Assembly (NCBI RefSeq): GCF_009914755.1
Contig: NC_060930.1
Reading direction: 5' to 3' (one strand)
DNA length: 64,000 bases
Source: the human T2T-CHM13v2.0 reference genome, Homo sapiens
Positions 1 to 64,000 of the stretch are shown here, in pieces. The notes under the pieces were generated by a model. That model worked only from the letters and a program-made list of their open reading frames with translations, ran no database searches and was not told the DNA's origin. The translations under genes and the position numbers were made by a program. Positions within the stretch are counted from its first letter, which is position 1. Each line of letters begins with the position of its first letter.

Positions 1-1999
1 CTCATTCTCTGTCACACATGGGAGTTAGAAAAGATGAAGCATATTTTGCAATGGGGAACAATTTTCCAAATTGTGAATGATTTGCACCCAAGTAGGTGAG
101 TGAATATAAGTTTGAAGCACCCTTGATGACTTCCAGTCCAGGCAACTCTCCTTTCCTTTCCTTCACAGGGACCATAACTGAATACAAATCTGCAAATCTA
201 GTCACATAGGCAGATGTATTCTCTCTTGTAGTTATCTTGTTTCTAGATGCTGTTGCCTAGGTGAAGAATGAATTGAAATTTAGAAAATATTTTTTCTTTA
301 GGAAAAAAATGTTGCCAATTGTGGGTAGTCATAAATCAAATAACACTACAAGGTACATTAAGTTCATCATGAATTAAGCTGACTTTATGTCCTGATGAAA
401 AACCTCATCACTATGTATAAAATTATTTTTGTGAAAAAAATATATTCCATTTTTAGTTACCCTCCTTACAGATGAACTTGGGTGTCTCAACTCATTTGTA
501 ATATGTAGACTGATAATAGAAATTTCAAACCTTTTCCACCCTTGACAACCATAACTTGTTATAGTTTTTAACTAGGTTACTGAAGAACTGCATCAAGTGT
601 TGCACAGCCTGTAGGTGACAAAGTTGTCATGTATGTCTTTTCCTTTAGTATCTAAAATAAAATAATGTTTAGAGAAAAGAATGTCTTGAGGTTATGTGTA
701 TTGCTCAGACACAGTGGAAAGAAGGATTTAGGTTTTATATATTTATGTATAGTTTTGATTGACTATTGGATAAATGAATGAATGAATGATGCTGTGCTTT
801 CAATTATCATTTCCTATGAGGTGCATTTCGTAGTAAGAAAGAAGAACCAGACAGCTGATGCAGTCCAATACTGATTGCTCCACTATTCTACAAATCTGGA
901 ACCCTATTAGGCCCCCATCTTTTTTTCCAACTCAAGAGAAAGGGAAGTTACGAAAATGGGGAAGAGCCTCAGGATATGAACATAAGAATAAGAAATGAGA
1001 GCTTAGTTTACTTTTGCTTCACTTTCAACAGTTACTGTTTACTGTGTCTGCTTCAAACCTTTAATCACTCAAAAAACAGATAAGCCTTTATCTGCTCATG
1101 GATACTTTTGCTGAACAATACAGAGAGTAATTCATAGCAAATTTTGTGTATTCAGAGGGATTATATGCAAATTTATCTATATTTTCTCCTCAAAATGGGG
1201 CAAAGGAAACATAGCAGTAAATGGGATCAATTATGGCAGAATGATGGCAGAATTTATTAATAGTCTGAGGACTATCATCAAGTCAACCTGCTATTCAGAG
1301 GAAATATGAAAAATTCATTAGAATGTTACAAAACATATTGTAGACGCAGTGTTTACAAGCAGGATACACTGAATAGACAATTACATAATAAAGAGTTAGT
1401 CTTGATCCCTGCTTCCAGGGGATGCAACATGATTTGACTTTCACCAATTTCAGTTTTGGAAATAAAATTACTGGCATCGTAGTAATTGTGAATGTGTTAA
1501 AGTGGGTAGAGATAATACAAAAGCAGTATGCCACATTGCAGGAAATACTGAAAATCTAACAAATTAATAAAAGTTAATAAGGCATGAAGTGATAGATCTA
1601 TGAATATAGACGTCATCTTCCCTGAAAGTTGTTCTTTATAATGGAGAAAACATTTTCAATATTTCCATATAAAATCGACCTTTATTCATCTCCTTGTGGT
1701 ATCATATACCTGCCAAGTATAGGGTTATAACTGTGTCAGTATGACATTTTATTTACAATTAATCTCAATGAGTATAAGGAAATGAAAGACATTATGACAA
1801 AATGAGCTTCTCAAGGTACAAGCACACCCATTTATAAGTAATTTTTCTACATTATTTACTGTTGAACTCTTTCAAGTCAAAAATAGATCATGTTACTTTT
1901 GAAATGTCATTGAAGAAAAAAGACTTCCTATTCGTTTTCCTTTCTTAATTTAGTTTTAAATAATGACTACTAAAGCTGGATAAATATCCATAGCAAATG

Positions 2000-2520
2000 T
2001 AGATGTCCCCTATAGTATAGTAATTGCCTTCCTAAGTAGATACCCAGAAGAATCTCCTCCATAAGTACAAGAGGGAACATTTATTAATTAAAGAATATTC
2101 CATCACTGTTTGTAATACCAAACTCTTTAATGCTCATGAATTAGAGGGCTGAGTAAACTGTATTACTTTTATCAGATGAAATACTATCCAGTAGTTAAAT
2201 TACAGTGATATATAGCAATATGGTTCAAAAGTGAAAAAAAAAGATTACATACAATATGCAACCCATTTTATAGAATTAAAAATAATAAAAATGAAAATAT
2301 ATGTCTGTGGATGCATATACATGTGATAAGCTCTATAAAAGAGACATGTAGGAAGGCATGGGATGTTTCAGGATAATGTTAACAAGTTAGCAGAAGGCAG
2401 GGGAACAGATTAGCCAAGATCAACCATATATTAGGTGTAAGTTATTGTGTAAGATTTCCTAAGTTTTGTTTTGGATTTGTACATGATTGTTTCACTATAA
2501 AAAGAAAACTAATACACGTA
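2000..2520 (+). mobile_element. Old L1 (L1ME-type) 3' fragment
   Basis: Degenerate match to the L1 ORF2 end and 3'UTR (taattgccttcctaagtagatacccagaag...gaaatactatccagtagttaaa). Boundaries are approximate. Confidence 0.55.
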
Positions 2521-5500
2521 ATAAAGAATGGAAGGAAGGAGAGAAAGAAGGGAGAAAGGGAGGAGAGAATACTATGAATGGACCAACAATGAAAGTGTAT
2601 CATGACCCAAGAATCATGATTAATCCAATTCTGCATCTGCAGAACAAAAACAAAACATAAAAAGCAACATACAAGGCTATTTTTTGTGAAAAGATACTGG
2701 ACTCAATTCTTTACCATTTGCAATTGTGCATTAGGCTAAGCCTGATTTGCATTAAGTATAATTGTCTTATTCAATAATTTATATTAAGAAATAGGCAACT
2801 CAGATACTTTGGCCACAGTTCAGGGTCACTAGCTGGCCTTTGAAGTGGTCATAGCCATTATTACCCTATGTAATCTGAAATAAGTGAGCAAATAATTTGT
2901 TTAAGCATACATAGGCAAAATTACCTTCCATCAGAACCTCACGTGGGAGCTAATTGGGGATAAATAAATATATCCTTCAGTTAATACAGAATAGCTTTGA
3001 AGCACTTTTATAAAGCAAACATTAATTCTATTATAACTTCTATTTTAAATTAGGTATTGCTTTCTCCTTGGGAAGAAATATTAACCAACATGCAATCAGA
3101 TATTTGGAAACCCTACAAATCTTCTAACATTTTACATTTAAAATGTATCAACTTTCTGATAACACACTCATAAGTATTCCCTAAACAGTAACAATGAAAG
3201 TGATCTATTCTTGCTGCTCAAAAAAGTGGGAAAATATAGGATATATAAGAAACAAGATAGAAATACTCAAACTTAAATTCTCAGCCTCCAGTTTAGCAAA
3301 TTTAACTTGCTATCTATAGAAGATTATTTTACTTTTCCTGTGTTATGTCAGTCACCTTAGAGACTACTTTCCAGACACCATAACTGATACCCCTTGTCAT
3401 ACTGTTTGTAGATCATAAGAAACATCATATAAAAGTAACTGATAAGCTCAGCACTATCCTACCATTGGAAAGTAAAATCCCAGAATGTTCTCAGAAATGT
3501 CTTTGTTTGTTTGTTTCTTTTTTTGTCTTGTTTTCAACCATCTAAATGTATATACTGGTTTACTGATTTGTCTATTCAATTGATGTCTATATCTGCCTAA
3601 GGCCCTACCAGCACAGTAAAATGTTATTGTTAATTATATCAAGGTGCTAGTTATTGCTTGATATTATTAGATACCTGAATGTATCTGCAATGTCTTGAGT
3701 AATTCTGCCTAGACTCTCCAGGTGATCCAGGTATTACTGACAAGATGGTAATACAAGATACCTAAATGAATTGAATTGAGTTTACAACCCAAGGTTAATA
3801 TTTCGTGAGAAACATGTATGAGCTGTTTCCCTACGTTCTTTAGAATACATAGAGAGTAGATTATCAAAACCAAGACATTTTCAGAGGGCATTGCTTTTGT
3901 CCTGAGTACTTCTGCACCTCACATACACCCAGTCCCCAAGTCTTCCATTTACTCAATTAAGGGGCACCATCTGTATGAAACAGTCCCACATTAAGGTCAA
4001 TCACCCCCTTCCCCTTGACCACATTATTCTCTCTGGTTTTTATCATAGTGTCTGTATGTCTACATTCCACTGACAAAGACAGTGGCAAGTATTTTTATCT
4101 TATGTTTCCAGTTCCCCAACTCAGGATAAGGGTAGTGATTGCAGTGATTGGTCATTTGTACCCTAAACACATTTGATGAGCTTTCCTTGAGAAAATCACA
4201 TAGGAAGACCTAATTTAGCCATAACACTGAAACTCTTCTGTTCTTCTAATTACTGCACTCTCATTTCTATAAGATCTCTCTCAAACCATTTATTTCCTCA
4301 GACCTATAACCTCTCATTTCCTCTCTTGGCAGATAACCTTGTCCTGTACTTTACATAGAAATTAGGACAAACAGGAATTCTCTTAACTTCCTGCTAGCAA
4401 ACATAAACCTTACCATCTGCCATCATTTTCTCTTCTTTACCAAGTTTACAATACTCGTTGAAGTATCTGTGTTTTGGATCATGTATTCTCTTATGTTCAC
4501 AAGAAACATGGCTGATATGCCTCTGTTCTTTATCTTTAAATTTCCCTAACTTTCCATACCCCAAACAAACCTTCCTGAATCCCTTATCTTTCTCCAACTA
4601 ACATTCTTTTTCTCATCACAATTAAATAGTTATCTACAATGTCTACTATTATTTCCCTGCCATCCCAATTCTTCCTAATTCATGGCAACAATTATTAGCT
4701 TTCTGATAGGGTTCTTGTGATGATGAAATTAGATAATCAGGTAAATATCACAAATATTATTATTACTCACTTATTGCTCATTTGGGAGCATTCAACAGTT
4801 TGATCACTCTCCTCTTGAAACACTCTGAATTTTGGATACCATGATCCATGCACCCTGTATTGTTTCCCTGCCTCTCTGACATCTCTTTATCCTTATCTCT
4901 TGTTAACTTCACCTACTTCACACGATTCACTGTAAAGTTTCTCAGGAGTGTGTTCTCAGGCCTTCTTTAGCTTTATATGCTCTATTCCAATGTGAAATGA
5001 TTTATTCTTGTGGTTTCGGTGACCATAATTTTACTGTATGGGTCACAGTACCCAGGTGCAAACAACTGTATGCAGACCAACTTACACAGAAAATGAATTT
5101 ATTCAGACTATTAGAAAGCTTACAAAATCTCAAGGAGACTCAGAGCCAGGCTAAAGGCTAATTACAGAAACAGTGCTTATGCTGGGAAAATGTGCTAGTG
5201 AAAATATTACTGCCGCCTCTGAAGAACGGGAGGCTTCTACCACTATTCTTTCCCCCCATATAGAACAGGTTTCTTGCTTGTCTTGTTTATGCATTCATGT
5301 CTCTTAAAGTCATATCTGATTGTTGGAACTTAGGTCATATATCTGTTCTTATTAAAACTGTAAGCAACCTACAAATGTGAGTTTTCTGAATTCTAGTCAG
5401 GAAAAACAGGACTCATAGTTTGAAAGATTATAGAAAATAGAATTCTCCAAAATATTAGGTGACAAGAAATGGCACAGGTCCACCTCTACAGCTAATGTTA

Positions 5501-5985
5501 GCTGCCTGACATTAATGTATATACTTCTGCTAAATTTAATCCTCCAAATAGCAAAATGCTCACACCTATCCTAATGTGACTATCCATAAACAAGTATATC
5601 TTCATGATCTCAAAAAGGGGGAGTTTTATCAATCACAGTATCTGTGGTAGGACCAGTGAATTTCATGACAGTTGAAATTGAATTCTGTTCATACTGGACC
5701 CTCTTCCCTATTGCAATAAGTTATCACTAATTAAAATTTGTCCTTAACACTTTAGTGTCTGGTTTTGTTATCCTTGACAGAAATATCTGCTCATGCTACT
5801 TGTACTTCAGGACCTGCTTGAGGTCAAACCTGTATTTATAACATTTCTAATGGATGGATCATTTCTGGACCCAACCAATTGTATAGCTTGGAGTATTAGG
5901 TAACACCAAGTCCATGAGCATAAGCTCAGGTCATTTGGTGCTCTATCATCAGTTGTTTAGTGACTCCTAGCAGATCGTTTCTGCC

Positions 5986-6007
5986 AAAAAAAAAAAAAAA
6001 AAAAAAA
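5986..6007. repeat. A22 mononucleotide run
   Basis: 22 consecutive A with no adjacent Alu or L1 body. Confidence 0.95.
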
Positions 6008-6254
6008 CCACAAACTTTTAATCAAAACAATAGTTACTTGCCATGAACTTTGCCTTAAAACATTAGGTACCTACAGCATGACTCTCCTATTAAGGCTCGA
6101 CACGGGCTTTATACAGTATTGTCTTCTGCGACAGATACTTTGGAAATGATTGGATTTACTGTTATAAAGCACATTGCAGAATTGCTTTCATGGAGTGTTG
6201 TCCAGCCTAAAGATTTTCTCTTGCTAAGCAGACATTTAAAAATGTCATGCTTTT

Positions 6255-6714
<460 letters not shown>

Positions 6715-6758
6715 CTATATTACAGGATATTCTGAAACTTCAAAATGGCAGGGCCCTG

Positions 6759-6958
6759 TGTGAAGCAATTTCATTATTTTCTGGTCACCAACGTGTCTGA
6801 GTCTGGTGAAACAGAACATATTCATACTCAACAAGTTACATGAAGTGAATATTACTTACAGATAGGCAAAAAGAGACAACAGAAGCCTAGGATTCATTGA
6901 GAGCCAATCCCCAAGTCTCAGAAAGTTGCCCAGGGCAGATGGAGTCTTGACTGCACTT
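6759..6958. mobile_element. ERVL LTR fragment (MER70-like) inside the MLT1 internal region
   Basis: tgtgaagca...gtctgagtctggtgaaacagaaca...caagttacatgaag..ttattacttacagataggca resembles an ERVL LTR end as I recall it. Family name is uncertain. Confidence 0.45.
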
Positions 6959-7574
6959 GAATATAGCTATATCTATTAACATCTACATTCTAATCTTCTG
7001 GGTCTTTTCAGGGAACCATTTAGGGAATAGAGTCACTCCAACTTTGCAATAATTCATTAATTTATCTTCTTTAATTCAAAAGATTTTATGGCACCTTTCA
7101 TTCATTCAGCACAGGTCACCTTTGTGCATAAGTTTCAGTCAACTAACTGAGCAACCAATTAAAATATCTGACTGATTCTGGCTATTAAATTATAGGCAAT
7201 AAGAGGTAACGAGAAGGGACAAACAAGAAATTTGCTTTCCTTGCAAAGTACTTATCTTAGGGATATCGAGGCAAGGCATTACTAGCCTAAATGGACTGGA
7301 AAATAGGTGCTGTTTTGCTGGCAAGACACTCCATGAGTGTTTGGGGTTCTATCAGATTTTCCCCCTTTTGATTCTGGTGTCTCATTCTTTTTCATTCAAT
7401 ATGCTGTTATTTAAAAATCTGATAAAGATATGAATTCAACTTAAGTTGAAATTCAGCAACCCAGAGCATCAGATAGGATGCTTGGTTATGTTAATACTGT
7501 TGTTGCAACAAAATATACTTTTGGCACAGACATAGTAAGATCCCGATTCTCTTACTACACCTTGAGCCAAGACT

Positions 7575-7658
7575 TTAAATTTTAACCTTACCATTTTTTG
7601 TCATTAAGCTCTCCAGTGCAGCTGGAAGCAACCAGCCTTCCTCCTCTTTGTAATCCTT
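7575..7658 (-). pseudogene. ERVL/MaLR gag-like remnant (KDYKEEEGWLLPAALESLMTKNGKVKI*)
   Basis: Manual translation. It resembles the ERVL gag segment K-D-x-x-x-G-W-L-L-L-x-A-L-E-S-L and lies just inside the 5' LTR. Confidence 0.55.
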
Positions 7659-8450
7659 AGTACTTCCTCTCATTCTGTATCAATAGCTACAAGGTTTGTT
7701 TATTTTTTTTAACTCTTGACTTCAATAGCCATTCCATTTTACAGGATAATTTAAGTAACTGTTTAACATGCAATGTTATTAACCACCAGAGTTCCCAGTT
7801 CTGTACTAACTAGATCTTCAATGCCTTCATTCGCAACCTGTTTAAATAAACTATTCAGTGTTCTATTTATTTGAGAGCCTATTGCCTCTCTTGAGGCCAA
7901 ATATTACATTGGTCGGCGTTCTTAGTTGCAAACATGGGAAAACATTCTGGCTTATTTAAGGAGAAAATGGAATTTTAAAGCGGTGTTATATAACTTATAC
8001 ACATTTAAGGAAGAACTGGAGGGCAAGATTTTGAAGCTACCCTCCCAAAATCAATGACAATACAATACACCACATGGGCTACTCTGGAAAAGATACTATG
8101 ACCATGCCACTTGGAACAGATTCCTCTTAGGATTGGTTGCCTGATCTTCTGCTCCCTACCTCCCCCACCCACAAACCTACACAGAAAAAAAAAATACCTC
8201 TGTCATTACATGTATTGGACATGTGTATTCGCCTTTAAGTGGTCACCTCTTCATAGCACTAACTTTTTAATGTGAATTTCAAGTGGATTCAACTGACTAC
8301 AGAAATCTAAGTCACATGCCTTCTCCTAAAACTTTAAGGGGAGTCTGGCATATTACTATCCTGGCCTTTACCTTGGGAAGACTGACTAAATGATGAATGT
8401 CCGCTGCATAGGACATATCTTAAAGACACCTAAATTAATACCATCAATCC

Positions 8451-8865
8451 TGTGATAGATATTACTAGCACTCACCAAAATTTCTGCATCTTTTCTTCTA
8501 CCTAAATAATAATGAGAAACTACTAATTCCCTGTAGAAATCAGTAGAGGCCATATAATTTACCTTGGCTGATGGAATGTAAATGGAAGTGACAAGTGTCA
8601 CTTTAGGACAGAAACATTTTTGAGCTTATAAGCCTTTGCACACATTCTCTTGGCCTGCTGTGGTAAACAGTGAAGCCTCAAATAGAGACAAAAACATCAC
8701 AACATGGGAAGGCATCAGTCAGTCCAGGTGCCTGAATAATAACTTGAGTGAAAAAGCTCCCTTCCTTACCTGCAATGGACATACAGCAAAAGCAAGACAT
8801 AAACCTTTTTGTTCTAACTTGTTGAAATGTTTTTGTGACATATCTAGCTCATGCTGACTGACAAA
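8451..8865 (+). mobile_element. MLT1J-like solo LTR
   Basis: tgtgatagat start, atggaatgtaaatggaagtgacaagtgtcactt, caatggacatacagcaaaagcaagacataaacctt, and tgactgaca end. Confidence 0.75.
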
Positions 8866-9403
8866 ACCCAGAGCTGTCTTCTCACTATACATTTTATACT
8901 GTATATACCTAATAGTTTGCAAGGCAGGATGCTGGGCTGTCACACAAGCACTCCAAACTCAACATGTCCAAAAATGAACTCATGAACTTTTCCTAAACTA
9001 TTCTTCCTGCAGTGTTTTCTGCTTCAGTGCGTTAGCCAACAGCCATGTGTCTATTTAATCTAAAAACTTAAGTATCTTTCCTGATTCTCTTCCAGTTTCC
9101 ACCACCTCTCCTTTCTACTGCTCAGGCATGTTTTTTACATCTCTGCTTAATATTATTGCCCTAGGAAACATACCTTCATTCCTTGATCTTCCAAACCTGT
9201 TATATTCTCCTAAAGAAGTTCATACTTAATGGTCACTCTTGTCCTCTTCTTGTTATAACTTCTGTGGGGTCCATCATCCCAGGACAATCTTTAAATTCTA
9301 TGATGAAAAAACAGTGACTTCTTTACCATAGTTTTGTCAATTCCAGCATATATAGGTCATCAGTACTTTTTTTAATGAAGGTTTGAAATTAAGAAAATAA
9401 ATG

Positions 9404-9730
<327 letters not shown>

Positions 9731-11282
9731 CTAAAATGGCTCCTAGAAGATACTTTCACATACTTATCTTACTTCTAGTTTTTTGCTCTGCTCAACTTAA
9801 GTCCTTGTTCAGACCTTTTCCTTTTAAAAGGGTAGATTTTGAAAGTATCCTGTTCACTGCATACACCATGTTATCTGCCCATCTGTTCTACATTTTGTTT
9901 CATTTGTTCTACTTATATACGCCTACTGTTTGCATGAAATTATTTTAATGTCAATCTTCTTTACTATTTGGAAAACAAGAGTTTATTTCTCATACCCCAT
10001 GCTGGCACAGAATAATGACACATTTTTTTGGATTAAAGTATTTTCAGGAAATATCCTCCACAATCTGAGAAGGTGGAGAAGAAAAGAAAAAAATTTGATA
10101 TTTTGATATTTTTCCTCTAAATTGAAAGAAATTCTGTTTTGGAATAAAAATATGGCTTGATTCATTCTAACTCTTACATCTAGAAAGCATTTCAGTGCAT
10201 TTTAATACTTGAGTATTTAATTTAATACTAGATTTTAAATAACATCTTTGAAAATTGTTTTTAGTGTTTAATATGACTGATAATATACGGTTAACAAAAA
10301 TTCTGTTGTTTAAATCTTTTCCAGTTATGTAATCTTGTAATAAAACAACCCTAGTAATGAACTAGAAAGTAGAATAGAATTTTTTCATATGTTTTTCTTT
10401 TTTGGTTCAAATGTATCTAAAGCATAATACATTGGTGGGATATAAGAGAGAATGTTTAAAATCCCATCCAAAGAGTAATTTTTGACTTTTCCAGGATATT
10501 TGGTCTCTAATCAATAAATCATGCACTGAGGGGTTTTTTAATGAGACCATGTGTGGGATAGATAGCAGCAACTTGGCAGGTCCCACAGATAATTCTTAAT
10601 AGTGAATCCACATTCTTCATAGATCTCTCCTAACTTCATCAAGGTGTTTCTCTGAAGGGTGCATGGGAGCTGTCATAATATATTTTCCCACACTATGTTG
10701 AAGAACTGGGGAAACTGGTAAAAAATGAAAATTTGGGGGATATTAACAGATTTTCCCTTGAAGCCGCCTGCATATTATTCAGAGAAAAAAAAACATATTT
10801 GGTAAACAGCAAGAAAGGTAACTTAAAAAGCAGTTGCAGTGTGGTGTTATGGTATATTTTTAAAAAGCAACTTTGGTATAATAAAATAAGATCTGCAATG
10901 AACATTTTTTTTTTACATGAAGAGAAAAGACATAACTTTTAGGGGCAAATATATAAGTCAGAAGTTATTTGGATCTTTTTTGAGGACATCACAATATGTT
11001 TACCATCATGCCTAGGTTAAAGATCCTTTTAACAATTTTCTCCAAGCAGAGAGATTTGCAATCTGGTAGGCTCCAGGGTATTCTACCTATAATCTGAAAG
11101 CTCTTTTAAATTCTCTCTTCTAGTGAAAGAAATGTAAAATCTCCTCAGTACATCTGCTTTGCTTATTGCAGTTCATACCCCAGGAAAATCCATTTTATAT
11201 TTCTTTTGGGAGTTATTAGGTATATATTACTATGTCCAAGGAGACATAAGCTCCTCTAGACATGGATATAAGCTTCAATATC

Positions 11283-11829
11283 TGTATTAACCATTTGTCT
11301 CTGATGTTTTGACATCTGGGGCCTTGTTCACTCTGAAGAGACTACCCCTCCTAGAGCTTACCAATTCCTAGAGGTAGTGAGTGACTGGGCTGCAAGCATA
11401 ACTTTCACATGCAAACCAATCAATCCAGAGGCCATACCCCAAACATCCCTTTTCTAGAGCTTTCGCAGGGCTTACACTATGGACCTCTATCCACCTACAC
11501 TGACCAGATACCAGATAACTAGAGACAAATCCTGTATCTCAGAGCCCCCTGAAATTACTCAAACTAGCCAGTCATTATATTGATTACCCTGCCTTGCCCA
11601 TTTCTTCTGGGAGAAACCACAATAAAGGCTATTGCCCATGTTTTCCCCTGCTGCGTTTGCCTCTGCACTGACCCTGTGCACATGTGCCACTCCCCTCCTC
11701 ATTGTGTGTCATGCCCTCTCATTTCTGGGGGTCTGTGAGCTTAAATAAGCCACCTTTTGATTGGCAATTGTCTCCTGAAGTGTTGGCCTCACCATACCTT
11801 AATAACATTAATACCTACTTTTTAAAACA
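11283..11829 (+). mobile_element. MER74-like ERVL solo LTR
   Basis: TG...CA termini (tgtattaacc...ttttaaaaca), internal AATAAA, and a perfect 5-bp TSD ATATC at 11278-11282 and 11830-11834. Confidence 0.85.
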
Positions 11830-11930
11830 ATATCCAAAGTTAGATGATATTCAAGGAATACTACGAGTTATTCTTTTGGTCAGAGTAGTCATTTCCTTTC
11901 TAGGTGATTTAAAAGATGCCAACAAGTTTT

Positions 11931-14892
11931 ATTTTGCTTTGTGTTTTCCAACTTTTATTTTAGGTATGGGGGATACATATGTATGTTTGTTACATGGATA
12001 AATTGTGTGTTGCTGGGGTTTGATATACAAACAATTTTCTTACCCAGGTAGTGAGCTTAGTACTCAATAGGTAGTTTTTCAAAATTCACCCTACTCCTAG
12101 CCTTATCCTTCAAGTAGGTTCCAGTGTCTGTTGTTCTCATCTTTGCATCCATGGGAACTCAAAGTTGAGCTTCCACTTATAAATGAGAACATGTGGTATT
12201 AAGTTTTCTGTTCCTGCATTAATTTGCTTAGGATAATGGCCTCCAGCTCCATTCATGTTGCTGCAGATCACATGATTTTATTTTTTATGGCTGTGTAGTA
12301 TTCCATGGTGTATATGTACCACATGTTCTTTATCCAGTTTACCACTGATGGGCATCCAGGTTGACTCCATGTCTTTGCTATTGTGAATAGTGCTGTGATT
12401 AACATATGGGTGCATGTGTCTTTTTTATATAATGAATGAATATAATGATATATTTCCTTTGGGTATATACCCAATAATGGGATTGCTCATTCTAATGGTA
12501 GTTTTGTTTTAAGTTCTTTAAGAAACCTCCAAACTCCTTTCCACAGTGGCTGAACTAATTTACATTTCCACTAGGAGTGTATAAGTGTTTCTTTTTCTCT
12601 TCAAACTCATCAATAGCTGTTATTTTTTGACTTTTTAATAATAGCCTTTCTGACTGGTATGAGATGGTATCTCATTGTGACTTTTATTTGCATTTCTCTA
12701 TTAGTGACATTGAGCATTTTTTCATATGCTTGTTGGCCATGTGTATGTCTTCTTTCTTGCTGTTGGTGTTTTAGTTGTTGTTGTTTTGTTTTGTTTTGTT
12801 TTTGGTGGAAGTGCCAGGGATATGTCTTCCTTTAAGAAGTGTCTGTTCATGTCTTTTGCCCATTTTTTTATTGGATTGTTTGTTTTTGCATGTTGATTTA
12901 ACTTCCTTGTAGATTTTGGATAGTAGTCTATCGTTGGATGCATAGTTTATGAATATTTTTTCCCATTCTGTAAATTATCTGTTTACTCTGTAGATAGATT
13001 CTTTAGTTTAGTTAGGTCCCATTTATCTATTTTTGTGTTTGTTGCAATTGCATTTGGAGACTTGATCATGAAATATTTGCCAAAGCATATGTAGAGAAAG
13101 TTATTCCCTAGGTTTTCTTCTAGAGATTTTATAGTTTTAGGTTTTACATTTAAGTCTTTGTCTATTTTGAGTTAATTTTTTTTATATAATAAAAGGGTTC
13201 AGCTTCAATCTTTTACATATGGCTAGCCAGTTATCCAAGCATCATTTATTGAATAGGGAGTCCTTTTCCCATGATATATTATTGTCAACTTTGTTGAAGA
13301 TCAAATGATTGTAGGTGTGTGGCTTTATTTTTGGGTTCACTAACCTTTTCCATTGATCTATGTGTCTGTTTTTGTACCAGTACAATGCTGTTTTGGTTAC
13401 TGTTGCCTTGAAGTATAGTTTGAAGTCAGATAGGGTGATACCTCCAGCTTTGTTCTTTTAGATTAGGATTTCTTTGGTTTTGGGGGCTCTCATTTGATTC
13501 TTTGTGAATTTTAGAATATATTTGCCTAATTCTGTGAAAAATGGCATTGGTAATTTGATAGGAATTGCATTAAGTCTGTTAATTGCTTTGAGTGGTATGA
13601 TCATTTTAACAATGTTGATTTCTCCTATCCATGAGCATGAAATGTTTTTTTTCTATTTGTTTCTGTCATCTCTGATTTCTTTCAGCAGTGTTTTGTAATT
13701 CTCATTGTAGAGATCTTTTACCTCTCCGGTTAGCTGAATTTTTATGTATTTTATTACTTTTGTGGCTCTTGTGAATAGGATTGCATTCTTGGATACCATT
13801 TGTTTATAGAAATGCTACTAATTTTTTTACATTGATTTTGTATCCTGAAGCTTTACTGAAGTTGTTCATCACTTCTAGCACCCTGTGAACAGAAAGTACG
13901 GGGTTTACTAGGTATAAAATCAAAACAGAAAATCCAAGTAAACCCAATCAGAAATGACAAAAGGGACATTACCATTGACTTCACAGAAATACAAAAAAAC
14001 TCTGAGACTACTATGAACACCTCTATACACACAAACTAAAAACCTAGAAAATTGGATAAATTCCTGGAAACATCCAAACCTCCCAAGAGTGAACCAGGAA
14101 GAAATCAAAATCCTTAATAGACCAATAATTAATTTCAAAATTGAATCAGCAACAAAAAGCCTACCAATATCAATCAGAAAAAAGCCCTGTACCAGATGAA
14201 TTCATGGCCAAATTACACCAGACATACAAAGAAGAGCTGGTACCAATCCCACCGAAATTATGCCAAAAAATCTAGGAAGAGGGGACACTTCCCTAATTCA
14301 CTCTATGAAGCCAGCATCATTCTGGTACCTAAACTTGGCAGAGACACAATGAAAAATAAAACTTCAGACCAATAAACCAATACTCCTGATGAACACGATG
14401 CAAAAATCTCCAACAAAATACTAGCAAACCAAATCTAGCAGCACATCAAAAAGCTAATCCACCATGATGAAGTAGGCTTTATTTCTGGGATACAAGGTTT
14501 GTTCAACAGATGCAAATCAATAAATGTGATTCATCACATAAATATAACTAAAAACAAAAACCACATGGTCATCTGAATAGATGCATAAAAGGATTTTGAT
14601 AAAATATAACATTGTTTTTTGTTAAACACTCTCAACAGACTAGGTAACATAAGTTTGAAGGAATATACCTCAAAATAATAGCCATCTATGACAAACCCAG
14701 AACCAACATCATACCGAATGGGCAAAAGTTTGAACCTATTTCTCTTCAGAACCAGAACAAGGCAAGGATATCCTCTCTCACCACTCCTATTCATCATAGT
14801 ACTAGAAGTCCTAGCCAGAGCAATCAAGCAAGAAAAAGAAATAAAAGGTATATAAACAGAAAGAGGAAGTCAAACTATATATCTTCACAGAT
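11931..14892 (-). mobile_element. L1PA15/16-like element with a twin-priming 5' inversion (sense part about 11931-13922 on minus, inverted part about 13923-14892 on plus)
   Basis: 3'UTR and ORF2 C-terminus on minus. The plus-strand ORF2 segment runs from the RNDKRDITIDFTEIQK region to the FAD-equivalent codons. Degenerate TSD caacaagtttt (11920-11930) vs caacaggttgt (14893-14903). Confidence 0.88.
12756..12820 (-). pseudogene. Retroposed 18-nt tRNA-Ala 3' fragment with CCA plus A-rich tail, inserted in an L1
   Basis: Minus strand reads TCCCTGGCACTTCCACCA (12820-12803) followed by a 47-nt A-rich tail. TSD tatgtcttcttt (12744-12755) / tatgtcttccttt (12821-12833) duplicates the host L1 sequence. 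Confidence 0.75.
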
Positions 14893-15537
14893 CAACAGGT
14901 TGTAAAAATCAAAAATACCTGTGCCCTACCCCCTCAAATTTATACCAGACATTTTCACTAGATTAAAGAAAGACATTATTTGATATCGCTAATATAGTGA
15001 TCTTCCCCTTAGCCACCTCTCATAAATCATCTAAACTCTTAGATACCTAGCTGAATGCAAGATGTAGAGAAAAATGGGTTGTAACATGAAAACTTGTGTA
15101 ACAGTGAAGAATTTCTTAATTCACATAAGAATGAGGAATGTCTTAATTCATAATTTGATATTTTTCTGAAATTGTTCTTTTTAGTAACATAACCATCTAT
15201 TTTTATTAGAAGAAATATTTTACAATTAGTACATTTTGGTTTGCTCATCTAATGTGCTTTGCCACCATTTAAAGAAAAAAATGGTAAAGTCAAAATGTGT
15301 TAACATATGAGGTAAAACTTGCCAAAATTAAGTTCTCAAGATAGATTGAGCACTCTGGTGATTTGAAAGAAGCAGAAAACATAGTGTCCAGAAAACTAAA
15401 CTTGTGAGCTCTGGAACTCAGGAGCCAATACGAAATACTACTCTAATGTATACTCCTTTTTTAAATCTTTCTTGAAAATATCCTGGCTTGATCAGTTTTC
15501 CATGAGCACTTCATATTCTGTGTCCTACCTAACCCAC

Positions 15538-15820
15538 TGCCATGGTCTGAATGTATGTGACTCTCCAAATTCATATGTTGAAACCTAATATCCAATATGA
15601 TAGTATTAAGAGATGGGCCCTTTAGGAAATGATGAGGTCATGAGGACTCGTTTCTCATGAATGCAATTAATGCCCCTATAAAAGAGGCCCATGGGATTTT
15701 GTTCATTCCTTCAGCCATGTGAAGATGTATAGAAGGCACCATATATGAGAAAGGGCTCTCACCAGACACCAAATCCGTTGGCACCTTGATCTCTTCAATT
15801 TCCTATTTTCCAGAACTGTG
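15538..15820 (+). mobile_element. MLT1A-type LTR, 3'-truncated
   Basis: tgccatggtctgaatgt..ccaaattcatatgttgaaacctaa..ccctataaaagagg..ctctcaccagacacc..ggcaccttgatc..tccagaactgtg. Confidence 0.8.
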
Positions 15821-16105
15821 TGCACAGTTCTTTCCTCATCACTGAAGGGATGGCAAAGAAGTGTAGGAGTTACCAACATGGAAAATGGGTATTCTGACCA
15901 GTTAGTTATCATGCCATTTTAAATACAGCCATTAAAAATTCAGATGAATAAACTTAAAAGGGTTAATTTTATGAAAATTCTGAAGAGATTCTCTAAATAC
16001 CGCTCCCTAGTCATTTAAAATGTTTGGATTTTAAATTTAAATAGCCTTGCCCATTTGTGCTTTCCCACTTTGTAAAATCATTTAGTATTTGTTGAGTACA
16101 CCCTC

Positions 16106-17733
16106 TGATATGGTTTGGCAGTGTTCCCACTCAAATCTCATCTTGAATTGTAGTTCCCATAATCCACACATGTTGTGGGAGGGACCCGGTGGGAGGTAAT
16201 TACATCATGGGGACAGTTACCCCAATGCTATTCTCATGATAGTGAGTGAGTTCTCACATGATCTGATGGTTTTATAAGAGGCTTTTCCCCATTTGCTTGA
16301 CACTCATTCTCTCTGCTGCCACCCTGTGAAGAGGTACCTTCCACCATAATTATAAGTTTCCTGAAGCTTCTCTAGACATGTGGAACTGTGAGTCAATTAA
16401 GCCTCTTTTCTTTATAAATTACACATTCTCAGATATTTCCTTATAGCAGCATGAGAACAGACTAATAATACAGTAAATTGGTACTGGGATGCAGTGCTGC
16501 TATAAGGATATGGAAAATGTGGAAGCAAGTTTGGAACTGGGTAACAGACAGATTAGAACAGCTTGAAGGGCTTAAAAGAAGACAGGAAGATGTGAGAAAG
16601 TGTGGAACTTCCTAGATACTGGAAGGTTCAGAAGACAGGAAGATGTGGGAAAGTTTGGAACTTCCTAGAGACTTGTTGAATGGCTTTGACCAAAATGCTG
16701 ATAGTGATATGGACAATGAAGTTCAGACTGAGGTGGTCTCAGATGGACATGAGGAACTTGTTGGGAACTGGAGCAAAGGTGATCTTCCTTTGCTTTAACA
16801 AAGAGACTGGTGGCATTTTGCCACTGCCCTACAGATCTGTGGAACTTTGAATTTGAGAGAGATGATTGAGGGTATCTGGTGGAAGAAATTTCTAAGAGGC
16901 AAAGCATTCAAGAGGAAGCAGAGCATAAAAGTTTAGAAAATTTGCAGCCTGCTGAGGTGACAGAAACTAAAAACCCATTTTCTTGGGAGAAATTCAAGCC
17001 ACAGACTGCAGAAGTTTGCATAAGTAACCAGGATCTGAATGTTAATCACCAAGACAATGGGGAAAATGCCTCCAGGGCATGTCAAGAGACCTGCATGGCA
17101 CCCTGGAGGTCTAGAAGGGAAAAATGGCTTCATGGGCTGGGCCCAATGCCCCCTGCTCTGTACAGTCATGGGAGTTGGTGCCTTGCATGATAGCTGTGGC
17201 TAAAAGGGGCCAACGTACAACTCAGGCACCTTTACAGCTGTCATTCAGGGCACCAAGTCCCATGACTGTACAGAGGGTGCAAGCCCCAAGTCTTGGTGGC
17301 TTACACATGGTATTGGGCCTGCAGGTGCACAGAAGTCAAGAATTTAGGTTTGGGAACCTCCACCTAGATTTCAGAGGGTGTATGGAAACTCTGGATGTGC
17401 AGACAGAACTTTGCTGCAGGGGCAGAGCCCTCATGGAGAACCTCTGCTAGGGTAGTGCAGCAGTGAAATGTGGGGTTGGAGCCCCCACAAAGATTTTCCA
17501 CTAGGGCACTGCCCCCTCTTGTGGAGCTGTGAGAAGAGGGCTACCGTGCTCTAGACCCCAGAATGGCGGATCCTATGACAGTTTGCACTGTGTGCCTGGA
17601 AAAGCCACAGATACTTAATGCCAGCTGTGGAGGCAGCCATGAAGGGGGATATACCCTGCAAAGCCACAGGGATGCAGCTGCTCAAGGCCATGGTAGCCCA
17701 CCTCTTGTATCAGTGTGGGAACAGACTAATACA
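16106..17733 (+). mobile_element. THE1C/D provirus: 5' LTR 16106-16472, internal region, and only the last ~20 bp of the 3' LTR
   Basis: THE1 LTR start tgatatggtttggc and THE1-int with MaLR ORF remnants (MEEISKRQSIQ). Ends gaacagactaataca. TSD ccctc (16101-16105) / tcctc (17734-17738). Confidence 0.9.
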
Positions 17734-17784
17734 TCCTCTGTGCCAGGCCCACTTCTAGAGACTGGAAATGCAAATCTAAACAAA

Positions 17785-20700
17785 TGATGTATCACACTAT
17801 TGATTTGCATATGTTGAACCATGCCTGCATCCCTGCGATACATACCACTTGGTCACAATAAATGACCTTTTTAAAGTATTATTAAATTCTATTTGCTAGT
17901 ATTTTGTTTCAACTGATGTTGAAAAAGCATTTTCCATAGTACTGGAAATCCCAGTAACAGCAATCAGATGGAAGAAATAAAGGGTATCCAAATTGAAAAG
18001 AAATATGTCAAATTAGACTTGTGATGTTTTGGCTCTGTGTCCCCACCCAAACAGCATGTTGAATTGTAATTTCCATGTTGGGGCAGGAACATGGTGGGAG
18101 GTGATTGGATCATGGGGGCAGATTTCTCCATTGCTGTTTCATGATAGTGAGGGAGTTCTCATGAGATCTTGTTGTTTAAAAGTGTGTAGCCTTTACCCTT
18201 CTTTCTCTTTCCTGCTCCACCACGGTAAGACCTGCTTGCTTCCCCTTCACTTCCATCCATGACTGTAAGTTTCCTGAGACCTCCTAACCATGATTCCTGT
18301 ACAGCCTGTGGAACTGTGATTCAATTTAACCTCTTTTCTTTATAAATTACCCAGTCTCAGGTGGTTCGTTAGAGTAGTAAGAGAATGGACTAATACAGAA
18401 AATTGGTACCTAAGAAGTGGGGCATTGCTATAAAGATACCTAAAAATGTGGAATTGACATTGGAACTGGGTAATGGGCAGATGTTGGAACAGTTTGGAGG
18501 GCTAAGAAAAAGATAGCAAGATGAGGGAAAGTTTGTAACTTCCTAGGAACTTGTTAAATTGTTGTGATTAAAATGCTGATAGTGATGTGGACAATGAAGT
18601 CCAAGCTGAGGTGGTCTCAAATGGAGATAAGGAACTTATTCGCAACTGGAGTAAAGGTCACTCTTGCTATGCTTTAGCAAAGAGACCGGTGGCATTGTGA
18701 CCCTGCTCTAGAGACCTGTGAAACTTTGAACTTGAGAGAGATGATTTAGAGTGTCTGGCAGAAGAAACATCTAAGCAGCATTGTTCAAGATGTGGCCTGG
18801 CTGCTTATAAGTGCCTATAATCATTTGCATAAAGAAAGAAATTCCCTGAAGCTAGAATGTATATTTAAAAGGGAAGCAGCACATAAAAGTTAAAAATAAT
18901 TGCGGCTTGACCATGAGGAGGGAGGAATTTTCTGGGGAGGAATTCAGGGATGCAGAAATTTACACAAGTAAAAAGCATCCAAATGTTAATAGCCAATTCA
19001 ATGGGGAAAATGCCTCCAGAGCATTGCAGAGGCCTTCACAGCAGCTCCACCCATCACAGGCCTGCAGGTCCAGGAGGGAAAAATGGTTTTGTGGGCCAGG
19101 CCCAGGGCCCCATTGCTCTGTGCAGCCTTAGGACATAGTTTCCTGTTTCCCAGCCACTCCAGTTCTAGCCATGGCTATAAGGGGCCAGGGTACAATTCAG
19201 GCTCTTGTTTCAGAGGGTGCAAGCCCCAACCCTTGGTGGCTTACATGAGGTGTTTGGTCTATGGGTGCAAAGAAGGCAAGAGTTCAGGTTTGGTAGCTTT
19301 TGCCTAGATTTCATTCAATGTATGAAAATGCCTGGATGTTCAGGAAGAAGCCTGCTGCAGGGTAGAGCCCTCACAGAGAACCTCTGCTTGGGCACAGCAG
19401 ACAAGAAATGTGTGTTTGGAGCCCCCACACAGAGTCCCCAATGGGGCACTGCCTAATGAGAAGAGGGTCACTGCCCTCCAGACCACAGAATAATGGATCC
19501 ACCAACAGCTTGCACCATGCACCTGGCCACAGGCCTCAATGCCAGCCCATGAAAGCAGCCACAGTGTCTGTGCCCTGCAGAGACACAGAGTTGGAGCTGC
19601 CCAAGGCCTTGGGAGCCCACTCCTTGCATCAGCATGGCCTGGATGTGAGACATGAAGCCAAAGGAGACTATTTGAGAACATTAAGATTTAACGACTTCCC
19701 TCCTGGTTTTCAGACTTACATGGGGCCTGTAGCCCCTTTGTTTTAACGAATTTCTCCCTCTTGGAATGGGTCTATTTACCAGTTGTATCTTGGAAGTAAC
19801 TAACTTATTGTTTATTTTACTGGCTCACAGGTAGAAGGGACTTGCCTTGTTTCAGATGACATTTTGGGCTTGGACTTTTGAGTAAATGTTGGAATGAGTT
19901 AAGATATTGAGGGACTGTTGGGAAGGCATGACTGTGTTTTGAAATGTGAGAAGGACTTGATGTTTGGGAGAGTGCAGAGGCAGAATGATATGGTTTGGCT
20001 CTGTGTCACCATTCAAGTATCATGTTAAATTGTAATATCCAGTGCTAGGGGAGTGACCTGGTGGAAGGTGATTGAATCATAGGGACAGATTTCCCCCTTG
20101 CTGTTCCCATGGTGGGGAGTGAATTCTCAAGAGATCTGGTTGTTTAAAACTGTGTAGCACTTCCCCTTTCACTCTCTCTCCTGCTCTGCCATGATAAAAT
20201 GTGCTTGCTTCCCCTTCACCTTCCACCATGATTGTAAGTTTCCTGAGGCCTCCCAGCCATGCTTCCTGGACAGCGTTTGGAACAGTGAGTCAATTAAACC
20301 TCTTTATTTGTAAATTACCGAGTCTCAGGTAGTTCTTTACAGCCATGTGAGAACAGACTAATACACCTTGTTTGCAGATGACATGATCTTATATGAGGAA
20401 AACCCTAAAAACTCCACAAAAAAACTATTAGAACTGATAAATAGATTCAGGACAGTTGCAGGGTACCAAATCACATACAAAAATTAGCAGCAGTTCTATA
20501 TGCTAATAGTGAACAATCTGATAAATAAATTTAAAAAGGATTCCCATTTATAATTGCCATGAATAAAATTAAATACCTAGGAATTAACCAAAGAAGTTAA
20601 AGATCACTACAATAAAAATGATAAAACACTAATGAAAGAAATTGAAGAGGACACCAAAAGATGGAAAGACAGTCCATGTTGATGGATTAGAAGAAACAAT

Positions 20701-22480
20701 ATTGTTAAAATGTTCTTACTACCCAAAGAATTCTACCAATTTAATGCAATCCTTATTAAAATACCAATGACATTCTTCACAAAAATACCAAAAAAAAAAT
20801 CTAAAATGCATAAGGAACTAAGAAAGAGCCCAAAAAGCCACAACTATCCTAAGCAAAAAGAACAAAATGAGAAGAATGACATTACCTGACTTCAAAGTAT
20901 CCTACAGAGCTATAGTAACCAAAACAGCATGGTACTGGCATAAAAACAGACACATAGACCAGTGGAACAGAATAGAAAACCAAGAAACAAATCCATACAC
21001 CTACAGTGAACTCGTTTTGACAAAGTTGCCAGGAGCATATATTGTGGAAAAGACAGTCAGTTCAATAAATATTGCTGGAAAAACTGGATATCTATATGCA
21101 TAAGAATGAAACTAGACCCCTGTCTCTTACCATAAACAAAGATCAAATCAAATAGATTAAAGACTTAAATCTAAGCCTTCAAACTATAAAAATACTACAA
21201 GAAAATATCAGGAAAACTCTCCACGACATTGATTTCAGCAAAGGTTTCTTGAGTAATATCCCACAAGCACAGGCAACCGAAACAAACATAGACAAATGGG
21301 ATCCCATCAAGTTAAAAAGCTTCTGCACAGCAAAGGAAATAATCAACAAAGTGAAGAAACAACACACAGAATGGAATATATCTGCAAATAACCCATCTGA
21401 CAAGAGATTATTAGCCAGAATATAAGTAGCTCAAACAATTCTATAAGAAAAAATCTAATAATTCAATTAAAAATGGGCAAAGTATAAGAATAGACATTTC
21501 TCAAAAGAAGACATACAAATGGCAAACATGAATATTAAAAGGTGCTCAACATCATTGATCATTGGAGAAATTCAGATCAATACTACAATTAGATATCGTC
21601 TCACCCCACTTAAAATGATATATCCAAAAGACAGGCAATACCAAATTCTAGCAAGGATGTAGAGAAAAGGGAACCCTTTTACACTTTTGATGGGAATGTA
21701 AATTAGTACAACTACTATGGAGAACAGTTTGGAGGTTCCTCAAAAAAACTAAAAATAGAGCTGGCATATGATTGAGCAACTCCAGCGCTGGGTATATACC
21801 CCAAAGAAAGGAAATCAGTATATCAAAGACATATCTGCACTTCTATATCTGTTGCAGCACTGTTCACAGTAGCCAAAATTTGGAAGCAACCTAAATGTTC
21901 ATCAAACAGATGAATGGATAGAGAAAACGTGATGCTTATACATAATACAGTACAATTCAGCCATAAAAAAAGAATGAGATTCTGTCATCTGCAACAACAT
22001 GAATGAAACTGGAGGTCATTATGTTAATGGAAATAAGCCAGGCACAGAAAGACAAACATCACATATTCTCACTTATTTGTGAGATGTAAAAATCAAAACA
22101 GTTGAACTCATGGACATAGAGAGCAGAGGATGCTTATCAGAGGCTAGGGAGGGTAGTGGGATAGTTGCTATGGGGTGGGGATAGTTAATGGGTACAAAAA
22201 AAATAGTAAGAAAGAATGAGTAAGACCTAGTGTTTAACAGCACAACAGGGTGACTATTGTCAATAATCATTTAATTGTACACTTAAAAAGAATTAAAATA
22301 ATTGGATTGTTTTTAACATGAAGGTTAAATACTTGAGGGGATGCATACTTCATTTGACATGATGTGATTATTACACATTGCATGCCTGTATTAAACCTCT
22401 CATGTACCCCATAAATATATACACCAAGTGTCCATAAATTTAAAATATGTTTAAAAACTTTGTTACTACTCTAAAAAAGT
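17785..22480 (+). mobile_element. L1MA2-like element with a short 5' inversion (about 17785-17908 on minus), interrupted by MSTA
   Basis: Inverted ORF2 piece, then the sense strand resumes near the IDAEKAF equivalent. RT motif tttgcagatgacatg (FADDM) at about 20371. The 3'UTR is L1MA2-like. Possible TSD taaacaaa. Confidence 0.85.
18022..20365 (+). mobile_element. Complete MSTA provirus (LTRs 18022-18397 and 19986-20365)
   Basis: Two MSTA LTRs ending gactaataca flank MST-int. TSD acttg (18017-18021) / ccttg (20366-20370). Confidence 0.92.
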
Positions 22481-22888
22481 AAACAAAACAAAAGTAAAAA
22501 ATTTCTTGCTTCATGAAATTCACAACCTGAGGAGTGTTTGTGTATAATAAATAAATAAAAAATATGTTGTCAATTAGTGCAAAATGGTATACCAAATAAA
22601 GCAGTGCAATGTAATAGAATCCTTCACTAATTCCTCATTACTTTAGAAAGGAGTGGGGCAGTCAGGGAAGGACTTTAAGGTGATGACATTTGAGAAGAGA
22701 CTTGAAGGGAGTGGATCGTAAGAAAATATGGTGGAAAATCATTTCAGGCAGAATGAAGGCAGTTGCATAGTTCTTGAAGCAAGAACATGTTTGGAAACTG
22801 TAAGAAGAGCAAGAAGGTCAAAGTGTCATGAACACAGTGATGGTGGGGAAAGCAGTTAGAGACATTTGAGTCAAATCATGTAGGATTT

Positions 22889-23234
<346 letters not shown>

Positions 23235-24689
23235 TCAAGGGGGATTGGAAGCCATTTGAGGGTTTTGGAGGGAAGAATGATGTGAGCTAATCTACATTCA
23301 CAATTAATTTGGCTGTTCTGTGGAAAATAGACCGTAGGGGTCCAGAGCTGAAGCAGGAAGATGAGTTAGAGGGGTATTATATTAGTCCTATTGAACAATA
23401 GTGGTGGCATTTATTTTTCTATATAGTCATTTGTGTTTTTTACTGTACATTGTTTAAAGGCAGACCTTGATTTATTCACTTTTATTGTCAATATGCAGGA
23501 AATGCCTTGCACAATAAACAAATCTCAGTTCGATAAACACTTATAGAGGGAAGGGGGGAGTAAATGGATAATGAGTTTTAATATTCTTGAATCTAGTAAA
23601 AAGAAACTCACATGGGAAAGCATATCTCTTCCCAAACAATATAGTTTTTAAAATTTTTTTAAAAAGAAGCCTTCATTATGTTTTCTGGTGAAGGCACCCA
23701 CGTGTTTTTCTATTTAAAAACTGAAAATGTTGGAATCTACTCATGTACCAGCACTAAATGAATGTGCAACCATGGAGGAGACTTCTGCAAAAAGTGACCA
23801 ATTGTTTTTAAAGTTTATAGGAAACAGGAAAGGAAGAGTGGCTCATATTTATGAGAAGTAGGCAATGTCTTTAAAGAGGATAGAAGTAATTATCCCTGCA
23901 TTCTCTCTCCCTTCCTTCTTTCTTAGCGGGTGGCACTGTGTTCTCTTGGGCTTACAGAAACTCAAGGTCATAGAGCAGATGGTTTATTATTGGGGTAGAG
24001 TAAAACAAAATAAATCTTTCATCTAAAATCAGTTTTATTTGGAAATAAAATTTTCACTTTCACAGATAAAGTTGGCACAAAAATGAGAACATGTTGAATT
24101 TGAATCAATTGCTCTGATTCCTTATGTTTTCTGTTAAGTGATAATCTAATGCTCTTCTGCTGTCATTGACAAAATAACAATAAATAATAAACTTTAATCC
24201 TAAATACAAGTATTAATTATATAAGAAACACCTGCAACAAGATTGTATTTGGAACTTCAATTAACCCCAATTCAGTCAGGCCCTACTACAATAAATTTAA
24301 CATTTAAATGATGAATTTCATTCACAAATCAATGCTTTAGGTAGGAAAAATGGTCATGTCAATATGTCATTCATTTGATTATACTGTAAAATGACAGAAC
24401 AGTTGAACCATGCACCTTGCCTATAAAGATAGTAAAGATTTTCTGATGAGCAATTCCGGATGGCTGCAATGTCTTTCAGAAGTTGGGGTGAAAAATATCC
24501 AATTGGGGGCTGGGCTTACAGTGAACACTCAGAGTTGTCTGAATGTGTGACGGACATTAGGGAAACTTCTGCTTGGACTATCGTTACCTCTTGTCATCCC
24601 ATATCAGTTTGATTTTTACAGAGCCTGTGGCATCTGTCTTAATCTTAAGATATTCATTGGCAAGTGTCAATTTAATTTTCAAGTTGTTC

Positions 24690-25485
24690 AGATAAAAAAA
24701 AATGGGCTGCTCCTTGATTTCTATTTATTTCACATACTGCATATCCAATTTATCAATACATCCTGTCAGCTTCATTTGAAAAGATATATCCGAAGTCTTC
24801 CTGCTTCTTACCCACTATTGCCTTCATTATCTTGCTCCTGAATTACTGCAAATACTTCCTGTCTTCCTGCTTCTACCCTAAAGGCCACTCCACAGCCACA
24901 GGGATATCTTATATTAAAACATTAAGTCCAACTATACCTCTCCTCTCCTCAAATTCCCACAATGGTTTTTCATGAAAATGAAGACAAAGTCAACAGAATG
25001 TAAGCCTTATGTAATCTATGTCCTCTCTCTCCAATTATCTTTCTGACTTCATCTCCTATGATTTTCCCTTTTATTCACTCTGCACCAGGCATACTGGCCT
25101 TTTTGCTGTCTCTAGCACAGATATACTCTTGCCTCAGGGCCTTTGCACTAGCTGTTTATTCTTTTTGGAGTGCTTGTCTCCAGGCATTTACACAGCTCAC
25201 TTATTATTTATTTCAGGATTTTATTGCAATGCAATGCAACTCTCTTCTTAGTGAAGCCACCCTCTCTAAAATTACAATACCATACCACACAAATCTATTT
25301 CCTTTCCCTGTATTTTTCTTCCTAAAACTTACTCCAACAAAATAGACTGTATATTTTACATACATATCTTTATTGTCTTTTCCCCTAATGATTTTGTCTA
25401 TGTTCACTGCTACATCCCCCCACATCTAGAACAGTCTCTGGCACACACCAAATAATCAATAAGATTCTAATAAATATTTGTTAAT
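24690..25485 (+). mobile_element. L2a 3' end
   Basis: tccttgatt..catatccaatt..cctgtcagc..gcctcagggcctttgcactagctgtt..tctagaacagtctctggcac..taaatatttgtt. Confidence 0.8.
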
Positions 25486-25520
25486 CTATTTATCATTCTA
25501 AATTTTCCCTACCTACATAC

Positions 25521-28500
25521 ATTTTATTTTTTTACAATATAAAATTTTATGGATTAAAGACATGCAGGTTTGTTACATGGGTATATTGCATGACACTGAG
25601 GCTTGAGCTCCCAATGATCCCTTCACCCAGGCAGTAAGCATACTACCTAACAGGTGTTTCTGCAGCCCATGTCCCCTTTCATGCCTCCCCCATCTAGTAT
25701 CCACAGCATCTATTGTTCCCATATTTACAATCACGTGTACCTAATGTTTAGTTTCCACTTATAAGTGAGAACATGCAGTATTTGGTTATCTGTTCTTTCA
25801 TTAGTTCACTTAAGGTTATAGCCTCCAGCTCCATCCATGTTGCTGAAAATGACATGATTATATTATTTTTAATGAATTTATAGTGCTCCATGGTATATAT
25901 GTACCACATTTTCTTTAACCAATACACTGTTGATTGGCACCTAGGCAGATACCAGATCTTAGTAATGTGGGTAGTGCAGCAATGAGCTTATAAGTGCATG
26001 TGTCTTTTTGATATAATGAATTATTTTCTTTTGGGTATATACGGTAGTGGGATTGCTGGATTGAATGCTAATTCCATCTTAAGATCTTTGAGAAATCTCC
26101 AAACTGCTTTCCACAGTGGCTGAACTAGTTTACATTTCTACCAACAGAGTATAAGTATTCCTTTCTCCCCACAGCTTTAACAGCATCTGTTAATTTTTGA
26201 CTTTTTAACAATCTCCATTCAGATCTTTATGCGATGGTAATCTCATTATGGTTTCCATTTGTATTTCTCTGATAATTACAGATGTTGTGTTTTTTCATGT
26301 TTGTTGCCACTTGTATGCTCTCTTTTGAGAACTGTCTGTTCATGTCATTCACCCAGTTTTTTAAATTAAATGTTTTGTCTTTTGTTTATTGATTTGTTTA
26401 GGTTCCTTGCATATTTTGGGTATTAGACCCTTGTTAGATGCATAGTTTGCAACTATCTCCTCCATTCTTTAGGCTGTTTATTCTATTGGTAATTTCTTTT
26501 GCTGTGCAGAAGCTCTTTAGCTTAATTAGGTCCTATTTCTCAATTTTCATTTATCTTGAATTGCTTTGGTTTCTTAGTCATAAATTTGCCAAGGCTGATG
26601 TGGAGAAGAGTATTTCCTAGGTTTTCTTCTAGGGTTTTTATGGCTTGAGGTCTTACATCTAAATCTTTAATTTAACTTGAGATAATTATTGTATATGGTG
26701 AAAGGCAGGGGTCTAGTTTTCTTCTCCTGCAAAGGCTAGCCAGTTATCCCAGCACCATTGTTGAATAGGGATTCCTTTCCTTTTTGCTTATTTTTGTCAA
26801 TTTTGTCGAAGATCAGATGGTTGTAGGTGTGTGGGTTCTCTATTCTGTTTCACTGGTTGATATGTCTGTTTTTCTACCAGTATCATGCTGTTTTTGTTAC
26901 TGTGGCCTTATCTAATAAAGTTGGGCTATGTGATGCTTCCATTTTTGTTCTTTTTGCTTAAAATTACTTTGGTTATTCAAGCTATCCTTTCATTCCATAT
27001 GAATTTTAGAATAGATGTTTCTGAGTTTGTGAACAATGATGTTGGTATTTTGATAAAGATAGCATTGAATCTGTATATTGCTTTTGGCAGTATGGCCCTT
27101 TTAACACTATTGATTCTTCCAATTCATGACTATGAACTTTTTTTTTGTTTATTTGTGTTATCTCCGATATCTTTCGGCAGTATTTTATAGTTTTCCTTGT
27201 CTAGATCTTTCTCCTTTTTGCTTAGATGAATTGCTAGGTGATATAGTTTGGCTGTGTCCCCACCCAAATCTCATCTTGAATTTTACTCCCATTATATCCA
27301 CGTGTTGTGGGAAGTACCCAGTGGCAGATAATTTGAATCATGGGGGTGGTTTCCCCCATACTGTTCCCATGATAGTGAATAAGTCTCATGAGATCTGATG
27401 ATTTTATCAGTGGTTTCCACTTTTGCGTCTTCGTCATTTTCTCTTGCTGCCTCCTTTTAAGAAGTGCCTTTTGCCTCCCGTCATGATTCTGAGGCCTCCC
27501 CAGCCATGCAGAACTGTAACTCCAATTAAACCTATTTTTCTTCCCAGTCTCGGGTTTGTCTTTACCAGCAGTATGCAAACAGATTAATAGAGTAAGTTGG
27601 TACCAGGAGTGGGATGTTGCTGAAAACATACCCAAAAATGTGGAAGCAACTGTGGAACTAGGTAACAGGCAGAAGTTGGAACAGTTTGGAGGGCTCAGAA
27701 AAAGTCAGAAAAATGTGGGAAAGTTGGGAACTTCCTAGAGATTTTTGAATGGCTTTGACCAAAAGCCTGATAGCAATATGGACAATAAGGTCCAGACTAA
27801 GTTGGTTTCAGATGGAGATAAGGAACTTGTTGGGAACTGGAAGGAAAGTGACTCTTGTTATGTTTTGGTAAAGAGATTGGTGGCATTCTTCCCCAGCCTA
27901 GAGGTTTTTGGAACTTTGAATCTTGAGAGAGATGATTTAGGGTATCTGGCAGAAGAAATTTCTAAGCAGCAAAACATTCAAGAGGTGACTTGGGTGCTGT
28001 TAAAGGCATTCAGTTTTATAAAGGAAGCAGAGCATAAAAGTTCATAAAATTTGCAGCCTGACAATGTGATAGAAAAGAAAAACCCATTTTCTGAGGAGAA
28101 ATTCAAGCTGACTGCAGAAATTTGCATAAGTAATGAAGAACCGAATGTTAATCCCTATGGCAATGGGGGAAATTTCTCCAGGGCATGTCAGAGGTCTTCA
28201 TGGCAGCCCCTCCCATCACAGGCCTGGAGGCCTAGGAGAATATGGTTTCGTGGGTTGGGCCCAGGGTCCTTGTGCTGTGTGCAGCCTAGGGACTTGGTGC
28301 CCTGCGTCCCAGCTGCTCCAGCTGTGGCTGAAAGGGCCAGTGTAGAGCTAGGGCCATGGTTTCAGAGGCTTCAAGCCCCAAGCCTTGGCAACTTTCATGT
28401 GGTGTTGAGCCTGTGAGTGCACAGAAGTCAAGAATTGGGGTTTGAGAACCTCCACTTAGGTTTCAGAAGATGTATGGAAATACCTGGATGTCCAGACAGA

Positions 28501-30326
28501 AGTTTGATGCAGGGGTAGGGTGCTCATGGAGGGCCTCTGCTAGGGCAGTGTGGAGGGGAAATGTGGGGTCAGATCTCCACACAGAGTCCCCAGTGGGGCA
28601 CTGCCTAATGGGGCTGTGAGAAGAGGACCACTGTCCTCCAGACCCCAGAGTAGTAGATCCATCGACAGCTTGCACCATTCACCTGGAAAAGCCACAGACA
28701 CTCAATGCCAGACCATTAAAGCAGTTGGGAGGGAAACCGTACCCTGGAAAAACCACAGGAGTGGAGCTGCCCAAGACTATGGGAACCCACTTCTTGCATC
28801 CACATGACCAGGATGTGAGACCTGGAGTCAATGGAGATCATTTTGGAACTTTAAAATTTGACTGCCCCACTGGATTTGGGACTTGCACAGGCCCTGTAAC
28901 CCCTTTGTCTTGGCCAACTTCTCCCACTTGGAATGGCTGTATTTACCCAATACCTATACCCCCATTGTATCTAGGATGTAACAAGCTTGCTTTTGATTTT
29001 ACAGGATTGTAGGTGGAAGGGACTTGCCTTGTCTCAGATGAGACTTTGGACTGTAGACTTTTGGGTTAATGCTGAAATGAGTTAAGAGTTTAGGGACTGT
29101 TGGGAAGGCATGATTGGTTTTGAAATGTGAGGACATGAGATTTGGAGGGACCAGGGTGGAATGATATGGTTTGGCTGTGTCCTCACCCAAACCTCATCTT
29201 GAATTGTACTCCCATATTTCCCACATGTTTTAAGAGGGACACAGTGGGAGATAATTTGAATCATGGGATCAGTTCCCCCTTACTGCTCTTGTGGTAGTGA
29301 ATACGTCTCATAAGATCTGATGGTTTTATCAGAGGTTTCCACTTTTAAACCATCCTCATTCTCTCTTGCCACCACCATGTAAGAAGTGCCTTTCACTTCC
29401 CACCATGATTCTGAGGCCTCCTCAGCCATGCGAAACTGTAAGTCCAATTAAACCTCTTTTTTTCTCCAGTCTCAGGTTTGTCTTTATCAGCAGCATGAAA
29501 ATGGACTAATACACTAGGTATTTTATTTTCTTTATGGCTAATATAAGTAGGATTGTGTTCTTGATTTAGTTCATAACTAGACCATTCTTGGTATATAGAA
29601 ATACTCCTGATTTTTTCCATTGGTTTTGTATCCTGAAACTTTACCAAATGTGTTTATCAATTCCAGGAACCTTTTCATGGAGTCTTTGGGGTTTTCTTTG
29701 TATAGAAGAATTATATTGTCAGCAAAGATAGATAGTTAACTTCTTTTTCTATTTGTCTTTTTTTTTCTTTCTCTTGCCTGATTGCTCTGGCTAGGACTTC
29801 CAGTGCTATGTTGAATAAAATTGGTGAGAGTGTCTTGTTTAACTTCTCAAGGGAAAATGCTTCCATCTTTTGCCCATTCAATATGATGTTGAATATGGGT
29901 TTGTTGTAGATGGCTTTTATTATTCTGAGGTATATTCCCTCAATGCCTGGTCTATTGAAGGCTTTTTTCTGCATCTATTGAGATGATCATATGTTTTTTG
30001 TTTTTGATTCTTTCTTTTTATGTGGTGAATCACATTTACTGATTTGTGTATGTTGAACTAATCTTGCACCCTAGAAATAAAACCTACTTTACTGGGATAG
30101 ATTAGCTTTTTGAGGAGCTGCTGGGCTCATTTTTCTGGTATTTTGTTGAGGACTTTTGCATCAATCTTCATTAGGGATACTGGCATGAAGTTTTCTTTTT
30201 TCATTATATCTCTGCCTGATTTTCATATTACAATGATGCTGGCTTTGTAGAATGAGTTAGGGAGAAACTCCTCCTCCTTGATTTCTTGGAACAGTTTCAG
30301 TAGGATTGGTATCAGCTCTTCTTTGT
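25521..30326 (-). mobile_element. L1PA16/17-L1PB-like, 5'-truncated, interrupted by THE1A
   Basis: 3'UTR at the left end. ORF2 remnants such as [19 protein letters not shown] continue on both sides of the THE1A. Confidence 0.88.
27239..29513 (+). mobile_element. Complete THE1A provirus (LTRs 27239-27591 and 29162-29513)
   Basis: Two THE1A-type LTRs, THE1-int with MaLR ORF remnants, and a perfect TSD CTAGG at 27234-27238 and 29514-29518. Confidence 0.95.
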
Positions 30327-30799
30327 AGCAATCTGAAAGAGCTTAATTTGGGGCTTTGGCCAGATAGAGCATTTGTAAAAATCTGTGGCCCTTTTGCTTT
30401 AGTTATAAAGTGAAAGTAGTTAGATAATCAGAATATGAAAGGTGAAAAATTTAGCACTGGGAAAAAAAAAACATAATATCTACACAGATTACTAAACGAA
30501 GAGGCCTGTCTTCATAAGCTCTTGAGGTGAAAGTCAGGTGAATGTGAAAGTCAGGAATGTGAATGGCACACTTAGCAAAAACAAGAACTAATGTCCACAC
30601 CACATCTCTAGTTCTTCTAGATATTAAACAATTGAATCAAGCTCTATGAGTGTCAATTTCTTCATTTAAAGTGAAGGAGTTGAACTAGTTGTCTCCTTAA
30701 AATCTTTTTCTAAGTTCTACTGTCATGAATCCTTGTAGTAAAGTCTTTGGTGTACAATAATAGAATCAACATAAGGAAGTTCCAACATTAAAACAAAAT

Positions 30800-31040
30800 T
30801 TATTACAGTAAATTTTATAACATTTTATATTTTATAATAAATGTTATAATATAATAAATTATAACATAATAAATATATAACATAAATATTTATTATAACA
30901 TAAAATATATAAATAAAATATAACATAATAAGTTATAATATAATAAATATATAATATTTTATAATAAATGTTATAATAATAAAATAATAAATTTTATTAT
31001 TTTATAATAAATATAAAAATATATTTTAAAAATAATAAAC
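30800..31040. repeat. Extremely AT-rich low-complexity/minisatellite tract
   Basis: Almost only A/T. The unit tattttataataaatgttataat occurs twice, with many ataacata/ataataaa units. Confidence 0.9.
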
Positions 31041-33116
31041 TACAACTCTTGAGAAAGGATGCAATGGGGAGTAAGGATCTTGGTATCAACAGTTTGTGGA
31101 TCTTTCATTAGAGTCCACCATTAAAATGACTCAGCACGCCAAGTCCCATCCTCTGCATCCCTCAGTTCACATTCTTGAAGGAAAATATATTAGACCAAGT
31201 ATAAGTCAACTGCTTACCACAGTCCTCCAATATTGCTAGAGAACCAGGGTAATGTGGTAGAATTATGGTTCTTTTGGACCCACCATTATAGATGGACTGA
31301 CCATTTACAGAGAAAGAGACCAAGGAAGACTTTTCTAAAGGGACTGCTAAAATTCTAAATCCTAGTGTGTCTAAAACAGCAGGATTTTTACCTGAGGACA
31401 AGTTCTGATATTTTACAATGGAGATCACTCTAGTCAGATGATACATTTCTAACTTTTAAACCATCAATATTGAGATCAATAATTTTGCTTGAATTTAAGT
31501 GGCAGATTTGCTACTGACATGATAATTAATTGTAGATAAACTTTAAAATACCATCTGTTTAGTCAATAACGATCACAATAACTTTTACAACCTAATTTTA
31601 TAAATCATAAAAATAAGTTTATATGCTTTCTGTATTCCCACATACAAGCCAGACCCTACATTAAATAGAATCCTCTTCAACTTTATCAATTTCTCATGAA
31701 CCAAGCAAGATAAAATTTTCTAGACGTAACAAATAGATTTTTACTTACTTTAGTGTTTTTACTTATTATGTGAAAATATTTCTTTGTGACTAGTTATCTT
31801 AAGATTAATTGTGAGACCAATGTTGTGATTCTTCAGTCCCCTTTGCCTCATCATTCTAAAAGTTTAGTTGTAGGGCTAGCTTAAAAAATAATTAAAATTT
31901 ATTTCTAAGTGTGTATATATGCATGCTCACATATGAATGCTTATGTGCCTTCTTACCTAAAACTTAGCGTAAGTGTAGTAGGTTGCAACTCTAAGTGTAA
32001 GCAGGTTGTAACTGCAAATATAGTAAGTTGCAAATGTCATTTATTTGACATCTTAAAATATTACCTACTCTTTATTTTAGGATCAGCTTCTTTACCCCTT
32101 CATAATACTGAGCTTGCCCAGCTTACATAGTTCTTTGTTGACTTTGGAGCAAATCTTAAATTCCCAAAGAGCATTCTTTCCAATCTTCTGCCAAATTAAA
32201 TTTAATTTGTTAAAACAAAAATATTATGCAAGGCTATTTTGAGAGGAATGTTTCAACTCTGATTCCCCTGAACCAAAATTTTTGGAGTCTCTGAAGACTA
32301 AGTGCTTATTCTCATTTCTAAGTTTCTTTGATTGGTAGTACAGGATATTTTTTCCCAGGTAACATTAGTGGAAATTAAATGGTTCATTGCTTTTGGGAAA
32401 AATTTTACTCTTTGCTTGATGGTTTAAATTTAAGATACTTTTCTTCTCTTGCTTTACTTCCACTTGACAAGCTTCAGGCATTATTTAAACCAGGAATCCA
32501 ATATACCTAAATGCTACAGTATTAAGATCTATCTGAGTTTTCCACAAAATCTTTCCGAGAAACTTATACCTCAATAGTGCCCTCTCTTATCACAATAAGT
32601 TTAATAAAAAGTTTAACTAGGCTCTTCTCAACAAAAGACTTTAAAAAACTAAGAAAATCTCCAGAATAAGTTTTGGGGAAATGTGGAATTGTAACAGAAT
32701 ATAAACAAGACCAATAGGCAATCACTACTTCAAAGAATAGTGAAATGTTAATACACTGTAAGAATGTGTTTACAAAGGAATAATAGGTAATTGTTGATAA
32801 ATGTTGCCATAATAATTAATGTAAAGCTTTTTATTCAAACTTCTGTCTTTCACCTTTCAACATATTTAACATTATAAGAATTCCTCCTGAGAATTACAAA
32901 AATAAGAATGGAAAGGCTTCTAAGACGCAAAGTGTGAGGCACTAGTTTGAGTCATCTGAGAAAAGAGACTCAAGGGTTGATTTATTTTCAAACTTTTAAA
33001 GAACTGTTCTAGAATACCCAGGGCATTCTTTCCTTCATTGTTACAAAGGGCAAACCTAGAGACAATGGGCTAAATTTCCAGTTAAAACCTGAGAACACAG
33101 GTCTAAGGGCATAAAG

Positions 33117-33265
33117 CAGTAGTTCAGAGACCTAAGTTTATATTGATTCACCTGGGAACTTTAAAAAATACCAGTTCCCAGAACAATTAAATCAGTTTGA
33201 GCATTGTTGTATTTTAAATGTTCTCATGGTGCTGCTAGTATCAAGCCAAGGCTGAAAAATCACTG
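33117..33265. mobile_element. MER5-type hAT-Charlie MITE
   Basis: cagtagttc...attcacctgggaactttaaaaaatac...gctgaaaaatcactg, with degenerate TIRs. Confidence 0.65.
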
Positions 33266-34559
33266 GTGTGAAGCAAGAAGATTCTATGATATATACTTCA
33301 TTGGAGCATATTAAGCCTTGAGTAACAAACTTATGAACATGGAAAATATGCCTACCTTTCTTGAAAGATGCTTCTTTCCAAGCCCTTATCCCTTTGGAAA
33401 GCCCTCACATTTTTTTATATATTTGTGATTTTAGAAGAATAAAAGTGCTATTTGTGTCAAGAATGTAGACATGGAGTTGAGGTAGTGTTTCCTGCTTCCT
33501 ATAAGGGGTTATTAATTGTAAAACCAAACCTAGCCTCCTAAAATTAACAGAAAAATAAAAATCTTTAGGTTTCTAAGTGGCTCTGACTTTGCCATTACCC
33601 TGTTCCTTCAAGTCATTTCATTGGTCCTCTGGCTGGGAGCAGAGGACAGTGCCTTGACCCCCACCTCCAGCACTTTGACTCAAATCTGTGTCCTTTCTCT
33701 TTGAAAGTGAACTGGAACTCTCAAAAGTAAGAACAGGATAGTAAGAGATAGTTAAAGGAATGTAAGCTCATACATGTCAATAAAATTCAAAGTTCTATTT
33801 ATGTCTTAGTCACCTTATTTGTGAGACCTGTTCCAATTCACCCACTGCCTTAAGACATCTATATGCTAGCCCTCCAATACAGGAGCAAGGTACAAGCACA
33901 TGGCTAGTTTTTTTCATTTGTTTTCACTCGATCCATCCCCATGTGACAACTGCATGGTTTTGCCACGCAGGTATTTTTTCCTATTCTGCTTTATATCTCT
34001 CCGGGTAAATGTTAGATAAGAAGATTCTGCCCTTTAGTTAATAGAAAAAGAAATAATAGGAGAGGGAGAAGGAAATCTGATTTTTAAAATAATTAATACT
34101 ATGTGTTTTATATATAGTATAAAACTTTATGTTAAAAAATAAAGAATACTTTATACTTTAAAAAAAATTTTATTAATGCTATGTGCTTTATATAAAGCAT
34201 GTCTATATATACTGATCTTCACAACCACCATGACTTCTGAGTATTATTTTCCAAATGATGAGACCACAGCTCAGGGAGGTAAAATAACTCTACTAGGGAT
34301 GTGCAGATATAAAAACTAGGCTGAGATTCATGATCTTTCCACTTTCTTTCCTTTCTAAGTCCTGTTTCTGGGAAAAAGGAATCACATGTGCCTAGAGTTG
34401 CCCAAAGTCCAAGGTATCCCAATCTTATAGTAGTCCATGTGAACAACACCTGACATAATTGTGCAATGCTTTCATAGGCCTGTCTCTCCTCAAGGATTTA
34501 GTATAAATGGTCTACTAATCAGGTGAGACACTACGTCCCCTCCAAACCAGTTGTAATAG

Positions 34560-34782
34560 TTATAATACTAACAGTAATTGCAGCGAATATACATTGTGCA
34601 ATTATTATGAGCTAGACACTTTTCTGAAACATATTTTGTGAATTAACAAATTTAATCTTTACAACATTCTATCAGTTAAGTAATAGAATTGCCTTCATTT
34701 TACAGATGAGGAAACTGAGACAGAGAAAATTTGTTAAAGGTCACATAACTGGCAATTTATGGAACAGGAATTTAAACCTAGA
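34560..34782 (-). mobile_element. MIR SINE
   Basis: Core cattttacagatgaggaaactgagacagag..aaggtcaca..ggaatttaaacctag. Confidence 0.85.
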
Positions 34783-35630
34783 AAATAACAATTATAATTC
34801 AACAAGATAACAATAACATTAGTGCAATAAGAATTATATATGTCAGCCAAAAGCTGTCTCCTCATACTTGTCATCTGCCTAACTGTGAAAGGAATGATCT
34901 AGATGATTAGAGGTAAAGACAGAATTATCCTGAAGTTTTAAGAGACAGGCTTGGAAATAAACTTGAAATGTAAGAGAAGTGGACAAGTAAATACTAGAGT
35001 ACACTAAATATTTTGATATATTTTAACAGGATATGAGAAATGGCAGCTGAGATTATAATTTCTCTTAGGCATAACTTAAACTGAACAGTTGGTTTTGTGT
35101 TTAATATGGTAAAGCCAGACTGGACCATTCTTTCCTTCCAATTTTGAAAATGGATATTTAGTTAGAGGACAAACTGTATTCTCAGAGGGTTGAAGAAACC
35201 TGCCGGAAGGCTTAAAATATTTTTAAAAATAAGGTAGTATTTTTCCCAGTATTAGGATTCTACAAATAAAATATTGTAAGTAGAGTATTTCCAGGATATT
35301 TTGAATAGAAAATACCTATTAATATTACCCTTTGAATTAATTCTCATTCTGCCTATTACTCTTCTCACGGAAACTTGTGTTTCAATTTTCTAGTTCACTA
35401 CATAAACTCTGGGTTTCATTAGTCATTGACATCACTGAAACTGTGAACTTTCTATATGTCTGAGTAGCTACAAATATCCAAGTAGTATCAAGCAATTTTA
35501 TGAAATTAGAGAATAAAAGACTAAGTAGAGAGGAAATATCCTTAAGATAAGTACATTATCATGATTTGACAGGAAGGGGAGAGGATCATGGGACAAGAAG
35601 GAGAAAAAAAAGTTAATTTAAAAAAATTCT

Positions 35631-37690
35631 ATTTCTTTCTCTTATTTGATTTCTCTGGCTAGGAGTTCCAGTACTATGTTGAATAGAAGTGGTCAGGCAA
35701 AGGAAATAAATAAAAGTCATTCAAATAGGAAAAGTCAAGCTATCTTCCTTTACGAACAATATGATTCTATATCTAGAAAATCCTAAAGACCCTGCCAAAA
35801 GGCTCCTAGAACTCATAAATGACCTTGGTAAAGTTTCGGGATACAAAATCAGTATACAAAAATAAATAGCATTTCCATACACAAACAACATCCAGGCCAA
35901 GAGTGAAATCAAGAACACAATCCCATTCACAATGGCTGCAAAGAAAATGAAATACCTAAGAATACAGTTAACCAACAAGGTGAAAGATCTCCTCAAGGAG
36001 AACTAAAAACCTCTGCTGAAAGAAATTAGACAACACAAATAAATGAAAAAAGATTCCATGATCATGGATTGGAAGAATCAATATCATTAAAATGGCCACA
36101 CTACCCAAAGTAATTTATAGATTCAATGCTATTCCCATTAAACAACCATTGACATTCTTTACAGAATTAGAAGAAACTATTTTAAAATTCATATAGAACC
36201 AGAAAGAGAGCCTGAATATCCAAGACAATCCTAAGCAAAAAGAACAAACCTGGAGGCATCATGCAACCCAACTTCAAACTATACTACGAGGCTACAGTAA
36301 CCAAAACAGCATGGTACTGATACAAAAACAGACACATAGACCAATGGAACTGAATAGAAAACTCAGAAATAAAGCCACACACCTACATCCATCTAATCTT
36401 TGACAATGCTGATAAAAACAAGCAGTGGGGAAAGGACTCCCTATTCAATAAATGGTGCCAGGATAACTGACTAGCCACGTGCTGAATTGATGCTGGACCC
36501 CTGCCTTTCACCATATACAAAATTAACTCAAAACGGATAAAAGGCTTAAATATAAGCCCTCAAACTATAAAAATCTTAGAAGACAACCTAGGAAATACTC
36601 TTTTCAACGTCAGCCTTGGCAAAGAAGTTATGGCTAAGTCCCCAAAAGCAATTGCAGCCAAACCAAAAATAGACAAATGGGGTCTTATTTTACTAAAGAT
36701 CTTCTGCATAGCAAAAGAACTTATCAACAGAGTAAACTGACAACCTACAGAGTGGAATAAGATATTTGCAATCCATGCATCTGACAAATGCTTACTATTC
36801 AGAATCTATAGAGAATTTAAAGAAATCAACAAGTAAAAAGCAAATAACCCCATTGAAAATGGACAAAGGACATAAACAGACAGGTCTTAAAAGAAGACAT
36901 AAAAGTGGCAACAATCATATGAAAAAATGTTCAACTTTACTAACCGTTGGAGAATTGAAAATCAAAACCATAATGAGATACCATCTCACACCAGTCAAAA
37001 TGGCAATTATTACAAAGTCAAAAAACAATAGATGCCCATAAGGCTGCAGAGAAAAGGAATGCTTATACACTGCAGGTGAGAATGTAAATTAGTCCAGCCC
37101 CTGTGGAAAGCAGTTTGGAGATTTCTTAAAGAACCTAAAACAGAACCACCATTCAAACCAGCAATCCCATTACAGGGTATATACCCAAAGGAAAATAAAT
37201 CATTCTACCAAAAAGACACATGCACTCGTATGCTCATTGCTGCACTATTCGTAATAGAATAGACATGGAAATAACAGGTGCCAAACAACAGTGTATTGGA
37301 TAAAGAAATTATGGTACATATACACTATGGAATACATTGTAGCCATAAAAATAGTGAAAACAGGTCCTTTGCAGCAATATGATGGAGCAATCCTAAATTA
37401 ATTAATGAAGCAACAGGAAACCAAATACCACATGTCTCACTTATAAATGGGAGCTAAACATTGAGCACACATTGGCATAAATACAGATACTATGAGCAAA
37501 AATAGATATTATGGACTACTGAGGCAAAAAGAGGTAGTGGGGGCATGTGTTGAAAAACTACCTATCAGGTACTATGCTCACTACCTGATTGACGAGATCC
37601 ATACCCCAGACATCAGCAGATGCAATATCTCCATATAATACACCTACATATGTACCCTCTGTATCTAAAATGAGTTTAAATTAAAAATAA
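35631..37690 (+). mobile_element. L1PA16-like element with a 63-bp 5' inversion (35631-35693 on minus)
   Basis: Inverted [13 protein letters not shown]-coding piece, then the sense strand restarts at caggcaaagg with a short overlap. 3'UTR ends ctgtatctaaaat. Possible TSD aaaaaattct / aaataattcc. Confidence 0.88.
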
Positions 37691-39834
37691 ATAATTCCAA
37701 ATGATTGTTTTTAGGAATTTTATAATATCTTCTTGCTTTAAAATGTTGCAAAAATGATCAACTTATTTTTTTGTTTTTTTTTAAGAACTTATTTCCATTC
37801 TTTAGAGGCAAGTAAATTGGTGTGAACTATTTACTCATATAACAATTTATTTTTGTTGAAAAAGCAGTGACAATTTAGTTAGTATGAGTCAGCAATATCT
37901 AAACCATTTTTTAAATATTCTACAGATGCAATTAGGATTACTAAAACAATGAGAGAAAAACTTTGCAAGCAATTTAATTGGACAATTGTGGAACATATCC
38001 CCTTGCCCACAATTTACCATCACACAAAAATAGCCAGTAGCATAAGAGTAAATCACAGCTGAAAGAGATGCAAGCCACAGGTCCTCCCAGACAAAGAGCA
38101 CCTAGGAAAGCCCAAAGTTAAGTGTGGAGAGGAAAACAAGGACAAGAAATGAAGTTAAATTGTCTGGTGCCTGTAGCTATGACAAATATTAAACACAGTC
38201 CAACTCCTAGCCAGATGAGCATAAATCCCCATAGTAAAGACCTATTTATCTCACTTCCTATTACCTAATTCATTGTATCTGGCTTTAAACAAAAAGATTG
38301 CCAGGTATGTCAAAATTCAAGGAAAAAAAACCACTCTGAGAAAAAGGCAATCATCAGAACCAGACTCATGATGTCACATACATGTTGGAATTATATGATA
38401 GGAATTTTAAAATAACTATGATTAATATGTTAAGAACCCTAATAGCAAGAGTAAACAGCATGGAAGAACAGATACGTAATGTAAGCAGAGAGATAAAAAC
38501 TCTAAGGGATAATCAAAGGGAAATTTTAGAATTAAAAACCACAGTAACTGAAATGAAGAATACATTCGGTGAGCTTTCAGTAGACTTGAAATGACTGAAG
38601 AAAGAATCAGTAAATTTGAAGACAGGTCAATAAAAACTTTTCAAATTATAATGCAAAAAGAAAAAAATATTAAAACAAACAAACAAATGAGGACCAAACG
38701 TCAAAGAACTGTGGGACAATATATAAAAGTGTAACATATACTTAATTGAAATACTTAAGACCTTTCCAAAATTAGTGACAGACACCACATAACAGGTCCA
38801 GAAAGTTCAGATAAAGTGAAGCGTAATAAATACCAAACAAATAGATTTTGGCATGCCATATTTAAACAGCAGGAAACCAAACACAAAGAAAAAAGTCTAA
38901 AAAGAATGCAGAGGGGGAAAACACTAATTTATAGAGGAATAAGAATTACCGTGGACTTCTCATCAGAGACCATGACAGCAAAAAGAGAGTGGAAATGAAG
39001 TTTTGAAAACAAAGTAAAATAAATACATCAACCTAGAATTTATCCAGCAAAATTATCCATCAAAAGTGAAGGGTAAACAAAGAAAAAAAACCTATACAAC
39101 CAGCAGACTTTCCAAAAAATGGTTAAAAAAAAAAAAGTTCTTCAGAGAGAAAGAAAATGAAAATGATAAAGGTCAGAAATTTGGATTTTACATAAAGAAA
39201 AGAAAACATTGAAGAAGGAATATATGAAGGTAAATTACAATCTTTTTTCTAATTTTTAATTGATGTAAAAGATAGTTTTTAAAGCAATAATAATAACAAT
39301 GACAATGTATTAGGTGATTATGAATGGGCAAAATGAGTGACAGCAACATCGAGGGAAAGGGGGGAGAAACTGGGAATAATTTCTTATAAAGTACTTGCAC
39401 TACATGTTAATCAGTATAGTGTTATTTGAAGGTGGACAAAACAGATAAAAATGTAAATTGTAAATTCTAGGACAACCAATACATTTTTTAAAGTAATATA
39501 ATTTGTATGCTAAGATAGAAGATAAAGTGAAATCATGTAAAATGCTCAATTAAATAAAGAAAAATCAGAAGGTAGAGAAATAAGTAAGCCAATAAATTTT
39601 AAAAAGACTTTGAGATATCATAAATATTAGTCCACGTTAATAATCACTTAATGTATAAATGGTTTAAATAAACTAATTGAAAGAAAAATTTGGTCAGAGT
39701 AGATTAAAAACAATGTTTCCAAACCATATATTGTCTGCAAAAACCTACTTTATATATAAATTTACTAATAATTTAAAAGCAAAGGGTTGGAGAAAGATAC
39801 ATCATAGTAACACTAATTTTAAAAAGCTGGGGTA

Positions 39835-40139
39835 GGATGGGCGCGTTGGCTCCTGCCTGTAATCCCAGCAGGCTGGGATGCTGAGGCAGGCAGATCACCT
39901 GAGGTCAGGAGTTTGAGACTAGCCTGGCCAACATGGCAAAACCCCATCTCTACTAAAAATACAAAAATTAGCCAGGCGTGGTGGCAAGTGCCTGTAATCC
40001 CAGCTACTTGGGAGGATGAGGCAGGGAGAATTGCTTGAACCCGGGAGGCAGAGGTTGCAGTGAGCTGAGATTGCACCACTGCCCTCCAGACTGAGTGACA
40101 GAGCAAGACTCCCACAAACAAACAAACAAACAAACAAAC
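39835..40139 (+). mobile_element. AluSx-like SINE with a (CAAA)n tail
   Basis: Full dimer. Perfect 13-bp TSD aaaagctggggta at 39822-39834 and 40140-40152. Confidence 0.95.
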
Positions 40140-41239
40140 AAAAGCTGGGGTAGCAATATTACATTTAGACAAAAAGGACTTCAGAACAAGGAAAAGCTTC
40201 AGAAGTAAACAAAAGTATTCCATAATGATAAATAATCAATTCTTGAAGAAAGCATAATAATCATAAATGCATATGTAACTCACAAAAGAATGTGAAAATA
40301 CATGCAGAAAATGCTGATACAACTGATTGGAGAAATAGACAAATCCATTCCTATTTGAGGACATCAGTATCTCTTTTAGCATTTGCTAGATCAAGCAGGT
40401 GGAAAATCAGTAAAGACATAGATGACCAGAATAGCACAATCCATCAATTTGTTCTAATTGACATGTAGAGAGTATCCCATTTAGCAACAGCAGAAGACAC
40501 ATTTTTCTCAAGGCTACATGGAACATTACCCAATGTAAACCACATTCTGGGCATAAAACATATCTTAACATACTTAAAAAACTAGCAATCATACAAAGCA
40601 TGTTCTCAGACCACAGTGGAATTAAACTATAAATATGCTATAGAAAAATAGCTGGGAACTCTTCAAATATTTGGAAATTAAATAACACACTTCTAAATTA
40701 TCTATGAGTCAAAGAAAAAGTCTCAAGAAACTTTAAAATACATTTTGAACAAAATGAAAACACAAATTATCAAAACCTGTTGGCTGCACCAAAAGCAATG
40801 CATAAAGAGAAATTTATAACATTAAATGCTTATGTCAAAAAATAAGAAAGATCTAAAATAAAAAACCTAATATTTTACTTTTGAAAACTAGATAACGAAG
40901 AGGGATTTAAGTTTTAGTGCATAAATAAAAAGAAGTAATACAAATTAGAGTAGAAATCGATGAAATTGAAAGTAGAAAACCAATAAGGAAGATGGTTTTA
41001 GAAATTCATTTTTTGGAAAGATCAACACAATACATTTTTAAGTATCTCAACCAACAACAAAAATGGGAGAACACACAAATTATCGATGTTAGAAATAAAA
41101 AAGAGATCAACACTCCGACTAAGGAAATACTACTTATTCATGTAACCAAATATCACTAGTTCCCCAAGAAAACTATGGAAATAAGAAATCTAAATAATAA
41201 AGCCAGTAAAATAAAATGAAGGTAATAATTTAAAATTAT

Positions 41240-41400
41240 AGATAGCAAATATTGTAGGCTTTGTGGGTTACGCAGTCTCTGTCGCAACTCTGCCATTGTA
41301 TTTCTGAAGCAGCCGCAGACAATATGTAAATGAATAAGCATTGCTGTGTTCCAATAAAACTTTACAAACGCAGGTGGTAGGCCATAGATTGCCCCACCTG
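41240..41400 (+). mobile_element. MER58A hAT-Charlie MITE, partial
   Basis: agatagcaaatattgtaggctttgtggg..gtctctgtcgcaact..gctgtgttccaataaaacttt. Confidence 0.85.
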
Positions 41401-41473
41401 GCTCTAAAAGAGCTTAAATAACTGCTTGTACTGAAGAAACAGCTTAGTGGCAAAGCAAATATAAGAATTCTTA

Positions 41474-41765
41474 GGCTGGATGTGGTGGCTCATGCCTGTA
41501 ATCCAAGCACTTTGGGAGGTTGAGTTGAGAGGATTGCTTGAGCCCAGGAGTTCAAGACCAGCCTACGCAACATAGAGAGACTTCGTCTCTACAGATAAAA
41601 ATTAGCCAGGTGTGGTGGCACATACTTGTGTCCCAGATGCTTGGAAGGCTTGAGTGGGAGGATTGCCTGAGCCTGGGAGGTCGAGGCTGCAGTGAGCTGT
41701 GATTGTACCATGCACTCCAACCTGGACTACAGAGGGAGACTCTGTGTCAAAAAAGAAAGAAAAAA
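41474..41765 (+). mobile_element. AluJ SINE
   Basis: J features ggattgcttgagcccaggagttcaag and gaggtcgaggctgcagtgagc. Confidence 0.9.
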
Positions 41766-44700
41766 TTTCTTCAACCCTGAGAGCCTAACATGTCTAAATC
41801 TGTTTCTTATATGCTCATTGCCATTGTTTTCTGATGTTGGTTAGAACCTTAACTTTGAAATAATTTAACAAACTAGTAATAATACATATATGAAATACAT
41901 TTTTACTTTAATAAATCATTACAAATAATAGGGAAAAAAATCTTTAAAAACTTGCCTCAATGATATTTTAACCACCAAATGGAAGGGTTCAATAAGAAGC
42001 AGTCAAAATTAACATAAAAACATAATAAAAGTAATGGAGTCAGTATCTTTAGTCTCTAAGACCGTTAGTTCTCATTTCTCAGTTTTGTAATTTAAAAAAT
42101 GCATTCCTGCTGTTCATGTGTTCATCCATTCATCAAATAATTTTAATGACTACCATGTGCAGTATTGTTCTAAGTGTGATTTGAAAAGTAAATGTGATGG
42201 TACACATGAAATAAATGATAAGATAAATGAAATAAAACAATTTCTTGGAAGACAGAAAGGACTAAAATCCACACGAGGAGAAACAGATGACCTGAATTGC
42301 TCTATACAGGAATTAATTCAATATTTTATAAGATTCTCAAAAGAAATTACCAGGCCCAGATATTTTCACTGGTGAATTCTACAAAGTACTTAAGGAAGAA
42401 ATAATACCAATTTTCCACCTTATCCAGAAAATAGAAGCAGAGAAAACACTTTCTAATGTATTCTCTAAAACCAGAATTATCTTAGTATGCAAATTGGCTG
42501 AAGACATTACAAAGAAAGAAAACAACAGAACAACCTCCCTCATGGACATATATGCAAAAATCTTAAACAAAATATCAACATGGAATCCAACAACATGGGA
42601 AAACAGTTTATACAAGAAACAAGTGGAATTTATTAGGAGTTTATAAAGCTAGTCCAACATGTAACAACAATGTAATCCACCACATATACTGGCAAAAGAA
42701 AAAAAATCAGAGATGATAATATGAATTGATGTTGATAAAGCATTTGATGAAATCCAATATCCATTCATGATAAAAACTCTCAATACTGTGAAATAGAGTG
42801 GAATTTCTTCAACTTTATTTTTTTAAGAAAGGAAACCTACATGTCCTACATCTAACATCATGCTCAATGATAAGAGACTGATGCTTCACCCCTAATATCA
42901 GGAAAAAGGCAAAGTAACCTTATCACTCTTGTTAAATATCCTACCAAAAGTCAGAGCTAGTGCAACAAAACAAGAAAAAGATAAAATGTGCACAGATTGG
43001 AGGGAAGAAGTAAACTTTTTTATTTGCAAATGACATAATTGCCAGAACAAAACCCCCCAAAGAATGTAAATAACAACAGCAGCAGCAACAACAAAATTCA
43101 CTTCCTGGAACTAATAAGCAAGTATAGCCAAGTCACAAGATACAATATCAATATTAATCTCAATTACTTTCCTTTATAAGAACAATGAATCATTGAAGTT
43201 TGAAATTAAAGCTATACTATTTACAATACCACCAAATTAATGGAGTACTTAAGTATAAAATCACATACAGAATTTGTATGCAGAAAATTACAAAATACTG
43301 ATAAAAAAGTGTCTAAACAAGTGGAGAGATATTTTATGTTCTTAGATTGGAAGACTCAATATTCTTAAAACACAATTTCCTCCCAATGTGATCTATTTAT
43401 TTGATAATCACAATCACAATCTGAGCAAGTTATTTTATATAAACAAACTAATTCCAAAATTTATATAAAAATGCAAGTGAGCCAACGAAATGCTAAAAAA
43501 AAAAAAAAACTGCAGGACTCACAGTATCCAATTTTAAGGCTAATTATGAAGCCACACTAATCAAGAGAATTTAAAAGGATGGCAGATGTTAAGGGCCAGA
43601 CTTTCTCACTGTTGGATTGGAAGATTACGGACCAGCAAGGGGATAAATCTAAAATGATTCATGTGGTATTAGATTTAAGTTGAAAACATCAGTATAAACT
43701 CATGTTTAGCTTATTAGTATATACTTCCTCTGTCAGCTGAAAAGTCTTAGAAGTACTGACACTTCAGTCATAATGAATATAACTAGCACACAAATCTTGG
43801 ATTCTAATACCACACTCCAATAAAAGACAGTGGGCTCCATAGAGAAATACTTGATTCTAGGATTGAGTCAGAAGATAAACAAGATGTATTCAGAGCATTT
43901 TGTAGTGCTAAAAACAAAACAAACAAACCTTCGATGATGGTAATATGTCAAAGGGATAAAGTAGCTAAACAAAAGGATACCCATGACCAAAGCTAAAACA
44001 ATTTGAGCAACAAAATGGATAAACTTGTATTAAATAATAATCTAAAATATAAAATAAAATTGTATAAGTCCATGCTGACATAAATAAATGATTGAATAAA
44101 TAAATAAGAGGAATAGATAATTCTCTCATCTAGAAGAATTCCAAATAATTCATATAGCTAATCTCTACTCAAGAAGGTGCAACATACTTCTCCATTCCTT
44201 ATATATGGGCTGTACATAGTGACTGCCTTCCAAAGTACAGCATGGAAGGTGGGGAGTAACTTTACAATGAAGAAATCTGACAACACTACCATAGCCCGGT
44301 GTTCAAAGATAATATTGACAGGGATAAGTCATGTTAATAGCTTGTAGGATTATTGATACATTGTGATGAGAATAGTGTTTTACTTCTGTGGATTTTGTCC
44401 CCCAAAAAATATAATTTCAGTCTAATTATGAGAGGAAAAAAGAAAGAAACTGGCATGGCATGTGAGGAGTCATCACAGTGAAATGTAGTGTGATATACTG
44501 ATTGGGATTCTTGAATAGAAAAAAGACATTTGGTAAAAACTACGGAAATAAAGTATGAACTTCAGTAATAATAATATAACAATATTGGTTCATTAATTGT
44601 GACAAATTAAAACTTATATTAATGTAGGATGTTAGCAATAGGGAAACCTGTGTGGAGGGTATATAGGAACTCTCTGTACTCTCTTCCTAACTTATCTGTA

Positions 44701-45052
44701 AATCTAATACTATTCTAAACTTTAACAGTAAACTAAAAAATAAAAATAAAAAAGCTGAGGTAGCATATTATGAAGCCTATAGCTTCTATTTTAAATTTTA
44801 ACTTTCCATATTGATGTTATTTATTGAGATTTCACTCAAATCTTAAATTTGCGAAAGGCAAGCATTCTACAGCCAAATAAAAGGTAAATGGCATAATTCA
44901 TAATATTGTACGTAAATATTACATGTATGGACTGGGTGTAATCATTTAATTTATCTCTACACCTTTTAAATGCTCAACACATTAAGAGAATAGTTAAATA
45001 GCCAGAAACATAGTGACAGTTGCATGAAAAGCAGTATAAAGAGAACTTTATT

Positions 45053-46758
45053 GTGTGGGAGTCTAAATCTCATTGTAGGTCTCTAAGAAATTGCTTTATA
45101 AATCTGGGTGCTCCTGTATTGGGTGCATATATATTTAGGATAGTTAACTCTTCTTGTTGAATTGAGTCCTTTAGCATTATGTAATGCCCTTCTTTGTCTT
45201 TTTTGATCTTTGTTGGTTTAAAGTCTGTTTTGTCCAAAACTAGGATTGCAACCACTGCTCTTTTCTGTTTTCCATTTGCTTGATAAATTTTTCTCCATCC
45301 CTTTATTTTGAGCCTATGTGTGTCTTTGCACATGAGATTGGTCTCTTGAATACAACATACTGATGGGTCTTGGCTCTTTACCCAGCTTGCCATTCTCTGT
45401 CTTTTAATTGGAGCATTTAGCCCAGTTACATTTATGGTTAATATTGTAATATGTGAACTTGATCCTGTCATGATGCCAGCTGGTTATTTTGCAGACTTGT
45501 TTATGTAGCTGCTTCATCGTGTCACTGGTCTGGGTACTTCAGTGTGTTTTTGTAGTGGCTGGTAACAGTTTTTTCTTTCCATATTTAGTGCTTCCTGCAG
45601 GATCTGTTGCAAGGCAGGCCTGGTGGTGGTGAATTCCCTCAGCATTTGCTTGTCTGAAAAGGATCTTATTTCTCCTTCACTTATGAAGCTTAGTTTGGCT
45701 GGATATGAAATTTTGTGTTGGAAATTCTTTTCTTTAAGAATGTTGAATTTTTGACTCCAATGTCTTTTAACTTGTAGCATTTCCACTGAGAGATCTGCTG
45801 TTAGCCTGATGGGCTTCGTTTTGCAGGTGGTCTGGCCTTTTTCTCTGGCTGCCCTTAACATTTTTGTAATACAGCCATTTGACAAATGTCTAATATCCAG
45901 AGTCTACAAGAAACTCAAACAAATTTACAAGAAAAAACCAAACAACCCCATTAAGAAGTGGGCAAAGACATGAACAGACACTTCTCAAAAGAAGACATTT
46001 ATGTGGCCAACAAACATATGAAAAAAAAGCCCAACAACACTGATCATTAGAGAAATGCAAATAAAAACCACAAGAGATACAATTGAAAACCAGTAAGAAT
46101 GGCAATTATTAAGAAGTCAAGAAACAACAGATGCTGGTGAGGTTGTGGAGAAAAAGGAATGCTTTTACATGGTTGTTGGAAATGTAAATTAGTTCAACCA
46201 TTGTGTAAGACAGTGAGGCAATTCCTCAAAGATCTGGAAGCAGAAATACCATTTGACCAGCAATCCCATTACTGGGTATATACCCAGAGGAATATAAATC
46301 ATTCTATTATAAAGATATATGCTCACGTATGTTCATTGCAGTGCTATTCACAATAGCAAAGACATAGAATCGACCCAAATGCCCACCAATGATAGACTGG
46401 ATAGAGAAAAGATGGTACATATACACTATGGAATTCTATGCAGCCATAAAAAGGAACAAGATCAACTCCTTTGCAGGGTCATGAATGGAGCTGGAAGCCG
46501 TTATCCTCAGCAAACTAACACAGGAACAGAAAACCAAACACCTCATGTTCTCACTAATAAGTGGGAGCTGAATGATGAGAACACATTGACACATGGTGGG
46601 GAACAACACACACTGGGGCCTGTCTTGGGACAGGGGGAGGGAGAGCATCAGGAAGAATAGCTAATGGATTCTGAGCTTAATACTTAGGTGTTACCTATGT
46701 AACAAACTTGCACATCCTGCACATGTACCCCAGAACTTAAAATAAAAGTTGAAGAAAA
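45053..46758 (+). mobile_element. L1PA8-like element: inverted ORF1-end/ORF2-EN segment (about 45053-45865, minus) joined to the 3' end (about 45860-46758, plus)
   Basis: ORF track shows MTGSSSHITIL (ORF2 N-terminus) and KMLRAAREKGQ (ORF1) on minus, with the 3' end on plus. TSD aaagagaactttatt (45038-45052) / aaacagaactttatt (46759-46773). Confidence 0.92.
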
Positions 46759-47087
46759 AAACAGAACTTTATTAGTCTACTAAGAGGATACTAGCTGAAA
46801 TGATTGACTGACTAGTAACTCCTCAGTTCTGAAAGCTAAGAAATAATCACATCAAGAATAAATGAAAAATTATGAGCACCAACTTGACAAATCTAGATAT
46901 GCCCCAAACAATACTTTGTCAACTCTGACTTCCCAACAAATATAAACACTATTTCTGTACTCTGAAAATTCTATCAAAAAATGGAATGTCTTATCCAGAC
47001 AGGGCAGTAGGACTTCTCTTCCTTTGTAGTAGCTTCTCCATTTCTGTGATGCTGTGATGATTAGATACAATTACAACGACGATTGAA

Positions 47088-47089
<2 letters not shown>

Positions 47090-47119
<30 letters not shown>
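47090..47119. repeat. (TC)n microsatellite, about 15 units
   Basis: Direct reading. Confidence 0.95.
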
Positions 47120-47121
<2 letters not shown>

Positions 47122-49507
47122 CACCTTCACCCTGCCCTGTTGCCTAGTCTTCTTACTAGAAATGTTCTCATATTTCACTACTGTGTAGAAGTAGAGCTGC
47201 CTTGTTTTTTATGGGCAAGCCACTTAATGAGAAAATAAAATTCTACAATAACAAATGCTACTCACTGGGCCACAAATCTACTTCCAAAGAAAAGCTATCA
47301 TGTGGAACCAAATGGAAAAAGCAGCCCCTGAAGAAGTTTTAAAATGCATAATAGATTTAATCTCACTTGATAATATTTATGAAGATAGTATTTATGAAGA
47401 ATACTGATGAACTTCTTCCACCGAAAAAGTGTCTTTCCTTCAATTGGGATTTAAGGCTGTACAGTTTCCTGCCTTTTCCCTTGAATTAGGTTAACTTTTA
47501 ACCATATTTGAATGGAAAAGAAGCATAAAATATCTTTTAAAATTCAATTTAGAAAAATTAATCCTTTCTCCCATGTGAGCTCTGTAAAGATAGCAGAATA
47601 TCCAATCAGGAAGTGAATATACAAGATGATCCTGACTTTCAAGCAAAACCTTATTAAAATTGAAAAGTTACACTTACTTATGATATTATCATGTTTTTAT
47701 CATGGGAACCAAATTGCAAATATATGAACTCTGTGCAAACATAACAGTTTCCCTTTACATGACTTTTACTGAGAATTTTTTATGTGTCTTATTGACCTTA
47801 AATATATTAAGATATGTATGTCCATAGATTGAATTCTTTTGAATCAGCTCAAACCAATACTTGGCAGCAATGCATATACAGATTACTCAATTTGGAATTT
47901 TTACCTTTTTAAAAATTAGCACTTTTCTTTAAATCACATCTCATTGCACTTGGAAACATCTGTGACAAACAGAGAGGAGGATGAGCTATCAAGACAGAGT
48001 GTGGTATTTTCGAACTGATGAAGCCTGCCTCTTGCAGAGTCTCAGCAAGCAGTGAGGTGGAAATTCACACAGAGAGCTAGATAAGGTGCCTGGCCTATAT
48101 GCAACAACTAGACTTTCATTCTCTATTTATATTTGAAACGTCTTTTGTTTCTTCAAGATGCATGAAATAAAATTGAGGAGTACATAACAAAAAGTCAAAG
48201 GAGTTTGATAATGACTTTGGGACTGAACAGAATGGCCTATGAAGAGTCAGAGCAAAAGCATATTTTTGACATCACATTTACATGTAAAACAACACTTTGA
48301 AACTAGATTTTTTATTCTCCTTATAAAGTAGATATTGCATATCGCAATCTGTCAAAAAATAAAACTACCTATCTTATTTTTGGAAGAAATTTTCATCCTA
48401 AAGAATCATTTCATCAGTGGTGTTCATTAATGCACAGCTGCTAAGCACCTGTGCATGCATGCATTGGCCCATGAAGATAAGCAACTAGAAATTTTGGTCC
48501 CCAGGTTCTGGAGATTCTATGCATATATATATATATGCATATATATATGGAGAGAGATATATTATACATACATATTTTCATATATACATTTTATGTATGT
48601 ATGTTATATACATTATGCATCTTACCATATAAACCAAAATGAGTAGTGACACTGGTGCATTTAAACTGATCATTATTCCCTAAGTGCTTACCCTTATGGA
48701 AACCAACTTTGGAGGTTAGAACATTCTTTTTGGAGTATCCTTTCAGAAAGCTGGGAGCCACATCCAAGCGCCACCATTCATTACCTAGGAAACCAGAGGA
48801 AATTCATGTAACCACTGTCCTTTATCTCCATGTCAACGACCTGAGGGATGTGTACAGCACATGGTAAAAGCTTCATAAATGTTAGTAATTATTATGCTTA
48901 TATTTCCATAAGCTGAAATGCTCTTTTCTCCCTTTCCCATCTGTTTTTACCCTTTTAGTCCTTCAAGGCTCACTTCAAATACAGAAAGAATAATCACAAT
49001 AGCAACAAGAAATTTCCCTTACTTCTCCAACTCTACATACACAAAACTATTTGTATATCACTGCTCTCATGGAACACCTTGTTGGGAACACCATATAGTG
49101 GTTATAAATTGGTGAGGAGTTTGGAAAATTTGGAGTAAATTAAGCCCTGGAAAGCTTTTTCATGTGAATAACTCCTAATTTTGATAGATCTGCGGATGAG
49201 CATTGGGGAAGAAAAAATTGGGGCATTGGATGCTTTGATAAAGATCCCCAGGAGTACATATAAGACCTCCTTCTCCCAGACTTCCTACAAATCTACTAAT
49301 GTATTTCATTATATTAGAATACAATGTATTTCACTCTATTAGAATGCCACACAATGACTTATCAATTTCCAATTTTTACCTCTTACCACAGAGTCTAACA
49401 CATTATAAGTATTCAATAGACATATGTTGACTGACTAAATGAAAAATAGCTTTTGTTCTTCTCTGTGTTAAACAGTTCTAACTTAAAGAAAATGGAAGTT
49501 ATCTATT

Positions 49508-52500
49508 GTGGACTTCAAATTGGTTGACTAGAAGCATTTCACGCTCACCTCCTCCACTTAAAAGATCCAAAATAGTGTGTAATCATACTTCAAATACATT
49601 ATCCAAGAGATAACACTGGAATTCAACTGAAAAATGACAGGAAGAAACAAAAGCAAGGGAACAAAAAAAGAGAGACAGCCTGCTTGGCTGGTATGAGCTG
49701 GAAGCCAGGAGGAACTGCCCAATGTAGGGAATGAGTAAGTGAGAGATTCCCAGCATCTCACATTCCCAGCATGGAATCATGAAATCCTGGCAACAGGAGT
49801 CCCTCAACCCTTTCAAGACCTGAAACTAACATAAGGAGGTGCCAGGAGACAATGAGATGGAACCGCTTTAGGGAGAGAGCTTGCACTTGTTCTCGCACCC
49901 TTTCTGAGTCATAGGTGGCTACAGCAAAACACCATTTTCAATCCCAGACTTTATTAGACTGCATATTGTCCTTGGGCTCAGCAGCCCTTACACTGAAGTG
50001 CTAGGAAAACTTGGGCAGTTGCTGTTGGGACTGGGCCATGACCTGGGAATAGGCTGCTGCAGCCAAGGCTGAGAAGCCAGTGAGGTGTGGGCTTCAGCTA
50101 CTGGTGTTGAGAAGCAAGTGCTGCCAGGACTGAGAAGGGGACACAAGTGGGACATGAGTTACCACCGGGACTTATGGTGGGTCTCCTGTAGCTGGGCCTG
50201 AGGTGTGAGCTAGGTGTGGGCTACCACTACCAGGGCTCAGAGATGAGACCCACTGTGACTAGGGCATGAGAGGGACATGTGTTCCCCACCAGCTAGCTTA
50301 GACTGTGGCCACTGAGTTTGGGCTCACCTTCCTCAGTGGGGCTAACACTACTGCTCACCCAGCATTCTACCTGGGTACTGAGGATCACCCTCAACCCACC
50401 AACCTTGGCTAGTGGCTGTTCTCACATTTGGGAGGCTTGAGCACAAGCCTGCCAAACCCAGCTTTGCCCCCATCTCTAAGACAGAGCACATGCTTCAAGG
50501 TCCTAGAGATTGCCCAAAGCAATTCACCACCCTGGGCACCTGAGCACTCCTCTTGGGGGCCTAATGTTCAGCTTAAACTCCTGGCTCTTCCCACCTTATC
50601 TGGCACCTACCTACAAGCACCACCTGAGGGCCCAGAGACTGGCCTACCCAGCCCACTGCAGCCACTACTAACATCAGTGTACATGATTTGGGACTCAAGA
50701 ATCATCCTGCTAATGCTACTGGCATTGCGTATACAAACAAGCTGTCCAGGGACCCAGTAAATTGAAAACCTGCCTGGTCCATCTCTGCAACTATCAGCAT
50801 TCAAGCTAGCCACCTGGAGGCCCAAGAATTGGCCCTCCAGTAACCACTACCACAGGTGCCAGTGTATGCCACCCTAAGGCATAAGGATCAGAATGCTCAG
50901 CCCACTGCTGCCATCACTAGGGCCTGAAGACTGGCTACGTGACATCCCCATCCCCAGTATTACTTTACTACAACCTCCACTAATAACTGCACCCTAACCC
51001 ACTAAGGAAATCACAGATACCTCTAATGCTGTTTACAGTCAAAGAAATCATCCAGAGACTACACTATTGCATGTATACAGAATCAAATCCAAAGTGCCCT
51101 ACCCAATCAACACCATAGATATATATTTGGGAAAAAGTCATCCTCTACAAAAGTCCATTCAAAAATATGAAAAAATGGCTATTACACCAGATGCACAGAT
51201 ATCAACATAAGGACACAGGAAAAATGCAAAAGCAAGAACATTTGACACCTGCAAAGGAACATAATGATTTTGCAGCAATAGATTTTTAATCAAGCAGAAA
51301 TTCTCAAAATCTCAGATAAAGAATTCAACATATTAATTTTAAAGAAACTCAGTGAGATACAAGATAATTCTGAAAAATAATACAAATAAATCAGGAAATC
51401 AATTCAGTATATAAATGGGAAATTTTCCAAAGAGATAGATATTTTTAAAAAGAAACAAATAGAAACTCAGAAACTGAGGAATTCAATGAAAGAAATACAA
51501 AATGCATTAGAAAGCTTCAACAATAGACCAGACCAAGCAGAAGAAAGAATCATAGAAAATGAAGACTGGTCTTTTGAAATAATTCAGTCAGACAAAAATA
51601 AAGAAAAAAAACAATAAAAAAGAATGAGCAAAGCCTCCATGATGTTTGGGACAACAAAAAGTCACCAAATATTAAATTCTTTGTATCCCTGAGGGCAAAT
51701 AGAGAATTAAAGAATTAGAAAACCTATTTAACGAAATAATAGATGAATGCTTGCTAGGCCTAGCAAGAGATTTAGACATCCAGAGACAGGAGACTCAGTG
51801 ATATTCAAGCAGATACAATGCAAAAGGTCTTCTTCATGGCACATTATAACTAGACTGTCTAAACTCAAAGAGCAAAGCCTAAAAGCAGCAAGAGAAAAGT
51901 TTTTAGTCACCTATAAAGGAAACCCCATCAGATTTCACAGCAGAAACCTTACAGGGCAGAAGGAAATCAGATACTACATTCAAAGTACAGAAAGAAAATC
52001 ATGACAGACAAGAATATTATTCAGCAAAATTATCCTTTACAAATAAACGGAAGATAAAGTATTTCCCAGAGAAGCAAATGTTGAGAGAATTTGTTACCAC
52101 TAAACTGATTCTGCAAGAAATGCTCAAAGGAGTCCTATACCTGGAAGCAAAGGATGATATTTACCATTATGAAAACACAGAAAAGTATAAAACTCCTGGT
52201 TAAGCAATCACACAAAAGAGGAAGAGAAAAGACTCAAGTGGTATCACTACAGAAATCCACCAAACCACAATGACAAATATTAAGATAAAAAGAAAGAAAC
52301 AGAAAATATGTAAAACAGCTAGAAAACAATTAGCAATGTGACAAAAACAAAGCCTTATATATATCAATATTAACCTTAGACAAAATGGATTAAATTCTCT
52401 ATATAAAAGATATACAAAGATTTAGTGAATTTAAAAAATTGATCTAACTATCTGCTGCTTACAAGGAGTTCACCTTATCAGAAAAACTTATATAGACTGC

Positions 52501-54330
52501 TAGCAAAGGCATGGAAAGATGTTCCATGAAAAGAAACCAAAAGTGAAAAGAAGTAGCTTTATTTATATTAGATAAAACAAACTTTAAGTCAAAACATTTT
52601 TAAAAAGACAAAGCATATCCTTTTTTTGAATTGATGCCTTATATGGGCCTCATTATAATGATAAAGGCACCAATCCAGGAAAAGGATAAAACAATTCTAA
52701 ATATATATGCAGCCAACATTAGAGGAACCAGAATTATAAAACAAATATTACTAGATCTAAAAAGAGAGGTGCACTACAATACAATAATAGTGGGGGACTT
52801 CAACACCCCACTCCCAGCATTAAACAGAACATCTAAGCAAAAAATAAAAACACTTTAGATTTAAACTGGACTTTAGACCAATGGACCTAACTAACATTTA
52901 CAGAACATTTTTTCAACAGCTACAGAATTCACATTTTTCTAATCAGTGCATGGAACATTCTTCAGGATAGACTGTATGTTAGAAGAAGCCTCAACAAATC
53001 TAAAAAAAAAAAAACATAATATCACATCAACTATCTTTGTAGAGTGCAAAATAAAAGTAAAAATCAATACAAAGAGGAACTTTGGAAACTACAAACACAT
53101 ACAAATTAAACAACATTCTCCTGAATCACTATTGTGTTAATGAATAAATTAAGATGGAAGTTTTAAAAATTTCTTGAAACGAGTGAAATTGGCAACACAA
53201 CATGCCAAAACCTGTGAGATACCATAAAAACAGTTTGTAGGAATAAATGCCTACATCAAAGAAGTAGAAAGATAACAATCTAACAATGATCTTGAAGGAA
53301 CTAGAAAATCAAGAACAAACCAAACCCCAAATAGCAGATGAAAAGAAATAATTAAGTACGGAGCAGTACTAAATGAAACAGAATTTTTTAAAAAATGCAC
53401 AGGGCCAACAAAATGAAAATTGGTTCATTATAACTTAGACAAAAAGTTGCAGATTTTGTCAAACATGTGGAGGAAAATAAAACATGTCTTATATACAGTA
53501 TGTTATTGGTGTGGATATAAATTACCACAGCCATTATTGAAAACTTGTGATTTCTCTAAAAACTGAGTTACCATTTGATTTAGAAATCCCAGTACTAGGT
53601 GTCTACCCAAAGGAAAAGAAATCAGTGTATCAAAGGGATATTTGTATTCACAAGCTTATTACAGCTTTAATGACAGTAGAAAATATATGAATTCAACCCA
53701 TGTCCATCAATGGATGAGTGGATAAAAAATATATATATATTCCAATGTGAAATTAAATATATATGACTTCTATATAATGAAATATATTTATGTATAAATG
53801 CATTTATAAATATATATGTATATATTTATGTAATATATACTTATAAATATGAATATGTACATCTGTTATTAAATATATGTGTATATATATCACTTACATA
53901 TACATTTCATTATTTTTTATGGTCATGTACTATTGCATTGTGTATGGATTGCAGAAACATGGATAGAGGAAATCACTATGTTAAGTGAAATAAGCTAGGC
54001 ACCAAAAGACAAATATAACATGTTTTCTCACTTATATGTGGGAGTGAACACATTTGATCATGTAGAGATAAGGAGTGGGAAGACAGAGACTGGGAAGGGT
54101 GAGTGGGGGATATAGGGAAGGCTTAAGAGAAGTGTGTTGAAGGGTATGAGCATACAGTTAGAAAGAAGGAGCTAATTAAATGTTTTACAGTTGAGTAGGT
54201 TGACTACAGTTAACAAAAATGTATTGTACTCAGGCGATGGAAACTAACTGACTTGTTTACTATGCACTAGATATGTGTAATAAAACTTCACATGTACCCT
54301 ATAATTTTGTACAACTAAAAAAAATCAAAA
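49508..54330 (+). mobile_element. L1MA-type (L1MA4-like 3' end) element with 5'UTR, ORF1 and EN, and a large internal ORF2 deletion
   Basis: GC-richer 5'UTR at 49510-51200. ORF1 starts about 51223 (MQKQEHLTPAKEHN). EN remnant IVGDFNTPL. ORF2 jumps at about 53430 to its C-terminal region. L1MA 3'UTR. Confidence 0.85.
53725..53902. repeat. (TA)-rich expansion inside the L1 3' region
   Basis: Low-complexity tatatat/atgtat sequence replacing the L1 tatatatacac segment. Confidence 0.85.
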
Positions 54331-54832
54331 TAAGAAAACAAAATGGATTTGCATGAGGTAGGTAAGTGGAGCTTACCATTTTAGATTTAGGAACTGTTAT
54401 CACCATCAGCCTTACTCAAAACTGAAAAGTCTTATTTATCATAAGAAAATATATAGATATATAAAGATATTGATACAGAAATAATGCTGCACATTGAAAC
54501 ATTCAATTTTGTGATGGCTTGTCTGAAATTTTATGAAAATGTTATCAGAAAATAAAACAGTTTAAGAATGCATACCATCATTTTCAAATTATTTTATTAG
54601 CCCAATGATTCAATATATTTTAACCCCAATATCTCCTTTGCAATGTTTTATATGTTTAAAAATTCCCATGAAGATGGCATGTAATATCTACTGGATAATT
54701 TGATAACTGGATTTTTACAGTGTGAAGAAAATATGACAAACTGCTTAATTCCAAGTTGATTCAAAAAATAGATTTTGGTTTAAATGGTGTCCACTATTTG
54801 GTTCAAGAATAACAATTAAAAGAAAGAGGAGG

Positions 54833-55233
<401 letters not shown>

Positions 55234-55615
55234 CTACATTGAATCTGTTTACTTGCGGTGTGCCCAAAACATGAAACAGGTTTTCAGAAAGTGTTCAGAT
55301 TTAAAATCACTAATGTAACAAGTTCAAACCAAGTGTTTTTAATAATAAAGTAAAACACTAATCTGAATTTTATCAATCCATACCAAGGCAGCCATTATAA
55401 CAAGATCACCAGCAGTCACATCTGTAATTATTCAAGAGAAAGCACATGTTTTGAGATTCAGGAATGTAAAACATGAACTTGTTTTGTTGAATACATTAGA
55501 GAGTAAATTTGGCTCAGGCTGAAAATTAAAGCATGTTTCTAAATGTAAGGCACACCAAGAGACTGTTGTCTGGTAGTTTAGTAATTAAATTCCTCATGGA
55601 AACACTTTCATCATC

Positions 55616-56330
55616 TGTACAATTAGGATACTTTCATTTGCAAGTGTTAGAAACCCAACTCCAACTTAAGAAATGGAATTTAATGACTTACGTAATTGAG
55701 AAATCCCACAGGTGATGGTGGTTTAAGGCACAGCTGTTATTAGGCACTTAAAGATATTTTTCCCCTTCCTCTCCCTTTATTTCCCTTTCCTTTCTCTCTC
55801 TTTCCTCCTTTTTTCTTTACTTCTTCCCCTCCTCCCCTCCCCTTTCCGGCTCTCCTGTCCTCTCCTCTCTGCTCCCCTGTTCTCCCTTCCCTTCCCTCCC
55901 CTCCCCTTCCCTACCTTCCCCTCCCCTCCCCTCCTCTCCCCTCCTCTCTTCTCCGCTACTCCCCTCTCCTTCTCCTCTCTCTTCTTTCAATTTGTCCATT
56001 GCTCTTTCCTTCTCAACTTTATTTTATTCCTCTGTGTCTGCTTTATTCTTAGGCAAGCACTCTCTACGTAGTGAAAAAGTTGGCCATCAGGGATATAGAA
56101 CTTAATTCTAAAAGCTAACCAACCTTAATAAGAAAGAGAACTGCTTTCGATAGCCCTGGCAAAAGTCTCGTGGGAAATGTTGGCTTGCATGGCTGAGCCA
56201 CTTAATCATCTCCGAACCAATCAAGGAAGTCTTAAATTTGTGGTGTTCTGATTGGCCAAGGATAGGGTGCATGACCCCAAATGACGCTAGGAGAAAAGAG
56301 AATCAACTGCTTTCAAACTTTGGGTCTGTT
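55616..56330 (-). mobile_element. MLT1K-like LTR containing a polypyrimidine expansion
   Basis: tgtacaattagg..ttgcaagtgttagaaacccaactc..; tctgctttattcttaggcaagc..gaaccaatca..ttctgattggccaag. Confidence 0.65.
55757..56015. repeat. Polypyrimidine/polypurine tract with (CCCCT)n, (CCTT)n and (CTCTC)n units
   Basis: About 260 bp nearly devoid of purines on the plus strand. Confidence 0.92.
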
Positions 56331-56630
56331 TAGGCACAAGTAATTAGTGGTACATGATAGCAGTGCTTCTGAAACTTTTATGTGTATTGATTCCAATTAA
56401 TATGCATTTGTTAAAAATGCATTTTATTATACTTTAAGTTTTAGGGTACATGTGCACAATGTGCAGGTTAGTAACATATGTATACATGTGCCATGTTGGT
56501 GTGCTGCACCCATTAACTTGTCATTTAACATTAGGTATATCTCCTAATGCTATCCTTCCCCCCTCCCCCCACCCCACAACAGTCCCCGGTGTGTGATGTT
56601 CCCCTTCCTGTGTCCATGTCTTCTCATTGT

Positions 56631-60471
<3,841 letters not shown>

Positions 60472-60534
60472 TATGATGTTAGCTGGTTATTTTGCTTGTT
60501 AGTTGATGCAGTTTCTTCCTAGCCTTGACGGTCT

Positions 60535-61543
60535 TTACAATTTGGCATGTTTTTGCAGTGTCTGGTACCGGTTTTTCCTTTCCATGTTTAGTGCTTCCTT
60601 CAGGAGCTCTTTTTGGGAAGGCCTGGTGGTGACAGAATCTCTCAGCATTTGCTTGTCTGTAAAGGATTTTATTTCTCCTTCACTTGTGAAGCTTAGCTTG
60701 GCTGGATATGAAATTCTGGGTTGAAAATTCTTTTCTTTAAGAATGTTGAATGTTGGCCCCCACTCTCTTCTGGCTTGTAGAGTTTCTGCCAAGAGATCAG
60801 CTGTTAGTCTGATGGGCTTCCCTTCATGGGTAACCCGACCTTTCTCTCTGGCTGCCCTTAACATTTTTGCCTTCATTTCAACTTTGGTGAATCTGACAAT
60901 TATGTCTCTTGGAGTTGCTCTTCTCAAGGAGTATCTTTGTGGCACTCTCTGTATTTCCTGAATTTGAATGTTGCCCTGCCTTGCCAGGTTGGGGAAGTTC
61001 TCCTGGATAATATCCTGAAGAGTGTTTTCCAACTTGGTTCCATTCTCCCCATCACTTTCAGGTACACCAATCAGACATAGATTTTGTCTTTTCACATAGT
61101 CCCATATTTCTTGGAGGCTTTGTTCGTTTCTTTTTATTCTTTTTTCTCTAAACTTCTCTTCTCGCTTCATTTCATTCATTTGATCTTCCATCACTGATAC
61201 CCTTTCTTCCAGTTGATCAAATCGGCTACTGAGGCTTGTGCATTCGTCATGTAGTTCTCGTGCTGTGGTTTTCTGCTCCATCAGGTCCTTTAAGGACTTC
61301 TCTGCATCGGTTATTCTAGTTAGCCATTCGTCTAAATTTTTTTCAAGGTTTTTAACTTCTTTGCCATGGGTTCAAACTTCCTCCTTTAGCTCAGAGTAGT
61401 TTGATCATCTGAAGCCTTCTTCTCTCAACTCGTCAAAGTCATTCTCCATCCAGCTTTGCTGGTGAGGAGCTGCGTTCCTTTGGAGGAGGAGAGGTGCTCT
61501 GATTTTTAGAGTTTCCAGTTTTTCTGCTCTGTTTTTTCCCCAT
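60535..61543 (-). pseudogene. ORF1: L1 ORF1, frameshifted by a short deletion near 61458; the C-terminal 248 aa remain open
   Basis: ATG at 61543 (MGKKQSRK). The span of 1009 nt is not a multiple of 3. The 248-aa ORF ends QKHAKL*. Confidence 0.88.
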
Positions 61544-62123
61544 CTTTGTCGTTTTATCTACTTTTGGTCTTTGATGATGGTGACGTACAGATGGGGTTTT
61601 GGTGTGGATGTCCTTTCTGTTTGTTAGTTTTCTTCTAACAGTCAGGACCCTCAGCTACAGGTCTGTTGGAGTTTGCTGGAGGTCCACTCCAGACCCTGTT
61701 TGCCTTTGCCTGGGTATCAGCAGTGGAGGCTACAGAACAGCAGATATTGGTGAACAGCAAATGTTGCTGCCTGATCATTTCTCTGGAAGTCTTGTCTCAG
61801 AGGAGTACCCAGCCATGTGAGGTGTTAGTCTGCCCCTACTGGGGGGTGCCTCCCAGTTAGGCTACTTGGGGTTCAGGGACCCACTTGAGGAGGCAGTCTG
61901 TCCTTTGTCAGATCTCCAGCTGTGTGCTGGGAGAACCACTACTCTCTTCAAAGCTGTCAGACAGGGACATTTAAGTCTGCAGAGGATTCTGCTGCCTTTT
62001 GTTTGGTTATGCCCTGCCCCTAGAGGTGGAGTCTACAGAGGCAGACAGGCTTCTTTGAGCTGCGGTGGGCTCCACCCAGTTTGAGCTTCCTGGCCACTTT
62101 ATTTACCTACTCAAGCCTCATCA

Positions 62124-62306
62124 ATGGCGGGCGCCCCTCCCTCAGCCTTGCTGCCACCTTGCAGTTTGATCTCAGACTTCTGTGCTAGCAATGAGCGACA
62201 CTCCCTGGGTGTAGGACCCTCTGAGCCAGGCGCGGGATATAATCTCCTGGTGTGCCGTTTGCTAAGACCATTGGAAAAGCGCAGTATTAGGGTGGGAGTG
62301 ACCTGA
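62124..62306 (+). CDS. ORF0: L1 antisense ORF0, 60 aa (prematurely stopped relative to the ~71-aa form)
   Basis: MAGAPPSALLPPCSLISDFCASNER...IRVGVT* matches primate L1 ORF0 in the antisense 5'UTR. Expression is unproven. Confidence 0.75.
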   Translation: MAGAPPSALLPPCSLISDFCASNERHSLGVGPSEPGAGYNLLVCRLLRPLEKRSIRVGVT

Positions 62307-64000
62307 TTTTCCAGTTGCCGTCTGTCACCCCTCTCTTTGACTAGGAAAGGGAATTCCCTGACCCCTTGCGCTTCCCTCACCCTGCTTTGGTGCATGCTGG
62401 TTGCACTGCGCCCCCTGTCCTGCACCCACTTTCCGACACTCCTCAGTGAGATGAACCCGGTACCTCAGTTGGAAATGCAGAAATCACCCGTCTTCTGCGT
62501 CGCTCATGCTGGGAGCTGTAGACTGGAGCTGTTCCTCTAAAAATGCATTTTTATATGCGTTTTTACATGCATTTATATGCATATAAAAATGCATTTTTAA
62601 CAAATGCATATTAATTCAGTAAGTGAGATGTGAGACCAGAAATTCTAACCTTCAAGAAACTCTCAGGTGATTTTATGCTGCTGGTTTGGGAGGCATAGTT
62701 TGAAAACCATGGCTAGTTGGTAAAAGGATACGAGACAGCCAAAAGCAACAGAAGAGAGATAGAAATTAAACTATCCAAATAGGTTTAGATGAATTTCATA
62801 ATTATAATTTCAGACACATATACTTGATAAAAATTTAAATTTTGAATTAGAACAGAAGCAGCCCTTCATGATTCCACATATACCAAAGGAAATCTTAAAA
62901 AGAGTTACATAAAGAATGAATAGCATGACTTAAGTCTGGGTTTGCACAGAGGACTATGTTATTTATATAAATACAATAGATTATGAAATACCCTATGCTA
63001 AACTACATGGTAAATTCTGCCATGGTTGCAAATATATTTTCATGTTAAAAATATAGCTTTCATTTACATATATTTTTACATATTATTCAATAATATGTAT
63101 ACTATATAGCTCAATTTCTGCTGAAATAATTCCACACCACAGTATACAAATACAGAAAAAAACTTTCTAGGTCACAACTGACTATCCTATTATTTTAAAT
63201 CAAAGCTCATGAAAGTATTCTTGTACACAATAAAATTTAAATAGCCTACTACCAATGACTGAGAATTAGTAAGCAGAAGGGGTGCCAAGGTCTGGGTCTA
63301 TGGATGTCAGAGAGGCACCCCTGTGACTATTTTGCCTACATTTCACATCTCCCGGGTTGCTTGCTAGTCAAATGAACCCAGTAAGTAGATGAGCACATGA
63401 TCAGATACAATGAATTTTTCAGTCATTGTCAAAACGGTCAAAGAACTACAAAAAAAAAAACAAAAAAAACCTATGTTGTAAGTGAAATCTTAAGTCCATG
63501 TTATTTTTTTTCTGATTTCAAACTACCTGAAAATTCAACTAGTGTTGAAATGCAATTGTTATGGTCTACATTCAGCTTACTACATTTGTAAGAAAGAAAT
63601 CACAAGTAAATGCGTCAATGTAAGGAATTTGTTTTTAGGAATATGTAGAATATGACCTATTAGGGACTGGGATAATTCAACCAATTCAATTAATATTTTG
63701 TCTGGATTATTAAACTGATTTGATGCTATATAAATAAACATATTTACATTTCAAGTACATATTTTTATGTGAGAAATGAATGTAAGACAAAGTGGAGACA
63801 TGCTTAAAGAAGCATTAATATTCAGAAAACTTGTAGGAAATAATGAACAATTACTTCCTCTGGAGAATGAACCTGGGTGATGGAGGGCTAGTAGGAAGAA
63901 TTAATGTTTTTGTGGGTGTTTTTTGCATCTTACTATTAGTGTACATTAATTTATTTGAAATTTTAACGAACTCTAGTACCTTGTCCATCAATTAATTTAA

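What the first reader, a model, noticed from the sequence alone, without database searches (positions are those of the whole stretch)
12744..12833. Retrotransposed 18-nt tRNA-Ala 3' fragment with CCA and an A-tail: a possible genomic fossil of the m1A58 RT stop or of a 3'-tRF
Seen: inside an old L1, the target sequence tatgtcttcttt(t) is duplicated (12744-12755 and 12821-12833) and followed by aa, an L1 endonuclease-type TTTT/AA site. The duplicates flank a 65-bp insert. On the minus strand the insert reads TCCCTGGCACTTCCACCA followed by a 47-nt A-rich tail decayed to (AAAAC)/(AAC) repeats. Established: as I recall, cytosolic tRNA-Ala ends ...GGTTC(A/G)A-TCCCCGGCACCTCCA+CCA. The insert matches positions 59-76 at 16/18, and both differences are C>T, one at a CpG. 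CCA is added post-transcriptionally in eukaryotes, m1A58 blocks reverse transcriptases, and 18 nt is the length of tRF-3a fragments. Inference: L1 ORF2p copied either an oligoadenylated mature tRNA and stalled exactly at m1A58, or an adenylated 18-nt 3'-tRF. This is the opposite architecture to the known tail-less 5' tRNA retropseudogenes. It is too short for repeat annotation, so a genome-wide class of such inserts could be overlooked. On the plus strand it also forms a PBS-like or tRF-target site (TGGTGGAAGTGCCAGGGA).
Basis: partly seen in the sequence, partly recalled or inferred. Interest (0 to 1): 0.85.

Follow-up and report, generated by a model that had tools for sequence, protein, structure and literature searches.

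The report
Retro-inserted 18-nt tRNA-Ala tail fragment
A 65-base insertion inside an old LINE-1 is a reverse-transcribed copy of only the last 18 bases of mature alanine tRNA plus an A-rich tail, and its relatives elsewhere in the genome carry a mutation scar at the base where a tRNA methyl group hinders reverse transcriptases.

Summary
On the minus strand, window 12744-12833 reads: 13-nt target-site duplication, TCCCTGGCACTTCCACCA, 47-nt A-rich tail, duplication again. Five other L1 copies have the target once, without the insert, at a TTTT/AA site in L1 ORF2.

The 18-mer matches positions 59-76 of ARAGORN-verified tRNA-Ala genes plus CCA: 16/18 for the common genes and 17/18 for one variant gene.

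It is not alone in the genome. Among 30 fetched hits of an Ala 3'-end+CCA+AAAA pattern, seven are tRNA-Ala fragments with A-rich tails. Six of them have duplications. They start at position 59 (this locus and one other), 54-56 (three), 39 and about 45. One tRNA-Cys locus shows the same 18-nt architecture.

Copies that run past position 58 rarely keep the A. Among hits ending in exact CCA, 10 of 10 Ala hits and 20 of 29 hits pooled over six isoacceptors are non-A there, mostly T. Among hits without exact CCA, 6 of 73 are non-A. This looks like an m1A58 misincorporation scar.

Best reading: L1 reverse transcription of mature, modified tRNA, aborted at m1A58. A pre-cut 18-nt tRF-3a template is not excluded. 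The predicted sharp peak at position 59 was not shown (2 of 7). I found no description of this in the papers I could search.

The parts
12821..12833 (-). 5' copy of the target-site duplication (minus strand AAAGGAAGACATA)
   Evidence: It matches the other copy at 11 of 12 positions. Paralogous L1 copies carry this sequence once.
12803..12820 (-). tRNA-Ala positions 59-76 (15 nt of T stem, acceptor stem and discriminator, plus CCA): TCCCTGGCACTTCCACCA
   Evidence: unique in the genome. It is 16/18 to ARAGORN-verified Ala genes L039, L040 and L044 plus CCA, and 17/18 to variant gene L043 plus CCA.
12756..12802 (-). Decayed A-rich tail, 47 nt, 68% A, (AAAAC)/(AAC) repeats
   Evidence: Relative L083 has a very similar tail.
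12744..12755 (-). 3' copy of the target-site duplication (minus strand AAAGAAGACATA). Base 12756 sits where the 13th base would be.
12830..12835 (+). Remnant of the L1 endonuclease nick site (now CTTT/AA; TTTT/(A/G)A in paralogous L1 copies)
12600..12990 (-). Host element: old L1, ORF2 3' region, sense on the minus strand. The insert sits just after the codons for ...KWAKDMNRHFLKEDI.
   Evidence: 72-78% identity to six other L1 copies; the translation matches human LINE-1 ORF2p residues 1062-1085 of PDB chain 8sxt_A, E = 4.4e-8.

Best explanation
The 65-bp insert is a LINE-1 (ORF2p) target-primed reverse-transcription product. Its template was mature, CCA-ended, m1A58-methylated cytosolic tRNA-Ala joined at its 3' end to an A tract. 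ORF2p nicked a TTTT/AA site inside an older L1 and primed on the A tract. It copied CCA and then positions 73 down to 59, and stopped at m1A58. The 18-nt cDNA plus tail was then sealed in, which created a 13-bp target-site duplication. The A tract came either from oligoadenylation of the tRNA or from an early template jump from the poly(A) of an L1, Alu or mRNA template onto the tRNA's CCA end. Shown: the insertion, the duplication, the nick site, the tail, the tRNA-Ala identity, the CCA, a family of related inserts, and loss of A at position 58 in read-through relatives. Inferred: that the stop at 59 was an RT arrest on a longer tRNA, and where the A tract came from.
For: (1) L1 hallmarks are present: a 13-nt duplication, a TTTT/AA site, an A-rich tail, and an empty site in 5 of 5 paralogous L1 copies that span the junction. 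(2) Identity: 16/18 to verified tRNA-Ala genes plus CCA, and 17/18 to variant gene L043. A random 18-mer lies within 2 mismatches of any of about 60 tRNA ends with probability about 1e-6. (3) Family: the pattern Ala 15-mer+CCAAAA (up to 2 mismatches) gave 45 hits against 9 for the reversed control. Of the first 30, which I fetched, 7 are tRNA-Ala 3' fragments with tails. These are this locus and L079 starting at position 59, L083 at 55, L084 at 54-56, L080 at about 54, L081 at 39 and L098 at about 45. (4) The longer relatives show that templates longer than 18 nt were used, and that they were modified. With the T loop spelled out and position 58 left free, the 10 Ala hits that end in exact CCA and keep the T loop read T (5), G (3) or C (2), and never A. 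This count leaves out the one verified gene with genomic CCA. Pooled over Ala, Phe, Asp, Cys, Gln and iMet, 20 of 29 such hits are non-A, against 6 of 73 hits without exact CCA (Fisher p = 1.4e-9). (5) Passages of PMC4787781 say that m1A causes both RT arrest and misincorporation, and that a 5'-m1A-U-3' context gives efficient dATP misincorporation. That would read as T in the sense strand. tRNA-Ala has U59, and T is the commonest scar. (6) A-tailed Ala copies mostly carry CCA. There were 8 hits at up to 1 mismatch with CCA, 6 of them verified as tRNA-derived. There were 3 hits without CCA, 1 of them verified.
Against: Only 2 of the 7 inspected Ala copies start at 59, and three start at 54-56, so arrest exactly before m1A58 is not the dominant outcome. 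Lengths of 18 and 22 nt are also the sizes of tRF-3a and tRF-3b (PMC7472051 passage), so pre-cut fragments explain the short copies equally well. As recalled, nuclear surveillance adenylates tRNA that lacks m1A58, which fits poorly with an adenylated and methylated template. No experiment shows how L1 ORF2p behaves at m1A. The pattern required A's straight after CCA, so it cannot reveal copies with L1 or Alu sequence between CCA and the tail. The flanks of 15 of the 45 hits, and of nearly all hits for other isoacceptors, could not be fetched. In one search, 'gene' versus 'retrocopy' was assigned by rule (exact CCA or not) and was ARAGORN-verified for only three places.
Confidence: 0.55

Rival explanations
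1. The template was a pre-existing 18-nt 3' tRNA fragment (tRF-3a, positions 59-76, already cut from mature tRNA-Ala). It was oligoadenylated, or reached by a template jump from a poly(A) tail, and copied to its 5' end by L1 ORF2p. No RT arrest is needed.
For: The insert is exactly 18 nt and ends in CCA. A PMC7472051 passage gives two 3'-tRF sizes, 17-19 nt and 22 nt. The short relatives fall into these two classes: 18 nt (this locus, L079, Cys L107) and 22 nt (L083) or 21-23 nt (L084, L080). A 22-nt fragment would still contain m1A58, which fits the G and T read at 58 in L083 and L084.
Against: Longer copies with the scar, starting at 39 and about 45, prove that longer modified tRNA templates were used. 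As recalled, full-length tRNA is far more abundant than tRFs. Stalling before, or a few bases after, a bypassed m1A also predicts ends at 59 and at 54-57. No data exist on adenylated tRFs.
Confidence: 0.3
2. The 18-mer is not tRNA-derived. The insert is an extremely 5'-truncated L1-mediated retrocopy of some other polyadenylated RNA whose last 18 nt happen to resemble tRNA-Ala plus CCA.
For: Eighteen bases cannot be assigned with certainty. The exact 18-mer matches no tRNA gene. ARAGORN and Rfam see nothing in the window region. A first-stage scan of many windows makes rare coincidences findable.
Against: The chance of a match within 2 mismatches is about 1e-6 per insert. Both differences from the gene are C>T, one at a CpG. 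None of the 8 fetched near-matches looks like a parent 3' end. The same genome holds a family of undoubted A-tailed tRNA-Ala 3' copies, including a second 18-nt one.
Confidence: 0.07
3. The insert is the remnant of a longer tRNA-Ala retrocopy whose 5' part was later deleted, so the start at 59 is an accident.
For: Longer A-tailed copies exist (L081, L098). The locus is old and has diverged.
Against: The 5' duplication copy abuts base 59 directly, and the host L1 continues colinearly on both sides. A deletion would have had to end exactly at the duplication boundary. The same boundary recurs at L079 and at Cys locus L107.
Confidence: 0.05
4. The plus-strand TGGTGGAAGTGCCAGGGA is a primer-binding-site remnant of an LTR element, or a selected target site for 3' tRFs.
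For: It is complementary to the tRNA-Ala 3' end at 16 of 18 positions.
Against: No LTR end lies upstream; the T/G-rich complement of the tail does. The unit is framed by an L1-type duplication. The annotated lncRNA runs on the minus strand, so its transcript carries the sense copy. The two mismatches are A opposite C, not wobble pairs.
Confidence: 0.02

Closest known systems
Tailless tRNA retropseudogenes (Schmitz et al. 2004, cited but not held; Noll et al. 2015, PMC5322556, passages read)
   Same: They are L1-dependent retro-insertions of tRNA pieces with target-site duplications, and the truncations map to defined positions.
   Different: Those keep the tRNA 5' end, are 3'-truncated and lack A tails. 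The 2015 screen required at least 30 nt and a near-complete 5' end. This insert is the 3'-terminal 18 nt with CCA and an A tail, so such screens could not have found it.
Poly(A)-extended snRNA processed pseudogenes (Doucet et al. 2015, PMC4476161, passages read)
   Same: A small, normally non-polyadenylated RNA is followed directly by an A tract, flanked by duplications at L1-type sites. The same two models apply: an early template switch from L1 poly(A), or recruitment of an already adenylated RNA.
   Different: Those are snRNAs, mostly full length or 3'-truncated. Here the RNA is a tRNA with CCA, cut down to 18 nt at a modified base.
tRNA/LINE-1 chimeric insertions (bioRxiv 10.1101/2025.02.02.635956, passages read)
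   Same: tRNA fragments are co-inserted by the L1 machinery within one duplication.
   Different: The 21 reported loci are about half-length 5' pieces (1-37), mostly antisense to an attached L1 segment, and are ascribed to twin priming. Here there is a sense 3' fragment with an A tail and no co-inserted L1. The surrounding L1 is the target.
The 18-nt primer-binding site of retroviruses and LTR elements, set by plus-strand strong-stop synthesis ending at m1A58 of the primer tRNA (recalled textbook knowledge, not checked in a call)
   Same: The same 18 nucleotides of a tRNA (59-76) are copied into DNA, and the same modified base sets the limit.
   Different: That happens during LTR-element replication and leaves the complement next to an LTR. 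Here a non-LTR (L1) event leaves the sense copy with an A tail.
3' tRNA fragments tRF-3a (17-19 nt) and tRF-3b (22 nt) (PMC7472051, passage read)
   Same: The lengths and end points match the 18-nt and 22-nt inserts.
   Different: tRFs are RNAs. No genomic retrocopies of them came up in my searches.
CCA-bearing tRNA pseudogene of mouse (a 1982 Nature report, recalled only)
   Same: A genomic tRNA copy carrying the post-transcriptional CCA, taken as evidence of reverse information flow.
   Different: As recalled, that was a near full-length copy. No link to m1A58 or to 18-nt fragments is known to me.

Membership tests
L1 (ORF2p) target-primed retro-insertion | Target-site duplication flanking the insert | tested here: met
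   A 13-nt duplication with one substitution per copy. Flank similarity this strong occurred in 15 of 5000 random placements.
L1 (ORF2p) target-primed retro-insertion | Nick site resembling TTTT/AA | tested here: met
   The site is now CTTT/AA. Five paralogous L1 copies show TTTT(A/G)AG at the site.
L1 (ORF2p) target-primed retro-insertion | 3' A-rich tail next to the 3' duplication copy | tested here: met
   A 47-nt tail with 32 A.
L1 (ORF2p) target-primed retro-insertion | Empty site in orthologues | not testable with these tools
   No other primate genome is held. Paralogous L1 copies served as a surrogate.
Derived from mature cytosolic tRNA-Ala | Sequence identity to the tRNA-Ala 3' end | tested here: met
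   16/18 to L039, L040 and L044 plus CCA, and 17/18 to L043 plus CCA. All are ARAGORN-called tRNA-Ala genes.
Derived from mature cytosolic tRNA-Ala | CCA present that is not in the gene | tested here: met
   Seven of the 8 verified genes lack CCA after the discriminator. L039 has it by chance in the genome. Only the two Cs are informative, because the final A merges with the tail.
Derived from mature cytosolic tRNA-Ala | Detection by tRNA finders | tested here: not met
   ARAGORN found 0 genes in the window and Rfam found 0 matches at E up to 10 in 12700-12880. This is expected for an 18-nt piece.
RT-arrest product at m1A58 | 5' end at position 59 | tested here: met
   The duplication abuts base 59.
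RT-arrest product at m1A58 | Template carried m1A58 | tested here: inconclusive
   This cannot be read from an insert that stops before position 58. Relatives that pass 58 are non-A in 10 of 10 (Ala) and 20 of 29 (pooled) hits.
RT-arrest product at m1A58 | L1 ORF2p arrests or misreads at m1A | not testable with these tools
   No paper on this came up. It needs biochemistry.
tRF-3a retrocopy | 17-19 nt, ends in CCA, starts in the T loop | tested here: met
   18 nt, positions 59-76. Size class from PMC7472051.
tRF-3a retrocopy | The template was already an 18-nt RNA | not testable with these tools
   The sequence is identical under both models.
Tailless retropseudogene | No A tail; tRNA 5' end retained | tested here: not met
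   It has a 47-nt A-rich tail and only the 3' 18 nt. Criteria from PMC5322556.
LTR primer-binding site | Adjoins the end of an LTR | tested here: not met
   The upstream plus-strand sequence is the complement of the tail, inside an L1-type duplication.

The most novel reading that the evidence does not exclude
Human germline L1 retrocopies of mature tRNAs form an overlooked fossil record of a tRNA modification. When ORF2p meets m1A58, it either aborts or reads through. Aborting leaves 18-nt tRNA-tail+CCA+A-tract micro-insertions too short for repeat annotation. Three were seen with duplications: Ala twice and Cys once. Reading through writes a non-A base, mostly T, at position 58 (20 of 29 CCA-ending copies). 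If this is general, such copies would report the in vivo bypass spectrum of L1 reverse transcriptase, the modification state of germline tRNA over tens of millions of years, and a route by which CCA-ended tRNAs acquire or meet A tracts.
Probability: 0.5. Interest if true: 0.75.

Novelty: new variant of a known kind. Interest (0 to 1): 0.65.

Why it matters
L1-mediated copying of small RNAs is well known, and so is the m1A58 limit of the retroviral primer-binding site. What I did not find in print is a class of A-tailed, CCA-bearing tRNA 3' micro-insertions whose 5' ends and position-58 errors record an RNA modification in genomic DNA. If this holds, three things follow. It gives a natural read-out of how L1 ORF2p handles a hard-stop modification in the germline. 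It shows that some very short 'orphan' A-tailed insertions have an identifiable template. It also makes the question of adenylated versus template-switched tRNA substrates testable by genome census and by TPRT assays with methylated and demethylated tRNA. For annotation, it explains an unmasked 65-bp interruption of an L1.

Tried and rejected
(1) ARAGORN on the window and Rfam on 12700-12880 at E up to 10 found nothing. The piece is too short for either.

(2) The near-matches of the 18-mer (347 hits against 73 for the control) are mostly chance. Of the 8 fetched, only this locus and L005 (the same place as L080) look tRNA-derived. The reversed control contains a CpG and is therefore too low.

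(3) Of the first 30 of 135 hits to the Ala 15-mer, one is a tRNA gene (L027). None has CCA plus an A tail.

(4) An internal control with a second free position (A67: 45 hits against 13) was swamped by hits that look like MIR SINEs (family recalled) and was dropped.

(5) The Thr and Leu patterns were swamped in the same way. Lys and part of Phe were swamped by hits whose upstream bases look like ERV primer-binding-site flanks. The Lys A-tail pattern gave 25 hits against 34 for the control, so there was no enrichment. None of these were used in the tallies.

(6) Rows dropped before the position-58 tally are as follows:
- The verified gene L039.
- C20:64387964 (Ala, no T loop).
- Seven Phe hits with two T-loop mismatches.
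- Three tandem C4 hits for Gln, which read C at position 58, so dropping them is conservative.

(7) My first, looser tally (25 of 38 against 0 of 58; notebook) was replaced by the rule-based one.

I used a stop-free 40-residue piece against PDB sequences instead.

(10) Schmitz et al. 2004 is not held. Its text and all supplements were unseen and may bear on the novelty claim.

(11) The start of L098 is uncertain. The best duplication (9/10, reached in 121 of 5000 random placements) would leave 18 unexplained bases. The tRNA-like part starts at about position 45.

(12) L109 (Cys) has no T loop directly upstream, but its 3' flank was not seen, so it is not counted as an 18-nt case.
Full report
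**Observation**

On the minus strand the order is:
- ...CTTCTT | AAAGGAAGACATA (12833-12821)
- TCCCTGGCACTTCCACCA (12820-12803)
- a 47-nt tail, AAAACAAAACAAAACAAAACAACAACAACTAAAACACCAACAGCAAG (12802-12756; 32 A, 12 C, 2 G, 1 T)
- AAAGAAGACATA (12755-12744)

The insert is 65 bp. The exact 18-mer occurs once in the 3.1-Gb assembly.

**Host and empty site**

The minus-strand translation just upstream of the insert (...KKWAKDMNRHFLKEDI) matches human LINE-1 ORF2p residues 1062-1085 in solved structures (8sxt_A, E = 4.4e-8). I removed the insert and one duplication copy in a script and compared the result with the window and all fetched loci.
- It aligned colinearly across the junction with four other L1 copies in the window and one in L064, at 74-78% identity.
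- A further window hit (21633-21450) also spans the junction but was not put in the alignment.
- In a MAFFT alignment the five copies carry the target once, as ...ATG(T/C)CTTCTTTT(A/G)AGAAGTGTCTGTTCAT..., apart from a few substitutions, with nothing at the insert position.

The ancestral site was therefore TTTT/AA, the L1 endonuclease consensus. The duplication was 13 nt, and each present copy has one substitution. Flank similarity this strong arose in 15 of 5000 random placements of the same geometry in the fetched loci.

**Identity of the 18-mer**

ARAGORN called tRNA-Ala in 8 of 8 loci that I fetched from hits to a degenerate Ala 15-mer.
- Three of these genes (L039, L040, L044; anticodons AGC or TGC) end TCCCCGGCACCTCCA. 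Four (CGC or TGC) end TCCCCGGCATCTCCA. With CCA added, the insert matches the first type at 16/18, and both differences are C>T, one at the CpG.
- The eighth, variant gene L043 (chr6 cluster, T:T mismatch in the T stem), ends TCCCTGGCACCTCCA, which is 17/18.
- A gene-like hit in the same cluster (C6:28610213, not fetched) has ...CACTTCCA, the insert's other T.
- Relative L080 shares both Ts.

One or both 'mutations' may therefore have been in the source gene. Seven of the 8 genes lack CCA after the discriminator. L039 has it in the genome by chance.

A random 18-mer lies within two mismatches of one given 18-mer with probability 2e-8, or about 1e-6 for some 60 distinct tRNA ends.

**Relatives in the same genome**

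The pattern Ala 15-mer (three Y positions) + CCAAAA, with up to 2 mismatches, gave 45 hits against 9 for the reversed pattern. I fetched the first 30. Seven are tRNA-Ala 3' fragments followed by A-rich tails.

| Locus | Place | tRNA part | Tail | Duplication (random placements as strong, of 5000) | Base at 58 |
|---|---|---|---|---|---|
| this locus | window 12744-12833 | starts at 59 | 47-nt AAAAC-type | 11/12, abutting (15) | not covered |
| L079 | C3:47700405 | 18-mer TCCCCAGCACCTCCACCA, starts at 59 | 12 nt | 14 matches with one 4-nt indel, abutting, at TTTTT/AAAAAG (26) | not covered |
| L083 | C12:10574618 | 22 nt, 55-76 | 48-nt AAAAC-type | perfect 15 bp (0) | G |
| L084 | C19:43894461 | 21-23 nt | A16 | 10 bp (20) | T |
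| L080 | C4:91504589 | 23 nt, ends CTA | A-rich | none found | A |
| L081 | C4:97512952 | 38 nt, from position 39 | A18 | 11 bp (17) | T |
| L098 | C5:150504027 | tRNA-like from about 45 | A/G-rich | weak (121) | T |

Of the other 23 fetched hits:
- 4 belong to an unrelated interspersed repeat;
- the rest show no tail or tRNA context and look like chance, which is in line with the control count.

A-tailed Ala copies without CCA are rarer. There were 3 hits at up to 1 mismatch, one of them seen to be tRNA-derived (L110, a long copy with a single C and A at 58). With CCA there were 8 hits at up to 1 mismatch, six of them tRNA-derived.

**A scar at position 58**

I searched GTTCR-N-[Ala 15-mer]-CCA with up to 2 mismatches and got 23 hits against 3 for the control. 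I sorted the hits by one rule: whether the last three letters are exactly CCA.
- Twelve hits end in exact CCA. One is the verified gene L039 (A at 58). One lacks a T loop and was dropped.
- The other ten read T (5), G (3) or C (2) at 58, and never A.
- The 11 hits not ending in exact CCA read A (7) or T (4). Those four end CCT, GCA, GCA and CCC, each one change from CCA.
- The scar appears with both A57 and G57 T loops, so there was more than one source gene. T58 also falls in the B-box region. A single T58 master gene is therefore unlikely.

I applied the same rule, plus a T loop with at most 1 mismatch, to other isoacceptors.

| Isoacceptor | Non-A at 58 among exact-CCA hits |
|---|---|
| Ala | 10 of 10 |
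| Phe | 3 of 7 |
| Asp | 4 of 7 |
| Cys | 1 of 2 |
| Gln | 1 of 1 |
| iMet | 1 of 2 |
| pooled | 20 of 29 |

Hits without exact CCA are non-A in 6 of 73 (Fisher p = 1.4e-9). Passages of PMC4787781 state that m1A leaves both an arrest and a misincorporation signature, and that a 5'-m1A-U-3' context gives very efficient dATP misincorporation. That would read as T in the sense strand. Ala, Phe and Asp all have U59.

Three caveats apply:
- The tallies were made by eye from the printed matches.
- 'Gene' versus 'retrocopy' is assigned by rule and verified at only three places.
- The limit of 2 mismatches selects young copies.

**Other isoacceptors with the 18-nt build**

The Cys A-tail pattern gave 16 hits against 1 for the control.
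- L107 (C6:130060630-130060720, minus strand) reads ...CTAAAAAAAGCTATG | ATCTGGGTGCTCCCTCCA | (AAT)n-type tail | TTTTAAGAAGCTGTG. This is tRNA-Cys 59-76 plus CCA, abutted by a 9/11 duplication. It has the same architecture in another isoacceptor.
- L108 keeps the T loop, with one A missing from the A57-A59 run.
- L109 has no T loop directly upstream, but its 3' flank was not seen.

**Mechanism**

Shown:
- an L1-type insertion of tRNA-Ala 59-76 with CCA and an A tract;
- a family of such inserts;
- modified templates longer than 18 nt among them.

Inferred:
- ORF2p primed on the A tract at a TTTT/AA nick, copied CCA and the acceptor and T-stem strand, and ended at m1A58.

Ends at 54-56 fit stalling just after a mispair at 58, but they also fit 22-nt tRF-3b templates. 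The 18-nt ends likewise fit tRF-3a (sizes from PMC7472051).

The A tract has the two origins already proposed for poly(A)-extended snRNA pseudogenes (PMC4476161). One is an early template switch from an L1 poly(A) tail. The other is recruitment of an adenylated RNA. My A-tail pattern required A's straight after CCA, so it cannot weigh these two.

I put the reading of RT arrest on a longer modified tRNA at 0.55, a pre-cut tRF template at 0.30, and the remaining rivals at 0.14 in all (0.07, 0.05 and 0.02).

**Comparison with what is known**

- Tailless tRNA retropseudogenes have the opposite build, and the 2015 screen needed at least 30 nt and a complete 5' end (PMC5322556).
- The 21 reported tRNA/L1 chimeras are antisense 5' halves (bioRxiv 10.1101/2025.02.02.635956).
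- The 18-nt limit at m1A58 is textbook for retroviral primer-binding sites (recalled).
- Searches for tRNA retrocopies linked to m1A, CCA, polyadenylated tRNA or misincorporation returned no paper describing A-tailed 18-nt tRNA 3' inserts or a position-58 scar in genomic copies.
- Schmitz et al. 2004 and all supplements were not seen, and the library lacks most subscription journals. Novelty is therefore probable, not certain.

**Verdict**

The locus is a member of a small, apparently undescribed variant of L1-mediated small-RNA retrocopies. The 'sharp peak at 59' remains untested genome-wide.

Noticed in passing
L039 (G000:C6:28478400-28478700), gene at 130-204: A tRNA-Ala(AGC) gene whose discriminator is followed by CCA in the genome itself, so ARAGORN nt. 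It is the only exact-CCA hit that has A at position 58.
   Followed up: partly
L043 (G000:C6:28567100-28567400) and unfetched G000:C6:28610213-28610236: Variant tRNA-Ala genes in the chr6 cluster. L043 ends TCCCTGGCACCTCCA and has a T:T mismatch in the T stem. The other, judged only from its matched string, ends ...CCCCAGCACTTCCA. Between them they carry both Ts of the insert, so the source may have been a variant gene.
   Followed up: partly
L085, L097, L099, L102 and four unfetched hits: An interspersed repeat family that contains ...GAGTCCATT(G/T)(C/T)AC TCCCTGCCACCTCCACCAGAACAGG... inflates the counts for the Ala pattern. It is unrelated to tRNA and I did not identify it.
   Followed up: no
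(many places, e.g. G000:C11:33572747): Patterns for Thr, Leu and the A67-free Ala control pick up many GTTCAAATCCCAGCTCTGCC-type hits, which I take from memory to be the tRNA-like head of MIR SINEs. All keep A at the position-58 equivalent.
   Followed up: no
(e.g. G000:C7:66048202, C24:18516632, C22:19011497): The 18-mers of tRNA-Phe and tRNA-Lys plus CCA recur with fixed non-T-loop bases upstream (GTCCCC..., CTTCAT...), some of them in duplicated regions. They look like the reverse strand of ERV primer-binding sites. I did not look further.
   Followed up: no
G000:C4:7308754-7309001: Three hits to the tRNA-Gln-type 24-mer lie exactly 112 bp apart, which suggests a tandem repeat with a tRNA-like segment.
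   Followed up: no
L081 (G000:C4:97512952 region): This 38-nt Ala copy starts at position 39, two bases 3' of position 37, which as recalled is m1I in tRNA-Ala(AGC). 5' ends of longer copies may mark other RT-blocking modifications, but n = 1.
   Followed up: no
window 12803-12820 and L039-L046: Mature tRNA-Ala ends ...CCA-CCA, because positions 71-73 already read CCA. As recalled, a CCACCA 3' end is a degradation tag on unstable tRNAs. Whether this bears on the many Ala retrocopies is speculation.
   Followed up: no
L108 (G000:C10:27109341-27109366 plus the match): A tRNA-Cys CCA+A-tail copy keeps the T loop but has two instead of three As at positions 57-59. This could be a one-base skip at m1A58 or an ordinary deletion.
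   Followed up: partly
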